Origin: an uncultured bacterium
GTDB lineage: Bacteria; Krumholzibacteriota; Krumholzibacteriia; JACNKJ01
Assembly (NCBI GenBank): GCA_963695095.1
Contig: CAVOFT010000001.1
Location: forward strand, 1,248,001-1,312,000
Reading direction: 5' to 3'
DNA: 64,000 nucleotides
This document shows, piece after piece, positions 1 to 64,000 of the stretch. Both the position numbers and the translations under genes were made by a program. The notes below the pieces were generated by a model that was not told the DNA's origin, searched no databases, and worked only from the letters and a program-made list of their open reading frames with translations. The stretch's first letter is position 1. Every line of letters starts with the position of its first letter.

Positions 1-2
1 GC

Positions 3-2192
3 ATGCCGCGCCCCCGCCCGCCCTATCCCGCGGCGCAGGGCCTCTTCGGCCGGCCGACGATCATCAACAACGTGGAGACGCTGGCGAACCTGTCGACGGT
101 GATGAGCTTGGGTTGGGAGGGCTTCAGCGCCGTGGGCACCGAAGGCAGCAAGGGCACCAAGGTCTACGCGCTCTCGGGCATGGTCGCGCGCACCGGCCTG
201 GTCGAGGTGCCGATGGGGACCCCGATCCGCGACGTCGTCTTCACGGTGGGCGGCGGCGTGCCCGGCGGCCGACGCTGCAAGGCCGTGCAGATCGGCGGGC
301 CCTCCGGCGGCTGCATTCCCGAGGCGCACCTGGACCTGCCCACGGACTACGAAGCGCTCAAGAAGTTCGGCGCCATCATGGGTTCAGGCGGCCTGGTTGT
401 CATGGACGAGAACACCTGCATGGTAGACCTCGCCAAGTACTTCATGGAATTCATCCAGAGCGAGAGCTGCGGCAAGTGCATCCCATGTCGCGAGGGCACG
501 CGGCGCATGCTGGAGATCCTGCAAGCGATCACGCGGTCCTACCAGCGCGAGAGCGAGAACGAGGCTCTGCTGCGCTTCCAGGGCATCATGCAGCTGCAGC
601 AGCTCGCCCGCGTGATCAAGGATGCGTCGCTGTGCGGACTCGGCCAGACGGCGCCCAACCCCGTGCTCAGTACCCTGCGCTGGTTCCGCGACGAGTACGA
701 GGCGCACATCTACGAGCGGCGCTGCCCGGCCGGCTCATGCCGCGATCTCGTCGGTGCCCCCTGCCAGACAGGCTGCCCGGTGGGCACGGAGGTCTGGCGC
801 TACGTGGCGCACGTCGCCCGCGGCGAGAACGAGGAGGCCTACCGCGTCATCCGGCGGGCGAACCCTTTCCCCTCGGTCTGCGCGCGGGTCTGCCACCATC
901 CCTGCGAGGCGGTCTGCCGCGCGGGGACCACGGGCGGCGACCCCGTCGCCGTGCGGACGCTGAAGCGCTACGTCGTCGAGCGCGTCGATCCGCGCGCCTA
1001 CACGGCGTCGGTCAAGCCGGCCGCCACGGACGCGCCGCACATCGCCGTGATCGGTGCCGGGCCGGCGGGCCTGACGGCGGCCCACCTGCTCAGCGCCCAG
1101 GGGATGCGGGTGACGATATTCGAGCAGGAGAAGCGGCTAGGCGGCATGCTGACCAGCGCCATCCCGGCCTACCGCCTGCCGCGGGACATCCTGGACCGCG
1201 AAATCGAGGCGCTCCTCAACGAGAACATCGCGCTGCGCCTGGACAGCGCCCTCGGCCGTGACTTCACGGTCGACGGCCTGCTGGCGGAGGGATTCAAGGC
1301 GGTCTACCTGGCCATTGGCGCCCACCAGAGCCTCAGCCTGGGTGTGCCCGGCGAGGACGTGGCGGGCGTGGTGCCCGGCATCCGCTTTCTGAAGGCCTAC
1401 AACCTGGACGGGATGTGCATGGCCAAGGGGCGGGTGGGAGTGATCGGCGGCGGCAATTCCGCCATCGACGCCGCTCGCGCCGCGCGGCGCATGCCCGAGG
1501 TCACTGCGGTGACCGTCTTCTACCGCCGCAGCCGCGAGGAGATGCCCGCCTACGCCGAGGAGATCGAGGCGGCGCTGGCCGAGGGCGTGGCCATCGAGCC
1601 GCTGACGGCGCCGGAGTCGGTGCTGTCCGCCGAGGGGCAGCTGACCGGCATGCGCTTTCTGCACACGGTGCTCGGCGAGCCGGATGCCAGCGGCCGCCGG
1701 CGCCCGGAGCCGGTGCTCGGCTCGGAGTTCGACGTGGCCCTCGACACCGTCATCGTCGCGATCAGCGAGCGGCCGGCCGTGGCCGCGCTCGCCGGTCTCG
1801 AGATGACGCGCTGGGGGGCGCCGCACATCAACGAGGAGTCCGGTGCCACCAGCCGCGCGGGCGTCTTCGCCGGCGGCGACGTGACCACGGGGCCAGGCAC
1901 GGTGATCGGCGCCATCGCTGCCGGCAAGCGCGCGGCCTTGATGATCGGCCGCTACGTGCAGGGCAAGCAGCTGCGCGTACTGCCGCGCATCGCGCTGCCC
2001 GACGTCTACCTGGCGCCGGTCGGCGAGGGCGATGAGACCGAGAGCGGCGAGCGCGTGCACGCGCCGCTGGCGCCGGTCGCCGCGCGCGTCTGCGGATTCG
2101 GCGAGGTCGAGCTGTGCATCGACGACGCCCAGGCCCATCGCGAAGCCAGGCGCTGCCTGCGTTGCGATCTCGAATTCACCCAGCCCAAGTGA
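3..2192 (+). CDS. NuoF/HydB-like diaphorase subunit fused to a GltD/NfnB-like FAD/NAD(P)H module (5' end outside window)
   Basis: NuoF motifs [46 protein letters not shown]. Then GltD-type Fe-S motifs PCQTGCP and [13 protein letters not shown], Rossmann motifs GAGPAG and [17 protein letters not shown], and a terminal EARRCLRC. Confidence 0.88.
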
Positions 2193-2223
2193 GCCAAGGC
2201 CCGATCTTCTGCGAGGTGTGATC

Positions 2224-3948
2224 ATGGTGACGATCGAAGTGAATGGCGACAGGATGGAGGCCACCCCGGGCGAGACCATCCTCTCGGCCCTGGCGCGGGC
2301 TGGCGTCTCGGTGCCGACGCTCTGCCACGTCGAGGGACTCAGCCCCACGGGGGCTTGTCGGGTGTGCGTCGTCGAAGTGGAGGGCATGGCTGGCCTGGTG
2401 CCGTCCTGCTCCTACCCCGTGGCCGAGGGCATGCGCATCAAGACGCATTCCTCGCGGGCTCTGGAGGCGCGGCGGACGATCATGCAGCTCCTGCTCGCCA
2501 ACCACCCTGACGATTGTCTCTACTGCGTGCGCGGCGGCAACTGCGAGCTGCAGCAGCTCGCCCGCGAGCTGGGGGTGGATCAGCGCCTCTATCGCGGGCA
2601 GCGTTCGCACCACGAAGCGGACGTCTCCGGGCCCAGCATCATCCGGGACCCGGACAAGTGCATCCTCTGCGGCAAATGCATCCGGATCTGCGAGGAGGTG
2701 CAGGGCGTCTCGGCAATCGATTTTCTGCGCCGCGGCAGCAGCACTTTCGTTGGCACCGCCTTCGACCGCGGCCTCGCCAACTCGGTCTGCGTCAACTGCG
2801 GCCAGTGCATCAACGTCTGCCCAACCGGGGCGCTGCGCGAGTACTCCTACATCGCCGAGGTCGAGGCGGCCCTGCGCGATCCCCAGCGGCTGGTGGTCGT
2901 GCAGCATGCGCCGGCGGTCTCGGTAAGCCTGGCGGAGGAGTTCGGCATGAAGCCCGGTACCGACGTCGACGGCGTCATGGTCGCCGCCCTGCGCCGGATC
3001 GGCTTCGACCGCGTCTTCGACACCTCCTTCACGGCCGACCTCACCATCATGGAGGAGGCTTCCGAACTCGCGCATCGCGTTGCCGCGGGCGGCGTGCTGC
3101 CGATGTTCACGAGCTGCTCGCCTGGCTGGATCTCCTTCCTCGAGGAGTTCTATCCGGAGTTCATACCCAATCTCTCGAGCTGCAAGAGCCCGCAGCAGAT
3201 GATGGGAGCTCTCGTCAAGTCGTTCTACGCCGAGCGGATGGCGGTGGAGGCAGCCTCGATCACGAGCGTCTCGATCATGCCTTGCACGGCCAAGAAGTAC
3301 GAGGCCAAGCGCGAGGAGATGAGTCGCGACTTCCTGCCCGACGTGGACTACGTCCTCACCACCCGCGAGCTGGGCCGGCTCATCCGCCGGCACGGCATCG
3401 ATCTGCACGCTCTCAAGCCCGAGGAGGCGGACACTCCCTTCGGCGAGCGCACAGGCGCCGGCAAGATCTTCGGCGCCAGTGGCGGCGTCATGGAGGCCGC
3501 CGTGCGCACGGCCCACTGGCTGCTGACCGGCAAGGACATGAAGGATCCCGTCGTCTGGCCCCTGCGCGGATTGGAAGGCGCGAAATCCCTGCACGTCAAG
3601 GTCGGCGACCTGGACGTGGGGGCGGCGGTCGTCAACGGGCTGGGCAATGCGCGCAAGCTGCTCGACGAGCTGAAGGCGGGCAAGCACCCGGACCTGCACT
3701 TCATCGAGTTCATGTGCTGCCCGGGTGGCTGCATCGGTGGCGGCGGGCAGCCCCTAGGCACCGATCGGGCGCGGTTGACCGCGCGCATGCAGTCACTCTA
3801 TCAGATCGACTCCGACGAGTCCAAGCGCGCTAGCCACTACAATGCGCAGGTGCAGCGGCTGTACGACGAGTATCTGGGTAAGCCGCTGGGTGAGAAGAGC
3901 CATCAGCTCCTCCACACCAAGTATCGCCGTCGCGAGATCCTGCTCTAG
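2224..3948 (+). CDS. hydA: [FeFe]-hydrogenase catalytic subunit, group A with NuoG-like N-terminus
   Basis: ATG 2224 after GAGG. N-terminal 2Fe-2S (LCH..GACRVC), His-ligated cluster HPDDCLYC..NCELQ, 2x[4Fe-4S]. H-cluster motifs TSCSPGW, MPCTAKKYE, EFMCCPGGCIGGGGQP. C-terminal LLHTKY. Confidence 0.95.
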   Translation: MVTIEVNGDRMEATPGETILSALARAGVSVPTLCHVEGLSPTGACRVCVVEVEGMAGLVPSCSYPVAEGMRIKTHSSRALEARRTIMQLLLANHPDDCLYCVRGGNCELQQLARELGVDQRLYRGQRSHHEADVSGPSIIRDPDKCILCGKCIRICEEVQGVSAIDFLRRGSSTFVGTAFDRGLANSVCVNCGQCINVCPTGALREYSYIAEVEAALRDPQRLVVVQHAPAVSVSLAEEFGMKPGTDVDGVMVAALRRIGFDRVFDTSFTADLTIMEEASELAHRVAAGGVLPMFTSCSPGWISFLEEFYPEFIPNLSSCKSPQQMMGALVKSFYAERMAVEAASITSVSIMPCTAKKYEAKREEMSRDFLPDVDYVLTTRELGRLIRRHGIDLHALKPEEADTPFGERTGAGKIFGASGGVMEAAVRTAHWLLTGKDMKDPVVWPLRGLEGAKSLHVKVGDLDVGAAVVNGLGNARKLLDELKAGKHPDLHFIEFMCCPGGCIGGGGQPLGTDRARLTARMQSLYQIDSDESKRASHYNAQVQRLYDEYLGKPLGEKSHQLLHTKYRRREILL

Positions 3949-3957
3949 GAGGTCGGC

Positions 3958-5985
3958 ATGCGCGCATCGGTGCTGCTGCCCCTGGTGACCACGAACGCGG
4001 ACCGCTGCCGGCTTTGCTACACCTGTGTACGCGAGTGTCCTTCACACGCCATCCGCATCAGCAACGGACGGGCCGAGGTGCTCCGGGAGCGCTGCATCGG
4101 CTGCGGCAATTGCGTGCGTGTCTGCAGCCAGGGCGCCAAGCAGGTGCGAGACGACATCCCGAAGGTGCAGGCCCTGCTGGACAGTCCCGTGCCCGTGGCG
4201 GCCTTGGTCGCACCCAGCTTCGCGGCCGAATTCGCCGAGCTGGATCTGGCCTATTTCATCGGCATGCTGCGGGCGATCGGCTTCCGGTGGGTGGTGGAAG
4301 TGGCGTTCGGCGCCGATCTCGTCGCCGATCGCTACCGGCGCCTGCGGGATGCCGAGCCCGGCAGCCGCAACATCGCGACCACCTGCCCCGCGCTGGTCTC
4401 CTATGTCGAGAAGTACCACCCGGAGCTGATCGGCAACCTGGCGCCGATCGTCTCACCGATGGTGGCCACCGCCCGCGCGCTCTCGCGCATCTACGAAGAA
4501 CCGCTGCGCAAGGTCTTCATCGGCCCCTGCATCGCCAAGAAGCGCGAAATCGAAACACCCGCGCTGGCGAAAGATGTAGATGCCGTGCTCACTTTCAGCG
4601 AACTCCGCGACATGTTCCACTACGCGGGCGTGAAGCCGGAATCCGCCCTGCCCATGCGATTCGACCCGCCCTATGCGGGCCTCGGCGCCCTATTCGCGAT
4701 CAGCCGTGGCTTGCTCAAGGCGGCTGACCTGGAGGAGGACTTGCTCGCCGGGGACATCGTCGTCGCCGACGGCAAGCAGAGCTTCCCGGAAGCCCTGCGC
4801 GAGTTCGAACTGGGGTCGCTCGACTCGCAGCTCCTGGAGATCCTCTGCTGCAACGGCTGCATCATGGGCTCCGGCATGACCAGCAACGCCCCGCTCTTCC
4901 GCCGGCGGGCCGCCGTCAGCCGCTACGCGCGCGAGCGTCTGGGCGAACTGAACATCGGCCGCTGGCAGTTGGCAATGCGCGAGATGGAGGGCCTGCCGCT
5001 TGCCCGAGAATATACCGAAGACGACCTGCGCGTGCCGATGCCGTCGGAGAGCACGCTCAAAGTGCTGCTCGAGGAGATGGGCAAGCCGACGCCGGCGGAT
5101 GAACTCAATTGCGGCGCCTGCGGCTACAACACCTGCCGGGAGCATGCCACCGCGGTCTTCCTGGGGTTGGCCGAATCGGCAATGTGCCTACCGCACACCA
5201 TCGAGCGGCTGCGGGTAACCGTGCACGAGCTGGCGGAATCGCACCAGCAGCTCACGGACGCCCAGCAGGCGCTGATGCAATCGGAGCGGCTGGCCAGCAT
5301 GGGCCAGCTTGCCGCCGGCATCGCCCACGAGGTCAACAACCCGCTCGGGGTCGTGCTGCTCTATGCGCACATGCTGATGGACTCCCTGGATCCGGCCTCT
5401 GAGCTGCACGCCGACATGCAGACGATCGTCGAGGAGGCGGATCGCTGCAAGACGATCGTCTCCGGGCTGCTCAACTTCGCGCGCAAGAATCGCGTCACGC
5501 TGCGCTCCTGCGATCTCACCCAGCTCGTGGACCACTTCCTCAGCGTCGTGCAGCCGCCGCCGGGGATGAACCTGCGCTGCCAGCACGCTGTGCGACCCTT
5601 GCCGGCGGAGGTCGATGCCGACCAGCTCACGCAGGTGCTCACGAATCTCGTCAACAACGCGATCGCCGCCATGCCGGATGGCGGCACGCTTACCGTGGGC
5701 ACGCACGGGGACGCCGACGAGGTTTGCCTGGTCGTCGCCGACAGCGGCACCGGCATTCCCGAGGAGCACCGCAGCAAGATCTTCGAGCCCTTCTTCACGA
5801 CGAAACAGATGGGCATGGGCACCGGCCTCGGCCTGGCGGTGACCTACGGCATCATCAAGATGCACCGCGGCCGCATCGACGTGCGCTCGAACACGGATGC
5901 CGCCGCGGGCCCGACCGGAAGCATCTTCACCATCAGTCTGCCCCGGCGGGGGCAGGACGAGGAAACCATGAGCGAGGCAATATGA
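3958..5985 (+). CDS. Group C (HydS-like) sensory [FeFe]-hydrogenase fused to a histidine kinase
   Basis: N-terminal 2x[4Fe-4S]; divergent H-domain ([23 protein letters not shown]); Fe-S domain [12 protein letters not shown]; coiled coil; H-box IAHEVNNPL; HATPase boxes [26 protein letters not shown]. Confidence 0.9.
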
Positions 5986-6380
5986 TGAGCGCATCGCGAC
6001 GAATCCTGGTTGCGGACGACGACCCCGACGCCCTGCAGCAGGTGCAGGCCATGCTGGACAGCGAGGGTTACGAGCTGGTGCTGGCCCAGGGGCAGAACGA
6101 GGCCGAGGAGGCCCTGATGGGCGCCCGACCGGATCTGGCGATCTTCGACCTCATGATGGAGCGCAAGGACTCGGGTTTCGTGCTCTGCCACGAGACCAAG
6201 CGACTCTACCCGGAAACACCGGTGATCCTGCTGACAGCGGTCACGGCGGCCACGGGCCTTGATTTCGACCTCGCCGAGCCGGAGGCGCAGGCCTGGACCA
6301 AAGCCGACCTGCTGCTGGACAAGCCGGTGCGGGCCGAGCGGCTGCGCGCAGAAGTGCGGCGGCTGCTCGTGCAGGCCTAG
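5982..6380 (+). CDS. Single-domain response regulator (receiver)
   Basis: ATG overlaps upstream stop (ATGA). ILVADDD, FDLMM phospho-Asp, LLTAV, LDKPV. Confidence 0.9.
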   Translation: MMSASRRILVADDDPDALQQVQAMLDSEGYELVLAQGQNEAEEALMGARPDLAIFDLMMERKDSGFVLCHETKRLYPETPVILLTAVTAATGLDFDLAEPEAQAWTKADLLLDKPVRAERLRAEVRRLLVQA

Positions 6381-6383
6381 GCC

Positions 6384-7553
6384 ATGGAACACCTGCGGGT
6401 GCTGGTCGTCGACGATGAACCGCGGATGCGCATGGGCATCCTGCGTGCGCTGCGCGGTCACGTCAGCGTCATGCCCGATCTGGACGGCGAGGTCGACTAC
6501 GTGGTCGTCGAAGCGGATTCCGGTGAAGCGGCGCTGGCCTGCATCGGCGAAGCCGAGCCGGACATCATGCTTCTGGACCACAAGCTGCCTGGCATCCAGG
6601 GCCTCGAGCTGCTTGACAAGCTGACCCGCGAGGGCCCTCGCCTGCTGACGGTGATGATCACCGCCTATGCGTCGATCGAGACGGCGGTGACGGCCACGAA
6701 GCGCGGCGCCTACGATTTTCTCGCCAAGCCCTTCACGCCGGCCGAGCTCGGCGCCACGATCGACAAGGCGGCCCGCCACGTGCTGCTCGACCGCCGGGCC
6801 CGCAAGCTGGCGCTGGAGCGCCGCCAGGCCCGCTTCCAGCTGATCTCGGTGGTGGCGCACGAACTCAAGTCTCCCCTGGCCGCCATCGAGGGTTACCTGC
6901 AGCTCCTGCAGGACCCCGCCACCGGCGAGAACGCCGAAACACGCGGGCACATGCTCGATCGCAGCGTGTTGCGCCTGCAGGGGATGCGCAAGCTCATCTT
7001 CGATCTGCTGGATCTGACCCGCATCGAATCCGGGCAGAAGAAGCGCGAGCTGGCTCCCATCGATCTCGGCGAGCTGGCGGCGCAGGCGCTGGCCGGCGTG
7101 CGCAGCGAAGCCGAGCCGCGGCGCATCGCGCTGCGCCTGGCGACCACGGGGGATCTGCAGATGCAGGGCGACCGCGGCGAGCTGGAGATTATCCTGAACA
7201 ACCTCGTCTCGAATGCGGTCAAGTACAACCGCGACGGTGGCGAGGTGGAGGTCACGCTGCAGGGGGATGCCGAGCGGCTCACGATTGCCGTACGCGACAC
7301 GGGCATTGGCATCAGCGAAGACGAGCAGGCCAAGCTCTTCGGCGAGTTCAGCCGCATCAAGAACGCGCAGACGCGCAATATCCTGGGCAGCGGTCTGGGG
7401 CTCAGCATCGTGCGCCGGCTGGCGCGCCTCAGTGGAGGTGACGCGGGTGTGGTCAGTGCGCCTGGCGTCGGCAGCACGTTCACGGTGACGCTCGCCCGCT
7501 GCGGCAGCGACGAGATGCCGCCGGCCGCGGTCGACGTGGGGTTCGAGACATGA
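6384..7553 (+). CDS. Hybrid receiver-histidine kinase, cytoplasmic
   Basis: Receiver (LVVDDE, LLDHKLP, LAKPF) followed by H-box VAHELKSPL, NLVSNAVKY, DTGIGI, GSGLGL. Confidence 0.9.
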   Translation: MEHLRVLVVDDEPRMRMGILRALRGHVSVMPDLDGEVDYVVVEADSGEAALACIGEAEPDIMLLDHKLPGIQGLELLDKLTREGPRLLTVMITAYASIETAVTATKRGAYDFLAKPFTPAELGATIDKAARHVLLDRRARKLALERRQARFQLISVVAHELKSPLAAIEGYLQLLQDPATGENAETRGHMLDRSVLRLQGMRKLIFDLLDLTRIESGQKKRELAPIDLGELAAQALAGVRSEAEPRRIALRLATTGDLQMQGDRGELEIILNNLVSNAVKYNRDGGEVEVTLQGDAERLTIAVRDTGIGISEDEQAKLFGEFSRIKNAQTRNILGSGLGLSIVRRLARLSGGDAGVVSAPGVGSTFTVTLARCGSDEMPPAAVDVGFET

Positions 7554-8653
7554 CGACCGCGGCCGGCCGCCGCCCCAGCCGCGGCGAGATCCTGGACTGG
7601 CTGCACGAAACGGATCACGAGCGCTTGAAGGGGCTCTGGCAGGCCGCCGACAGCCTGCGCCGCCGCCAGGTGGGGGAGGCGATCTGGCTGCGCGGGCTGA
7701 TCGAGATCGCCAATCGCTGCGTGCGCAACTGCGCCTACTGCGGCATCCGAGCCGGCAACCACGCGCTCAGGCGCTATCGCATGACCGGGGCGGAGATCCT
7801 GGCCTGCGCGCGACTGGCCCAGGCTCAGGAGCTGGGTACCGTCGTCCTCCAGTCCGGGGAGGATCCCGGGCTGTCGGCGCCGTGGCTGGCCTCCGTGGTG
7901 CGGGCGATCCGGGCCGAGACCGGGCTCGTCGTCACCCTCAGTCTCGGCGATCGGGACGACGCGGCCTTCGCGCTCTGGCGCGAGGCAGGCGCGGCGCGTT
8001 ATCTCCTCCGCTTCGAGACGGCCAATCCCGAGCTCTACGCCCAGCTCCACCCCGGAGCGCCGCCGCTCGCGGATCGACTCTCGCGGCTGGAGCGCTTGCG
8101 GGCCCTCGGCTACCAGATGGGCACGGGTTTCCTGGTCGGCGTACCTGGGCAAACCTACGCCGATCTGGCCGACGATCTCGAGCTGCTGGCGGACCTCGCC
8201 CCCGACATGATCGGCCTCGGCCCCTGGCTGCCCCACCCGGCAACGCCTCTGGGGCAGGCCGCCGACGCCGCGCGGGGCGCGGTGCCGCGGGCCGAGCAAG
8301 TGCCGGGAACAGCCCTGATGGCCTGCAAGGCCCTGGCGCTGGCGCGGCTGCTCTGCCCGGGGACGAACATCCCCAGCACCACGGCCCTGTCGGTGGCCGA
8401 CCCGGCGGCAGGACGCAGCGATGGGTTGACGCGCGGCGCCAACGTCGTCATGCCCAACCTGACGCCGCGGCGTTACCGGCGGCTCTACGAGATCTATCCG
8501 GGCAAGGGGCTGCCGGGTCCCGAGTCCGGCGAGCAACTGGCGCGATTGCGGCGACAACTCGTCGCCCTCGATCGCGCGATCGGCAGCGGGCCGGGCGATC
8601 CCCCGATCTGCGCCGAGCGGCAGCGGCCTGGCCGGCCGAGGAGCGAATCATGA
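7550..8653 (+). CDS. hydE: [FeFe]-hydrogenase maturase HydE (radical SAM)
   Basis: LRGLIE..CVRNCAYC, VVLQSGED, YLLRFET, NIPSTTAL, GANVVMPNLTP..YEIYPGK; sits beside hydG and hydF. Confidence 0.88.
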   Translation: MTTAAGRRPSRGEILDWLHETDHERLKGLWQAADSLRRRQVGEAIWLRGLIEIANRCVRNCAYCGIRAGNHALRRYRMTGAEILACARLAQAQELGTVVLQSGEDPGLSAPWLASVVRAIRAETGLVVTLSLGDRDDAAFALWREAGAARYLLRFETANPELYAQLHPGAPPLADRLSRLERLRALGYQMGTGFLVGVPGQTYADLADDLELLADLAPDMIGLGPWLPHPATPLGQAADAARGAVPRAEQVPGTALMACKALALARLLCPGTNIPSTTALSVADPAAGRSDGLTRGANVVMPNLTPRRYRRLYEIYPGKGLPGPESGEQLARLRRQLVALDRAIGSGPGDPPICAERQRPGRPRSES

Positions 8654-10047
8654 TCCGACCCGACAGCAGCTTGGTCGACGAGGAACGCATCTGGGCAACC
8701 CTGGCCGCAGCGGGGCCGGCCGACGCCCGCCGGATCCGCGAGGTGCTGGCACGCGCGCGCGAACTGGCCGGCCTGGCCGCCGCCGATGTGGCCGCCCTGG
8801 CCGGGATCAGCGATCCGGAACTGCTGGGCGAGTTGTTCGAGACGGCCCGAGCCGTGAAGGAGGAGATCTACGGCCGCCGGCTGGTGCTCTTCGCGCCCCT
8901 GTACGTCTCCAATCTCTGCGGCAACGATTGCGCCTACTGCGCCTTCCGGGCCAGCAACCGCGAGATCCAGCGGCGGGCGCTGACCCAGATGGAGATCGCG
9001 CAGGAGACGCGCGTCCTCGTGGAGCAGGGCCACAAGCGGGTGCTGCTGGTGGCCGGCGAGTCCTACCCGCGCGAGGGCTTCGATTACATCCTGCGGGCCA
9101 TCGACACGGTCTATGCCACGAAGTGCGGCGGGGGCGAGATCCGCCGCATCAACGTCAATGTGGCCCCCCTGAGCGAGCTGGAGTTCCGCCGGCTGGGGGA
9201 GCGCCGCATCGGCACCTACCAGCTATTCCAGGAGACTTACCACCACGAGACCTACCGGACCGTGCACCCGCGCGGGCGCAAGGCCGACTACGACTGGCGC
9301 CTCAGCGCCATCGACCGCGCCTTCGCCGCCGGCATCGACGATGTCGGCATCGGCGTGCTCTTCGGGCTCTTCGACTGGCGCTTCGAGCTGCTCGCGCTGC
9401 TGCAGCACATCAGCTACCTGGAAGCGCGCTTCGGCGTGGGTCCGCACACGATCAGCGTGCCGCGTCTGGAGCCGGCCACGGGCTCCGACATGGCCAGCCA
9501 CCCGCCGCGCCCCGTCTCCGACCTCGATTTCCGCAAGCTGGTCGCCATCCTCCGCCTGGCCGTGCCCTACACGGGGATCATCCTGTCCACGCGCGAGTCG
9601 GCGGCGCTGCGCCGGGAGACCTTTGCGCTCGGCGTCTCCCAGATCTCGGCCGGCAGCCGCACGAACCCGGGCGGCTACGCCGATGGCGCCGACGAGGAGG
9701 GCGCCGGCCAGTTCTGCCTGGGCGATCACCGGTCTCTGGACGAGGTGATCCGCGACCTTGCCCAGCTCGGCTACGTGCCCTCCTTCTGCACGGCCTGCTA
9801 TCGGCTGGGGCGGACGGGGGCAGACTTCATGGATCTGGCCAAGCCGGGGGCGATCAAGGAACACTGCGCGCCCAACGCTCTCGCCACCTTCCAGGAGTAC
9901 CTGGCTGATTACGCCTCGCCCGCGACGCGCATCCTCGGCGAGGTCTGCGTTCACGAACATCTGGCCGACATGGGTCCGGCCTCCCGCCAGCGGGCGGAAT
10001 CCATGCTCGCCCGCGTGCGCGGGGGCGAGCGCGACGTCTACTGCTGA
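8650..10047 (+). CDS. hydG: [FeFe]-hydrogenase maturase HydG (radical SAM)
   Basis: ATG overlaps hydE stop. FAPLYVSNLCGNDCAYC, GTYQLFQETY, GPHTISVPR, and C-terminal Cx2Cx22C (CTAC...EHC). Confidence 0.95.
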   Translation: MIRPDSSLVDEERIWATLAAAGPADARRIREVLARARELAGLAAADVAALAGISDPELLGELFETARAVKEEIYGRRLVLFAPLYVSNLCGNDCAYCAFRASNREIQRRALTQMEIAQETRVLVEQGHKRVLLVAGESYPREGFDYILRAIDTVYATKCGGGEIRRINVNVAPLSELEFRRLGERRIGTYQLFQETYHHETYRTVHPRGRKADYDWRLSAIDRAFAAGIDDVGIGVLFGLFDWRFELLALLQHISYLEARFGVGPHTISVPRLEPATGSDMASHPPRPVSDLDFRKLVAILRLAVPYTGIILSTRESAALRRETFALGVSQISAGSRTNPGGYADGADEEGAGQFCLGDHRSLDEVIRDLAQLGYVPSFCTACYRLGRTGADFMDLAKPGAIKEHCAPNALATFQEYLADYASPATRILGEVCVHEHLADMGPASRQRAESMLARVRGGERDVYC

Positions 10048-10056
10048 GGTGGGGCC

Positions 10057-11469
10057 GTGAACGAACGCCGAGAACGGGACGCCCTGGGCGAACTTGCCGG
10101 CCCGGCCGCTGACCTCGCGGGCGTCCACACCTGGCGGGCGGAGGCGAACTTCGACGTCGCCGGTCGCCCCGTGCGGCCCGCCCTCGTCGAGGCCTACGGA
10201 CTCGTCAAGCAGGCGGCGATCCGCACGCTGCGCGAGCTGGGCCACTGGGCCGAGGCACCGGCCAAGGCCGCGGCGATGGAGCAGGCCTGCGCCGAGATGG
10301 CCGTGGGCACGCTTACCGTCCACGTTCGCGTGGACGCCCTGCAGGGCGGCGCCGGCACCAGCACCAACATGAACGTCAACGAGGTGCTGGCCAATCGCGC
10401 CCTGCAGTTGCTCGGCGCCGTGCCCGGGGATCATGTCCAGGTGTCGCCGCTGAGGGATCTCAACCGGCAGCAGTCCACCAACGACACCTATCCCACCGCA
10501 CTGCGCGTGGCCGCCTTGCGCGGTTTGATCGCGCTTGAGCAGGCGGTGCTCGCGCTCCAGGAGGCCTTCCAGGTCAAGGAGCGCGAACTGGCCGATGTGG
10601 TCAAGGTCGGCCGGACCCAGCTTCAGGACGCCGTGCTCGTCACCTTGGGCCGCGAGATGGGCGCCTACGCCGAGGCGATCGGGCGGGACCGCTGGCGCCT
10701 CTACAAGGCCCGGGAGCGGTTGCGCATCATCAACCTGGGCGGTACAGCGGTGGGTACGGGTCTGGGTGCCGAACGTGAATACATCTTTCGCGTCGTCGAC
10801 ACCCTGCGTGCGCTTTCCGGCCTGCCCCTCGCCCGGGCGGAGAACCTGATCGACGCTACGCAGAACGCCGATCTCTTCGCCGAGGTGAGTGGCCTGCTCA
10901 AGTGCCTGGCCGTCAACCTGATCAAGATTGGCAACGACCTGCGCCTCCTGGCCTCGGGCCCCGAGGCGGGCCTGGGCGAACTGCGCCTGCCCGCGCGGCA
11001 GGAGGGCTCGACGATCATGCCCGGCAAGGTGAACCCCGTGATCCCCGAGGCGGCCGTGCAGGCCGGCCTGCGCTGTCTGGGCGCCGACCTCGCGATCACC
11101 CAGGCCTGTGCGCTGGGCAGCCTCGAGCTCAATCCCTTCCTGCCCCTGGTGGCGGACGAGCTGCTGGGCACGATCGGGGAGCTGACCCGCGCCTGCACAC
11201 TGCTGCGCCTGCACTGCATCGAGGGTCTGAGCGCGGACCGCGAGCGCTGCCGGATGCAGGTGGAAGGTAGCACGGCGGCGGCGACCGCGATCGCCGCCCG
11301 GCTCGGCCACGCCGAGGCGGCTCGCCTGGCGGCGCAGGCGACGGCGGCGGGCCGTCCCCTGCGGGCACTCGTCGTCGAGGCGGGCCTGCTCAGCGATGCC
11401 GAGTTCAGTGCGCTGATCGCGCCTGCGGCCGTCACGCGCCTCGGCCAGCCGGACGGGGAGGGGCCATGA
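10057..11469 (+). CDS. aspA: Aspartate ammonia-lyase (fumarase/aspartase superfamily)
   Basis: QGGAGTSTNMNVNEV, QSTNDTYPTA, GRTQLQDA, GSTIMPGKVNP; GTG start after GAGG. Substrate assigned by similarity only. Confidence 0.8.
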   Translation: MNERRERDALGELAGPAADLAGVHTWRAEANFDVAGRPVRPALVEAYGLVKQAAIRTLRELGHWAEAPAKAAAMEQACAEMAVGTLTVHVRVDALQGGAGTSTNMNVNEVLANRALQLLGAVPGDHVQVSPLRDLNRQQSTNDTYPTALRVAALRGLIALEQAVLALQEAFQVKERELADVVKVGRTQLQDAVLVTLGREMGAYAEAIGRDRWRLYKARERLRIINLGGTAVGTGLGAEREYIFRVVDTLRALSGLPLARAENLIDATQNADLFAEVSGLLKCLAVNLIKIGNDLRLLASGPEAGLGELRLPARQEGSTIMPGKVNPVIPEAAVQAGLRCLGADLAITQACALGSLELNPFLPLVADELLGTIGELTRACTLLRLHCIEGLSADRERCRMQVEGSTAAATAIAARLGHAEAARLAAQATAAGRPLRALVVEAGLLSDAEFSALIAPAAVTRLGQPDGEGP

Positions 11470-12719
11470 GTCGCGTCCGCTCCGCGAGCAAGGCCTTCCG
11501 CCTGCACGTCGGCATCTTCGGCCGCCGCAACGCGGGCAAATCCAGCCTACTGAACGCGCTCGCCCGCCAGGACGTGGCCATCGTGTCGGCCGAGCCGGGC
11601 ACGACCACGGACCCGGTGGAGAAGGCGATGGAGCTGCAGCCGATCGGCCCTGTTTTGCTCATCGACACGGCGGGGCTGGATGACGAGGGCAGCCTGGGCG
11701 AGCAGCGCGTCGCGCGCAGTCGGCGTGTGCTCGAACGCACGGACCTCGGGCTGCTGGTGGCCGCGGGGAGCACCTGGGGCGAGCCCGAGGAAACGTTGCT
11801 CGCCGAGCTCGCCGCACGCGGCGTGCCGGCCGCGGTTGCCTTCAATCGGGCGGACGAAGCGGCGCCCGCGGCGGCGACCCTGGCGCGCCTGGCTGCGGCC
11901 GGCATCCCCTGGGTGGCGACGACGGCGACCACCAGCGCCGGCCTGGAGGCCCTGCGGGCGCTGATCATCCTGCAGACGCCCGCCGAGTTCCTCGAGGAGC
12001 CAGCCCTCGTCAGCGACCTCGTCGGTCCCGGCGAACTGGCCCTGCTCGTGGTGCCCATCGACAAGGAGGCGCCCAAAGGGCGCCTGATCATGCCTCAGGT
12101 GCAGGCCATCCGCGATCTCCTCGATGGCGACGCGCTCTGTTTGGTGGTCAAGGAGCGCGAGCTGGCCGAAGCGCTGGCCCTGCTGAAGAAGCCGCCGCGC
12201 CTGGTCGTCACGGACTCGCAGGCCTTCCTGAAGGTGGCCGCCGACGTGCCGCCCGCGATCCCGCTCACCAGCTTCTCGATCCTGCTCGCCCGCTACCGCG
12301 GCGATCTCCTCGCGCAGACGGAAGGCGCGCTCGCCATCGCGCGCTTGCGCCCGGACGACCGCGTGCTGATCGCCGAGGCCTGCAGCCACCATCCGGTGGG
12401 CGAGGACATCGGGCGCGTCAAGATCCCGCGCTGGCTGACGCAGGTGGTGGGCGGCGCGCTGCGCATCGACACCGTGCAGGGTCTCGACTTCCCGGAGGAC
12501 TTGGGCGACTACCAGCTGGTGATCCACTGCGGAGCCTGCACCATCACCCGCCGCACCGTGCTCGGTCGGCTCTCGCGTTGCCGCGAGGCGGGCGTGCCGA
12601 TGACCAACTACGGACTTGCCATCGCCGCCAGCCTGGGCATCCTCGAGCGGGCGCTCTCTCCCTTCCCCGCTGCGCAGGCCGTCCTCGCACGCTCCAGGCC
12701 ACCGCAGCACAGCCGCTGA
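11466..12719 (+). CDS. hydF: [FeFe]-hydrogenase maturation GTPase HydF
   Basis: P-loop GRRNAGKS, GTTTDPV, DTAG, APKGRLIMPQVQ, and Fe-S motif CSHH...HCGAC. Confidence 0.95.
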   Translation: MSRVRSASKAFRLHVGIFGRRNAGKSSLLNALARQDVAIVSAEPGTTTDPVEKAMELQPIGPVLLIDTAGLDDEGSLGEQRVARSRRVLERTDLGLLVAAGSTWGEPEETLLAELAARGVPAAVAFNRADEAAPAAATLARLAAAGIPWVATTATTSAGLEALRALIILQTPAEFLEEPALVSDLVGPGELALLVVPIDKEAPKGRLIMPQVQAIRDLLDGDALCLVVKERELAEALALLKKPPRLVVTDSQAFLKVAADVPPAIPLTSFSILLARYRGDLLAQTEGALAIARLRPDDRVLIAEACSHHPVGEDIGRVKIPRWLTQVVGGALRIDTVQGLDFPEDLGDYQLVIHCGACTITRRTVLGRLSRCREAGVPMTNYGLAIAASLGILERALSPFPAAQAVLARSRPPQHSR

Positions 12720-12753
12720 AAGCAGCCGCCGCGCGCGGTCATCGCCAAGCGAA

Positions 12754-12779
12754 ACGCCCGCCCCGGCCGGGACGGGCGT
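12754..12779. terminator. Imperfect GC hairpin between the convergent hyd and hox operons
   Basis: ACGCCCGCCCC-GGCC-GGGACGGGCGT in the ~80 bp gap; no U-tract. Confidence 0.35.
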
Positions 12780-12802
12780 CTGCGCAGAGGCCGCTGGCGT
12801 GC

Positions 12803-13177
12803 CTAGCCCAGCTTGGCCTTGATCAGGGAAATCAGGCGGTCCTTGCTGACGGGCTTCTGCAGCACGCCGGCCAGGCCGAGCGTGGAGACGTCCACGGCCA
12901 TCGCCAGGTTGTCGCCCGTGGAGCTGAGCATGAGAATGGGGGCCTTGTTGCCCAGCACCCGCAGCTCGCGAACGAAATTGGTCCCCGCATCCACCTCTTC
13001 CATCATCAGATCGACGATGATGAGGTCGGGCTGCTTCTCCTTGTAGGCCCGCAGCCCCTCCTCGGCGCTGGGCGCCTCCACCATCTGAAAGCCCTCGCTC
13101 TCCAGGACGATGCGCAGATAGGAGAGGATGTCGGGATCGTCGTCAATGCACAGGATCACGGTCTTGCCATCTTTCAT
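12803..13177 (-). CDS. Single-domain response regulator at the end of the hox operon
   Basis: ILCIDDD, IVDLMMEE, LQKPV; start overlaps the protease stop. Confidence 0.9.
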   Translation of the reverse strand: MKDGKTVILCIDDDPDILSYLRIVLESEGFQMVEAPSAEEGLRAYKEKQPDLIIVDLMMEEVDAGTNFVRELRVLGNKAPILMLSSTGDNLAMAVDVSTLGLAGVLQKPVSKDRLISLIKAKLG

Positions 13178-13694
13178 GCGTCACCCTCTTCAATCGCGGC
13201 GGCCGGGCCGGGCGCCGCATCAGGGACCGCTGTCCAGCGGCGCGCAGGCAGCACGCGCTGGGCCCAGTCCAAGGCCGCGGCGAGATTGGTCGCGGCCCGT
13301 ACGGACAGACCCTCGCCGAACTCGTTGAACTCATAGCCCCGAATCCCCAGCAACCAGGTTTCGGGTTCGGCTCCGAAGAGATCCTTGGCCAGCGCCAGCA
13401 CCGCCTCCGGCTGCACGCTGTGCGTGCTGAAGCTCGCCGTCTTCGCCGCCGGGGCCAGCCGGCGCACCGAGAAGGGCTCCGGCCGGCGCTGTCGGCGTCG
13501 ACGAAGACCACCACGCTCGCTGGCCGCGGCGACGGCGGCGTCCTCCACGCGTCAGCTGGTAGTTCGATCTCGACCTGCACGCCGGGCAGCGCCAGCTCCG
13601 CGATGGCGCCGGCGAAGGCCGGGCCCAGGCCGTCGTCCCGGCGGCCCGGGTTGCCGTAGCCGATCACCAGGAGCTCGGCGCCGGCCGGGCTCAT
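13174..13694 (-). CDS. hoxW: [NiFe]-hydrogenase maturation endopeptidase (HoxW/HyaD family), frameshifted in this sequence
   Basis: [17 protein letters not shown] at the start, then [15 protein letters not shown] and [14 protein letters not shown] in different frames. Confidence 0.75.
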
Positions 13695-15150
13695 GTCGTC
13701 CGCTGCCGGTCGATGCAGGCCGCCTCGGCGTCGCGCAGCTCGACCTCCAGCGGCATCTGGCCCAGGGCGTGCGTCGCGCAGGACAGGCAGGGATCGTAGG
13801 CGCGGATGCGCCACCTCGACGTGGTTGAGCAGGCCCTCGGTGATCTCCGGCTTGCCGGCGAGGTAGTCCTCGGCGACCTGCTGCACCGCCCGGTTCATCG
13901 GCTCGTTGTTGTTGGTCGTCGAGACGATCAGGTTGGCCATCGTCGACCTGGTCGTTCTCGTCCACCCGGTAGTGGTGGAAGAGCGTGCCGCGCGGCGCCT
14001 CGAGCGATGGCCGACCGCCTCGCCGCGGCGCTCGCCCTTGACGACGAGGTCCGTGCCCTGCAGGTCGGGGTCGTCCAGCAGCTCCCGGATCTTCTCGACC
14101 GCGTGCAGCAGCTCGATCATCCGCGCCCAGTGGTAGGCCATGGTGACGTTGTTCGGCTTGCCGCCGGTGACGCGCCATGAACTCCTTGCGCGCCGCCTCG
14201 GCCTCCGGCGTGTCGATGAAGTCGCAGGCGTTGACCCGCGCCAGCGGGCCCGACCCGGTACCAGCCGTCCTCCGGGCCGATGCGACTTGATGAAGGGGAA
14301 CTTCATGTAGGACCAGGGCCGGACCTCCTCGGCGATGTACGTCGAGGTAGTCCTGGTAGTCGACCTGGTCGAAGATCGTGCTTGCCCTCGGCGTCGATGG
14401 CCCGCAGGCCGCCGTCGTAGAGGTCCATGGCGCCGTCCGCGCGCACGAGCGAGAGGTGGTTCGAGTCGAAGGAGCCGAAGTCGCGCCAGCTCTCGAGGTG
14501 CTCGACCGTGTAGTCCTTGGCGATCTTCAGCGGCGCCGCGGCACCACTCGACCATCTGGTCGATGTCCTCGAGGAAGCCGTCGCGCTCCGCGATCGAGAG
14601 GTTCTTGTTGACGCCGCCGGGGATCGCGCCGGTGCCGTGGATCTTCTTGCCGGCCGTGGCCTTGATGATCTCCTGGCCGTACTTGCGCATCATGACGCCC
14701 TGCACGGCCAGCTCCGGGTACTCGGCCGCCACGCCGATGACGTTGCGCATGGCCACGGGTCGGCGTCGAAGCCGAAGAGCAGGTCCGGGCGAGCGAGGTG
14801 GAAGAAGTGCAGCGCGTGCGACTGGAAGATCTGCCCGTAGTGCATCAGCCGGCGCATCTTCTCGGCCGTCGGCGTGAGCTTCTCGCCGCCGACGATGCCG
14901 TCCATCGCCTTGGCCGCGCGCCAGGTGGTGGCTGACCGGGCAGATGCCGCAGAGCCGCTGCACGAGCACCGGCACCTCCCAGTAGGGCCGGCCCTGGATG
15001 AAGCGCTCGAAGCCGCGGAACTCGACGATGTGCAGCCGCGCCTGCTCGACCTCGCTCTGCTTCGTCCAGCAGGATGGTGACCTTGCCGTGCCCCTCGACG
15101 CGGGTCACCGGCTCGATGACGATCTTCGTTCGTGTCGTTGCGGTCGCCAT
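13691..15150 (-). CDS. hoxH: Group 3d NAD-coupled [NiFe]-hydrogenase large subunit, multiple frameshifts
   Basis: [13 protein letters not shown]1 [33 protein letters not shown]2 [13 protein letters not shown] followed by a cleavable tail. Confidence 0.88.
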
Positions 15151-15163
15151 GGTCGTCTCCTCC

Positions 15164-15718
15164 TCAGTCGTACTTGATCAGCTCGTAGGGCAGCTCGACC
15201 GGCTTGTCCGTCGAGCAGCGCCACCAGCGCCTGCCCAGATCGTGTCCGCCGGCGGCGGGCAGCCCGGGCAGGTGGTAGTCGATCTTCACCACCTCGTGGC
15301 ACGGGTAGACCTTGTTCGAGCAGCAGCGGGATCTCCGGGTCGTCGGGGATCTTGCCGCTCGGGTTGTGCACCGTCGGGCCGTTCAGGTAGGCCTCGTCGA
15401 GGCACTCCTCGCAGCGGGATCGTGTTGCGCATCGCCGGGATGCCGCCCGCTGATCGCGCAGTCGCCGACCGAGACGAGGACGTCGCAGTGCTTGCGGAAG
15501 TCCTGCAGCACGTGGACGTTCTCCTCGTTGCAGCAGCCGCCCTCGATCGAGGCCGACCGCGCAGCGGCCGGTGAACGTCCTTGATGTCGTTGATCGGGCG
15601 ACTTGTCGAAGTCGACCAGCTCGGCGAGCTCGAGGATGCGCTCGTCGATGTCGAGGAGCGACATGTGGCAGCCGAAGCAGCCGGCCAGCGACGTCGTTGC
15701 GACTTCGGGTTTCGCCAT
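15164..15718 (-). CDS. hoxY: Group 3d [NiFe]-hydrogenase small subunit, frameshifted
   Basis: VATTSLAGCFGCHMSLLDIDE, IEGGCCNEEN, VGDCAI, LPGCPP; ends ELPYELIKYD. Confidence 0.85.
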
Positions 15719-15730
15719 GGTCGTCTCTCC

Positions 15731-16459
15731 TCAGTCGCTCGGCCGGTGCGCCGTGCTTCGATGTCCGAGCCGATCGGCTCGTGGTCGTACAGGCGCTGGC
15801 CGACCGGCACGCGCGTAGCCGACCCGCTTGCGCAGCAGGGCGCCGACCGGGCAGACGTCGACGCGCCTGGTCGGTGACGTCGGCGTCGGTGTCGCCGAGA
15901 GCGCGGCCCGGCGTTGACCGCGAGCCGCTTGTGCGGCGCCGCGGCCGACGAACTCGAAGACGTGCTTGCCGTCGAGGTCCCGCGAGGCGCGCACGCAGCG
16001 GGCGCAGAGGATGCAGCGGTTGCGGTCGATGAAGATGTCGGGGTGCGACGCGTCGACGTCGCGCTCCGGGAACAGGTAGCGGGAAGCGCGGCGCCGTGAT
16101 GCCGAAGCCGGTAGGCCAGCGCCTGCAGCTCGCAGTTGCCGCTCTTCTCGCAGAACATGCAGAAGTGGTTGCCCTCGACGAAGAGCATGTCGACGATGTC
16201 CCGCGCGAATGGCGTTGAGCTGCCTCCGTGTCGTTCTCGACGACCATGCCCTCCGCGACCGGCTGCGTGCAGGCCGCCTGCGGCCGGCCGTTGACGCAGC
16301 ACCGTGCAGACGCGGCAGCTGCCGAAGGGGGCGAGGTCCTTGTAGGCGCACAGGCGCGGGATGTAGACGCCCGCCGCGTCCGGCGGCCTCCAGGATCGTC
16401 TGCCCGGCGTGGGCCGTGATCGCCTTGCCGTCGATGGTGAGGGTGACCGTGTCGCTCAT
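15731..16459 (-). CDS. hoxU: Diaphorase Fe-S subunit HoxU, frameshifted
   Basis: [63 protein letters not shown]. Confidence 0.85.
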   Translation of the reverse strand: MSDTVTLTIDGKAITAHAGQTILEAAGRGGRLHPAPVRLQGPRPLRQLPRLHGAASTAGRRRPARSRSRRAWSSRTTRRQLNAIRAGHRRHALRRGQPLLHVLREERQLRAAGAGLPASASRRRASRYLFPERDVDASHPDIFIDRNRCILCARCVRASRDLDGKHVFEFVGRGAAQAARGQRRAALSATPTPTSPTRRVDVCPVGALLRKRVGYARAGRPAPVRPRADRLGHRSTAHRPSD

Positions 16460-18314
16460 CGTGGCTGCCCTCCTAGCTCTTGAAGTGCACCGACTCGCGA
16501 CCGGTCAGGGCCTCGGCCTGGCTGAGTTCGCGGCTGGATGTCGAAGCCCGGCTGGCGGCCCTCGGCGGGCTGCCGGACGCGGGCCGTCGTAGGCATCGCG
16601 GAAGTTCTCCAGCGCTGCGTCAGGACCGGATTCGGCGAGGTCTGCCCGAGGCCGCAGCGGCTGGCGGTCTTCACGCTCCTGGCCAGGCTCTCGCAGGTAG
16701 TCGAGGTCGGCCGGCTCGCCGCGGCCGCGCGACGATGCGGTCGAGCCGCTCCTTGCAGCAGCACGTTGCCGACGCGGCAGGGCGTGCAGTAGCCGCAGCT
16801 CTCCTCGACGAAGAACTCCATGAACTCGCGCGACGATCTCGAGCAGGTCGCGCTCCGGGCCGAAGACCATGATCGAGCCGCCGGTGGCCAGGTCGTCGTA
16901 GCAGATCGTGCGGTCGAAGTCCGCCGGGCCGACCATCTGGCCGCTCGGGCCGCCGACCTGGACGCGCCATGGCGTCGTCGCGCGCCGGCACAGTCTCGAG
17001 CACCTCGCGCAGCGGTGATGCCGAAGGGCACCTCGTAGACGCCGGGCCGGCTGCAGTCGCCGGAGATGCTGAGCAGCTTCGTGCCCGGTGCTGCCGCGTC
17101 GAGCCGAGCTCGGCGAACCAGCCCGGGCCCTTCTCCAGGATCCGCGTCGACGCAGCAGAGCGTCTCGACGTTGTTGACGATGGTCGGGCGGCCGAGGTAG
17201 CCCTTCTGGGCCGGGAACGGCGGCCGGTTCTTCGGGTCGCCGCGCAGGCCCTCGCAGGAGCTGATCAGCGCGGTCTCCTCGCCGCAGACGTAGGCGCCGG
17301 CGCCCATCTGGATGCGGATGTCGAAGTCGAAGCCCTGCTTGCCGCATGACGTTCTTGCCCAGCAGCCCGTCGCTCGCGCCGCTCGCTCGAGCACGTCCTC
17401 GAGGAAGCCGCGCAGGTAGGCGTACTCGCCGCGCAGGTAGAGGATGCCCGTGCTCGGCGCCGATGGCGTAGCCGGCGATCGTCATGCCCTCGAAGAGCAG
17501 GTCGGCGCGCTCGGTGAGGAGCACGCGGTCCTTGAAGGTGCCCGGCTCGCCCTCGTCGGCGTTGCAGATCACGTACCTTGTCGCTCGCCGGCGGCGCCGC
17601 GCGTGAACTCCCACTTCATGCCGGTCGGGAAGCCGGCGCCGCCGCGGCCGCGCAGGCGCGCCGTCTTGACGTGCGCGGATCACCTCGGCCGGGCTCATCG
17701 CCAGCGCCTTGCGCAGGCCTCGCCCGGGCTCGATCTCGGCGAAGAGCACCGGGCCGCGGCTGGCGGATGTTGTTGTGGACCATCGGCGCGCACGAGGTCG
17801 TGGGCGTTGTTGCCGTCGCCGAGCGTCGCACCAGGCTGCTGCGGATCCATGTGCTCCCTGCAGCTTCGCGCGACGACCTCGCGCGCCATGTCGGCGCTGA
17901 GGTCGGTGACGACGACGTCGTTGACCAGCGCGGCCGGCGCCTGGTCGCACATGCCGATGCAGGGCGTCCGCTCCAGCGTGATCTCGCCGTCCGGCGTCGT
18001 CTCGCCGAAGTCGATGCCGAGCTCCTCGCGCAGGGCATCGGCCACGCGCTCGCTGCCGCGCATCTCGTCGATGATGTCGTCGCAGAGCCGGATGACGACC
18101 TTGCCCTGCGGCTCGTCGGAGAGGAAGCGTAGAAGGAGACGAGGCTCTCGACCTCGACCCGCGTGCAGCGCAGAGCCTCGGCGATGAGCTGCTGAGCCTC
18201 GGGCGTGACGCAGCCCTGGCTCGCCTGCACGGCGCGCACGATGTCCATCAGCCGCGTGCGGTCGTTGCCATGAGCCTGGCAGCATTCCTTGACCACCGTC
18301 TTGAGTGTGCTCAT
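16456..18314 (-). CDS. hoxF: Diaphorase flavoprotein HoxF (NuoE+NuoF fusion type), frameshifted
   Basis: [97 protein letters not shown] upstream. Confidence 0.87.
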
Positions 18315-18426
18315 CGATCACCTCTTCGCAGGTCCGTGGTCCGGGCGCGCCGCGCAGGCGCAGCGCGCGCACTCGCGCCGGCTCCCGGTGCCGCCTGCGC
18401 GAGCGATTGCTCGTTCATTCGCGCAC

Positions 18427-18500
18427 AACTTACACGGGAGCGGGGCTATTTCAAGACATGCGGGCCCTGGATTTCTCCATATTCGGGAATTATTTCACAT
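18427..18500 (-). promoter_or_regulatory. Putative sigma70 promoter of the hox operon with an upstream Rex/CRP-FNR-like box
   Basis: Minus strand TTGAAA-N16-TAAGTT at 18454-18427, and ATGTGAAATAATTCCCGA at 18500-18483 in an AT-rich patch. Confidence 0.45.
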
Positions 18501-18537
18501 GGACTGCGCAAACCGGAATTCGTCCAAGATGGCGCGG

Positions 18538-20339
<1,802 letters not shown>

Positions 20340-21107
20340 TCAGCGCCAGGGCTGCCAGAGGCGTCGCGCTGAGGGCAGTTCCAGGGGCCGATTCTCCTCC
20401 GGCTGGCCCGGCGGCACGAGATCCAGGCCATGGGGACGCAGCGCCTCCCGGAGGGTGAGGGCGGCTTGCAGGGGCAGCAGGCCACCGAGGCCGACCAGCA
20501 GGCCGACGCCGCTGATGCCGAGCAACGCGGCGATCCCCTGTCTGACCGCGAAGCCAGGCAGCAGGATACGGGGACGCTGCAGGAGCAGGAGCAGCGCCAG
20601 GCTCGCGGTGGGGCGCAGCTCGCGCTGGCGCACGGCCAGGAGGGGGAGGAAGACGAAGCCCCAGAGCCGGGACAGCGCCCAGAGCCACAGACCCGCCGCG
20701 AGACCGAACCAGGCGAGCAGGCCGTGACCGGCGAGGGGCCAGGGCAAGAGCACCTGGAGCAGCAAGAGCGCAAGCAGGGCCTGCAGCAGGGCCCAGGCGA
20801 GCAGGGGTCGATAGTGGCGGCCCGGCCTCGCCAGCTCCGCCCGCAAGGACGCGGATTCGCCGCGGGCCAGCGCTGCCGCGAAGCGCTGGCCCGCGGCGCT
20901 CAGCCAGGGGGCGCAGAGCAGCCCGACGAGAACGAGCAGTCCGGCCACGACCACCCACTGCGCGGGGGCGAGGCTCGCAGCGGGTAGGAAGGTGAGCAGG
21001 GCCGCCAGGGCGATCCAGGGCAGCGCGCGCAATAGAGAGAGAAGGGCCAGCGGGCCAAGGTGCTCGAAGCCCAGCAGGAAAAAGCTTCGCGCCAACGAAT
21101 CGCGCAC
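20340..21107 (-). CDS. Hypothetical integral membrane protein
   Basis: Several Leu-rich hydrophobic helices; GTG start preceded by AAGGAG; co-oriented with eno. Confidence 0.6.
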   Translation of the reverse strand: MRDSLARSFFLLGFEHLGPLALLSLLRALPWIALAALLTFLPAASLAPAQWVVVAGLLVLVGLLCAPWLSAAGQRFAAALARGESASLRAELARPGRHYRPLLAWALLQALLALLLLQVLLPWPLAGHGLLAWFGLAAGLWLWALSRLWGFVFLPLLAVRQRELRPTASLALLLLLQRPRILLPGFAVRQGIAALLGISGVGLLVGLGGLLPLQAALTLREALRPHGLDLVPPGQPEENRPLELPSARRLWQPWR

Positions 21108-21143
21108 TTAGACTGCTCCTTTGACCCGCTGCGGGGCCCGCCG

Positions 21144-21170
21144 GGAAACGCAGGGTTGGCAGCCCCCGTA
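21144..21170 (+). promoter_or_regulatory. Putative ECF (SigW-like) autoregulatory promoter
   Basis: GGAAAC-N17-CGTA directly upstream of the ECF sigma gene. Confidence 0.5.
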
Positions 21171-21185
21171 AGGAGTGTGCCGCAG

Positions 21186-21758
21186 GTGAGCGTCGAGGAC
21201 CGCGAGCTGATTCGCAGCTGCCTCCGCGGCGATCGACAAGCCTACCGGGCCCTGCTCGCGCGCTACCAGGATCCGATCTTCGGCTATTGCGTGCGCATGA
21301 TCAAGGACTCCGGACAGGCGGAGGACATCGCCCAGGAGGCCTTGGTCCGCACCCTGACGCGGCTGGAGAACTATGACGAGCGCTACAGCTTCTCGGCGTG
21401 GGTGTTCAAGATCGCGACGAACCTCTGCATCGACCATCTGCGCAAGGCCAAGCGCATCGCCTACTCCCTGGACCAGGAACTGGAGGGCAAAGACGGCAGC
21501 TTCCGCCGGGAAATCGCCGCCGACACCCCGGATCCCTCGGAGCGGCTGCTGGCCGAGGAGCGGATGCGGATGCTCGATGCTGCGGTGGCCGAACTGCCCG
21601 AGCACTATCGAGCGATCCTGCTGCTTCGCCACCGGGAGAACTTGAGCTACGACGAGATCGCGCGGATCTTGGAGCTCCCGATCGGCACGGTGAAGATCCG
21701 GATTCACCGGGCGCGGGAGCGGATCAAGCGGAGGTTGGACCGTGATGAGCTGCTCTGA
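21186..21758 (+). CDS. ECF sigma factor (SigW/RpoE-like)
   Basis: Region 2 AEDIAQEA..FSAWVFKIATNLCIDHLRK; region 4 LSYDEIARILELPIGTVKIRIHRAR. Start is GTG 21186 or 21177. Confidence 0.92.
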   Translation: MSVEDRELIRSCLRGDRQAYRALLARYQDPIFGYCVRMIKDSGQAEDIAQEALVRTLTRLENYDERYSFSAWVFKIATNLCIDHLRKAKRIAYSLDQELEGKDGSFRREIAADTPDPSERLLAEERMRMLDAAVAELPEHYRAILLLRHRENLSYDEIARILELPIGTVKIRIHRARERIKRRLDRDELL

Positions 21759-22851
21759 GACACCATGGCGATGGGCTGCGCTGGGACTGGCGTGCTTGCT
21801 CATGATCCCGGGCGGCGTCGCGCTGGCTGCCGAGGCCAGGCGCAGCGAGGAGCGCCGGCTGCCGGCGCGCAACCTGGCCCAGCTCATCGTCGAGAACCCG
21901 GCGGGCAGCATCGAGCTGCAGGGGGAAGCGCGGGAGGACCTCGAGCTGGCGGTGCACTACCGGGTTTGGGGCGGCAGTGCCGATGCCGTGCGCGACATCA
22001 TCAGCAATCTGCGCATCGACGTCTTCGAACAGGATGGCCGGCTGCGGCTGCGCCCGATGCATGCCGCGCGCAGCATCGACGGCCCACGGGCGAGTGATCT
22101 GGACGGAGCCCGCCTCAGCATCGACCTGCGTCTGCGCATGCCCGCGGCACTGCCCGTTGCCGCCAGCGTGACGCGCGATCGGCTTGTCGCCGTGGGGTTG
22201 GCGGGGGACCTGGTGCTCGCCGCCACGAGCGGAGACGTGGAAGCCCGCCAGATCGGCGGCAGCCTCTCGGCGGGCGTGACGGGCGGCACCCTGCGCCTCA
22301 GCGACGTCGCCGGCGATGTGGCGGTAACGGCAACCAGCGGCGACCTCGATCTTCGCCGTGTAGGCGGGAAGGCCGCGCTCCGCACCGTCACTGGTGGCAT
22401 GCGCATCGAGCAGGTAGCGGGGGACGCCAAGATCGAGACCGCTAGCGGCAAGCTGGTGGTCATTGATATCCGAGGCCGCTTGGAGTTGATCAGCGGCAGC
22501 GGCGACGTCGCCATCCGCAAGCCCGGCGGCGACCTCAAGGTGAATTGCGCCAGCGGCGACCTCAGCCTGCTGGATCTGGGCCCCTTGCCCGGCGGCCGAT
22601 CGCGCGAGGTGTTCCTGGCCAGTTCCAGCGGGGATATCGACGTGCTCTTGCTCCCTGGAGCGGGGTTCTGGCTGGACGCGGCGACCGATCTCGGCGCGAT
22701 GCAGTTGCGATTGCCGCTGCAGGTCGAGGACCTGAGCCGCCGCCACGTCAGCGGGCAGACCGGCGACGGCAGGGGCAGGTTGCGGGTTGTAACCGCCACC
22801 GGGGACATCCGTATCAAGCTCGCCCACGAGCCCCAAAGGACCACGCCCTGA
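21745..22851 (+). CDS. Secreted DUF4097-type beta-strand repeat protein
   Basis: Signal peptide ending VALA; repeated (T/S)SGD(V/L/I) units. Confidence 0.75.
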   Translation: MSCSETPWRWAALGLACLLMIPGGVALAAEARRSEERRLPARNLAQLIVENPAGSIELQGEAREDLELAVHYRVWGGSADAVRDIISNLRIDVFEQDGRLRLRPMHAARSIDGPRASDLDGARLSIDLRLRMPAALPVAASVTRDRLVAVGLAGDLVLAATSGDVEARQIGGSLSAGVTGGTLRLSDVAGDVAVTATSGDLDLRRVGGKAALRTVTGGMRIEQVAGDAKIETASGKLVVIDIRGRLELISGSGDVAIRKPGGDLKVNCASGDLSLLDLGPLPGGRSREVFLASSSGDIDVLLLPGAGFWLDAATDLGAMQLRLPLQVEDLSRRHVSGQTGDGRGRLRVVTATGDIRIKLAHEPQRTTP

Positions 22852-22853
22852 CC

Positions 22854-23537
22854 ATGGATACGCGCCCCGAGTTCGATCGCCAGGAAGGCAGAAGCCGCTG
22901 CGAATCGGTACAGAGCTCCCTTCCCGACTACTTTGAGGGACGCCTCTCCGCAGCACTCCGCGGTCCCCTGCGCGCCCACCTGCAGCGCTGCCCGCTCTGC
23001 TCCCGGGAGCATGCGCGCGAGCGCGAACTCCGGGCCCTGCTGGCCGAGCTCCGACCGCAGCCGGCCCCACGGGGCTTCGCCGATGCCGTCCTGGCAGAGG
23101 TTTTTGCCCAGGTACCCCTGCGCGAGCGCGTCACGCCGGCTCCGGCTCGCGGCGCCCTGCGGCGGCAGTGGGCGCCGCTCCCCCTCGGACTGCTCCTGCT
23201 GGCGCTGGTCCTTGGCCAATGGTGGCCGGCGGCCAAGCCGGAGCAGCTTCGTGACAGCGCGGCCGGAGTGCTCTTCGAGAGTAGCCGCGAACTCACGGGC
23301 GTGCTCTCCCTGATCGAGAGCGCCCGCAAGACAGGGGATCTCGTGACCCGACCGGCGCTGGACAAGGCCGCCTCCCTGATCCGTGTCGAGCGCACCTTGC
23401 GCAGCGTGCTCCCTCCGCAACTGCCGGCCCTGATTCTACTTGTTGCGTTGGGTCCCGTCGTGCTTGTCTTTGCTGTCTACCGCACACGGCTCAAGGGAGT
23501 GCTGTCCCATGCGCTCATGCATCCTACGCTGCGCTAG
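22854..23537 (+). CDS. Zinc-finger (zf-HC2/ZAS) anti-sigma factor, membrane-anchored
   Basis: C..V...LPDYFEG.L...HLQRCPLC (HxxxCxxC), followed by two hydrophobic segments. Confidence 0.8.
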   Translation: MDTRPEFDRQEGRSRCESVQSSLPDYFEGRLSAALRGPLRAHLQRCPLCSREHARERELRALLAELRPQPAPRGFADAVLAEVFAQVPLRERVTPAPARGALRRQWAPLPLGLLLLALVLGQWWPAAKPEQLRDSAAGVLFESSRELTGVLSLIESARKTGDLVTRPALDKAASLIRVERTLRSVLPPQLPALILLVALGPVVLVFAVYRTRLKGVLSHALMHPTLR

Positions 23538-24618
23538 CTGGCGCTTGACGGGCCGGGGCCTGCTTGCCCTGGCTGCGGTCCTGCTGCCGGCGGCGGCTCC
23601 CGCCGCCGGCACGGCGACGACCGACAGCAGCCGCAGCGCGAAAGGCATCGCCCACGAGATCATCATCGACGACTCTGGAATCATCGTGAAGGAGGGAGAC
23701 AGCGAGGTTTCGATCACGGCGGAGGATGAGGAGGGTCGGCTCCGGGTGCGCGTCGACACTGGCGACCCCGCGGACAAGAGCCGATACGGGGATCAGGACG
23801 AACAGGTCAGCTTTGGCCGCGATGTCACGGTCGAGAGCGACGAGATCGTGCACAATGACCTGGTCATCCTCTTCGGCGACCTCGAGGTCTACGGCGAGGT
23901 GGTGGGCAACATCGTCGTCATCATGGGCGATGTCTACGTGCGGGAGGATGCAGTCATCACGGGCGACGTACTGGTCGTCGGCGGGGAGGTCGAGCGCGAG
24001 GAGGGCGCCCGGATCGTCGGCGAGGTGACCCGTACGAGTAGCCACCTGGGGGGGCTGTTCAAGAACGGCTGGCGCGCCGCCGACTTCCGATTGATGGACC
24101 GCGAGCGTTTCGGCACCGACGATGCGCTGCTGAAGCTCCTGGAGTTCCTCGCGCTGGCGATGGCCGGGAGCATCCTGCTGGCGGCCCGCATCCCACGCTT
24201 CACGGCGGGACTGCGTTGCCGGCCCTGGTGGAGCCTGCTCGTCGGCTTTCTGACGCTCCTGGCCGCGGCGCTGCTGGCAATCCCGGTGGCCCTGATCCTT
24301 TTCCTGCTTCTGCTCACCCTGGTCGGCATTCCGGTCGTGGTCTTGACCATCCTTGCTCTCATCGGGCTTGGCTTCGCGGCCTGGCTGATCCCGCTCTACA
24401 CCTTCTCCAGGTACACGCTCGAAGTCCGAGGCATGAATCGCTATGCCGCCGTGGCGATCTGGGCCGCGGTCTTCTGGCTGTTCCACCTGCTCGGTCACCT
24501 CGGTGGCCCGATGAAGGGGCTCGTGCTCTTCGTGGAGATCGTGGCCTGGTGCGCCGGCTTGGGGATCCTCGTCATCACACGCCTGGGCTCCCGGCATCCC
24601 ATCGCCGACCGCGCTTGA
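23509..24618 (+). CDS. Membrane protein with a bactofilin/polymer-forming-like beta-helix domain and C-terminal TM helices
   Basis: Signal peptide; repeats V.GD.V..GG.V (GDLEVYGEVVGNIVVIMGDV); multiple TM helices. Confidence 0.7.
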   Translation: MRSCILRCASWRLTGRGLLALAAVLLPAAAPAAGTATTDSSRSAKGIAHEIIIDDSGIIVKEGDSEVSITAEDEEGRLRVRVDTGDPADKSRYGDQDEQVSFGRDVTVESDEIVHNDLVILFGDLEVYGEVVGNIVVIMGDVYVREDAVITGDVLVVGGEVEREEGARIVGEVTRTSSHLGGLFKNGWRAADFRLMDRERFGTDDALLKLLEFLALAMAGSILLAARIPRFTAGLRCRPWWSLLVGFLTLLAAALLAIPVALILFLLLLTLVGIPVVVLTILALIGLGFAAWLIPLYTFSRYTLEVRGMNRYAAVAIWAAVFWLFHLLGHLGGPMKGLVLFVEIVAWCAGLGILVITRLGSRHPIADRA

Positions 24619-24659
24619 TTCCTCTGGCCAGGACCGGGACTCATCGCTAGGTTGACCGG

Positions 24660-26087
24660 GTGTGCCGAGCCCAAGCATTTGCGGCGCCCCGCGCCCCCGC
24701 CGACCGCCGTCGCCGGCGCGCGATCTCCTTCCTGCTTGTCCTCGCCTGCCTGGCCGGAGTCGCCGGGAAGGCCGCGGCTGCCAAGCGCAGCAAGCTCGAC
24801 CTGCCGGGTGCCGGCTTCCAGGCCGCGGATGCGGAGGTGTTTCGCGGCTGGCCGCTGCAAGAGATCATCCTCCAGGGCAATCAGCGCACCCGGGACGAGG
24901 CGATCCTGCGCGAACTCTACCTCCAGCCCGGAGATGCCTTCGACCCCGAGCTTCTGGAGCGCGATCTGCGCTTTCTGGACGGCCTCAGTATCTTCGCCGC
25001 GGTCGGGGTGGCGATCGCGCCTGACGGCGGCAGTCTCCGTGTGACCTACTACTTCATGGAGCGGGGCGATACGCGCTGGGGGCTGGTCTATCCGGTGGCC
25101 GACTATCGGGATGGCGAATTCCGCCTGGGTGCTGTCTACCGCCATCGCAGCCTTCGGGGCGCACGGGAGGATCTCTGGCTGGAGTACTCGGCGGGCTGGG
25201 AGGAGCGCGCCCGCGTCAGCCTCGGGCGTCCGTGGCTGGGCAGCTATCCCATCGATCAGCGCCTGGACTATCGGCTCGTCGATCGCGACGACGAGGATGA
25301 GCTGCACACCGAGCGCGTGGCGATCAGCTTCTGGCTCTCGCTGCTGCGCCGGCGACCGCTCGAGCACCGCTTTCTGTTCAGCGTGGCCTGGGGTGAACGC
25401 TCTTTCTTGGCAACGCCCATCACTGCACAGGCTCCCGACCGCGAGCGTCATTATGAGCAATTCAGCTCCGTGAGTTTCGGCTACGCCCGCGACACCCGGG
25501 ACAGCTTTCTGCGACCCCAACAGGGCGGGCAGCTCGCGCTGACGAGCAGTCTCTACGATCCCATCCTGGGCAGCACGGTCTACTTGCGGCAGCTGTCGCT
25601 GTTCGTGACGCACTATCGGATGCTTCCCCTGGGCTGGGTGGGCGCGGTGGGGCTGGATGCCGTCAACCGCTGGGGCGAGCTGTTCTACAAGGGCACCTCC
25701 TCGCTGGGTGGATTGGATTCCGTGCGCGGCTATGGCGGCGGCAGCATCGATGGCTGGCAGGGCGCTGCGACGGCGGCGGGGCCCAGGGGTCGGAACCATC
25801 TGGTGCTGCGCGGTGAACTTCGCCACGATCTCCTGCCTCGCTTCACCTTCAAGCTCCCTATCCTCGGCGTCGTGGACGTGCAACTCGAGGCCGCGCTCTT
25901 CGCCGACGCGGGCTTCCTCTGGAGCCGAAATCGCTTCCTCCTGCCCGATGGCGCTCGCGCTCGGATTCACGGCGCCGGCGGCGGTCTGCGCGCCTACACG
26001 CCGATCGGCGATGTCCTGCGCTGCGAACTCGGCCTCGGGGAAGGAGGCCGCTACGAGATCCATCTAGGCAGCGGCATGCGTTTCTAG
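24660..26087 (+). CDS. Omp85 (BamA/TamA-family) outer-membrane protein with a single POTRA domain
   Basis: POTRA IILQGNQRTRDEAILREL..GDAFD; barrel motif LGGLDSVRGY; terminal Phe. Start uncertain. Confidence 0.8.
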   Translation: MCRAQAFAAPRAPADRRRRRAISFLLVLACLAGVAGKAAAAKRSKLDLPGAGFQAADAEVFRGWPLQEIILQGNQRTRDEAILRELYLQPGDAFDPELLERDLRFLDGLSIFAAVGVAIAPDGGSLRVTYYFMERGDTRWGLVYPVADYRDGEFRLGAVYRHRSLRGAREDLWLEYSAGWEERARVSLGRPWLGSYPIDQRLDYRLVDRDDEDELHTERVAISFWLSLLRRRPLEHRFLFSVAWGERSFLATPITAQAPDRERHYEQFSSVSFGYARDTRDSFLRPQQGGQLALTSSLYDPILGSTVYLRQLSLFVTHYRMLPLGWVGAVGLDAVNRWGELFYKGTSSLGGLDSVRGYGGGSIDGWQGAATAAGPRGRNHLVLRGELRHDLLPRFTFKLPILGVVDVQLEAALFADAGFLWSRNRFLLPDGARARIHGAGGGLRAYTPIGDVLRCELGLGEGGRYEIHLGSGMRF

Positions 26088-26431
26088 GCACCGCCGCACC
26101 ATTGGGGGAAATGCCCCAAGCACCCAAGACGCGGACGAATCTTCCAACTACTGCGATTGCAGGGGGATGGAGCCCGGTGCAGACTCCGCGCTGGGGGAAA
26201 GCCCCCAGAGCGGCGCAGCGAGAAGGGGGAGGGGAGGGCGCCGCCCTGGGCGCGAGGAATTGTCAGGGCCGCCATCCCCACTCGCTGCCGGACGGCTGGC
26301 CAGGCTGGGCCTGCTCTTAGGCCTCCGCATCTCCGTGCCGCCTCTGTTTCGGGCGGGCCGGCCCATCTTGAGCCGGGAAGCGGGGAACGCCGGTTGCGGA
26401 AAGAGGGCTGGACGCCAGAGTGGGAGCCCAG

Positions 26432-27502
26432 ATGCGCGAAATGACCCCCCGGATCCAGACCCAGCCAGCCAGCAGCCGGACCTCCCGCCGGCTCCTCGCC
26501 TTTGCGCTGCTGCTCCAGGCGTCCACCTTCTTTGCAGCGGCCCCCAGCGTCGCCGCCGGGGCCGTGCTCGAACTCGACCTCCATCGGGGCGTCCAGGCCC
26601 GGATCTTCTCGGCGGACTATGTCGAGGAGCACTGGGTGCGCGAGAGCGCCGGGCGCGCCTGGCTCGAGATCCCCGGCTACGGCAGCACCGAACTCATCCT
26701 GCCCGAGTCCGGTGATCCCAGCTCCGCTTACCATCCCCATGCGGCCCTGGATGTCTACGATGCCCTGGCCGCGGTCGTGCATACCGCGCTGCCGGAGACG
26801 CTCAGCGTCTTCTGCCTGCCCTATCCGCGCAAGGGATTGACCAGCAGTTCCACGGCCGGCGCGCGCATCTTCCTGAGCCCTGGCGCGCTGCCGATCCCGC
26901 GCGAAGTCACGCACATGGTCGCCACCCATGAACTCGGCCACGCGATGCACAATCGCCACCTACCGGAGAGCGATACGGCCGGCTGGCAAGCCTATCGCAA
27001 GCTCCGGGATATCGAGGACACGAGCGTCTACTGCGCCGATGCGCTGCACCGGAATCGGCCGCGCGAGATCTTCGCGGAGGACTTCCGCTACCTCTGCGGA
27101 GGGGCGCTGGCCAACTACAGCGGCACGATCGAGAATGGCGCGCTGCCGGCGCCGGATGCGGTGCCTGGGCTTCACGGTTTCCTGCTCGCGCTGGGGCAGG
27201 GCCAGGTGGTGGCCGCGGGTCCGCTGGTGGCGAGCAACTACCCGAATCCCTTCAATCCGCAGACTCGCCTCGCCCTGGCCGCCGCCCGCGAGCAGCTCGG
27301 GCTGCCCCTGACCATCGAGGTCTTCGATGCAGCCGGCCGCCGGGTGCGCACGCTCTATCTGGGCACCCTGGAGCGCCTGTTCCTGGAAGTCGAATGGGAC
27401 GGACGTGACGAACGCGGCGGGGCTCTGGCCTCCGGCGTCTATTTCGCGCGTATCCGGCTGGGCGAGCAGCGCCTGAGCCACAAGATGCTCCTGATCGGCT
27501 GA
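26432..27502 (+). CDS. Secreted zincin-like metallopeptidase with FlgD-Ig/T9SS-like C-terminal domain
   Basis: Signal peptide; HELGHAMH and REIFAEDF; C-terminal NYPNPFNP..WDGRDE.G..LASGVYFARI..KMLLI. Confidence 0.72.
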   Translation: MREMTPRIQTQPASSRTSRRLLAFALLLQASTFFAAAPSVAAGAVLELDLHRGVQARIFSADYVEEHWVRESAGRAWLEIPGYGSTELILPESGDPSSAYHPHAALDVYDALAAVVHTALPETLSVFCLPYPRKGLTSSSTAGARIFLSPGALPIPREVTHMVATHELGHAMHNRHLPESDTAGWQAYRKLRDIEDTSVYCADALHRNRPREIFAEDFRYLCGGALANYSGTIENGALPAPDAVPGLHGFLLALGQGQVVAAGPLVASNYPNPFNPQTRLALAAAREQLGLPLTIEVFDAAGRRVRTLYLGTLERLFLEVEWDGRDERGGALASGVYFARIRLGEQRLSHKMLLIG

Positions 27503-27526
27503 TTCCTCCTCCTGACGGTCCCCCCT

Positions 27527-27583
27527 CGCGGCGCCGCCCCCCCCAGCGGCGCCGCGGGCTTTTGGGAGCCAAGGCTCCTTTTT
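27527..27583 (+). terminator. Tandem hairpins, probable intrinsic terminator
   Basis: CGCGGCGCCGC/GCGGCGCCGCG stem, then GGAGC-CAAG-GCTCC followed by TTTTT. Confidence 0.55.
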
Positions 27584-27590
27584 CATCGCG

Positions 27591-27619
27591 TTGACAGCGG
27601 CAGCCCGGCTCTCTAGCTT
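27591..27619 (+). promoter_or_regulatory. sigma70 promoter of ispH
   Basis: TTGACA-N17-TAGCTT. Confidence 0.6.
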
Positions 27620-27643
27620 GCAGGAACAATCCGGGAGGTCGCC

Positions 27644-28495
27644 TTGCCCCGAGAGATCATCCTCGCCCGCAGCGCCGGGCAGTGCTTCGGCGTCAAGCGC
27701 GCCTTCAACATCGCCATGGAGGCGGCCCGCAGCGAGGACGCCGTCGTCATGCTGGGCGACATCGTGCACAACGAGCACGTCGTCCAGAAGATCGACGAGG
27801 CCGGCGTGAAGGTCGTGCGCGAGATCGATGAGGCCGGCGCGAGCGGCACCCTGCTGGTCCGCGCGCACGGCGCCGCGCCCGAAGTCTACGCGAAGGCCCG
27901 AGCGCAGGGGCTCAAGATCCTCGATGCCACCTGCCCCCTCGTCCATGAGATCCACCAGGTGGCCCGCGAGATGGAGAGCGAGGGCTACCAGCTCATCGTG
28001 ATCGGCGACCATGGCCACGACGAAGTCGTCGGCATCACCGGGCAGGTCAAGGACGCCATCGTCCTGGCCGGACCCGCCGAGGTGGCCTTGCGCATTCCGG
28101 GCCGCCTGCGCAAGGCCGGCGTGGTGGTCCAGTCCACCCAGAACATCGAGAACGTGCAGAGGATCCTCGTCGAATTGCTGCCGCGCGTGCGCGAGCTGCG
28201 CTACGTGGACACCATCTGCGGCCCGACCAAGACGCACCAGCGGGACATCCGCGACCTGCCCGGCCATTGCGACGTGATGGTCATCGTCGGCTCCTTCACG
28301 AGCGCCAACACCTGCCGGCTGACCGAGATCTCCCGGATCAGCAACCCGCGCAGCCATCAGGTCGAGGATGCCTCCGGGCTGGATCCTGCCTGGTTCGCGG
28401 GCGCGGCCAGAATCGGGGTGAGCGCCGGCGCCTCGACGCCGGACTGGATCATCGACGAGGTCGTCAGCGTGCTTCAGTCCCTGCCGGAGACCTGA
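27644..28495 (+). CDS. ispH: 4-hydroxy-3-methylbut-2-enyl diphosphate reductase
   Basis: AGQCFGVKRA, IVHNEHVV, RAHG, DATCPLV, GHDEV, DTICGPT, SANT, GVSAGASTPDW; TTG start after GGGAGG. Confidence 0.95.
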   Translation: MPREIILARSAGQCFGVKRAFNIAMEAARSEDAVVMLGDIVHNEHVVQKIDEAGVKVVREIDEAGASGTLLVRAHGAAPEVYAKARAQGLKILDATCPLVHEIHQVAREMESEGYQLIVIGDHGHDEVVGITGQVKDAIVLAGPAEVALRIPGRLRKAGVVVQSTQNIENVQRILVELLPRVRELRYVDTICGPTKTHQRDIRDLPGHCDVMVIVGSFTSANTCRLTEISRISNPRSHQVEDASGLDPAWFAGAARIGVSAGASTPDWIIDEVVSVLQSLPET

Positions 28496-28608
28496 GGTCC
28501 GGCCGCCCGCGAGTCCGCCCTTGGCTGTTCTGCCCTGCCTGTGTTATCATTGGGGTTAGCGCCGATTATCGGGCGCTTTCCCTGGCCCTCAGCAGAGGAT
28601 GGATGTCG

Positions 28609-30426
28609 ATGGGTGCGATCTCCAAGCGCCGCATGGCGGCGAGCGGGTTCCTGCTTTGTCTACTCTGGCTCGGGTTCGGGCCCGCAGCGCTGGTCGCGAG
28701 CGCCGCCCCGCCGCTGGATGAACGCGGCCTGCCCCTCTGGGAGCCCGCCGTCTGGCGGGATCTGCCCATCGAGCTCATGCTACCGGACGGCGATGCCCTG
28801 ACGGCCTTGCTGGCCCGCGTGCCCATCGCCGCCTTCCAGCGCGAGGACGTCCGCCCGGCCGCGCGCACGCCCTTCGGCCGTGCGCTGCGCCTGCGCACCC
28901 GCGTCACCGAGACGGAACTCGCCGCCCTCGAGGCGGCGGGCTACCAGCCCCTGCGCGTGCCCGACCTCGAGCGCAGCCTGCAGACCGCCATCGAGGAGCG
29001 CTGGGCCGCCCAGGTCGAGCGCGGCGGCGAGGATGAGCGCGTGGGCGAGCGGGGGGTCTATCACACCTATGCCCAGCTGGGGCAGATCCTGCTCGACACC
29101 GAGACCGCCCATCCGGCCATCGCCAAGCGCGGCAGCCTGGGCACCTCCGTGCAGGGTCGCGAGCTGTGGACGCTGACGATCAGCGACAACGTGAACGGCG
29201 CCGAGGAGGCCGAGCCCGAGCTGCGCATCTCGGCCAACATCCACGGCAACGAGAAGATCAGCATGGAGATGAGCCTCTACCTGATCGACTACCTGGCCGC
29301 CAACTACGGTGTCGCCGGCCACGAGGACGTCACCAACCTCGTGGACAACTACCACCTGCTCTTTCTGCCCCTGCACAACCCTGACGGTCATGTCGCCAAC
29401 ACTCGCAGCAACGCCAACGGCGTGGACCTGAATCGGAACTTCCCCGTGCCGGACGGCTCGGTCGGCGAGGACGGCACCTACACCGAGCAGATCGAGACCC
29501 AGCTCATGAAAGCCTGGGGCCTTGCCACGCATTGCGTGATCAGCCAGGACGGCCACAGCGGCGCCTTGGTGGTCAATTACCCCTGGGACTACACCTACAC
29601 GCTCGCTCCGGACGACGCCGCCCTGATCCAGCTCGCCGAGGAGTACAGCTACTACAACTCGCCGATGTGGAACGGCGACTTCTACCACGGCATCACGAAC
29701 GGCGCGCAGTGGTACGTCACCAAGGGCAGTCTGCAAGACTGGGCCTACCACGAGACCGGTAGCCTGCACGTGATCGTGGAGTTCAGCGACAGCTACGCGC
29801 CGCCCGCCTCCCAGCTCGACACCTACTGGGCGAACAACCGCGAGAGCTTCATGCACTGGATCAAGGCCGCGCGCTACGGCGTCAACGGGCGCGTCACCGA
29901 TGCGGCCACCGGCGCGCCCCTGGCCGCCACGGTGACGGTGATCGGCAATGCGAAATCCGTCCAGACCGACCCCGACCGGGGCGACTACTACAAGCTTCTC
30001 GACACGGGCAGCTACACGCTGCGCTTCGAAGCGCCGGGCTACGTCACGCAGACGATCAGCGGCGTCAGCACCAGCTGGGGCACGCCGACCGTCCTCGACG
30101 TGGCCCTGGTGGACCAGACCACGGACGCGCCCCTGCTGCCGGCCGTCGCCGCGCGCCTGGAGGGCAACTTCCCGAATCCCTTCAATCCGACCACGACGCT
30201 GCGCTATCGGCTGGCTCGCGAGGGAAGCGTGGACCTGGACATCCTCGATGCGCGGGGCCGCCACGTCTGCAGTCTGCTTGCGGGCGCCATGCAGACCGCG
30301 GGCGCGCATGAAGTGCTCTGGAACGGCCGCGACGCAGCGGGCCAGGCCCTGCCCAGTGGCCTCTATCAGGCCCGCCTCAGGGCAGGCGGCATCGAGGACG
30401 GCCTGAAGCTGCTTCTGCTCAAGTAA
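28609..30426 (+). CDS. Secreted M14 zinc carboxypeptidase with CarboxypepD_reg-like and FlgD-Ig/T9SS-like C-terminal domains
   Basis: NIHGNE (HxxE), NPDG..RSNANGVDLNRNF, HSG..NYPWD, GITNGAQWY..GSLQDWAY, VEFS; NFPNPFNP tail. Confidence 0.88.
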   Translation: MGAISKRRMAASGFLLCLLWLGFGPAALVASAAPPLDERGLPLWEPAVWRDLPIELMLPDGDALTALLARVPIAAFQREDVRPAARTPFGRALRLRTRVTETELAALEAAGYQPLRVPDLERSLQTAIEERWAAQVERGGEDERVGERGVYHTYAQLGQILLDTETAHPAIAKRGSLGTSVQGRELWTLTISDNVNGAEEAEPELRISANIHGNEKISMEMSLYLIDYLAANYGVAGHEDVTNLVDNYHLLFLPLHNPDGHVANTRSNANGVDLNRNFPVPDGSVGEDGTYTEQIETQLMKAWGLATHCVISQDGHSGALVVNYPWDYTYTLAPDDAALIQLAEEYSYYNSPMWNGDFYHGITNGAQWYVTKGSLQDWAYHETGSLHVIVEFSDSYAPPASQLDTYWANNRESFMHWIKAARYGVNGRVTDAATGAPLAATVTVIGNAKSVQTDPDRGDYYKLLDTGSYTLRFEAPGYVTQTISGVSTSWGTPTVLDVALVDQTTDAPLLPAVAARLEGNFPNPFNPTTTLRYRLAREGSVDLDILDARGRHVCSLLAGAMQTAGAHEVLWNGRDAAGQALPSGLYQARLRAGGIEDGLKLLLLK

Positions 30427-30449
30427 TCCGCGCCCAGGGAGGACAGCGC

Positions 30450-32174
30450 ATGCGGCCACCCCTCACAGCGCTCCTGTGCCTGTTCGCCGCCGCCATCGCT
30501 CCCACCGGACAGGCGGCGGCTGCGGCTGCGATTGCGCCCGCCCTCGAGGCCCTGCTGGCGCCCGGGATGGCGCCGCGCCCGGTCTGGGTCTTCTTCACGG
30601 ACAAGGGCGCCGCGGCGCCAGAGCCCGCCGACCTGCGTGCGGCCGAGGCCGGCCTCAGCGCCCGGACCCTGGCTCGCCGTGCCCGCGTCGCTGCGCCCGG
30701 TGCGGCCTGGCGCGATCTGCCCAACGCAGCCGCCTATCGCGAGTGGCTGCGCGCGCGCGGGTTCGCCATCCGCGCCGAGAGTCGCTGGTTGGCTGCGGTG
30801 AGCGTGGTCGCCGGCCCCGGCGACCTGGCCCTGCTCGCCGAGGCTCCCTTCATCGCCCGACTGGCGCCCGTCGCCGCCGCGGCGCCGCGCGAGCCGCTGC
30901 TGGCGGTGGCCGGCCCGCCTCACTTCGCATCGAGTCGCGAGGATCCCCTGGACTACGGCGGCAGTCAGCCCGAGCTGGCGCAGATCAACGTGCCCGCCCT
31001 GCACCAGCTCGGCATCCACGGGGAAGGCGTCGTGGTGGGCATGCTGGATTCGGGCTTCGACACCACGCATGAGGCCTTCGCGAGCCTGGACGTGCTCGGC
31101 GCCTGGGACTTCATCAACGGGGATCCCGTCGTCGCCGACGAGCCCGGCGACCCGGACAACCAGGATCGCCACGGCACGATGACCCTGTCCACGATCGCCG
31201 GCTACAAGCCGGGCTCCCTGATCGGCCCTGCTTTCGCGGCAAGCTTCTACCTCGCCAAGACCGAGGACAACGGCCAGGAAGTCCCCATCGAGGAGGACTA
31301 CTGGGTGGCGGGGATCGAGTGGCTGGAGGCGCAGGGTTGCGATCTCGTCAGCTCGAGCCTGGCCTATGATGACTGGTACGCCTTCGCGGATTTCGACGGG
31401 AACACCTGCGTCACCACCATCGCCGCCGACCAGGCCGTGGCCCTCGGCATGGCCGTCTTCAACAGCGCGGGTAACTACCGGCTGAGCACGGGCACGATCG
31501 CGGCCCCGGCGGACGGCGACAGCGTGATCGCCGTCGGCGCGGTGGAGATCACCGGCGAGATCGCGAGCTTCAGCTCGCCGGGGCCGACGGCCGACGGACG
31601 CATCAAGCCGGATCTCTGCGCCCTCGGCGTCGCCAACAACGTGGTCAAGCCGGGTACCCTGGACGAGTACCAGGGCGCCTCGGGGACCAGCTTCGCCTGC
31701 CCGCTCACGGCCGGCGCGGCCGCGCTCCTGCTCAGCGCGCATCCCGGCGTCAGCCCCTGGTCCCTGCGCGAGGCCCTGCGCACTACGGCGAGCCAGGCGG
31801 AGGCGCCCGATAACGACTACGGCTGGGGCATCCTGGACGCCCTCGCCGCCCTTGGCTATCTCGACGCGCTCACCGCCGCTCCGGCCGGGGGCGCGCCGGC
31901 CCTGTCCATCGCCGGCAGCTGGCCCAATCCCTTCAATCCGTCCACGCAGATCGCGTTCAGCCTGGATCGCGAACTCAGCGTGTCGCTGAGCATCCACGAC
32001 CTTCAGGGCCGCCGGCTGCGCACGCTCGTGGCTGGGCCGCGGGCGGCAGGCGCGCACACCGCCGCCTGGGACGGCCGCGACGAAGCGGGCACGGCCGTCG
32101 CCAGCGGGGTCTACTTCGCGCGTCTCTCCGCGGCGGGCGAGCAGAGGCTGCACAAGCTACTCCTTCTCAAGTGA
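30450..32174 (+). CDS. Secreted S8 subtilisin-like serine protease with FlgD-Ig/T9SS-like C-terminal domain
   Basis: Catalytic triad LDSG, HGT, SGTSFACP; SAGN; DGRIKPDL; WPNPFNP tail. Confidence 0.9.
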   Translation: MRPPLTALLCLFAAAIAPTGQAAAAAAIAPALEALLAPGMAPRPVWVFFTDKGAAAPEPADLRAAEAGLSARTLARRARVAAPGAAWRDLPNAAAYREWLRARGFAIRAESRWLAAVSVVAGPGDLALLAEAPFIARLAPVAAAAPREPLLAVAGPPHFASSREDPLDYGGSQPELAQINVPALHQLGIHGEGVVVGMLDSGFDTTHEAFASLDVLGAWDFINGDPVVADEPGDPDNQDRHGTMTLSTIAGYKPGSLIGPAFAASFYLAKTEDNGQEVPIEEDYWVAGIEWLEAQGCDLVSSSLAYDDWYAFADFDGNTCVTTIAADQAVALGMAVFNSAGNYRLSTGTIAAPADGDSVIAVGAVEITGEIASFSSPGPTADGRIKPDLCALGVANNVVKPGTLDEYQGASGTSFACPLTAGAAALLLSAHPGVSPWSLREALRTTASQAEAPDNDYGWGILDALAALGYLDALTAAPAGGAPALSIAGSWPNPFNPSTQIAFSLDRELSVSLSIHDLQGRRLRTLVAGPRAAGAHTAAWDGRDEAGTAVASGVYFARLSAAGEQRLHKLLLLK

Positions 32175-32299
32175 AGGCGGGAGTCCTGGACTTGCCTCGC
32201 CGCGAATGCTAGATTCCCCGCGTTCTTGCGGACCCACCTCTGCACATCCCTGCGCAGCCAAAGACTTGGAGCCGATGCTCGACGACCCTGGAGGGTGAT

Positions 32300-35200
32300 G
32301 TGAAGCAATGCCTGCCCCTGCTTCCTGCCCTGCTCCTCGCCGTTGGCCTGGCCGCGCCCGCGGCAGGCGCCGGGTCCGCGGGCACGGCCTTGCCCAGCCC
32401 GCTACCGCCGGCTGCCGAGGTCTTGCAGAGCGACGCTGCGGGCCTCAGCCTCGTCCTGCGCTTTGCGCCGGAGGCCTTCCGCAGCACGGACGAAGGCCTC
32501 TACCTCGAACTCCCCGGCTGCGCGCTCGAGAGCGCCGATCCCGGGAATCCCCGCGCCGCCGGTGCGCCCATGCTGCCCGTCTGGCGGGGATTGGTCGCCC
32601 TGCCGCCGGGCATGGAGGCGCGCCTGGACTGGCGCGTCGTGGCGAGCGAGGCCGTCGCCGGCCAGCCGCTGCCCTTTCCCACGCCAAGGGCCGTTCCCGC
32701 GGGCGAGGACTTCCTCTTCAACGAGGAGCTGATTCCCGATGCGAGGGCCTTCGCGCGCGCCTACCCGATCGCCGCGCGCCTGGGCGAGCCCCACTGGCTG
32801 CGCGACCAGCGCGTTGTCGAACTCGTGGTGACGCCACTGGGCTTCGGGCCGGAGCGCGGCCTGACCCTGGCCCGCGAACTGCGCGTGGACCTCAGCTTCC
32901 GCGGCGCCGCCGCGGAGCGGGCGGCGACGGCGAGCCGCGAGGCGCCGCGCCGTCTTGATCGGCAGTGGCCGCGCCTCTATGCGGGGGCCTTGCTCAATCC
33001 CGGGCCGGCCGCCGGCTGGCGCCAGCGCATTCCCGCGCGCTTCGGCGTGGCCGCCGGGCGCGGCGCCCGCGCCGCGGCGAAGCTCAAGCTGCTCACGAGC
33101 GAGGATGGCCTGTACGCCGTCGGCGGCGATAGCCTCATCGCGCGGGGCATCCCGGCCGGCACGCCGCTGGCCGACATCGCCCTCTACCGGCAGCGCCTCG
33201 ACTGGGATGGCGGCGGTCAGCCCGTCTTCAGCGAGATCGCCGAGACCGCGCTACTTCCTCGACGCGGACGGCGATGGCGCACTGGATCCTGCCGACCGGC
33301 TGGTATTCCTCGGCTGGCGTCAGCGGCACGCGCCGGACAGCCTGGATCCCATCGAGTGGTACGGCCGCGCCAATGCCTACTTCGTGGCCGTGGCGCCCGA
33401 ACTGGCGAGCGCGATGCCCACCGAGACAGCCTGGTCGGCGGCGGGCGCCTGGCCCCTGCGTCCGGCCTTCAAGCGCAGGCTCTGGCAGCAGGGCGAGCAG
33501 GCCTTCCATCAGGCGCCGCCCAACTGGTTCTACAACGGGGTCAACCTCGAGACCTGGGACGACAACCTCTACTACTGGACCCAGCCCCTCGCGCCCGAGG
33601 GCTATGTCCTGCGCATTCCGCTGGCCACGCCGGCGGCCCTGGCCGACAGCATCGCGACGCTCAAGCTGCAGTTCCAGGGCGCCTCGCGCTCGGCCCTGGA
33701 CGGGGTCCGCAACTTCAGCGTCAACCTGGTGGGCGGCGGCGGCTTGCACGCTGCCTCCTGTACAGGTCACCTTCCACGACACGATCGACTACGAGGCCAC
33801 CGTTCCTGCCGGCTGCCTGTCTGCCGCCGGCAACACCCTCGTCGATCGATCGCACCGATGGCACCCAGTTCCGCACCTACGTCAAGTGACTACGACCTCG
33901 CCTACAGCTCGGCCTACGCCGTGCGCGAGGACAGCCTCTACTTCCACGCCGACGGCGCGAGCGGCCCTGCCGAAATCCGCGTCGGCGGCCTCACCAGCGA
34001 CAGGGGCGGCTGGCAGCTCCTGCGCCTGGCGAACGGCCAGCCCACGCGCGTGACGCTGGCGCCGGAGAACCAGGCGGGCGCGGCCGGCGCCTACGAGCTG
34101 CGCCTGCGCCGCGATCTCGCCGGCGGCGAATCCTGGTGGTTGGCCGATGCCACGCGCCTGCGCGCGCCGGCGATCGCCACGCCCGCCGACATCGGCGTGC
34201 TCGCCGAGACGTCCCCGCGCGATGTGCTGGTCATCGCCCACGACAGCTTCGCGGCCGGCATGCAGCGCTGGATCGATCGCCGCGAGGATGAGGGCTACGC
34301 CGTCCGCTTGCTCAAGGCCTCCGAGGTCTGGGACGCCTTCTACGGCGGTGTCCGCGGTCCGATCGGCCTGCGCAATGCCGCGCGCTTCGCCTACCAGCAG
34401 TGGGGCTGCGAGGCCCTGCTGCTCGTCGGCGACGCGAGCAAGGATGCCCGGGGCCTCAGTCCTGACGCCATGCCCGATTTCCTCCCCGTGCATTCCAAGC
34501 ACGAATACGTGGGCGTCGACGAGCTGGTGGCGCTCGAGGAGTGGGTGGTCAAGTGGAACTGGAACGACTGGCCGGCGATGCTGATGGGCCGCCTGCCCGT
34601 CGGCAATGCGGCCGAGCTGGAGATCATCCTCGACAAGATGGAGTGCTTCGAGGGCGGCTGCGAGCCGGACGGCGCCTGGCGCCGGCGCTTCCTGCTCGGC
34701 GCCGACGACTGCTGGGTCTGGGACGAGCCCGGGGACATCGTCTACTGCCGCGACGGCGAGCGGCAATTCGAGATCCGCGTCACCGCGATGCGGCACCTCT
34801 TCGACGACGCCTGGGTAGGGGATCTCGCGGCCGTGCCCTACAACTTGAGCGCCCAGACCAACACCTGGTATGCCGAGCACAGTCCCGTCTACCCGACCGA
34901 GCTCGAGACGCTGCTCAGGCCCATCGTCTCGCCCGTCTTCATCGACTCGCTCAGCCAGGGCTACCTGTGGGCTTCGATCCAGAGCCACGCCAATCGCGGC
35001 CAGCTTTGCCACGAGCTCATCTTCAAGACAGCCGCCGGCGGTCACGACCAGGACTTCCTGACCAACGGCAACCGCCCCTTCTTCTGGGCGCTCTTCGGCT
35101 GTCACGGCAACGAGTTCGCGGCCTATAACGAGGAAAAGAGCAACGTCGGCGACTGCATGGGCGAGCGCCTGCTCTTCACCAATCCCCCTGGCTATCCCAA

Positions 35201-36401
35201 CGCCGGCGCCGTGGCCAGCTACGCCAGCGACGGCTTCGAGTACCTCTTTCCGAACTTGCGCTGGCAGCAGGACTGGCACGAGATCATGGTCAGCGCCACG
35301 GATCCGGACGGGGTCATGGCTGTCTTCCCCGCCTGGCGGGCGGGCGAACTGCAGATGCTGGCCGAGCTGCGCTTCGGCGACAAGGAGGCCAGCTACCGCA
35401 CGCACCTGCTCGGGGATCCTCTGCTGCGCCTCGATGCCGGCGCGCCGCGCCTGCGGCTCTTCGTCAACGAGCAGGAGATGCGGCCGGACGACTTCGTGCC
35501 GCCCCAGGTGACGGGCGATACCCTGCGCATCGAGGCCCTGGTCTGGGACGAAACCTATCTGGCCGCGCTCTCGCTCAGTGACTCCGCGCGCGCGGCCATC
35601 CCCTTCACCGCCACTGCCGGCCTTCAGCGCCGAGGCCAGCTTCCCCCTGGACAGCCTGGCGCCTTTCGACACCACGGCCGTCGCCGCCGGCGGCCGCGGC
35701 CGCGCCTGGCACCTGTCGGCGCGCGTTCCCTATAGCTTCGGCATGGACGCGCTGGTCCTCGCCGCGCGGGATATCGCCGGCCGGGAAGCGGAGTTCTCGC
35801 TGCCCGTGCCCAAGCGCGTGAACTTCTACCTGGCGGACGCGCCGCTGCGGGCGGGGCAATGGATCCGGCCCAGCGGCACCTTGCGCATCGACATCCTCGT
35901 GCCCTCGCCGGAGATCCTGCCCGACCGCTTCGCCCTCCTCGTCGACGGCGAGTCGAGCAGTCTCGGCGCGGCAGCCACGGACGTCGACGACCCTGCACCG
36001 GATGGAGCTGCCCTATGCCTGGGCGGCCGGCGAGCACCGGCTCACGGTGCTGCTCGACGGCGAGGAGTACGGGGGCATCCAGCTGCGGGTGGACAATCGC
36101 ACCCGCCTGCTGGCCGGCCGCATCTTTCCCAACCCGTTCCGGAACGCCGTCACCTTCCACTTCGAGTTGACGAACGGCATCCGGGCAGGGCACGCTCAGC
36201 ATCTACACGCTGAGCGGCCGCCGTGTCTTTCGTCGCGAGCTGGGCGGTCTGGCGGAGGGCGCCACCCAGGTGGTTGCCTGGGACGGACTGGACGGCACCG
36301 GCAGCAAGATCGCCAACGGCGTCTACATCGCGCGGCTGGCCCTCACGGATCTGAGCGGCGAGCAGGTGATCTGGGAGGACAAGGTCGTCCGCATGCGCTA
36401 G
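32300..36401 (+). CDS. Large secreted C25 (gingipain/PorU-like) cysteine peptidase with propeptide and FlgD-Ig C-terminal domain; several frameshifts
   Basis: Signal peptide; propeptide (GAPMLPV, LRDQRVVELVVTP); C25 core (LLLVGDAS, GRLPV, QSHAN, LFGCH, LLGDPLLRL); FPNPF..WDGLD..IANGVY tail ending TAG 36401. Frame breaks near 33250, 33750-33890, 35610, 35990 and 36190. Confidence 0.75.
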
Positions 36402-36424
36402 GGGAGCGGCTGGGCTTGAATCCG

Positions 36425-37819
36425 ATGCTGAGGAACTTCCTCTCGCTCGCCCTGGGGCGCTACCTCTCCATCGCCATCGGCGCCGTGGTGATCGTGCTCA
36501 TGGGCCGCGCCCTGTCCGTGGCGGACTACGGGCGCTTCTTTGCGGCCCTGGCGGCCGCCGAGCTGTTCGCGGCCGTGCTCGACCTCGGCCTCAACCGCAT
36601 CCTGCTCAAGGAGGGTTCGGCGGCCAAGGAGCGCACCGGCGCGCACCTCTTCAACATCCTGCTCATCAAGGCCGGCCTCACGGTGCTGATGCTGGCCGGC
36701 ATGCAGGTCTACGCCGGGCACCAAGGGCCGCTCTACGCCCTCGTCATGCTGCTGGCCTTGACCAAGGTGGCCGACAACATCGCCATCACCTTCGATGCGG
36801 TGTTCCAGATCCATCAGCGCATGGAGTTCTCCGCGGCCATTCTCGTGCTCTCGCGGCTGGTGCTGCTGGCCGTCGTGATCTTCGGTTGGCGGGACCAGGC
36901 GGGACTGCTCTACTTCGCCTGGGCCTACCTGGCGGTCAGTGGGATCAGCGCCCTGCTCACCGCCTCGGCCAGCGGGCGCTTCGCGCCGCCGCGGCGCGGA
37001 CCGATCGGCTGGCGCGAAACGGTGGGTCGTGAGGGACTCTTCTTCGCCCTGTCCAGCCTGCTCGCGATGGCGGCCACGCGCATGGACATGGTCGTGCTCA
37101 AGGAGGCTGTCGATGAGCACAGCCTCGGCCTTTATGCGCCGCCCTCGCGGATCCTCGTCGTCTTCCAGGTCCTCCCGCTGGTGCTGCAGACGGCGGTGTT
37201 GCCCGAGCTCTTCCGCCTCGGCCGCCAGGATCGCGCGGGGCTGGGTCCCTTCTACAGCCGATACTTCCAGCGCTCGCTGCTGCTCGCGCTCTTCCCCCTG
37301 CTCTGGACCCTGCTCTTCGCCGATGCCATTCTCGGCCGGCTGTGGGGTGCCGCCTACCTGCCCGGCGTGCCCTGGCTGCGCTGGCTGATCTGGCTGCTGC
37401 CCCTGCGCTTCGTCGGCTTCGCGGCGGGCAACGTGCTCACGGCGCTCGATCGCCAGTGGCAGCGCACGCTGCAGCAGGCAATCGGCGTGGCGGCGAGTCT
37501 CGGCCTGATGCTCTGGCTCGTGCCGGCGCGCGGTATCGAGGGAGCCATTCTGGCGCTTCTGATCGGCGAAGGGCTTGCTGCAGTGCTCAGCCTGCTGGCG
37601 GCGGGCCGCCACGGATATCGGCCCGACCTGCTGCCCACCCTGCGCATCCTGGCCAGCGGCCTCCTCGCCGCTGCCGCCCTGCTGGTCCTGAGGCGCCTGC
37701 TGCCGCTGGGCTTCGTTGGCGGCCTGGCGGCTACCGGTGCGGTGGTGGCCAGCGCCCTGCTCGCCGTGCGCGCGGCCTCGCTCGCCGAGCTCCGCGGCCT
37801 CCTGCAACGGCGAAGCTAG
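36425..37819 (+). CDS. Wzx-like oligosaccharide flippase (MOP superfamily)
   Basis: MLRNFL..RALSVADYG..DLGL motif, RMDMVVL..LGLY, many TM helices. Confidence 0.85.
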   Translation: MLRNFLSLALGRYLSIAIGAVVIVLMGRALSVADYGRFFAALAAAELFAAVLDLGLNRILLKEGSAAKERTGAHLFNILLIKAGLTVLMLAGMQVYAGHQGPLYALVMLLALTKVADNIAITFDAVFQIHQRMEFSAAILVLSRLVLLAVVIFGWRDQAGLLYFAWAYLAVSGISALLTASASGRFAPPRRGPIGWRETVGREGLFFALSSLLAMAATRMDMVVLKEAVDEHSLGLYAPPSRILVVFQVLPLVLQTAVLPELFRLGRQDRAGLGPFYSRYFQRSLLLALFPLLWTLLFADAILGRLWGAAYLPGVPWLRWLIWLLPLRFVGFAAGNVLTALDRQWQRTLQQAIGVAASLGLMLWLVPARGIEGAILALLIGEGLAAVLSLLAAGRHGYRPDLLPTLRILASGLLAAAALLVLRRLLPLGFVGGLAATGAVVASALLAVRAASLAELRGLLQRRS

Positions 37820-37882
37820 ACGGGCCTCAGTTCGTCCGACAGCGCCTGTGAAGCGGCGCTGTCGGACGAACTGAGGCCCGTC
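37819..37882. repeat. Perfect 28-bp inverted repeat with 8-nt loop between convergent genes
   Basis: GACGGGCCTCAGTTCGTCCGACAGCGCC-TGTGAAGC-GGCGCTGTCGGACGAACTGAGGCCCGTC. Confidence 0.9.
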
Positions 37883-37926
37883 CGGATTCCACCGCAGCCG
37901 GATGCCGCGGCGCTCGGCGAGCGCGG

Positions 37927-39293
37927 TTACTCGGTCCGCAGCGTGTAGGTCAGCACCGCCTCGCCCTTGGCGGCCACCGGCACCGTGAAGATGACCTGGC
38001 GGCTCGAGCGCTTCTCGTGCTTGTGCGAGGCCTCGCGCACGCTCCACTCCTGCCAGGCTGGCACGTCCTCGATGACCTCGACGCTGAGGGCGGCGTCCTT
38101 GTGATTGCGCAGCGTGATCTGGAAGCTGCGCGAGATGATCTCGTTGCCCCGCCGGTCGATGGCCGTCTGAATGCGCTCGCCGCGGATATCGAAGGCGTCG
38201 CCGAGCTTCAGGCGCACGCGCTCGCCGGTGGGCGTGTGGGAGATCTCGTCCTCGCCGGCGAACTGGAGCTGGCCGCCGGCGTCGGCCTGGTAGACGCGCA
38301 CGGTGCCCTTGGGCAGCGGCATGCCGGCGCCGCTGGCTGCTTCTCGTTGGCGAACTCCATGGTGACGGCCACCGCCCGCGCTTCGGCGTCCTCCTGCCAG
38401 CTGTTGGAGCGGAAGACGTACTTGCGCGGCGGCCTTGATGCCCGCCGCTCGCAGCAGCTCCACCTGCTTCTGCTCGTTGTCGAGCACGGTAGTGCTGCGG
38501 CCCAGGGTGTAGAGGTGGTACTCGAAGAACTGCTCCTCGGCGAAGCCACTGCCGTCGCGGCGCGGACAGGGCCATCATCTCCTGGCCCTTGGCCATGGGC
38601 AGCGAAGGCCGCGGCACGCGGTTGACGTCGCCGGCCACCAGCTTGAGCCGGGCGTCGGCGTAGCTCTTGCCGCTGCGGTTGTCCAGGGTCACCCAGCCGG
38701 TGAGGTCGAGCTCGTCGTTCGCTGGCCCACGACGGCCACGTAGTCGGCGCGCCAGTTGATGCCCTCGCTGAGGTAGGACAGCTCGACGTCGTGCTTGCCG
38801 GCCTTGTCGGCGTCCAGCCGCCAGACCAGGCTGGGTTCCAGCAGCAGGCCCTCCGGCAGGGCGGGCAGCACGAAGCCCTCGATGTGGATGGCGCCGTCGA
38901 TTTCGAGGATGCGACCGAGCGGCTGGCTCTCGGTGGGATTGCCTGCGGCGAGCAGGCGGACGCTCCGCCAGCTCGCCGTCCACCAGCGCGCGCACCTGCT
39001 GGCCGCGGTAGCGCTCGAGCAGGCAGCCGCGGTCCAGCAGGTCGTAGCGGTAGTTCTGCTCGAGCACCTGCGTGCCCTCGGGATCGCGCAGGCTGCGGAA
39101 GTGCACGGTCTCCGGCAGCAGGCGTGCGGGGACGCCGGTGTAGGTGTACTCCTGGACGCCGCGCGCAAGTTCGATGCTGCGCAGTTCTTTCACGAGGGCG
39201 AGATCGTTGTTGTAGACGGTGAGCTCGATCGCCGTCTCCGCGCCGGCAGTGGACGCGACCAAGAGCAGTGCGACTGCGCGTACGATTCTTCAT
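37927..39293 (-). CDS. Secreted DUF4139-family protein, frameshifted
   Basis: ELTVYNNDLALVKE, VLEQNYRYDL, ELSYLSEGINWRADYV, LTGWVTLDNRSG, LKLVAGDVN, GMPLPKGTVRVY, GEDEISHTP across several frames. TTGCTC-N17-TAGGAT promoter and GAGGT RBS upstream. Confidence 0.75.
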
Positions 39294-39441
39294 CGGATAC
39301 CTCTGGGTCGGTGGTGACTGGGATCCTAGCCGCCGCGCGCCGCGGGAGCAAGGACAAGCGGCGGCGGGCATCTGCGCGCTTGACGGCCGCGACGCGCCTG
39401 ATGTTTACCTGCATTGTCGGTACTCACCGCTGCGAGGCGCC

Positions 39442-41191
39442 ATGCTGCTGCACTGGCTCGATCTGCTGGTCATCGTCCTCTACATGGCGATCATGCTGTG
39501 GCTGGGCCTGCTCTACAGCCGCCGGGCGGGCCGCAACACCAGCGAGTTCTTTCTCAGCGGGCGCCGCCTGCCCTGGATTCTGGCGGGCACCTCGATGGCG
39601 GCCACCACCTTCGCGAGCGACACGCCGCTCGTGGTGACGGAATTCGTGCGCACGCATGGCATCGCCGGCAACTGGGTCTGGTTCAACTTCGCCATCAGCC
39701 ATCTCGTCACCACGTTCTTCCTGGCCAGGCTGTGGCGGCGCAGCGGCGTCACCACCGACGTGGAGTTCTGCGAGCTGCGCTACGGCGGCCGCGGCGCGGC
39801 CGGGCTCCGACTCTGTTCAAGGGGCTCTTCTACGCCTTCGTCACCAACGTCATCGTGCTCGGCTGGGTGATCCTGGCCACGACGGCCATCGCCGGCGCCT
39901 TCGGCGTGCCCAAGCTGGTCACCCTGGCCGGCTGCATCCTGCTGGCGAGCCTCTACGCCAGCGTGGCCGGGCTGTGGGGGGTCGTCGTCACCGACCTCCT
40001 GCAGTTCGTCGTCGCCATGACCGGCGCCGTGATCCTGGCCGTGCGCGTGCTGCAGGCCGAAGGCGGCCTCGCCGCCTTGCGCCTGCGCTTGCCGCAGCTT
40101 CTGGATGCTGCGGGCGAACCGGCGGCGCGCCTCGCCCCGCTCACCCGCCACTTCGACTGGGCGAGCCCGGGCTTCCGCGGCGCCTTCATGGGCTTCGCCG
40201 TGGCGGTGCTCGTGCAGTGGTGGAGCTGGAAGTACTCCGACGGCGGCGGCGTGCTCGTCCAACGCATGAACGCCAGCCGCGACGAACGGCACAGCTTGCT
40301 TGCCACGCTCTGGTTCACCCTGCTCACCTATGCGGTGCGCCCCTGGCCCTGGTTCCTCGTCGCGCTGGCGAGCCTCTGGGTCTTCCCGGAGCGCACGGAC
40401 CACAAGGCCGTCTATCCGGCGATGATGATCAAGTACCTGAGTCCCGGCTTGCTCGGCCTCATGCTGGCGGCGATGCTCGCCGCCTTCATGAGCACGATCG
40501 ACACGCACATGAACCTGGCGGCGAGCTACTTCGTGCACGATGTCTATCGCCGCTTCTGGCGGCGCCGCGAGAGCGAGCAGCACTACGTGGCCGTGGCCCG
40601 CGCGATGAGCATCCTGGTGATCGTCCTCGGCAGCCTGGTCGCCTGGCAGAGCCGCTCGATCAGCTACCTGTTCGTCTTCCTGCTGCAGCTCGTGGCCGGG
40701 GCCGGCGCCGTCTTCCTGCTGCGCTGGTTCTGGTGGCGCATCAACGCCTGGACCGAGATCAGCGCCATGCTGGCGAGCCTGAGCATCGCCTCCCTGCTCA
40801 ACCTGGCGAACGCCACAGCTGGCTGGCGCACCGCTTCGAGGTCTGGGAGATCTTCCTCATCAATGTCGGCCTCTCCGGCGCCGTGTGGCTGGCCGTCACC
40901 TTCGCCACGCGCCCGGACGGCGAGGAGCACCTGCGCGCCTTCGTCGCCCGCACCCGCCCGCCCGGGCTGTGGCCGGCGCGCTTCTGGCCGGAGGGGGTGC
41001 GCCGGCCCCTGGGCGTGAGCGCCGGCCGGGCCTGGCTCAACGTGCTGGCCGGGGTCGGCCTCATCTATGGGCTACTTTTCGGCATCGGCCAGGCCTTCTT
41101 CGGCCGCCCCCTGCAGGCTGGCCTGCTGCTGGCGGCCGCGCTGGCGGGCGCGCTCTGGCTGGCATTCAGCCTGCGCCGGGAGCGGGCCTGA
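39442..41191 (+). CDS. Sodium:solute symporter (SSS) family protein, two frameshifts
   Basis: EFFLSGRRLPW..GTSMAATTFASDTPL, GLWGVVVTDLLQF, AAFMSTIDT, LRWFWWRINAW; frame breaks near 39815 and 40810. Confidence 0.85.
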
Positions 41192-41248
41192 ACTTGACAC
41201 GGCGGCCCGCTGCCCGCCGCCGGTCACGCGCAAGGAGGATTCGTTCGC

Positions 41249-42949
41249 GTGGGTATCGTCGCTGACATCTCCCTGATCGTCGTTTGCGGCCTGGCCCTCG
41301 GTGCCCTCGCGCATCGGCTGGGCCAGCCCGTGCTGCTGGGCTACATTGCTGCCGGCATCCTGCTCGGCCCGCACACAGGCGGCCTCTCCGTGTCGGCGCC
41401 CGAGGAGATCGAGTTGCTCGCCGAGATCGGCGTCGCCCTCTTGCTCTTCGCCATCGGGATCGAGTTCTCCTTCTCGGCGCTGCGCGCCGTGCAACGAATC
41501 GCCGTCTTCGGCACGGCGCTGCAGCTGTTGCTCACGATGGCCCTCGGCGCGGCGCTCGGGCGGACTCTCGGCTGGTCGCCGGTCGCGGCGGTCTGGTTCG
41601 GGGCCCTGATTTCGGTATCGAGCACGATGGTCGTGTTGCGGGTCCTGGTCAGCGGCGGCTTCCTGGGCACGCTCTCCAGTCGCGCCATGCTGGGTATGCT
41701 CATCGTCCAGGATCTCGCCGTCGTGCCCTTGATGATCATCCTGCCCCAGCTCGGCAAGGCGGGCGCCGATCCCAGCCAGGTGCTGCTGGCTATCGGCCGC
41801 GCCGCGCTCTTTCTCGCCCTGCTCGTCCCCGCGGCGATCCGCCTGGTGCCCTGGCTGATGGGCCAGGCGGCCGGCTGGCGCTCGCGAGAGCTCTTCGTGC
41901 TCATGGTGGTGGCCCTGGGCCTCGGCATCGGCTACCTGAGCCACCTGGCCGGGCTCTCCTATGCGCTGGGCGCCTTCATCGCCGGGCTCGTCCTCAGCGA
42001 GTCCGAGTACGGCCACCAGGCCCTCAGCGACGTCATTCCCCTGCGCGATCTGTTCGGGCTGCTCTTCTTCGCCTCCGTGGGGATGCTCTTCGATCCCCGC
42101 TTCTTCGCCGCCCATCTGCGCGAGCTGGCCCTCATCGTCCTGGCGGTCATCGCGGGCAAAGGTCTCATCTTCGCTGGCCTCGCCCGTCTCTTCGGCTATC
42201 GCAACGTGGTGCCGCTGGCGATGGGTCTGGGCCTGGCCCAGATCGGCGAGTTCTCCTTCCTGCTCGCTCAACTCGGCCTCGAGACGGGCGGCATCGATGA
42301 GGAGCTCTTCTCGCTCACGCTGTCCACCGCGCTGGTGACGATGGCGCTGACGCCCTACCTCAGCCAGGCCACGGTGCCGCTCTACGAGCGCTGGCAGCGG
42401 CGGCGACGTCCCGCGGGCGAGACCGCTGCGCCCTTGCCCGCGCCGCTCGATCCCGCCGCGCGGCCGGTGCTGATCGCCGGCGCCGGGCGCGTGGGCCAGC
42501 GGGTGGCGGCGATTCTCGCCGACGAGGGGCTGCCCTTCTGCCTGATCGACTTCGACCAGCACCGCATCGCGGAGGCGCGCGCGCGCAGCTGGCCGGCCGT
42601 CTTCGGCGATGCCGCCCAGGCGCCCGTGCTCGCGGCGGCGGGTCTGGCCAATGCGCGGCTGGCCATGATCACGCTTCCCTCGGCGGTGGGTGTCCAGTCC
42701 GTGGCGGCTCGCCTGCGCGAGCTGGCGCCGGCGCTCACTGTCGTCGCCCGCAGCGAGGGCCGGGCGGCAGGGGCGGCGCTGGCGCGCCTGGGCGTCATCC
42801 ACGTGGTGGAGCCCGAACTGGAGGCCGCCCTGGAAATGTCTCGCCAGGCCCTCGTCCACCTGGATGTCGAGCCGGCGCGCATCCAGCGCTTCCTCGATGC
42901 GACGCGGCGCGAGCACTACGGCGACCGCGGCGAAGCGCCCCCCGGCTAG
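41249..42949 (+). CDS. CPA2 cation:proton antiporter with TrkA-N (KTN) domain, KefC/YbaL-like
   Basis: LGYIAAGILLGP, LAEIGVALLLFAIGIE, SSTMVV, LIVQDL, QIGEFSF, IAGAGRVG. Confidence 0.9.
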   Translation: MGIVADISLIVVCGLALGALAHRLGQPVLLGYIAAGILLGPHTGGLSVSAPEEIELLAEIGVALLLFAIGIEFSFSALRAVQRIAVFGTALQLLLTMALGAALGRTLGWSPVAAVWFGALISVSSTMVVLRVLVSGGFLGTLSSRAMLGMLIVQDLAVVPLMIILPQLGKAGADPSQVLLAIGRAALFLALLVPAAIRLVPWLMGQAAGWRSRELFVLMVVALGLGIGYLSHLAGLSYALGAFIAGLVLSESEYGHQALSDVIPLRDLFGLLFFASVGMLFDPRFFAAHLRELALIVLAVIAGKGLIFAGLARLFGYRNVVPLAMGLGLAQIGEFSFLLAQLGLETGGIDEELFSLTLSTALVTMALTPYLSQATVPLYERWQRRRRPAGETAAPLPAPLDPAARPVLIAGAGRVGQRVAAILADEGLPFCLIDFDQHRIAEARARSWPAVFGDAAQAPVLAAAGLANARLAMITLPSAVGVQSVAARLRELAPALTVVARSEGRAAGAALARLGVIHVVEPELEAALEMSRQALVHLDVEPARIQRFLDATRREHYGDRGEAPPG

Positions 42950-42971
42950 GCGCGCAGCCGCTGCGCTACCG

Positions 42972-44333
42972 TCAGGGGCGGCGCGGCGGCGTCGACCCCG
43001 CCCCACGCCAGCGCCCGCGCCGCACCGTGGCCAGCACCGGCTTCAGCACGCCGCCCATCTCGACGCGGAGGGCCTCGAGGCGGAAGACCGCCGGCCGCGG
43101 CAGCCGCGCGGCGCCGCGCACGCGCAGCAGCAGGGCCAGGCAGGCGACCCGCGCGAGGCTGCTGGCCACGAAGAGGGTCACGTAGCCGGCGGTCTCGCCG
43201 CCGGCCACGGCGAAGAGCGCCGCGCCGACGAGCGAGCCGCCGATCGTCGCCAGGGCGTTGCCCAGGTTGTAGGCCGTGAGCAGGGCGATGCGGCGCCCGG
43301 CGGGGATCGTCTCGAAGAGCAGGAGGAAGACCGCGTACTCCTGCGCCGCCCAGAAGGCCCCGGAGACCACCTGGAGGCAGAGCAGGTAGCCGTAGGCCTG
43401 GGAGACCAGCCAAAGGGCCGGCAGGCCGAGGATGCCCAGCCAGCCCAGGCGCAGCAGGTTGACCAGACCCAGGCGCTGGGCGACCGCCGCCAGGCGCGGC
43501 AGCACGAGCACCTTGGCCAGCAGAGCTGTGCCGATCAGTCCCATGTATTCCCAGTAGGAGAAGCGCAGGCGCGCCAGCATGTAGGGCGAGAAGTAGGGGC
43601 CGGCGATCATCACGCTGGCCGTGAAGGCGAGCAGGTAGACGAGCAGACGCCCGCCGGCGCCGTGGCGGAACTCGCCGAGCAGGGCGCGCGGGGCCAGGCC
43701 GATGGGGGCGATGTCGGCGGGCGCCGTCTCGCTCTGCGCGGCCAGCACGCGCGTGGAGACGGCGCGTCCGAGCGCCGCCAGCGTGAAGATGAGGGCGAAG
43801 CCGGCCAGGGGGCGGTCCTGGGCCTTGGCCCCTTCGAGCAGGGCCGCGCCGGCGACGAGGCTGGCCAGCATGCCCAGCTGCACGAGGCCCGTGCGCCGGG
43901 CGAAGTAGCGCAGGCGCACGCGCCGCGGGACGAGGCGCTCCACCCAGAGGTTCCAGGAGGGCGTCGCGGCCATGCCGGCCGCCCAGTAGAGCGTGGCCGC
44001 GGCGAAGACGGCCCAGGCCGGCAGGCGACCGGCCAGGGCGCCGAGGGCGAAGGGCGCGAGGCTGGCCGCCTGCAGGCCCGCGCAGAGCACCGTCCAGCGC
44101 CGCGCCGAGCCCAGCCAGCGCACGCCGGCCGGGGTGACGAGTTGCAGGAAGCCGCCGGCCAGGAGGGGCAGCGTGACGACCAGCCCCGCGGCGATCTCGC
44201 CCAGGCCCAGCGCGAGCGCGAAGGCGGCGATGTAGGCTTCGCCCATGCCGACCATGGCGCTGAAGGCGAGGCCGTCGGCGAGGATGAGCCGCAGATCGCG
44301 GCGGCGGTGGAGGGCGCTGGGGTCCTGAGTCAC
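42972..44333 (-). CDS. MFS-type transporter
   Basis: About 12 hydrophobic helices; DGLAFSAMVGMGE.Y, W..LVP..R.RYF motif. Start uncertain (GTG 44333 or further upstream). Confidence 0.72.
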   Translation of the reverse strand: MTQDPSALHRRRDLRLILADGLAFSAMVGMGEAYIAAFALALGLGEIAAGLVVTLPLLAGGFLQLVTPAGVRWLGSARRWTVLCAGLQAASLAPFALGALAGRLPAWAVFAAATLYWAAGMAATPSWNLWVERLVPRRVRLRYFARRTGLVQLGMLASLVAGAALLEGAKAQDRPLAGFALIFTLAALGRAVSTRVLAAQSETAPADIAPIGLAPRALLGEFRHGAGGRLLVYLLAFTASVMIAGPYFSPYMLARLRFSYWEYMGLIGTALLAKVLVLPRLAAVAQRLGLVNLLRLGWLGILGLPALWLVSQAYGYLLCLQVVSGAFWAAQEYAVFLLLFETIPAGRRIALLTAYNLGNALATIGGSLVGAALFAVAGGETAGYVTLFVASSLARVACLALLLRVRGAARLPRPAVFRLEALRVEMGGVLKPVLATVRRGRWRGAGSTPPRRP

Positions 44334-44420
44334 GGCGGCGGCTTGGGTTCGGGCTAGCGCATCATCGCGCGGGCGCGCCGCGAGCGCCACGGGAAATCGC
44401 CGCGGGGCCTTCCCGTCGGC

Positions 44421-45524
44421 TCAGGAGCCCGCGCTCTCGCGGTGCATGCCCGAGAGCTGGCCGCAGCCGCCGCCCACGTCCACGCCCTGGCTCCAGCGCA
44501 CGGTGACGGCCGGCACGGCGGGCACGAGGCGGCCCACGAAGCGCTCCACCTGCTCGGGGGTCGGCCGGACCAGCGGCAGCTGGCCGCCCGCGCCGGGCAG
44601 GGCGATCTTCACGCGCGTGGCGCCGGGGTTGTAGGGGATCAGGTTCAGCTTGAAGGGGCGTCGCCGCGTGAGGGTGCGCAGGTTGGCGGCGTCCTCGTCG
44701 CGGTCGTTGACGCCGGCGATGAGGACGTACTCGAGCGTCACGCGCCGCTGGGTGCGGCGGGCGTAGTCCTCGCAGGCCGCCAGGAGTTTCTCGATGCGGT
44801 ACTTGTGCAGGGCCGGCATCAGGGCGGCGCGGGTGGCGTCGTCGGCGGCATTCAGCGAGAGGGCGAGGCCCGCCTTCACCGGCGCCGAGGCGAGATCGGC
44901 GATGCGTCCGGGCAGCCCCGCCGTGCTCACCGTGATGCGGCGGCCGCCGTAGCCCAGGCCGTCGCCGTCGCCCAGCACGCGCAGCGCGCCGACGAGGGGG
45001 CCGAAGTTGAGCAGGGGCTCGCCCATGCCCATGAAGACGAGATTGGGCCGCACGCTGTCCGGCGGCAGCCCGCGCTGGAGCAGCAGCACCTGGTCGAGCA
45101 TCTCGTCCTGCTCCAGGTTGCGCCGGAAGCCCATGCGGCCCGTCTCGCAGAAGACGCAGTCCAGGGGACAGCCCACCTGGCTCGAGATGCAGAAGGTGGG
45201 GTGGCGCTCGCCCTGCATGTGGACGGCCTCGATGGTCTCGCCGTCGGCCAGGCGCAGGAGGTGCTTCACGGAGCCGTCGAGGGCGCTGGTCGTGGCCAGC
45301 ACGGGGGCGACCGAGCAGAGCGAGGCCTCGGCGGCCAGCGCCGTGCGGAGCGCGCGGGGCAGGTCCGTCATCGCCTCCCAGTCCAGGGCGCCCTTCGCGT
45401 AGATCCACTGCTTCACCGCGCGGCGGCGCCAGGCAGGCTCGACGCGCACGGCCAGCCAGGCGTCCAGGGCCGCCGGTGCCAGGCGCTTGAGGGGGATCAG
45501 GTCCGCGGGTGGGAGCTTGCTCAT
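44421..45524 (-). CDS. rlmN: 23S rRNA (A2503-C2)/tRNA methyltransferase RlmN
   Basis: CISSQVGCPLDCVFC, VFMGMGEPLLN, ITVSTAG, EYVLIAGVND, NLIPYNP, GCGQL. Confidence 0.93.
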   Translation of the reverse strand: MSKLPPADLIPLKRLAPAALDAWLAVRVEPAWRRRAVKQWIYAKGALDWEAMTDLPRALRTALAAEASLCSVAPVLATTSALDGSVKHLLRLADGETIEAVHMQGERHPTFCISSQVGCPLDCVFCETGRMGFRRNLEQDEMLDQVLLLQRGLPPDSVRPNLVFMGMGEPLLNFGPLVGALRVLGDGDGLGYGGRRITVSTAGLPGRIADLASAPVKAGLALSLNAADDATRAALMPALHKYRIEKLLAACEDYARRTQRRVTLEYVLIAGVNDRDEDAANLRTLTRRRPFKLNLIPYNPGATRVKIALPGAGGQLPLVRPTPEQVERFVGRLVPAVPAVTVRWSQGVDVGGGCGQLSGMHRESAGS

Positions 45525-45588
45525 GCCTGCCAAGGTAGCACGCTGGCGCCGGACAGGGTAGTGCAGGCGGGCGCCTGGCGCTCCCGCG

Positions 45589-45617
45589 TTGACAGCTCGC
45601 GGGTGGGCGGCGACACT
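45589..45617 (+). promoter_or_regulatory. sigma70 promoter of the sensor kinase gene (possibly leaderless)
   Basis: TTGACA-N17-GACACT, with ATG 6 nt downstream. Confidence 0.45.
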
Positions 45618-45623
45618 GCGGCC

Positions 45624-46919
45624 ATGGCTGCTGCCGGCATCGATCGGGTCACGCGCCTGGTCGCCCTCTTCACGCTCGTCCTCGTCGCCCTGCTGCTGAC
45701 CGGCGGTTGGGTCTTCCATGCGCTGCTCGCCCGCGGCCTCGCCGACTCCAGCCGGCGCCACCTCGACGAGCAGGGCCGGCTCATCGCCGCTGCCCTCGCG
45801 GCCGATCCCGAGGGCCCGCTCGAGGCCTGGCGGCGGCTGGACCCCGAGGCGCTGCGCAGCGCGGCCACCCTGGATCGCCTGGAACTGCACGACGGCAACG
45901 GGCGCCCGCTCGCCGAGGATCCCCTCTGGCCGGCGCGCGAATTGCCGGACAGCCTGATCGCCGCGCTGCGCCTGGGCCTCGCCGTGGCGCCGCCGCCGCA
46001 GGCCGAGGGCGGCGAGCTCTTCCAGTCGCTGAGCCTGCCGCTGGCCGGGCCCGCGGGGGAACTCGCCGCCATTCTCGTGCTCGAATCGGGCGAGGCCGTC
46101 AGCACGCAGCTCCAGGCGCTGCGCCGCGGGCTGTGGACGGCCACCGGCCTCGGCGCGGGCTTCGTCGTCTTCGTCCTCGTGGCGATGGCCCTCATCCTGC
46201 GCCAGGCGCGACGCCGCCAGCGCGAGCTGGATCGGGCCGAACATCTGGCCGAGGTGGGCACGCTCGCGGCCGGACTCGCCCACGAGATCCGCAATCCCCT
46301 GGCCATCATCGCCGGCCATGCCGAGCTCTTCGAACTCCAGCGCAGCGGCGATCCCGACGAGGCCGCGCGTCGCGCCGGGGAGATCGTGGCGGAAACCGAG
46401 CGGCTGCGCCGGCTGCTGGACGACTTCCTCAGCTTCGCCCGACCCAGCGACCTGCGGCTCCGCCCGCTGGCCGCGCTCGAGGTCTGGGGCCGGCTCGTCG
46501 AAGAGCAGCGTCAGCTCCACCCGTCCCTGCGCTTCGAGCTGGCGGCCCCGCCCGCCCTGCCCCCGCTGACCGCCGATTCCGATCGCCTGCGCCAGCTCGC
46601 CCTCAATCTGCTGGCCAACGCCGCGCTCGCCGCGGGACCGGGCGGGCTGGTGCGCGTCGAGCTCTTTGCCCAGGGCGAGTGGCTGCGCTCGGTGATCCGT
46701 GACAGCGGTCCGGGCGTCCCCGCGGCGCTGGTGCCGCGCCTCTTCGCGCCCTTCGTCTCGGGCCGCGAGGGCGGCACGGGCCTGGGCCTGGCCGTCTGCG
46801 CCGCCATCGCCCGCGCCCATGGCGGCAGCCTGCGGCTCAGCGCCAATGGCCCCGGCGGCGCCGAATTCACACTGGAGCTGCCCCTCGCCGCGGCCGGGCC
46901 CGCGAAGGAGACCGCATGA
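45624..46919 (+). CDS. Membrane sensor histidine kinase (NtrB/ZraS-like)
   Basis: Two TM helices around a periplasmic domain; LAHEIRNPL, NLLANA, DSGPGV, GTGLGL. Confidence 0.9.
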   Translation: MAAAGIDRVTRLVALFTLVLVALLLTGGWVFHALLARGLADSSRRHLDEQGRLIAAALAADPEGPLEAWRRLDPEALRSAATLDRLELHDGNGRPLAEDPLWPARELPDSLIAALRLGLAVAPPPQAEGGELFQSLSLPLAGPAGELAAILVLESGEAVSTQLQALRRGLWTATGLGAGFVVFVLVAMALILRQARRRQRELDRAEHLAEVGTLAAGLAHEIRNPLAIIAGHAELFELQRSGDPDEAARRAGEIVAETERLRRLLDDFLSFARPSDLRLRPLAALEVWGRLVEEQRQLHPSLRFELAAPPALPPLTADSDRLRQLALNLLANAALAAGPGGLVRVELFAQGEWLRSVIRDSGPGVPAALVPRLFAPFVSGREGGTGLGLAVCAAIARAHGGSLRLSANGPGGAEFTLELPLAAAGPAKETA

Positions 46920-48295
46920 GCCAGCGCATCCTGATCGTCGACGACGAGCCCAAGCTCGCGGCCCTGCTCGCCGAGACCCTGGCCGCTCCCGGCCGCGAGA
47001 TCGCCGTCGCGCACAGCGCGGCCGCGGCCTGGACCGCCTTCGCGGCCGCGCCCGCGGATCTCGTCATCACGGATCTGCGCATGGAGAGCGAGGAGGCGGG
47101 ACTGGCGCTCATCGAGCGGCTGCGCAGCGCCGCGCCGGGCACGCGGACGATGCTGGTCACCGCCTTCGCCAGCATCGAGGCCGGCGTGCGCGCGCTCGAG
47201 CTCGGCGCGGCGGAGTACCTCGTCAAGCCCGTGCGCCTGCGCGCCCTGCGCGAGAGCGTCGATCGCCTGCTCGCCCCGCCGACGGCCGCGGCGGGCCTTG
47301 CCCTGGCCACGGAGGGCGAGCTGGCCGGCGCCTTCGACGATATCCTCGTCGGCGGCCATCCCGGGATGCGGCGCATCGTGGAGCTGCTGCCCCGCGTGGT
47401 GGCCAGCGACTCGACGGTACTCATCATGGGCGAGAGCGGCACCGGCAAGGAGGTGCTGGCCAGGGCGATTCACGCCCACGGGCCGCGGCGGGCGAAGCCC
47501 TTCGTCCGCGTCAATTGCGCGGCGCTCGTGGAGAGCCTGCTCGAGGCCGAGCTCTTCGGCATCGAGGCGGGCGTGGCCACCGACGTGAAGGCGCGGCCCG
47601 GCAAGTTCGAGCTGGCCGCGGGCGGCACGCTGTTGCTCGACGAGATCGGCGACATGGCGCCGGGCACCCAGGCCAAGGTGCTGCGCGTGCTCCAGGAGCG
47701 CGAGTTCGAGCGCGTGGGCGGCGCCCAGACCCTGCGCGTGGACCTGCGCGTGCTGGCCGCCACGCATTGCGACTTGCAGGGGATGGTGGCCGCGGGCCAC
47801 TTCCGGGGCGATCTCTACTATCGACTCGACGTGATCCGGCTGGAGCTGCCGCCGCTGCGCGAGCGCCTGGGGGATCTCGAGCTCTTCCTGCGCTACTTCC
47901 TGCAGAAGCTCTCCGCCCGCAGCGGCCGCCGCATCGCCGGGCTCACGCCCGCCGCCCTCGAGCGCCTGCGCCGGCACGCCTGGCCCGGCAACATCCGCGA
48001 GCTGGAGAACGTCCTCGAGCGGGCCATGGTGCTCGCCGCCGGCGACCAGATCGATGTCGGCGACCTGCCCTCGCTGACGGCGCCGCCGGCGACGGCCGAG
48101 GCGGCGGAGCACCCCTTCGTGCTGCCGGCAGCGGGGATCGAGCTGGAGGCGCTGGAGCGCGACCTGATCGGCCAGGCCCTGGCCCGCACGGGCGGGAACA
48201 AGAGCGCGGCGGCGCGCCTGCTCGGGCTCACCCGGCGCACCCTGGGCTATCGGCTCGAGAAGCACGGGCTCGATCGGGCGGGGGAGGGCGACTGA
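46916..48295 (+). CDS. NtrC-family sigma54-dependent response regulator
   Basis: Receiver, [29 protein letters not shown], Fis [20 protein letters not shown] loop reads GVATDV. Confidence 0.92.
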
Positions 48296-48413
48296 TGAGG
48301 GACGCCCAGCGCACCAATTGGTTCACCGCTACTCGCCTGGCGCCGGCCGCTGCGAAGGGGCAACCCATTCTCTTGACTTGTCTTGCGGCTCCGGTTCGGC
48401 CTCCCCTCCGGCA

Positions 48414-48429
48414 CGGCATCACCCTTGCA
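48414..48429 (+). promoter_or_regulatory. sigma54 (-24/-12) promoter
   Basis: CGGCATCACCCTTGCA with exact GG-N10-GC spacing, immediately after an NtrC-family gene. Confidence 0.65.
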
Positions 48430-48474
48430 GCCTGCCGGCAGCAGCGATTCTCTCCCCTGCTGACGAGGTCGGCC

Positions 48475-49221
48475 ATGAGACATGCCCCTGCAATCCCGGT
48501 TCTCGTCGCCCTGCTGGCGCTCGCGGCGGGCGCCCTGGCGCGGCCGGCGCTGGCCCAGGCCCCGCCCGAGCCCGAGGGCCGGACCGCGGAGACCTCGCCC
48601 GCCCGGCTGGAGGCCGAGTTGGCCGGCCTGCGCGATCGCCTGGAGGGCCCCGGTGGCCTGCTCTTCCGCCACGCCGAGAGCCTGCGGCTGCTCGCGGCAA
48701 CCCTGGAGCGCGGCGAGTACCGTCGCTTCTACGATTGGTTGCGGGTCGAGGTCATCGCGCCCTGGCGCGAGGTGCAGGGCCAGAGCATCATCCAGCTCGC
48801 GGACGCGCCGCCCGGCCAGCTCAGTCCGCAGCAGCGCCAGCTCCTGCGCCACAACGCCCAGCTCCTGCGGCGCGTGCAGACCCAGCTCCGCCACGCGCGC
48901 CGCCTGCACACGCGCCTGGGGCGTGAGGAGGAGGCCCTGCGCCGCAGCGGCAACGCGCTGGAGCAGCTTGAGCGCCGCTGCGAACGGCGGCTGGACGACT
49001 ATGCGGCCGTCGATCCCGAGGGAGCCGCTCCCTGGCGCGCCTGGTTCCAGGATGGCTTCCGGCCCCGCCTTCAGCAGCAGACCGAGCGGGAGCGCCTGCT
49101 CGGCGAGTCCCTCGGGCGTCTTCGCAACTGGACCGAGGATCCCAGCCTCCGCGACATGCTCGCCCAGCTGCGCCGGGTGGAGCGGGCAATGGAGATGCTG
49201 CGGCGCCGCTTCCACTTCTGA
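48475..49221 (+). CDS. Secreted/periplasmic alpha-helical hypothetical protein
   Basis: GAGG RBS, signal peptide ending ALA, Arg/Glu/Leu-rich coiled-coil-like sequence. Confidence 0.65.
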   Translation: MRHAPAIPVLVALLALAAGALARPALAQAPPEPEGRTAETSPARLEAELAGLRDRLEGPGGLLFRHAESLRLLAATLERGEYRRFYDWLRVEVIAPWREVQGQSIIQLADAPPGQLSPQQRQLLRHNAQLLRRVQTQLRHARRLHTRLGREEEALRRSGNALEQLERRCERRLDDYAAVDPEGAAPWRAWFQDGFRPRLQQQTERERLLGESLGRLRNWTEDPSLRDMLAQLRRVERAMEMLRRRFHF

Positions 49222-49238
49222 GCCGCCGAAGGAGCCGC

Positions 49239-50666
49239 GTGTCGCCCTTTCGCCCCGCCCTTGGCGGGTTGGCTTGCCTGTTCTGCGCTGCCCCGATCCA
49301 CGCCGCGGAAACGGCCTGGGAGCTGGCGGGGGAGAGCGGGCTGGCCATTCAGCACTACGTGGCCGGCGGCGTGGACGAGTCCGCACTTGCCCGGCAATTG
49401 GGCCTCGAGCTGAGCGGTCGACCCGCTCCGAGCTGGCATACGCGGGCGGCGCTGCGCCACGAAGCAAGCCTCTACACCGAAGAGGGCGCGGGCACGCTCA
49501 CCCTCGGCTATCTCGGCCGGCGCGGTGAGTGCGGACTGTCGCTGGGGGCGGCGCGCAGCAGTGAAGGCGGCCTGGCGACCCCGCTCCTGCTCTTCGATCC
49601 CGACCTGGTCGAGAGCCAGGCTGCCGCCAGCCAGGCCGCCTGGTCCCGGCGCGGCAGCTTGGACCTGGGCTGGCGAACAGGCCTCGGCAGGGCGGGCATC
49701 TCGGCGGGCTACCTCGATCTCGACTACGACGAGTCCAGCGCCATCCTCGCCGATCGCCGCGAGCTGGAACTGCGCTTGGAGCTCGATGCCGAGGCGAGCG
49801 AGCGCCTGCAACTGGAGCTCGAGCTGGCCGGGCTGGGGGTGGACTACCGGGAGCGCGATACCAGCGATCGCAGCGAGCTGGAGGCCGCCCTGCGGCTTGG
49901 GCGGGACCTGGCCGTCGGCGAGGTGGCGCTCACGGTCGATGTCGAGGCCCACGCGCCGCGCGTTCCCGATGGCGTCGCCTACTACGAGCGACCGGAGGGC
50001 AAGACCTGGTCCCTGGGCGGGGAGCTGCTCCTCTGGGCGCCCTCGGCGGACCTCTCCCTGCTCCTGAGCGCCGGACGCGAGCGCTGGGCGGGCGCTGCGG
50101 ATAACTACTTCCACAGCGGCGATCACCAAGCCCTCGAAGTGATGGGCGGCCTGGCGCGGCAACTCGGCGCGCGAGCTCTCCGCATGGAACTGCACCTCGA
50201 TCTCGAGCGCTTCGACCCGGATCTGCTGCCCAGCGGCGACGCCCTGCGCCGCCCGGCCGAGGCGCGCGGCGCCGCCGGCGTCCGGCTGCGCTGGGGCCCT
50301 GATGGCCGCTTTCCCCTCGAGGCGGACCTGGGCGCGGAATTCCTGCGGCAGGAAACGGATCAGGTGGACCGCTTCCGCATCATCGAGGAGCGCCTCGAGC
50401 TGGGCTGGCGCCCCGCCCCGGCCTGGCTGGCCAGCTTCGCCCTGCGCGCGGAGCACTACCTGAGCCGCTACGGCGACGATCTCGCCGCGGACGAGGCCGC
50501 CCCGGACGGCGAGTGGGCCTTGGGCGGCGAGCTGCGCGCGGCCTGGGTGCGCGTGCCCTGGCGCCTCGAGTTCCATCTGGCCCGGCAGGAGCAGCACAGC
50601 TTTCTGCTCGGCAGCCAGGCCAGCCGCAACGAGGAACTCGGGCTGCGGATCCTCTGGCATCCCTGA
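49239..50666 (+). CDS. Putative outer-membrane beta-barrel protein
   Basis: AAGGAG RBS, short signal peptide, alternating hydrophobic strands (LELRLELD, LQLELELAG), C-terminal GLRILWHP. Confidence 0.6.
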   Translation: MSPFRPALGGLACLFCAAPIHAAETAWELAGESGLAIQHYVAGGVDESALARQLGLELSGRPAPSWHTRAALRHEASLYTEEGAGTLTLGYLGRRGECGLSLGAARSSEGGLATPLLLFDPDLVESQAAASQAAWSRRGSLDLGWRTGLGRAGISAGYLDLDYDESSAILADRRELELRLELDAEASERLQLELELAGLGVDYRERDTSDRSELEAALRLGRDLAVGEVALTVDVEAHAPRVPDGVAYYERPEGKTWSLGGELLLWAPSADLSLLLSAGRERWAGAADNYFHSGDHQALEVMGGLARQLGARALRMELHLDLERFDPDLLPSGDALRRPAEARGAAGVRLRWGPDGRFPLEADLGAEFLRQETDQVDRFRIIEERLELGWRPAPAWLASFALRAEHYLSRYGDDLAADEAAPDGEWALGGELRAAWVRVPWRLEFHLARQEQHSFLLGSQASRNEELGLRILWHP

Positions 50667-50709
50667 ACGCGAGCCGCTATGCTGCTCGCCCGCCTGTCGG
50701 AGGAGCTCG

Positions 50710-52098
50710 ATGAGCGCGCGTCTACTCGTGGTCGACGATGAAGCCGGGATCCGCGAGTCCCTCGGCAAGGTCCTGCGCTATGAGGGCTTCACGGTGGAGA
50801 CGGCCCCGGACGGCCCCACGGCGCTCGCGCTCGCCGCGCGCCAGCCCTTCGACCTCGTCTTCCTCGACGTCAAGATGCCCGGCATGGACGGTCTGGAAGT
50901 GCTCGCCCGGCTGGGCGAGGGCGGCCTGGCGACGCCCGTCGTCATCATCTCCGGCCACGGCACCATCGATACCGCGGTGCAGGCGACCAAGCTCGGCGCC
51001 TTCGACTTCCTGGAGAAGCCCCTCGACGCGGACCGCGTTCTCGTCACTCTGCGCAATGCCCTGGCCTGGCTGGAGCAGCAGCGGCAGATCGAATCCCTGC
51101 GCCAGCGCCTGGGCGAAGGCGAGCAGATCATCGGGGAGAGCCAGGCCGTCAAACTGCTCCTGAAGGCCATCGAGCGGGTGGCGCCGACGGATGCGCGCGT
51201 GCTCATCACGGGAGAGAACGGCTCCGGCAAGGAACTCGTGGCGCGGCGCATTCACCGCTTGAGCGCGCGGGCCGAGGGGCCCTTCGTGGATGTCAACTGC
51301 GCGGCGATTCCGAACGAGCTGATCGAGAGCGAGCTCTTCGGTCACGAGAAGGGGAGCTTCACGGGCGCCCACCAGCAGCGGATGGGTCGTTTCGAGCAGG
51401 CGGACGGGGGCACGCTCTTCCTCGACGAGATCGGCGATATGTCCCTGAGCGCCCAGGCAAAGGTGCTCCGCGTGCTACAGGAGGGAAAGTTCGAGCGGGT
51501 CGGGGGGACCATCACCCAGCAGGTGAACGTGCGGGTGATCGCAGCGACCAACAAGGACCTGCTCGCGGAAGCGGCGGAGAACCGCTTCCGCGAAGACCTC
51601 TACTATCGCCTCAGCGTGGTGCCCCTGCAGGTGCCCCCGCTCAGGGAGCGGCCCGAGGATATCCCCTTGCTGGCCAAGCACTTCACGGAGCTGTATCTCC
51701 GCGAGCAGGGGATGCGGCCCCGGCTGTTCGCGCCTGCCGCCCTGGAGCGACTCCAGGGCGCCCGCTGGCCCGGCAATATCCGCGAGCTGCGCAACCTCGT
51801 GGAGCGGCTCCTGATCATGGCGCCGGGCGAGCGCATTGAAGTGGAGGACATCCCCCTGCCGGGGGGCGAAGCGGCGGGTGAGGAGAGCGGCCTCTTCGCC
51901 GCCGCCAGTTTCCAGGCCTTCAAGGAGCGCAGCGAGGCGGTCTTCCTGGCGCGAAAACTGAAGGAGTACGGCGGCAACGTCAGCCGCACGGCCCGCGCCT
52001 TGCAAATGCAGCGGAGCAATCTCTACAAGAAGATTGAAAAATATGGACTTACGGCCGGGAAGCCCGATCCCGACGAAGCCGCCGACGACCCCGAGTAG
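50710..52098 (+). CDS. NtrX/NtrC-family sigma54-dependent response regulator
   Basis: Receiver LDVKMP..ISGHG, GENGSGKE, GSFTGA, LFLDEIGD, FREDLYYRL, HTH GNVSRTA..RSNLYKKI. Confidence 0.92.
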   Translation: MSARLLVVDDEAGIRESLGKVLRYEGFTVETAPDGPTALALAARQPFDLVFLDVKMPGMDGLEVLARLGEGGLATPVVIISGHGTIDTAVQATKLGAFDFLEKPLDADRVLVTLRNALAWLEQQRQIESLRQRLGEGEQIIGESQAVKLLLKAIERVAPTDARVLITGENGSGKELVARRIHRLSARAEGPFVDVNCAAIPNELIESELFGHEKGSFTGAHQQRMGRFEQADGGTLFLDEIGDMSLSAQAKVLRVLQEGKFERVGGTITQQVNVRVIAATNKDLLAEAAENRFREDLYYRLSVVPLQVPPLRERPEDIPLLAKHFTELYLREQGMRPRLFAPAALERLQGARWPGNIRELRNLVERLLIMAPGERIEVEDIPLPGGEAAGEESGLFAAASFQAFKERSEAVFLARKLKEYGGNVSRTARALQMQRSNLYKKIEKYGLTAGKPDPDEAADDPE

Positions 52099-52147
52099 CC
52101 TCCGCCGATCTTGCGCTGGGGCGGGCAGGCTTTTCTCGGAACTCGAT

Positions 52148-52177
52148 TTGACTCTCCCCCCTGTCTCCTCCTATCAT
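52148..52177 (+). promoter_or_regulatory. Putative sigma70 promoter of the peptide/TPR-activator pair
   Basis: TTGACT-N18-TATCAT; hairpin AGACAGG-G-CCTGTCT at 52200-52214 in the leader. Confidence 0.45.
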
Positions 52178-52240
52178 TCTGCTGGCACTTGTGAAGTCGA
52201 GACAGGGCCTGTCTTTACCCTTGCCGGGAGCGCGTTTACG

Positions 52241-52582
52241 ATGAGAAGGGGCGCCACTACCTGCCTATCGATCTTCGCCCTGCTGCTCACAATCTGCTTG
52301 GGCACGGGCAACTCGACGATTCCTCCCGTCAGCGCTGGTGAACTCGTAGTTAAATCGGCTGTCCCGGTGTACTCCAATGGCGGCCCACCGGCTCCGATCG
52401 CCGGTGAAGGCGGCGGGGGCATCCCCGGCGGTGTGGGCGCTGCCGGTGAATCGGGCGATGATGATGACTACTGGGACGGGGTGAACAACGACCAGCAGCC
52501 GCCTCGCAACCAGCACGGGCTGCCCTGGCTGCTGCAGATTCTGGAATCCTGGTGGCGGGCGGGGTCTTGGATTTGGACCTAG
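52241..52582 (+). CDS. Small (113 aa) secreted protein, candidate signalling-peptide precursor
   Basis: GGGAG RBS; signal peptide MRRGATTCLSIFALLLTICLG..VSA; Gly/Pro-rich linker; acidic GDDDDYWDG; Trp-rich C-terminal helix. Confidence 0.6.
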   Translation: MRRGATTCLSIFALLLTICLGTGNSTIPPVSAGELVVKSAVPVYSNGGPPAPIAGEGGGGIPGGVGAAGESGDDDDYWDGVNNDQQPPRNQHGLPWLLQILESWWRAGSWIWT

Positions 52583-52639
52583 GAAGAACGCCGTAGCCAT
52601 CTTCCTCAGAGTGCGTCCACCCCACACGAGGACGAATCG

Positions 52640-55624
<2,985 letters not shown>

Positions 55625-55899
55625 GCAGCAAGGCTCTCTCGGCGACGCGCCGGCTATTCCGCGGGCCCGGTCACACCGGGCCCTTCTGCTTGGCGCTCAC
55701 AAGCTCGTTGCGTAGCGGCAGCCGACCTCCACCTTTTCTCCCAGGCGCCAAAGCCTCTGGCGACTTGAGCTTGCCCGCTCTAGCCGCCGGCAATCTAAAG
55801 AATCTTGCGCAAGTCCATGTCGGTGTACTCTGGCGCTGCGAATCGCCCATGCAAGTGGCTCATTTGCAAGGGGATAAATCCCCCGATCGCGAGCGGTTA

Positions 55900-55915
55900 T
55901 GGCATGCTCCCTGCA
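55900..55915 (+). promoter_or_regulatory. sigma54 (-24/-12) promoter
   Basis: TGGCATGCTCCCTGCA with exact GG-N10-GC spacing. Upstream dyads CTTGCGCAAG (55804-55813), TGCAA-N9-TTGCA (55850-55868) and GGGGAT-AA-ATCCCC (55870-55883). Confidence 0.7.
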
Positions 55916-55926
55916 GTTGAACGCTT

Positions 55927-56196
55927 GAAGTGAGGAGGGCGCCAGGCTTGGCAGGTATGAGGCTCTTTCCAAGCTTCCTCGAGGGACTCGAACGGAATTG
56001 ATAGGGGAAGTCAGCCGGATTCGATGTCGTTCCTCGGGCCGATCGGAAGCGTCCGATGAGTCGATTGACTCGGTCCTTGCGTGAAGTGTGGGGCAACACG
56101 CCAGGGCAATCGGCGAGTCCGATCGAAGGAGATGTACTCCTCTCCTTGATGCTGAGATGTGCGAGGCAGGAGGGCGCAAGCCCTCTTGCCTTTTTT
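55927..56196 (+). ncRNA. Candidate sigma54-dependent structured small RNA (~270 nt)
   Basis: Bounded by a sigma54 promoter and an intrinsic terminator; at least six internal hairpins; no ORF longer than 17 codons that I could find wholly inside it. Confidence 0.5.
56164..56196 (+). terminator. Rho-independent terminator
   Basis: AGGCAGGAGGGC-GCAA-GCCCTCTTGCCT then TTTTT (12-bp stem, GNRA loop). Confidence 0.85.
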
Positions 56197-56300
56197 GATG
56201 CGAGTCGGCCGCTGAGCTCACCTTGCCGGCTTCTGCCATCGACCATGCCGGGCCGGCATGGGGGACAATGGGATCCTCTTTTCTGCGATCCCGTCTAGGC

Positions 56301-56329
56301 TTGACCCTCCTTTGTGAATGCTCTAACTT
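56301..56329 (+). promoter_or_regulatory. sigma70 promoter of the act operon (possibly leaderless)
   Basis: TTGACC-N17-TAACTT, with ATG 8 nt downstream and no Shine-Dalgarno sequence. Confidence 0.55.
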
Positions 56330-56337
56330 GCGCCCCC

Positions 56338-57006
56338 ATGCAGAGCAGCAGACCGCGCGGCCGAGTCCTGTTCCCTCCCTGGACCAACGCCATTCGCCCG
56401 CTGGCGACGGTGGCGATCTTGGGCGGCCTTCTGTACACGGTTGTCTTGATCGCCTACGCCACCTCGCCCCGGACCACGAACGTCGGCTATGCTCCGACCC
56501 AGCCCGTGCTCTACAGCCACGCGCTCCACGTGGGTACCCTCGGCCTGGACTGCCGCTACTGCCACCTGGGCGTCGAGACCGGGGCCAAGGCGACCCTGCC
56601 ACCCACGCAAACCTGCATGAACTGCCACGCGAGTGTGCGCAGCGCCAGCGAGAAGCTGGCGCCCGTCCTCGCGAGCTACGCGACGGGGATGCCCATCCCC
56701 TGGGTGCGGGTGCACGACCTGCCCGATTTCGCCTACTTCGACCATAGTGCCCATGTGCGCCGCGGCGTGGGTTGCGCCTCCTGTCATGGCCGCATCGATC
56801 AAATGGAGGTGGTGAGCCAGGTCGAGCCCTTGCACATGGGTTGGTGCCTGGACTGCCATCGCCGGCCCGAGCCTCACCTGCGGCCGCTCGCCGCCGTCAC
56901 CGCCATGGACTGGGCGCCGGCAGGCGATCCGGTAGCGCTGGGCGCCGAGCTTCGCCGGGAGTACAACATCCAACCGCCGACGGACTGTTCCACATGTCAT
57001 CGTTAG
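56338..57006 (+). CDS. actA: Alternative complex III pentaheme cytochrome c subunit
   Basis: N-terminal TM; GYAPTQPVLYSH; five CxxCH motifs (CRYCH, CMNCH, CASCH, CLDCH, CSTCH). Confidence 0.92.
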   Translation: MQSSRPRGRVLFPPWTNAIRPLATVAILGGLLYTVVLIAYATSPRTTNVGYAPTQPVLYSHALHVGTLGLDCRYCHLGVETGAKATLPPTQTCMNCHASVRSASEKLAPVLASYATGMPIPWVRVHDLPDFAYFDHSAHVRRGVGCASCHGRIDQMEVVSQVEPLHMGWCLDCHRRPEPHLRPLAAVTAMDWAPAGDPVALGAELRREYNIQPPTDCSTCHR

Positions 57007-60000
57007 AAGATCGCCAAGGCGGCTACTGGCGCACGCTCCAGGAGTACGCCGCCTCGCCCGAGTTCCGGGCCCTCTGCGCGGAGGAGTTCCCGCGCGGCGC
57101 CGATGCCGCGCCCGATCCCCTGTCGCGCCGGGGCTTCCTGAAGATCATGGGCGCCTCCGTCGCCCTGGCCGGCCTGGCCGGTTGCCGCTGGCCGCGCGAG
57201 ACCATCGTGCCGCGCGCCTACCAGCCGGCGGGCCAGACGCCCGGGCTGACGCGGAGCTTCGCCACGGCCTTCGAGCTTGCGGGCAGCGCGAGCGGTCTGC
57301 TCGTGACCAGCTTCGAGGGCCGCCCGATCAAGGTGGAGGGCAACCCCGAGGATCCCATCGGGCGCGGCGCCGCCGATGCGCTGGCCCAGGCGGCCATCCT
57401 CGAGCTCTACGATCCGGATCGCAGCCGCAGTCCCCTGTTGCGCGAGGGCGGCGAGCAGCGGCAGGACTGGGCCCGCTTCGCCATCGCCGCCGAGGCGGCG
57501 ATGGCCCCCCTGCGCGCCGCCGGCGGCCGTGGGCTGGCGATCCTCGCCGAGGGCAGCAATTCGCCTGCCCTGGCCGCGCAGCGCCGCCGGTTCCTGACGA
57601 CCTACCCGGCGGCGCGCTGGCAGGCCTGGGAGCCGCTCAACCAGGACAACAGCTACGCGGGCACGGCCCTGGCCTTCGGCCGCCCCCTGCGGCCCGTGGC
57701 CGATCTCGGGGCCGCGGCGGTGATCCTGGCCCTGGATGCCGACCTGCTCGCCGATCATCCGGCGGCGCTCGCCCATGCGCGCGGCTATGCGGCCGGCCGC
57801 AATCCGGACGGGCAGATGAACCGGCTCTACGTGGTCGAGAGCCGCTTCAGCATCACGGGCAGCATGGCCGACCACCGCTTGCCGCTGGCGGCGGGCCGCA
57901 GCGAAGCCTTCACCTTCGCGCTGGCCGCGGCGCTGCTGCACCGACTCGAGGCCGAGCTGCCCGGCGAGCTGCGCGCGCTCGGCCACGGCCTGGTCGGGGC
58001 GTCCGCCGCCGAGGGCGATGCCGACTTCCTGGCCGCTCTCGTCGACGACCTGCTTGCCGCCCGCTCCGGCGCGCTCATCGTTGCGGGGTCCAGTCAGACG
58101 CCGCGCGTCCATGCCCTGACGGCCCTGCTCAACACCCTGCTCGGCGGCGTGGGCCGCACGCTGCGCTACGTGGCGCCGCCCGCCGGCGAGGAAACGGCCC
58201 AGCTTGCCGGCCTCGCCGCGCTCACCCGCTCCATGGCGGCCGGCGAGGTGGAGACGCTGATCGTCCTGGGCGGCAATCCGGTCTACGATGCGCCGGCGGA
58301 CCTGGACTTCGCTGCCGCCCTGGAGCGCGTCGCCACCAGCGTCCATCTGTCGCTCTACGACAACGAAACCTCGCGGCGCTGTCGCTGGCATCTGCCGCGC
58401 GCCCATTTCCTCGAGTCCTGGGGCGACGCCCTGGCCTGGGACGGCAGCTACTACAGCATGCAACCCCTCATCGAGCCGCTCTACGGGGGCAAGAGCCCGG
58501 GCGAACTGCTCGCCTTGCTGGCCGCGGGCGGGGGCGCCGCGAGCGGCCATGAGCAGCTCCGCGCGAGCCTGTCCGAACGCTTGCCCAAGGATTTCGAGCC
58601 GGCCTGGCGCCGCCTGCTCCACGATGGCGTGCTCGCCGACTCCGCCTTCCCGGCGGAGCCGGTGTCGCTGGCGGCGAGTTCGCTGGCGGCGGCCCTGGCG
58701 GCCCCTCCGGCCGCAGCGGCCCCGGGCGAGCAGCCCCTCGAACTCGTGCTGCACCGCGACCACTGCCTCTTCGACGGCCGCTTCGCCAACAACGGCTGGC
58801 TCCAGGAATTGCCCGATCCGCTGAGCAAGATCACCTGGGACAATGCGGCGGCGCTCAGCCCGGCCACGGCCGCGCGCCTGGACCTCGCGCACGGCGATCG
58901 CGTGCGCCTGAGCGCGGACGGCCGCAGTCTCGACGCCGCCGTCGCCGTGCTGCCGGGCATCGCGGCCGGCAGCGTGGCCCTGGCCCTCGGCTACGGCCGC
59001 CAGGCGGCGGGCGCGGTGGGCAACGGCGTCGGCTTCGATGCCTACCGCCTGCGCACGAGCCGGGCGCTCCACGCGGCGTCCGACCTGAGGGTCGAAAAGC
59101 TGGGCGGCCAGTACCTGCTCGCGGGCACGCAGGACCACTACCTCATCGATCCCGTCGGCTTCGCGGGGCGCGAGGCGCGCGTAGGCGAGCTGGTCCAGTC
59201 CGCCGATCTGGCCACCTACCGTGCCGAACCCGACTTCGCGCGCCACGAGGGGCATCATCCCCCGCTGGTTTCGCTCTGGCAGGAGCACGCCTACGAGGGG
59301 CACCGCTGGGGCATGGCGATCGACCTGAACACCTGCATCGGCTGCGGGGCCTGCGCCGTGGCCTGCCAGGCCGAGAACAACATCCCGGTGGTGGGCAAGG
59401 ATGAGGTCGCCCGCGGCCGCGAGATGAGCTGGATCCGCCTGGATCGCTACTTCCAGGGCGAGCCGGAGAACCCGGCCAGCGTGGTGCAGCCCGTGGCCTG
59501 CGCCCAGTGCGAGCTGGCGCCCTGCGAGCAGGTCTGTCCCTTCCAGGCCACGACGCACAGCAGCGAGGGCCTCAATGACATGGTCTACAATCGCTGCGTG
59601 GGCACCCGCTATTGCGCCAACAACTGCCCCTACAAGGTGCGCCGCTTCAACTTCTATCACTACACCAAGGACGTGCCCGAGGTCGCCCGGCTGGCCTTCA
59701 ACCCGGAGGTCACCGTGCGCTCGCGCGGCGTGATGGAGAAGTGCACCTACTGCGTGCAGCGCATCCAGAACGTGAAGATCCAGGCCAAGAACGACGGGCG
59801 ACCGATCGCCGACGGCGAGATCCAGCCCGCCTGCATGCAGACCTGCCCGACCAAGGCCATCCGTTTCGGGGACTTGAATGACGAGGCGAGCGGCGTGGGT
59901 CGGCTCCACGGCGACCACCGCGCCTACTCCCTGCTGGCGGAGCTGAACATCAAGCCGCGGACGGCCTACCTGGCGCGCGTGACGAATCCCAACCCGAACC

Positions 60001-60038
60001 TGGCGAGCCCGCAGCATGAGCAGCGCAGTCATTCCTGA
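56994..60038 (+). CDS. actB: Alternative complex III ActB (molybdopterin-oxidoreductase-like plus Fe-S domains)
   Basis: YWRTL.E, Tat motif SRRGFLK, lipobox [60 protein letters not shown]. Confidence 0.93.
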
Positions 60039-61479
60039 TCCTCGGGCCCAGCTCGACCTGCCGCCGGGCGCGCAGCCCGCGCTGGTCACGGGTGGCAAGG
60101 ACCTCGGCGCCGTCACGGCGACGGTCTGCAGCGTTTTCGAGCGCCGGCAGATGCCGCGGGTCTGGTACGCGGCGCTGGGCATCTCCAGCCTGCTGACGCT
60201 GGTTCTCTTCTCGATGATCGTCTACTTGATCGCGAAGGGCATCGGGGTCTGGGGCCTGAACAACCCGGTCGCCTGGGGCCTGGCCATCGTCAACCTCGTC
60301 TTCTGGATCGGCATCGGCCACGCGGGCACCCTGATCTCGGCCGTGCTGTTCCTGTTTCGCCAGAAGTGGCGCACGGGCATCAACCGCTTCGCCGAGACGA
60401 TGACGATCTTCGCCGTCGTCTGCGCCGGGCTCTTCCCGGCCATCCACGTCGGCCGCATCTGGCTACTGCACTGGATCTTCCCCATTCCCTACCAGCAGCA
60501 GGCCTGGCCGAACTTCCGCAGTCCGCTGCTGTGGGACGTCTTCGCCATCGGCACCTACATGCTCGTGTCGATCATGTTCTGGTACATGGGCATGGTGCCG
60601 GACCTCGCCACGCTGCGCGACCGGGCGGCCGGGCGCGCGCGGCAGATCATCTACGGGCTGCTGGCGCTGGGCTGGCGGGGCTCCAACCGCCACTGGCACC
60701 GCTTCGAGAAGGCCTACCTGCTGCTGGCGGGACTGGCGACGCCGCTGGTGCTCAGCGTGCACTCGGTGGTCAGCTTCGATTTCGCCACCAGCCAGATCCC
60801 CGGCTGGCACACGACGATCTTCCCGCCCTACTTCGTCGCCGGCGCCATCTTCGGCGGCTTCGCGATGGTGAGCACGATCGTCCTGCCGACGCGCAAGCTC
60901 TTCGGTCTCGAGGACCTGATCACGCCCAAGCACCTGGAAGTGATGGCCAAGATCATGCTCGCGACCGGCATGATGGTGGGCTACGCTTACGCGATGGAGT
61001 TCTTCATCGCCTGGTACAGCGGCAACCCCTACGAGACCTTCGCCTTCGTGAACCGGGCGCTGGGGCCCTACGCCTGGGCCTACTGGATCATGGTCAGCTG
61101 CAACGTGCTCAGCCCGCAGATCTTCTGGTTCAAGCGCCTGCGCCGCAATCTCTGGGTGATGTGGCTGGTGGCCGTGGCGATCAACGTCGGCATGTGGTTC
61201 GAGCGTTTCGTGATCGTCGTCAGCTCGCTCAGCCGCGATTTCCTGCCTTCGGCCTGGGGGCACTACTCGCCGACCGCGGTCGACTGGCTCACCCTGGCGG
61301 GCAGCTTCGGCCTCTTCTTCACGCTCTTCCTGCTCTTCCTGCGCGTGGCGCCGATCATCGCCATGGCCGAGGTGAAGACCGTGATGCCGCAGGCGCATTT
61401 CCACGATCCCGAGCACCCGGGCGCCGGCGACTACTGGGGCGACATCCCCGGCCGCTACGACCCCGTGAAGCCGGAGTAA
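60016..61479 (+). CDS. actC: Alternative complex III NrfD/PsrC-type quinol-binding subunit
   Basis: [65 protein letters not shown]. Confidence 0.95.
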
Positions 61480-61491
61480 GGGAGGAGGACG

Positions 61492-62067
61492 GTGAACGCG
61501 ACGCCAGGCAGCGGCAATCCCCGGCTCTTCGGCTACCTCGCCGAGTTCGAGTCGGTCAACGCGCTGATCGAAGCCTGCGAGCGCGTGCGCGACGAGGGCT
61601 TCACCCGCTGGGACGCGCACACGCCCTTCCCCGTGCACGGCCTCGATGCGGCAATGGGTCTGCGCAGCACGAAGCTGCCCTGGCTAGTCTTCGGCGCCGG
61701 CCTCAGCGGCGCCGGGATCGGCATGCTCATGCAGTGGTGGATGAACGCCGTGGACTATCCGCTCAACATCAGCGGCAAGCCGCTCTTCAGCATTCCAGCG
61801 AACATCCCCATCGCCTTCGAGGTGACGATCCTCTTCAGCGCGCTCACGGCCTTCGTGGGCATGCTCGCTCTCAACGGGCTGCCGCAGTATCACCATCCCA
61901 TCTTCCAGAGCGAGCGCTTCCGCCGGGCAAGCGACGACCGCTTCTTCATCAGCATCGAGGCCCGCGATCCCCGCTGCCGGGGCGAGATGACCGAACGCTT
62001 CCTCGCCGGGCTGGGCGCCGTGGCCGTCGAGCGCCTGAGCGTGGAGAGCGCGGAGGAGGCGAACTAG
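61492..62067 (+). CDS. actD: Alternative complex III subunit ActD (DUF3341)
   Basis: LAEF, DAHTPFPVHGLD, DYPLNISGKP, PIAFEVTILF, DDRFFI. Confidence 0.92.
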   Translation: MNATPGSGNPRLFGYLAEFESVNALIEACERVRDEGFTRWDAHTPFPVHGLDAAMGLRSTKLPWLVFGAGLSGAGIGMLMQWWMNAVDYPLNISGKPLFSIPANIPIAFEVTILFSALTAFVGMLALNGLPQYHHPIFQSERFRRASDDRFFISIEARDPRCRGEMTERFLAGLGAVAVERLSVESAEEAN

Positions 62068-62068
62068 C

Positions 62069-62728
62069 ATGCCGCGCTGGACGCTGAATCTGATCGTCGT
62101 CGGCGTGCTGCTGACCCTGATCCCGCTGGCGCTGGTGGCGAAGAACCGCATTGCCTCCCGCGGCGACCGCACGCGGATCAGCATCATCCCGGACATGGAC
62201 AAGCAGCCGAAGTACAAGGCCCAGGAGGCGAGCCCCCTGTTCGCCGACGGCCGCGCGGCGCGGGCGGAGCCGGCGGGGACGGTCGCCCGCGGCGAGTCGA
62301 TGGCCCCGCCGGCCTTCGCCGAGGGCCGCATGGGCGGCCAGTGGGTGACGGCCTTCCCCCTGCCGGTGGACTCGACGCTGCTCGCGCGCGGCCGCGAGCG
62401 CTACGGGATCTTCTGCGCCCCCTGCCACGGCCTGGCCGGCTACGGCGACGGCATCGTGCACGAGCGGGCGCTGGCCCTGGCCGAGGGCGGCTGGACGCCG
62501 CCCAGCAGCCTGCACACGGATCTGGTCCGCGAGCGACCGCTCGGCCAGCTCTACAACACGATCAGCGTCGGCATCCGCAACATGCCCGCCCACGGGCCGC
62601 AGATCCCGCCCCGGGATCGCTGGGCGATCGTCGCCTACGTCAAAGCGCTGCAGCTCAGCCAGCATGCGCGCCTGGAAGATCTGCCCGCGGCCGAGCGGGC
62701 GCAGTTCGCGGGGGGGAGTGCAGAATGA
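62069..62728 (+). CDS. actE: Alternative complex III monoheme cytochrome c subunit
   Basis: DMDKQPKYKAQ, GTVARG, RGRERYGIFCAPCHG, GIRNMP, DRWAIVAYVKALQ. Confidence 0.9.
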   Translation: MPRWTLNLIVVGVLLTLIPLALVAKNRIASRGDRTRISIIPDMDKQPKYKAQEASPLFADGRAARAEPAGTVARGESMAPPAFAEGRMGGQWVTAFPLPVDSTLLARGRERYGIFCAPCHGLAGYGDGIVHERALALAEGGWTPPSSLHTDLVRERPLGQLYNTISVGIRNMPAHGPQIPPRDRWAIVAYVKALQLSQHARLEDLPAAERAQFAGGSAE

Positions 62729-63933
62729 AGCGGCCGCCGCGCTTGGACATCAACCAGGAAGCCCGCCATCTCGGCGCGGGCGGCGGGCGCGCCTTGCGCT
62801 TGTCCGCCTTCGTGGCGGTGCTCGGCTTCGCCGCCAGTTTCGCCCTGGGCGCCGCCGCCGGCAGCGCCCGCTTCTACCAGGCCTACCTGGTCAACTACGC
62901 TTTCTTCCTCAGCCTGTCGCTGGGCGCGCTCTTCTTCGTGCTCATCCAGCACGTGACCGGCGCCACCTGGAGCGTGGTCGTGCGCCGGCTGGCCGAGACC
63001 CTGGCCGCCAACCTGCCCTGGCTGGGGCTGCTGGCCGTTCCCGTGCTGCTGGGCATGCGCCAGCTCTATCCCTGGAGCGATCCCGTGCACGTCGCCCACG
63101 ACGCGCTGCTCACGGCCAAGGCGCCCTACCTCAACCCCGGCTTCTTCATCGTGCGCCTGGCGGTCTACTTCCTCGTCTGGACCTGGCTCTCGCTCTACTA
63201 TTTTCGGCGCTCCTGCGCCCAGGACGCCACGGGAGACGTCGCCCACACGCACGGCATGCAGCGGTTGAGCGGCCCTGGCCTGGTCCTCTTCGCCGTGACC
63301 GTGTCCTTCGCCAGCTTCGACCTGCTGATGAGCCTGAACCCGCACTGGTTCAGCACGATCTTCGGCGTCTACTTCTTCGCGGGCAGCGCGGTGAGCTGCT
63401 TCGCGCTGCTCGCCCTCTGGGCCCGCCTGCTCCAGAGGGGCGGCCTCCTCACGCGAGCGATCACGCGCGAGCACTACCACGACCTGGGCAAGCTGGTCTT
63501 CGCCTTCATCGTCTTCTGGGCCTACATCGCCTTCTCCCAGTACCTGCTGATCTGGTATGCCAACATCCCCGAGGAGACCGGCTGGTACCTGGCGCGGCAA
63601 ACCGGCGGCTGGACGGCGGTCACCGTGCTGCTGCTCTTCGGCCACTTCTTCGCGCCTTTCCTCGGCCTGCTCTCGCGCTACCCGAAGCGGCAGATGCTGC
63701 TGCTCATGCCGGGCGCCCTCTGGGTGCTGCTCATGCACTGGGTGGATCTCTACTGGCTGGTGATGCCGGGCTTCAGCCCGGGCCGCGTCCCGCTGCACCT
63801 GCTCGATTTGACGCTCTTCCTGGGCCTGGGCGGCCTCTCCGCGAGTCTGATCCTGCTGCGCCTGCGCGGCCGCAGCGTCATCCCCGAGCGGGACCCGCGA
63901 CTCGCCGCCTCCCTGGAGTTCGAGAATGCCTAG
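62725..63933 (+). CDS. actF: Alternative complex III membrane subunit ActF
   Basis: LGALFFVLIQH, WSVVVRR, KAPYLN, MSLNPHWFSTIFG, HDLGKL, FWAYIAFSQYLLIWYANIPEE, DLYWLVMP. Confidence 0.92.
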   Translation: MKRPPRLDINQEARHLGAGGGRALRLSAFVAVLGFAASFALGAAAGSARFYQAYLVNYAFFLSLSLGALFFVLIQHVTGATWSVVVRRLAETLAANLPWLGLLAVPVLLGMRQLYPWSDPVHVAHDALLTAKAPYLNPGFFIVRLAVYFLVWTWLSLYYFRRSCAQDATGDVAHTHGMQRLSGPGLVLFAVTVSFASFDLLMSLNPHWFSTIFGVYFFAGSAVSCFALLALWARLLQRGGLLTRAITREHYHDLGKLVFAFIVFWAYIAFSQYLLIWYANIPEETGWYLARQTGGWTAVTVLLLFGHFFAPFLGLLSRYPKRQMLLLMPGALWVLLMHWVDLYWLVMPGFSPGRVPLHLLDLTLFLGLGGLSASLILLRLRGRSVIPERDPRLAASLEFENA

Positions 63934-64000
63934 CCCCGCGACCCGCCACGGGCGCGATGACCCGAAGAGCAGCAGCACCGCCTGGGTGGGCGCCATCGGC
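63926..64000 (+). CDS. Start of the next act-operon gene (partial)
   Basis: ATG 63926 overlaps the end of actF, preceded by GGAG; open to the window end (MPSPATRHGRDDPKSSSTAWVGAIG). Confidence 0.4.
   Translation, partial: MPSPATRHGRDDPKSSSTAWVGAIG

Follow-up and report, generated by a model that had tools for sequence, protein, structure and literature searches.

A sigma-54 promoter, about 270 nt of structured sequence and an intrinsic terminator form a real, conserved unit in the window, which is the whole 64,000-nucleotide stretch of Krumholzibacteriota DNA analysed here. The RNA encoded by the unit, hereafter RNA1, represents a new RNA family with a covariation-supported fold, and it is very probably an independent, sigma-54-dependent non-coding RNA. 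The best explanation of the data as a whole, held with somewhat more confidence than doubt, is that of a stand-alone regulatory RNA, which would be activated by a sigma-54 enhancer-binding protein with TPR repeats and would act in trans through base pairing of its G-rich loops. To our knowledge, almost nothing is known on gene regulation in the Krumholzibacteriota, a phylum without cultured members, and a full-text literature search combining the phylum name with sigma-54 or with non-coding RNA found no publication. The present analysis adds a new RNA family together with a sibling RNA, proposes a candidate DNA site for a very widespread TPR-type activator and offers a pairing model that can be tested; the family is suitable for inclusion in Rfam, and reporter tests in E. 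coli do not need culture of the source organism. The features are listed in Table 1.

Table 1. Features of the RNA1 locus, in window coordinates.
Feature	Position	Strand	Description
C-rich box CCACCCCACAC	52617..52632	+	Activator 5' UTR; Shine-Dalgarno GAGGA follows directly
Sigma-54 enhancer-binding protein gene	52640..55624	+	994 aa; TPR-AAA+-HTH
Terminator-like hairpin 3' of activator gene	55663..55683	+	Hairpin prediction
Weaker distal palindrome copy	near 55700-55710		
Palindrome TAAAGAATCTTGC	55796..55808	.	8/10 match to TAAAG-N3-CTTTA; candidate activator site
Sigma-54 promoter TGGCAT-N5-CTGCA	55900..55915	+	Sequence TGGCATGCTCCCTGCA; GG 55901-55902, GC 55913-55914
RNA1, non-coding RNA	55927..56196	+	About 270 nt; fold, covariation, RNA-library contigs
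P1, 5' strand CUUGGCA	55947..55953	+	Pairs with 56150-56156 (UGCUGAG); long-range junction closure
P2 stem-loop	55978..56038	+	Apical loop L2 = GGGGA, 56004-56008; helices 3 and 4
P3 three-way domain	56039..56124	+	Base helix 56039-56057 with 56108-56124; helices 5-7
P3a hairpin	56058..56071	+	Within P3 domain
P3b hairpin	56072..56107	+	Apical loop L3b; GUGGGG at 56088-56093
P4 hairpin AAGGAGA/UCUCCUU	56126..56147	+	Holds CU-rich stretch 56136-56147; helix 8
Intrinsic terminator	56163..56196	+	13-bp stem, GCAA loop, U-run (T6)
act operon promoter and actA start	56301..56340	+	TTGACC 56301-56306, TAACTT 56324-56329, ATG 56338-56340

The initial annotation of this DNA, made from the letters of the sequence, had placed a sigma-54 promoter before the unit and a strong terminator after it, and comparison among homologous loci bears out both. 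The promoter pattern (GG at -24 and GC at -12 with ten bases between them; TGGCAC-N5-TTGCW) has a single match within the window, which taken alone is not beyond chance, because 0.26 matches are expected and 24 of 100 shuffled sequences contain at least one. A GG-N10-GC promoter lies 39-43 nt 5' of the RNA core in all 13 homologous loci that have upstream sequence; the pattern is strict in 12 of these, while locus L086 carries an ATGCA variant. The genome of the window encodes RpoN (Sigma54_DBD, 217 bits), and we infer a transcription start at about 55926-55927, in keeping with the distance of about 12 nt from the GC that is typical of RpoN-dependent promoters. At the 3' end, the terminator hairpin (56163-56192; -25.7 kcal/mol) is followed by a T-run, and a terminator is kept in 13/13 loci with downstream sequence, with hairpins of -19 to -26 kcal/mol and compensatory changes in the stem among homologues. 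RNA1 would be transcribed from a sigma-54 promoter, which needs an enhancer-binding protein, and its transcription would end at this strong intrinsic terminator. The G+C content of RNA1 is 58%, against 70% for its genome.

A search of the whole window with the Rfam 15 covariance models produced no match at gathering score, and the + strand of 55600-56400 gave none at the permissive threshold of E<=10, in agreement with the earlier description of the region as an undescribed structured non-coding unit. The three ORFs overlapping RNA1 have no Pfam match and most indels among homologues are not multiples of three: as judged from its sequence, RNA1 is not coding. It is present in 11 of the 12 genomes of one Krumholzibacteriota family; outside this family, the covariance model R1, built on the core only, found no homologue in 141 genomes and gave only noise on eight loci of other families. 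A pattern scan of genome contigs returned 63 matches: four genuine ones, which add no new genome, and otherwise chance 17-mers.

Contigs of 188-227 nt from RNA libraries cover 55937-56162 at 95-99% identity in four out of four libraries, belonging to four studies; these contigs carry neither strand, transcript ends nor level, and their cover by itself shows no start. The flanks 55600-55936 and 56163-56298 are without contig cover in the four libraries, which does not count as evidence, and neither does the small share of the sequence words present in nine further RNA runs. A further contig, X2 (56299-56487), begins upstream of the predicted act start, and therefore some read-through or DNA carry-over is possible.

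When folded alone, the window RNA has a minimum free energy of -125.6 kcal/mol (z = -4.53), and none of 200 shuffles was as stable. In the covariation set, comprising 14 distinct sequences, 91% of the cells are paired in the consensus fold, compared with 78% in shuffles; double changes are found at 44 of 72 pairs, compared with 23.2 +/- 2.9 in shuffles, none of which (0/500) reaches 44, and they drop to 11-21 when the pairing partners are slid. The predicted fold, as shown by this covariation, is a multi-helix junction closed by the long-range helix P1, which in genus g3 covaries to GCGAAGC/GCUUUGC. P1 is absent from the structure drawn in the initial annotation. Several of the local hairpins proposed there gave way to longer-range pairings: the bases of CGAG-GGA-CTCG are in fact the 5' strand of the long helix P2 (55978-55985 with 56031-56038, double changes at seven of eight pairs), and the two supposed ATCGG/CCGAT hairpins are a single helix, in which the four arms pair crosswise (16 pairs, 14 with double changes). 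Likewise, the pairing of GGGCC with GGTCC, suggested to close a three-way junction, is not in the consensus structure. Other proposed elements were recovered. The GAGTC/GACTC hairpin corresponds to P3a (five pairs, 100% paired, four with double changes); GTGT-GGGGCA-ACAC (56086-56099) agrees with the covariation-supported fold, in which it caps a longer stem; and AAGGAGA/TCTCCTT agrees with the consensus as P4 (86.5% paired), a hairpin with weak covariation (double change at one of six pairs) that is different in genus g3, where this pairing is lost. Two G-rich apical loops are invariant in RNA1, UGGGGAA in L2 and GUGGGGCA in L3b.

Such an architecture could also belong to a cis-acting leader, either a riboswitch or a protein-dependent attenuator, in which the sigma-54 promoter would drive act or clpB and the junction fold would regulate the terminator. 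Indeed, the P1-closed multi-helix junction, with its conserved junctions and loops and a terminator within 7 nt, is aptamer-like; a same-strand gene comes next in 9/10 genome loci, and an RNA-library contig extends across the region of the act promoter. Moreover, pairing is possible between the CU strand and the terminator's 5' arm (-8 to -16 kcal/mol, with ten contiguous base pairs in the G006 type). Compared with shuffled CU strands, however, this antiterminator pairing has no advantage in 9 of 11 sequences (fraction 0.10-0.75), and exceeds the shuffles only in the two G006-type sequences (0.013-0.017). The gene downstream also varies: the act operon follows RNA1 in 8/10 genome loci only, clpB takes its place in G006, and in G003 the next gene is convergent. 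Furthermore, act keeps its own promoter, which ends 6-8 nt before the actA ATG in 10/10 act-linked loci and is absent in the three loci without act, and in other families no gene comes directly after the analogous unit, which precedes further small units and another sigma-54 promoter. Since act is not always the next gene and has its own promoter, RNA1 is considered a stand-alone sRNA rather than a leader, as originally maintained, and a leader function appears hardly probable.

As to the two modes of action proposed in the initial annotation, namely a CsrA/RsmA sponge or a base-pairing RNA with a CU-rich seed, neither is supported. The search for the corresponding genes had a divided outcome: csrA is present in 12/12 family genomes, whereas Hfq (PF17209) was found in 0/12, 11 of these genomes being at least 90% complete. 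ProQ was not found in the genome of the window; a chaperone of the Hfq or ProQ type cannot be required, because neither was found. A sponge, in which the GGA motifs of RNA1 bind and titrate CsrA, would be consistent with the conservation of csrA, with the eight GGA triplets of full-length RNA1, a number that had been correctly estimated, and with the GGA of the L2 loop GGGGA, conserved in 12 of 15 aligned rows. However, GGA is not enriched, since the cores contain 1-9 copies where composition predicts about 4-5, and in one homologue just one copy is present; the triplets are rarely in loops, with 0-2 fully unpaired GGA per sequence (one in most) and three conserved GGA columns only, and GGA is absent both from GUGGGGCA in L3b and from the GGUGGGGUC loop seen across the phylum. 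In addition, csrA lies within a flgL-fliW-csrA cluster in the window's genome, and for CsrA of this fliW-linked type the antagonist known is FliW, a protein rather than an sRNA. A sponge for CsrA is thus highly improbable. The second proposal, in which the anti-Shine-Dalgarno-like stretch ACUCCUCUCCUU would act as the seed and block ribosome binding sites generally, is also very improbable. Although most main-group sequences have CUCCUCUCCUUGAUGCUGAGAUGU unchanged and genus g3 retains CCUCC, the stretch is largely paired in the consensus, its 3' half being the 3' strand of P4 and the following bases part of P1; the G006 type carries UUUCUCGCC in its place, the full stretch is not kept in g3, where P4 is absent, and its complementarity to GGAGG is specific to no target. 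By eye, it is not visibly common to the analogous units of other families. The invariant exposed elements of RNA1 are instead the two G-rich loops.

The gene directly upstream of RNA1 codes for a sigma-54 enhancer-binding protein with TPR repeats (residues ~147-494), a sigma-54 AAA+ domain (683-849; Sigma54_activat, 9.5e-65) and a Fis-type HTH (951-990; HTH_8); the translated sequence also shows the GSFTGA motif. A homologue of this gene is found directly upstream of RNA1 in 10/10 genome loci, and in G005 RNA1 and the AAA+/HTH half of the activator are lost together, which may reflect a single deletion. This TPR-AAA+-HTH protein is the most likely candidate to activate RNA1, and RNA1 is probably the RNA output of the regulator encoded directly upstream. 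The assignment, which we regard as likely, is deduced solely from adjacency; two further sigma-54 activator genes, both of the REC type, lie just upstream in the window (46916-48295 and 50710-52098). Sites similar to TAAAG-N3-CTTTA and scoring at least 8/10 occur 19 times in 13 upstream regions, compared with 0.99 expected, and in the window palindrome TAAAGAATCTTGC is centred 98 nt before the RNA1 promoter. The activator would bind these palindromes, which lie roughly 100 and 200 bp upstream of the promoter. The window's own copy of the palindrome is degenerate (8/10).

The only perfect TAAAG-N3-CTTTA in the genome is located 143 nt before a second sigma-54 promoter, which is followed by RNA2, a non-coding RNA some 150 nt long that is conserved and has a UGGGGA apical loop. 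RNA2 occurs in 10 of the 12 family genomes, with the palindrome at a fixed position (-136..-141) in 9/10 of them; a small ORF inside RNA2 is not conserved. RNA1 would act in trans together with this smaller sibling, which shares the promoter type, the palindrome and the UGGGGA loop.

The most likely mode of action would be an Hfq-independent pairing of the G-rich loops with C-rich boxes lying just 5' of Shine-Dalgarno sites. One such box is in the mRNA of the activator itself, where CCCCACAC (52620-52627) matches GUGUGGGG of loop L3b with full complementarity; 6/6 main-group genomes keep CCCCAC unchanged at -22..-12, directly 5' of the activator Shine-Dalgarno sequence. Among the 2458 candidate initiation regions of the window's genome, CCCCACAC occurs in two, one of which is that of the activator. 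Both sides have changed in genus g3, where loop UCGGGGGACU pairs with AGUCCCCCGG over 10 bp, and in G006, where GGGGAAUUC pairs with GAGUUCCCC over 9 bp. The loop-specific background P is 0.0175 for G000, 0.0037 for G006 and 0.0008-0.015 for g3; in four of six genera the match between loop and box is limited to a core of 5-7 nt, with background P of 0.13-0.44. Fisher's combination over the six genera gives 2.7e-4, a post hoc value that becomes 0.088 without the two best genera. The CCCCAC box would establish a feedback loop on the activator, like that between Qrr sRNAs and luxO.

The pairing model was found by eye, and its support is moderate and post hoc. Whole-RNA complementarity to activator mRNAs, own compared with cross, placed the own mRNA in the top three in 6 of 27 genomes, with no general enrichment, and RNAduplex, applied to five 30-nt segments of RNA1 against the 2458 initiation regions, ranked the activator between 435th and 2402nd, ranks that depend on crude duplex energies. 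Full-length duplex prediction returned meaningless long-loop duplexes; a blastn-short comparison of RNA1 and RNA2 with the window's genome detected no extended complementarity beyond chance (E >= 0.4), and Pfam analysis of 12 proteins, encoded by the 11 other genes with CCCCAC beside the Shine-Dalgarno sequence and by the other gene with CCCCACAC, revealed no common theme. Action of RNA1 by G-loop base pairing, including the feedback on the activator mRNA, is accordingly offered as a tentative reading, with a chance somewhat short of even.

The same loops could also be read by a protein. In this alternative, of the CrcZ/RsmZ type, the UGGGG(A/C) loops on RNA1 and RNA2 would sequester a protein that binds RNA, perhaps one of the three small RRM proteins (RRM_1) encoded in the genome or some other factor, thus relieving the mRNAs that it controls. 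The loop motif is present on two hairpins of RNA1, on RNA2 and across the phylum, and RNA1 is large, multi-helical and conserved in sequence even in its stems, features not usually seen in an sRNA of the simple seed type. The genomic layout fits as well: CrcZ and CrcY of Pseudomonas are both RpoN/CbrB-dependent, with crcZ beside cbrB and crcY at a distance (PMC5113210). They share with the present system an sRNA gene immediately downstream of its sigma-54 activator gene, a second related sRNA with the same promoter type at a distant locus, and a short motif repeated on the RNA. CbrB is, however, a response regulator of the REC type, while the activator adjacent to RNA1 has TPR repeats, and CrcZ sequesters Hfq/Crc by means of A-rich AAnAAnAA motifs: none of these motifs is found in RNA1, and Hfq was found in none of the 12 family genomes. 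Protein titration is further opposed by the lack of a partner protein gene beside RNA1, by the number of motif copies, two per RNA compared with many in known sponges, and by the C-rich boxes of the activator mRNAs, which are complementary to the loops and whose flanks co-change in g3 and G006. Given these co-changing boxes, RNA-RNA pairing is a better explanation than protein titration, which we consider unlikely, yet worth keeping in view.

Unlike CsrB, RsmY and RsmZ, sRNAs that are likewise structured and repeat a motif in their hairpin loops, RNA1 does not display many GGA in its loops, and the CsrA of these genomes, although present, is fliW-linked. The Qrr sRNAs of Vibrio are about 100 nt long and qrr1 adjoins luxO. 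The Qrr sRNAs are described as siblings under one phosphorylated sigma-54 activator, which depend on Hfq and pair with luxO mRNA among other targets (PMC3262071). The RNA1 system resembles them in its sibling sRNAs, which would depend on one sigma-54 activator, and, as a prediction only, in the pairing with the activator mRNA; it differs in that RNA1 is about 270 nt long, is folded in a closed multi-helix junction, comes from a lineage without Hfq and would pair through G-rich apical loops. In Firmicutes, the Hfq-independent RsaE/RoxS use a short homopolymer-like motif, repeated in exposed loops, as seed near ribosome binding sites; there, C-rich loops recognise the G-rich Shine-Dalgarno sequence, whereas the G-rich loops of RNA1 would recognise C-rich boxes on its 5' side, the two systems being without homology. 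The layout known from Pseudomonas and Vibrio, an activator gene followed by its sigma-54 sRNA, is seen again in this distant lineage, in which the search for Hfq was negative.

Finally, RNA1, RNA2 and the GUGGGG-loop units of eight families might belong to a single phylum-wide system, in which a TPR-sensing activator would have structured sRNAs as its main outputs, these acting either via G-rich kissing loops on C-rich boxes beside ribosome binding sites with feedback on the activator, or by titrating a UGGGG-reading protein; this extension is speculative and rather doubtful. If true, it would represent a global layer of post-transcriptional regulation in a lineage in which Hfq was not found, nor ProQ in the single genome searched for it. 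RNA1 and the units of the other families are analogous; model R1 gives no homology signal between them, and 12 loci of other families had no Rfam match at E<=0.1. Activator homologues are present in 148 of the 151 genomes of the phylum, and a sigma-54-type promoter is found 198-344 nt after the activator gene in 18/18 loci examined in eight other families. GTGGGG lies within 350 nt downstream of these promoters in all 18 loci (0.045 expected per locus), mostly as a GAGAGGUGGGGUCUC hairpin.

The DNA between the activator gene (a TPR-AAA+-HTH sigma-54 protein) and the actA-actB operon encodes a structured RNA of about 270 nt (RNA1; 55927-56196, plus strand), bounded, as the initial annotation had proposed, by a sigma-54 promoter and a strong terminator. 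The lone promoter match TGGCATGCTCCCTGCA is not significant taken by itself, because 0.26 matches are expected in the window and 24 of 100 shuffles hold at least one. The stretch from promoter to terminator has a folding energy of -125.6 kcal/mol (z = -4.53), equalled by 0 of 200 shuffles, and a G+C content of 58% versus 70% for the window. Pfam gave no match for any of the three ORFs overlapping the stretch on either strand, and indels among RNA1 homologues are mostly not multiples of three, which argues that the region is not coding. No Rfam family matched at gathering score anywhere in the window, nor at E<=10 on the plus strand at RNA1. Parts of a 901-nt query occur in 20 public runs, 13 of them RNA libraries. 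Four of the RNA runs, each from a different study, yielded a single contig apiece (188-227 nt, 95-99% identity) over 55937-56162. These contigs attest presence in RNA libraries; strand, ends and level are not shown by them. One of the four runs yielded an additional contig at 56299-56487, which begins 5′ of the predicted act start and leaves room for read-through or DNA carry-over.

Features of the RNA1 locus and of a second sigma-54 sRNA (sibling RNA) in the same genome
Feature	Position	Strand	Remark
Upstream ORF (activator gene)	52640-55624	+	994 aa; flanks intergenic region
Intergenic region	55625-56337		between 994-aa ORF and actA
Proximal palindrome, candidate activator site	55796-55808		8/10 match
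Sigma-54 promoter TGGCATGCTCCCTGCA	55900-55915		sole TGGCAY-N5-YTGCW match in the 64-kb window
P1, long-range helix	55947-55953 with 56150-56156
P2	55978-56038		apical loop GGGGA
P3, three-way domain	56039-56124		comprises hairpins P3a and P3b
P4	56126-56147		support weak
Terminator	56163-56196		13-bp stem and T-run
act operon promoter and actA start	56301-56340		promoter end 8 nt 5′ of actA ATG
actA ATG	56338
Sibling RNA unit	G000:C1:2666425-2666745	-	locus L091/L092

RNA1 was found in 11 of 12 genomes of the family of the window's genome (f1). A BLAST search with the region detected it in 8 of 61 related genomes, and in 6 of the 11 other f1 genomes; a covariance model restricted to the core (R1; 224 positions, 72 pairs) was positive in 9 of 151 genomes across the phylum, all of them f1 (8 of 9 apart from the window's own), and in 0 of 141 genomes from eight other families with stricter filters in use. 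A targeted search added two f1 genomes, which brings the total to 11, and was negative for G005. A pattern scan of metagenomes returned seven loci, of which two were contigs of the genome G001 and two were identical, so that four distinct sequences were added. In the alignment of fifteen sequences (14 distinct) to the model, standard pairs occupy 91.0% of the cells; shuffles give 78.0% and slid partners 32-49%. Changes on both sides are seen at 44 of 72 pairs, versus 23.2 +/- 2.9 for shuffles (44 is attained by 0 of 500) and 11-21 in slid controls, counts biased in the model's favour by an alignment fitted to it. RNAalifold, applied to seven sequences aligned with MAFFT alone, recovered the same helices, and 27 of its 86 pairs are compensated. 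In P1, for example, CUUGGCA/UGCUGAG becomes GCGAAGC/GCUUUGC in genus g3; the apical loop of P3b is GUGGGGCA, and the terminator is the last element of the fold. Of the seven stems first drawn three fit the covariation fold, as does the terminator. The CGAG/CUCG hairpin, both ATCGG/CCGAT hairpins and the GGGCC/GGTCC closure are not formed as drawn, and the fold assigns their bases to the long-range helices P2, P3 and P3b.

The statement that RNA1 is not the leader of act agrees with the comparative data. The operon lies downstream in 8 of 10 genome loci; G006 has clpB at this place, and G003 a convergent gene. All ten act-linked loci carry a promoter, TTGACY-N16-19-TAnnTT, ending 6-8 nt 5′ of the ATG, which is missing in the three loci that lack act and which we take to resemble the Bacteroidetes -33/-7 type. 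In the window no Shine-Dalgarno sequence precedes actA, and with the promoter ending so close to the start codon the actA mRNA would have little or no leader. The CU strand could pair as an antiterminator with the 5′ arm of the terminator (-8 to -16 kcal/mol); in 9 of 11 sequences shuffled CU strands do as well.

A GG-N10-GC promoter lies 39-43 nt 5′ of the core in all 13 loci with upstream sequence, 12 of which fit the strict pattern (the exception, L086, has ATGCA), and rpoN is encoded in the window's genome. The activator ORF comprises TPR repeats, a sigma-54 AAA+ domain (9.5e-65) and a Fis-type HTH, and its protein sequence contains GSFTGA; a homologue stands immediately 5′ of RNA1 in 10 of 10 genome loci. 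Upstream of the promoters, TAAAG-N3-CTTTA-like palindromes are found around -97 to -121 and around -196 to -218; 19 sites in 13 upstream regions score at least 8/10, versus 0.99 expected. From adjacency only, we infer that the TPR protein would be the activator of RNA1, with two REC-type activator genes nearby. In G005, the sole f1 genome devoid of RNA1 (locus L111, G005:C11), the TPR gene is truncated, encoding 534 aa without the AAA+/HTH part, and the RNA locus is deleted, since actA starts 84 nt after the shortened gene; this joint loss is consistent with a coupling of activator and RNA1, and a single deletion accounts for it equally well.

The REC-AAA+-HTH genes (46916-48295 and 50710-52098, plus strand) lie just 5′ of the TPR activator gene, so that three sigma-54 activators are found in a stretch of 9 kb. 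By eye, most RNA1 homologues have a CAA-N4-TTR-like motif about 40-55 nt 5′ of the promoter (about 55860-55885 in the window), in the position expected of an IHF site, between the activator sites and the sigma-54 promoter.

A genome scan for TAAAG-N3-CTTTA gave five sites scoring at least 9/10, only one of them perfect: TAAAGGATCTTTA, 143 nt 5′ of a second sigma-54 promoter (TGGCACGCATCCTGCC; G000:C1:2666602, minus strand). About 150 nt after this promoter a terminator closes the sibling RNA, which has neither a conserved ORF nor an Rfam match and is kept in 10 of 12 f1 genomes. The palindrome is fixed at -136 to -141 in 9 of 10 and lies in the top of the preceding gene's terminator hairpin, which covaries. 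The fold of the sibling RNA has a long-range closing helix plus a long hairpin with AUGGGGAC in its apical loop.

As to the mode of action, the initial annotation had offered a CsrA/RsmA sponge. CsrA was found in 12 of 12 family genomes and Hfq in 0 of 12, and ProQ was not found in the window's genome; the CsrA of that genome is of the flagellar, FliW-partner type. The sponge reading is unlikely, because its defining feature fails: GGA is not enriched (1-9 per core versus about 4-5 expected), is rarely unpaired and is conserved in three columns only. A flgL-fliW-csrA cluster lies at G000:C1:1850642-1853797 (locus L089).

Another possibility comes from the initiation region of the activator gene, where 6 of 6 main-group genomes have CCCCAC immediately 5′ of the Shine-Dalgarno sequence. 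The window version, CCCCACAC (52620-52627), is the exact complement of GUGUGGGG in L3b, the apical loop of P3b; in g3 both partners are changed and loop UCGGGGGACU pairs with AGUCCCCCGG over 10 bp, and in G006 GGGGAAUUC pairs with GAGUUCCCC over 9 bp. Among 2458 candidate initiation regions of the window's genome, CCCCACAC occurs in two, one being the activator's, and CCCCAC within 5 nt of a Shine-Dalgarno sequence in 12; the remaining genes of this kind share no common theme. Against the initiation-region background, loop-specific P values are 0.0175 (window's genome), 0.0037 (G006), 0.0008-0.015 (g3) and 0.13-0.44 (other genomes), and Fisher's combination over six genera gives 2.7e-4, or 0.088 without the two best, for an idea that was post hoc. 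A whole-RNA own-versus-cross test placed the own activator mRNA in the top three for only 6 of 27 genomes, and crude duplex energies did not single it out. Weighing the box matches against these contrary tests, the most likely mode, held tentatively, is that the G-loops would base-pair with the C-rich box and exert feedback on the activator; Qrr sRNAs likewise pair with the mRNA of their own activator, luxO (PMC3262071). Sequestration of some protein by RNA1 ranks second: activator gene, RNA1 and sibling RNA would recall the layout of cbrB-crcZ plus crcY (PMC5113210). No A-rich CrcZ-type motif is present in RNA1. A sigma-54-driven sRNA encoded beside its activator is an already known kind of element; the RNA family, its fold and the G-loop motif are new, and full-text searches gave no paper pairing the phylum name with 'sigma-54' or 'ncRNA'.

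The TPR part of the activator has homologues in 148 of the 151 genomes sampled, most of them in frames of 1015-1060 aa. Twenty loci from the other families (f2-f9; L114-L133) were sampled, two being excluded for masked bases, and in the remaining 18 a sigma-54-type promoter, by a looser pattern allowing TGGAAC or TGGTAC, lies 198-344 nt 3′ of the activator stop codon. In 18 of 18 the next 350 nt contain GTGGGG, versus 0.045 expected per locus, mostly as GAGAGGUGGGGUCUC with flanks able to pair. Rfam at E<=0.1 matched 0 of 12 of these loci and, since R1 does not detect the units, homology with RNA1 is suggested by position and motif only.

In f4 and f9 a 13-bp complementarity connects the 5′ end of the unit, CAGGUAUCGGUUG, with the activator start-codon region UAACCGAUGCCUG. 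At many of these loci another sigma-54 promoter lies about 780-870 nt 3′ of the stop codon; in the f5 and f8 loci, and in L117 (f2), the next gene starts with a lipoprotein-like signal sequence. An extra structured element of about 100 nt without an Rfam match, GUCAGGGG..GGAAUGGCGAGAUCC..GCGAGUAUGGACAUCCCCUCCGGUGCUCGC..CCCCUGAC, is found in L121, L122, L129, L130 and L133, with variants in L114-L119, L127 and L128; the complement of its GGCGAGAUC loop, (GAU)CUCGCC, stands in the activator initiation region of families f2, f3 and f6.
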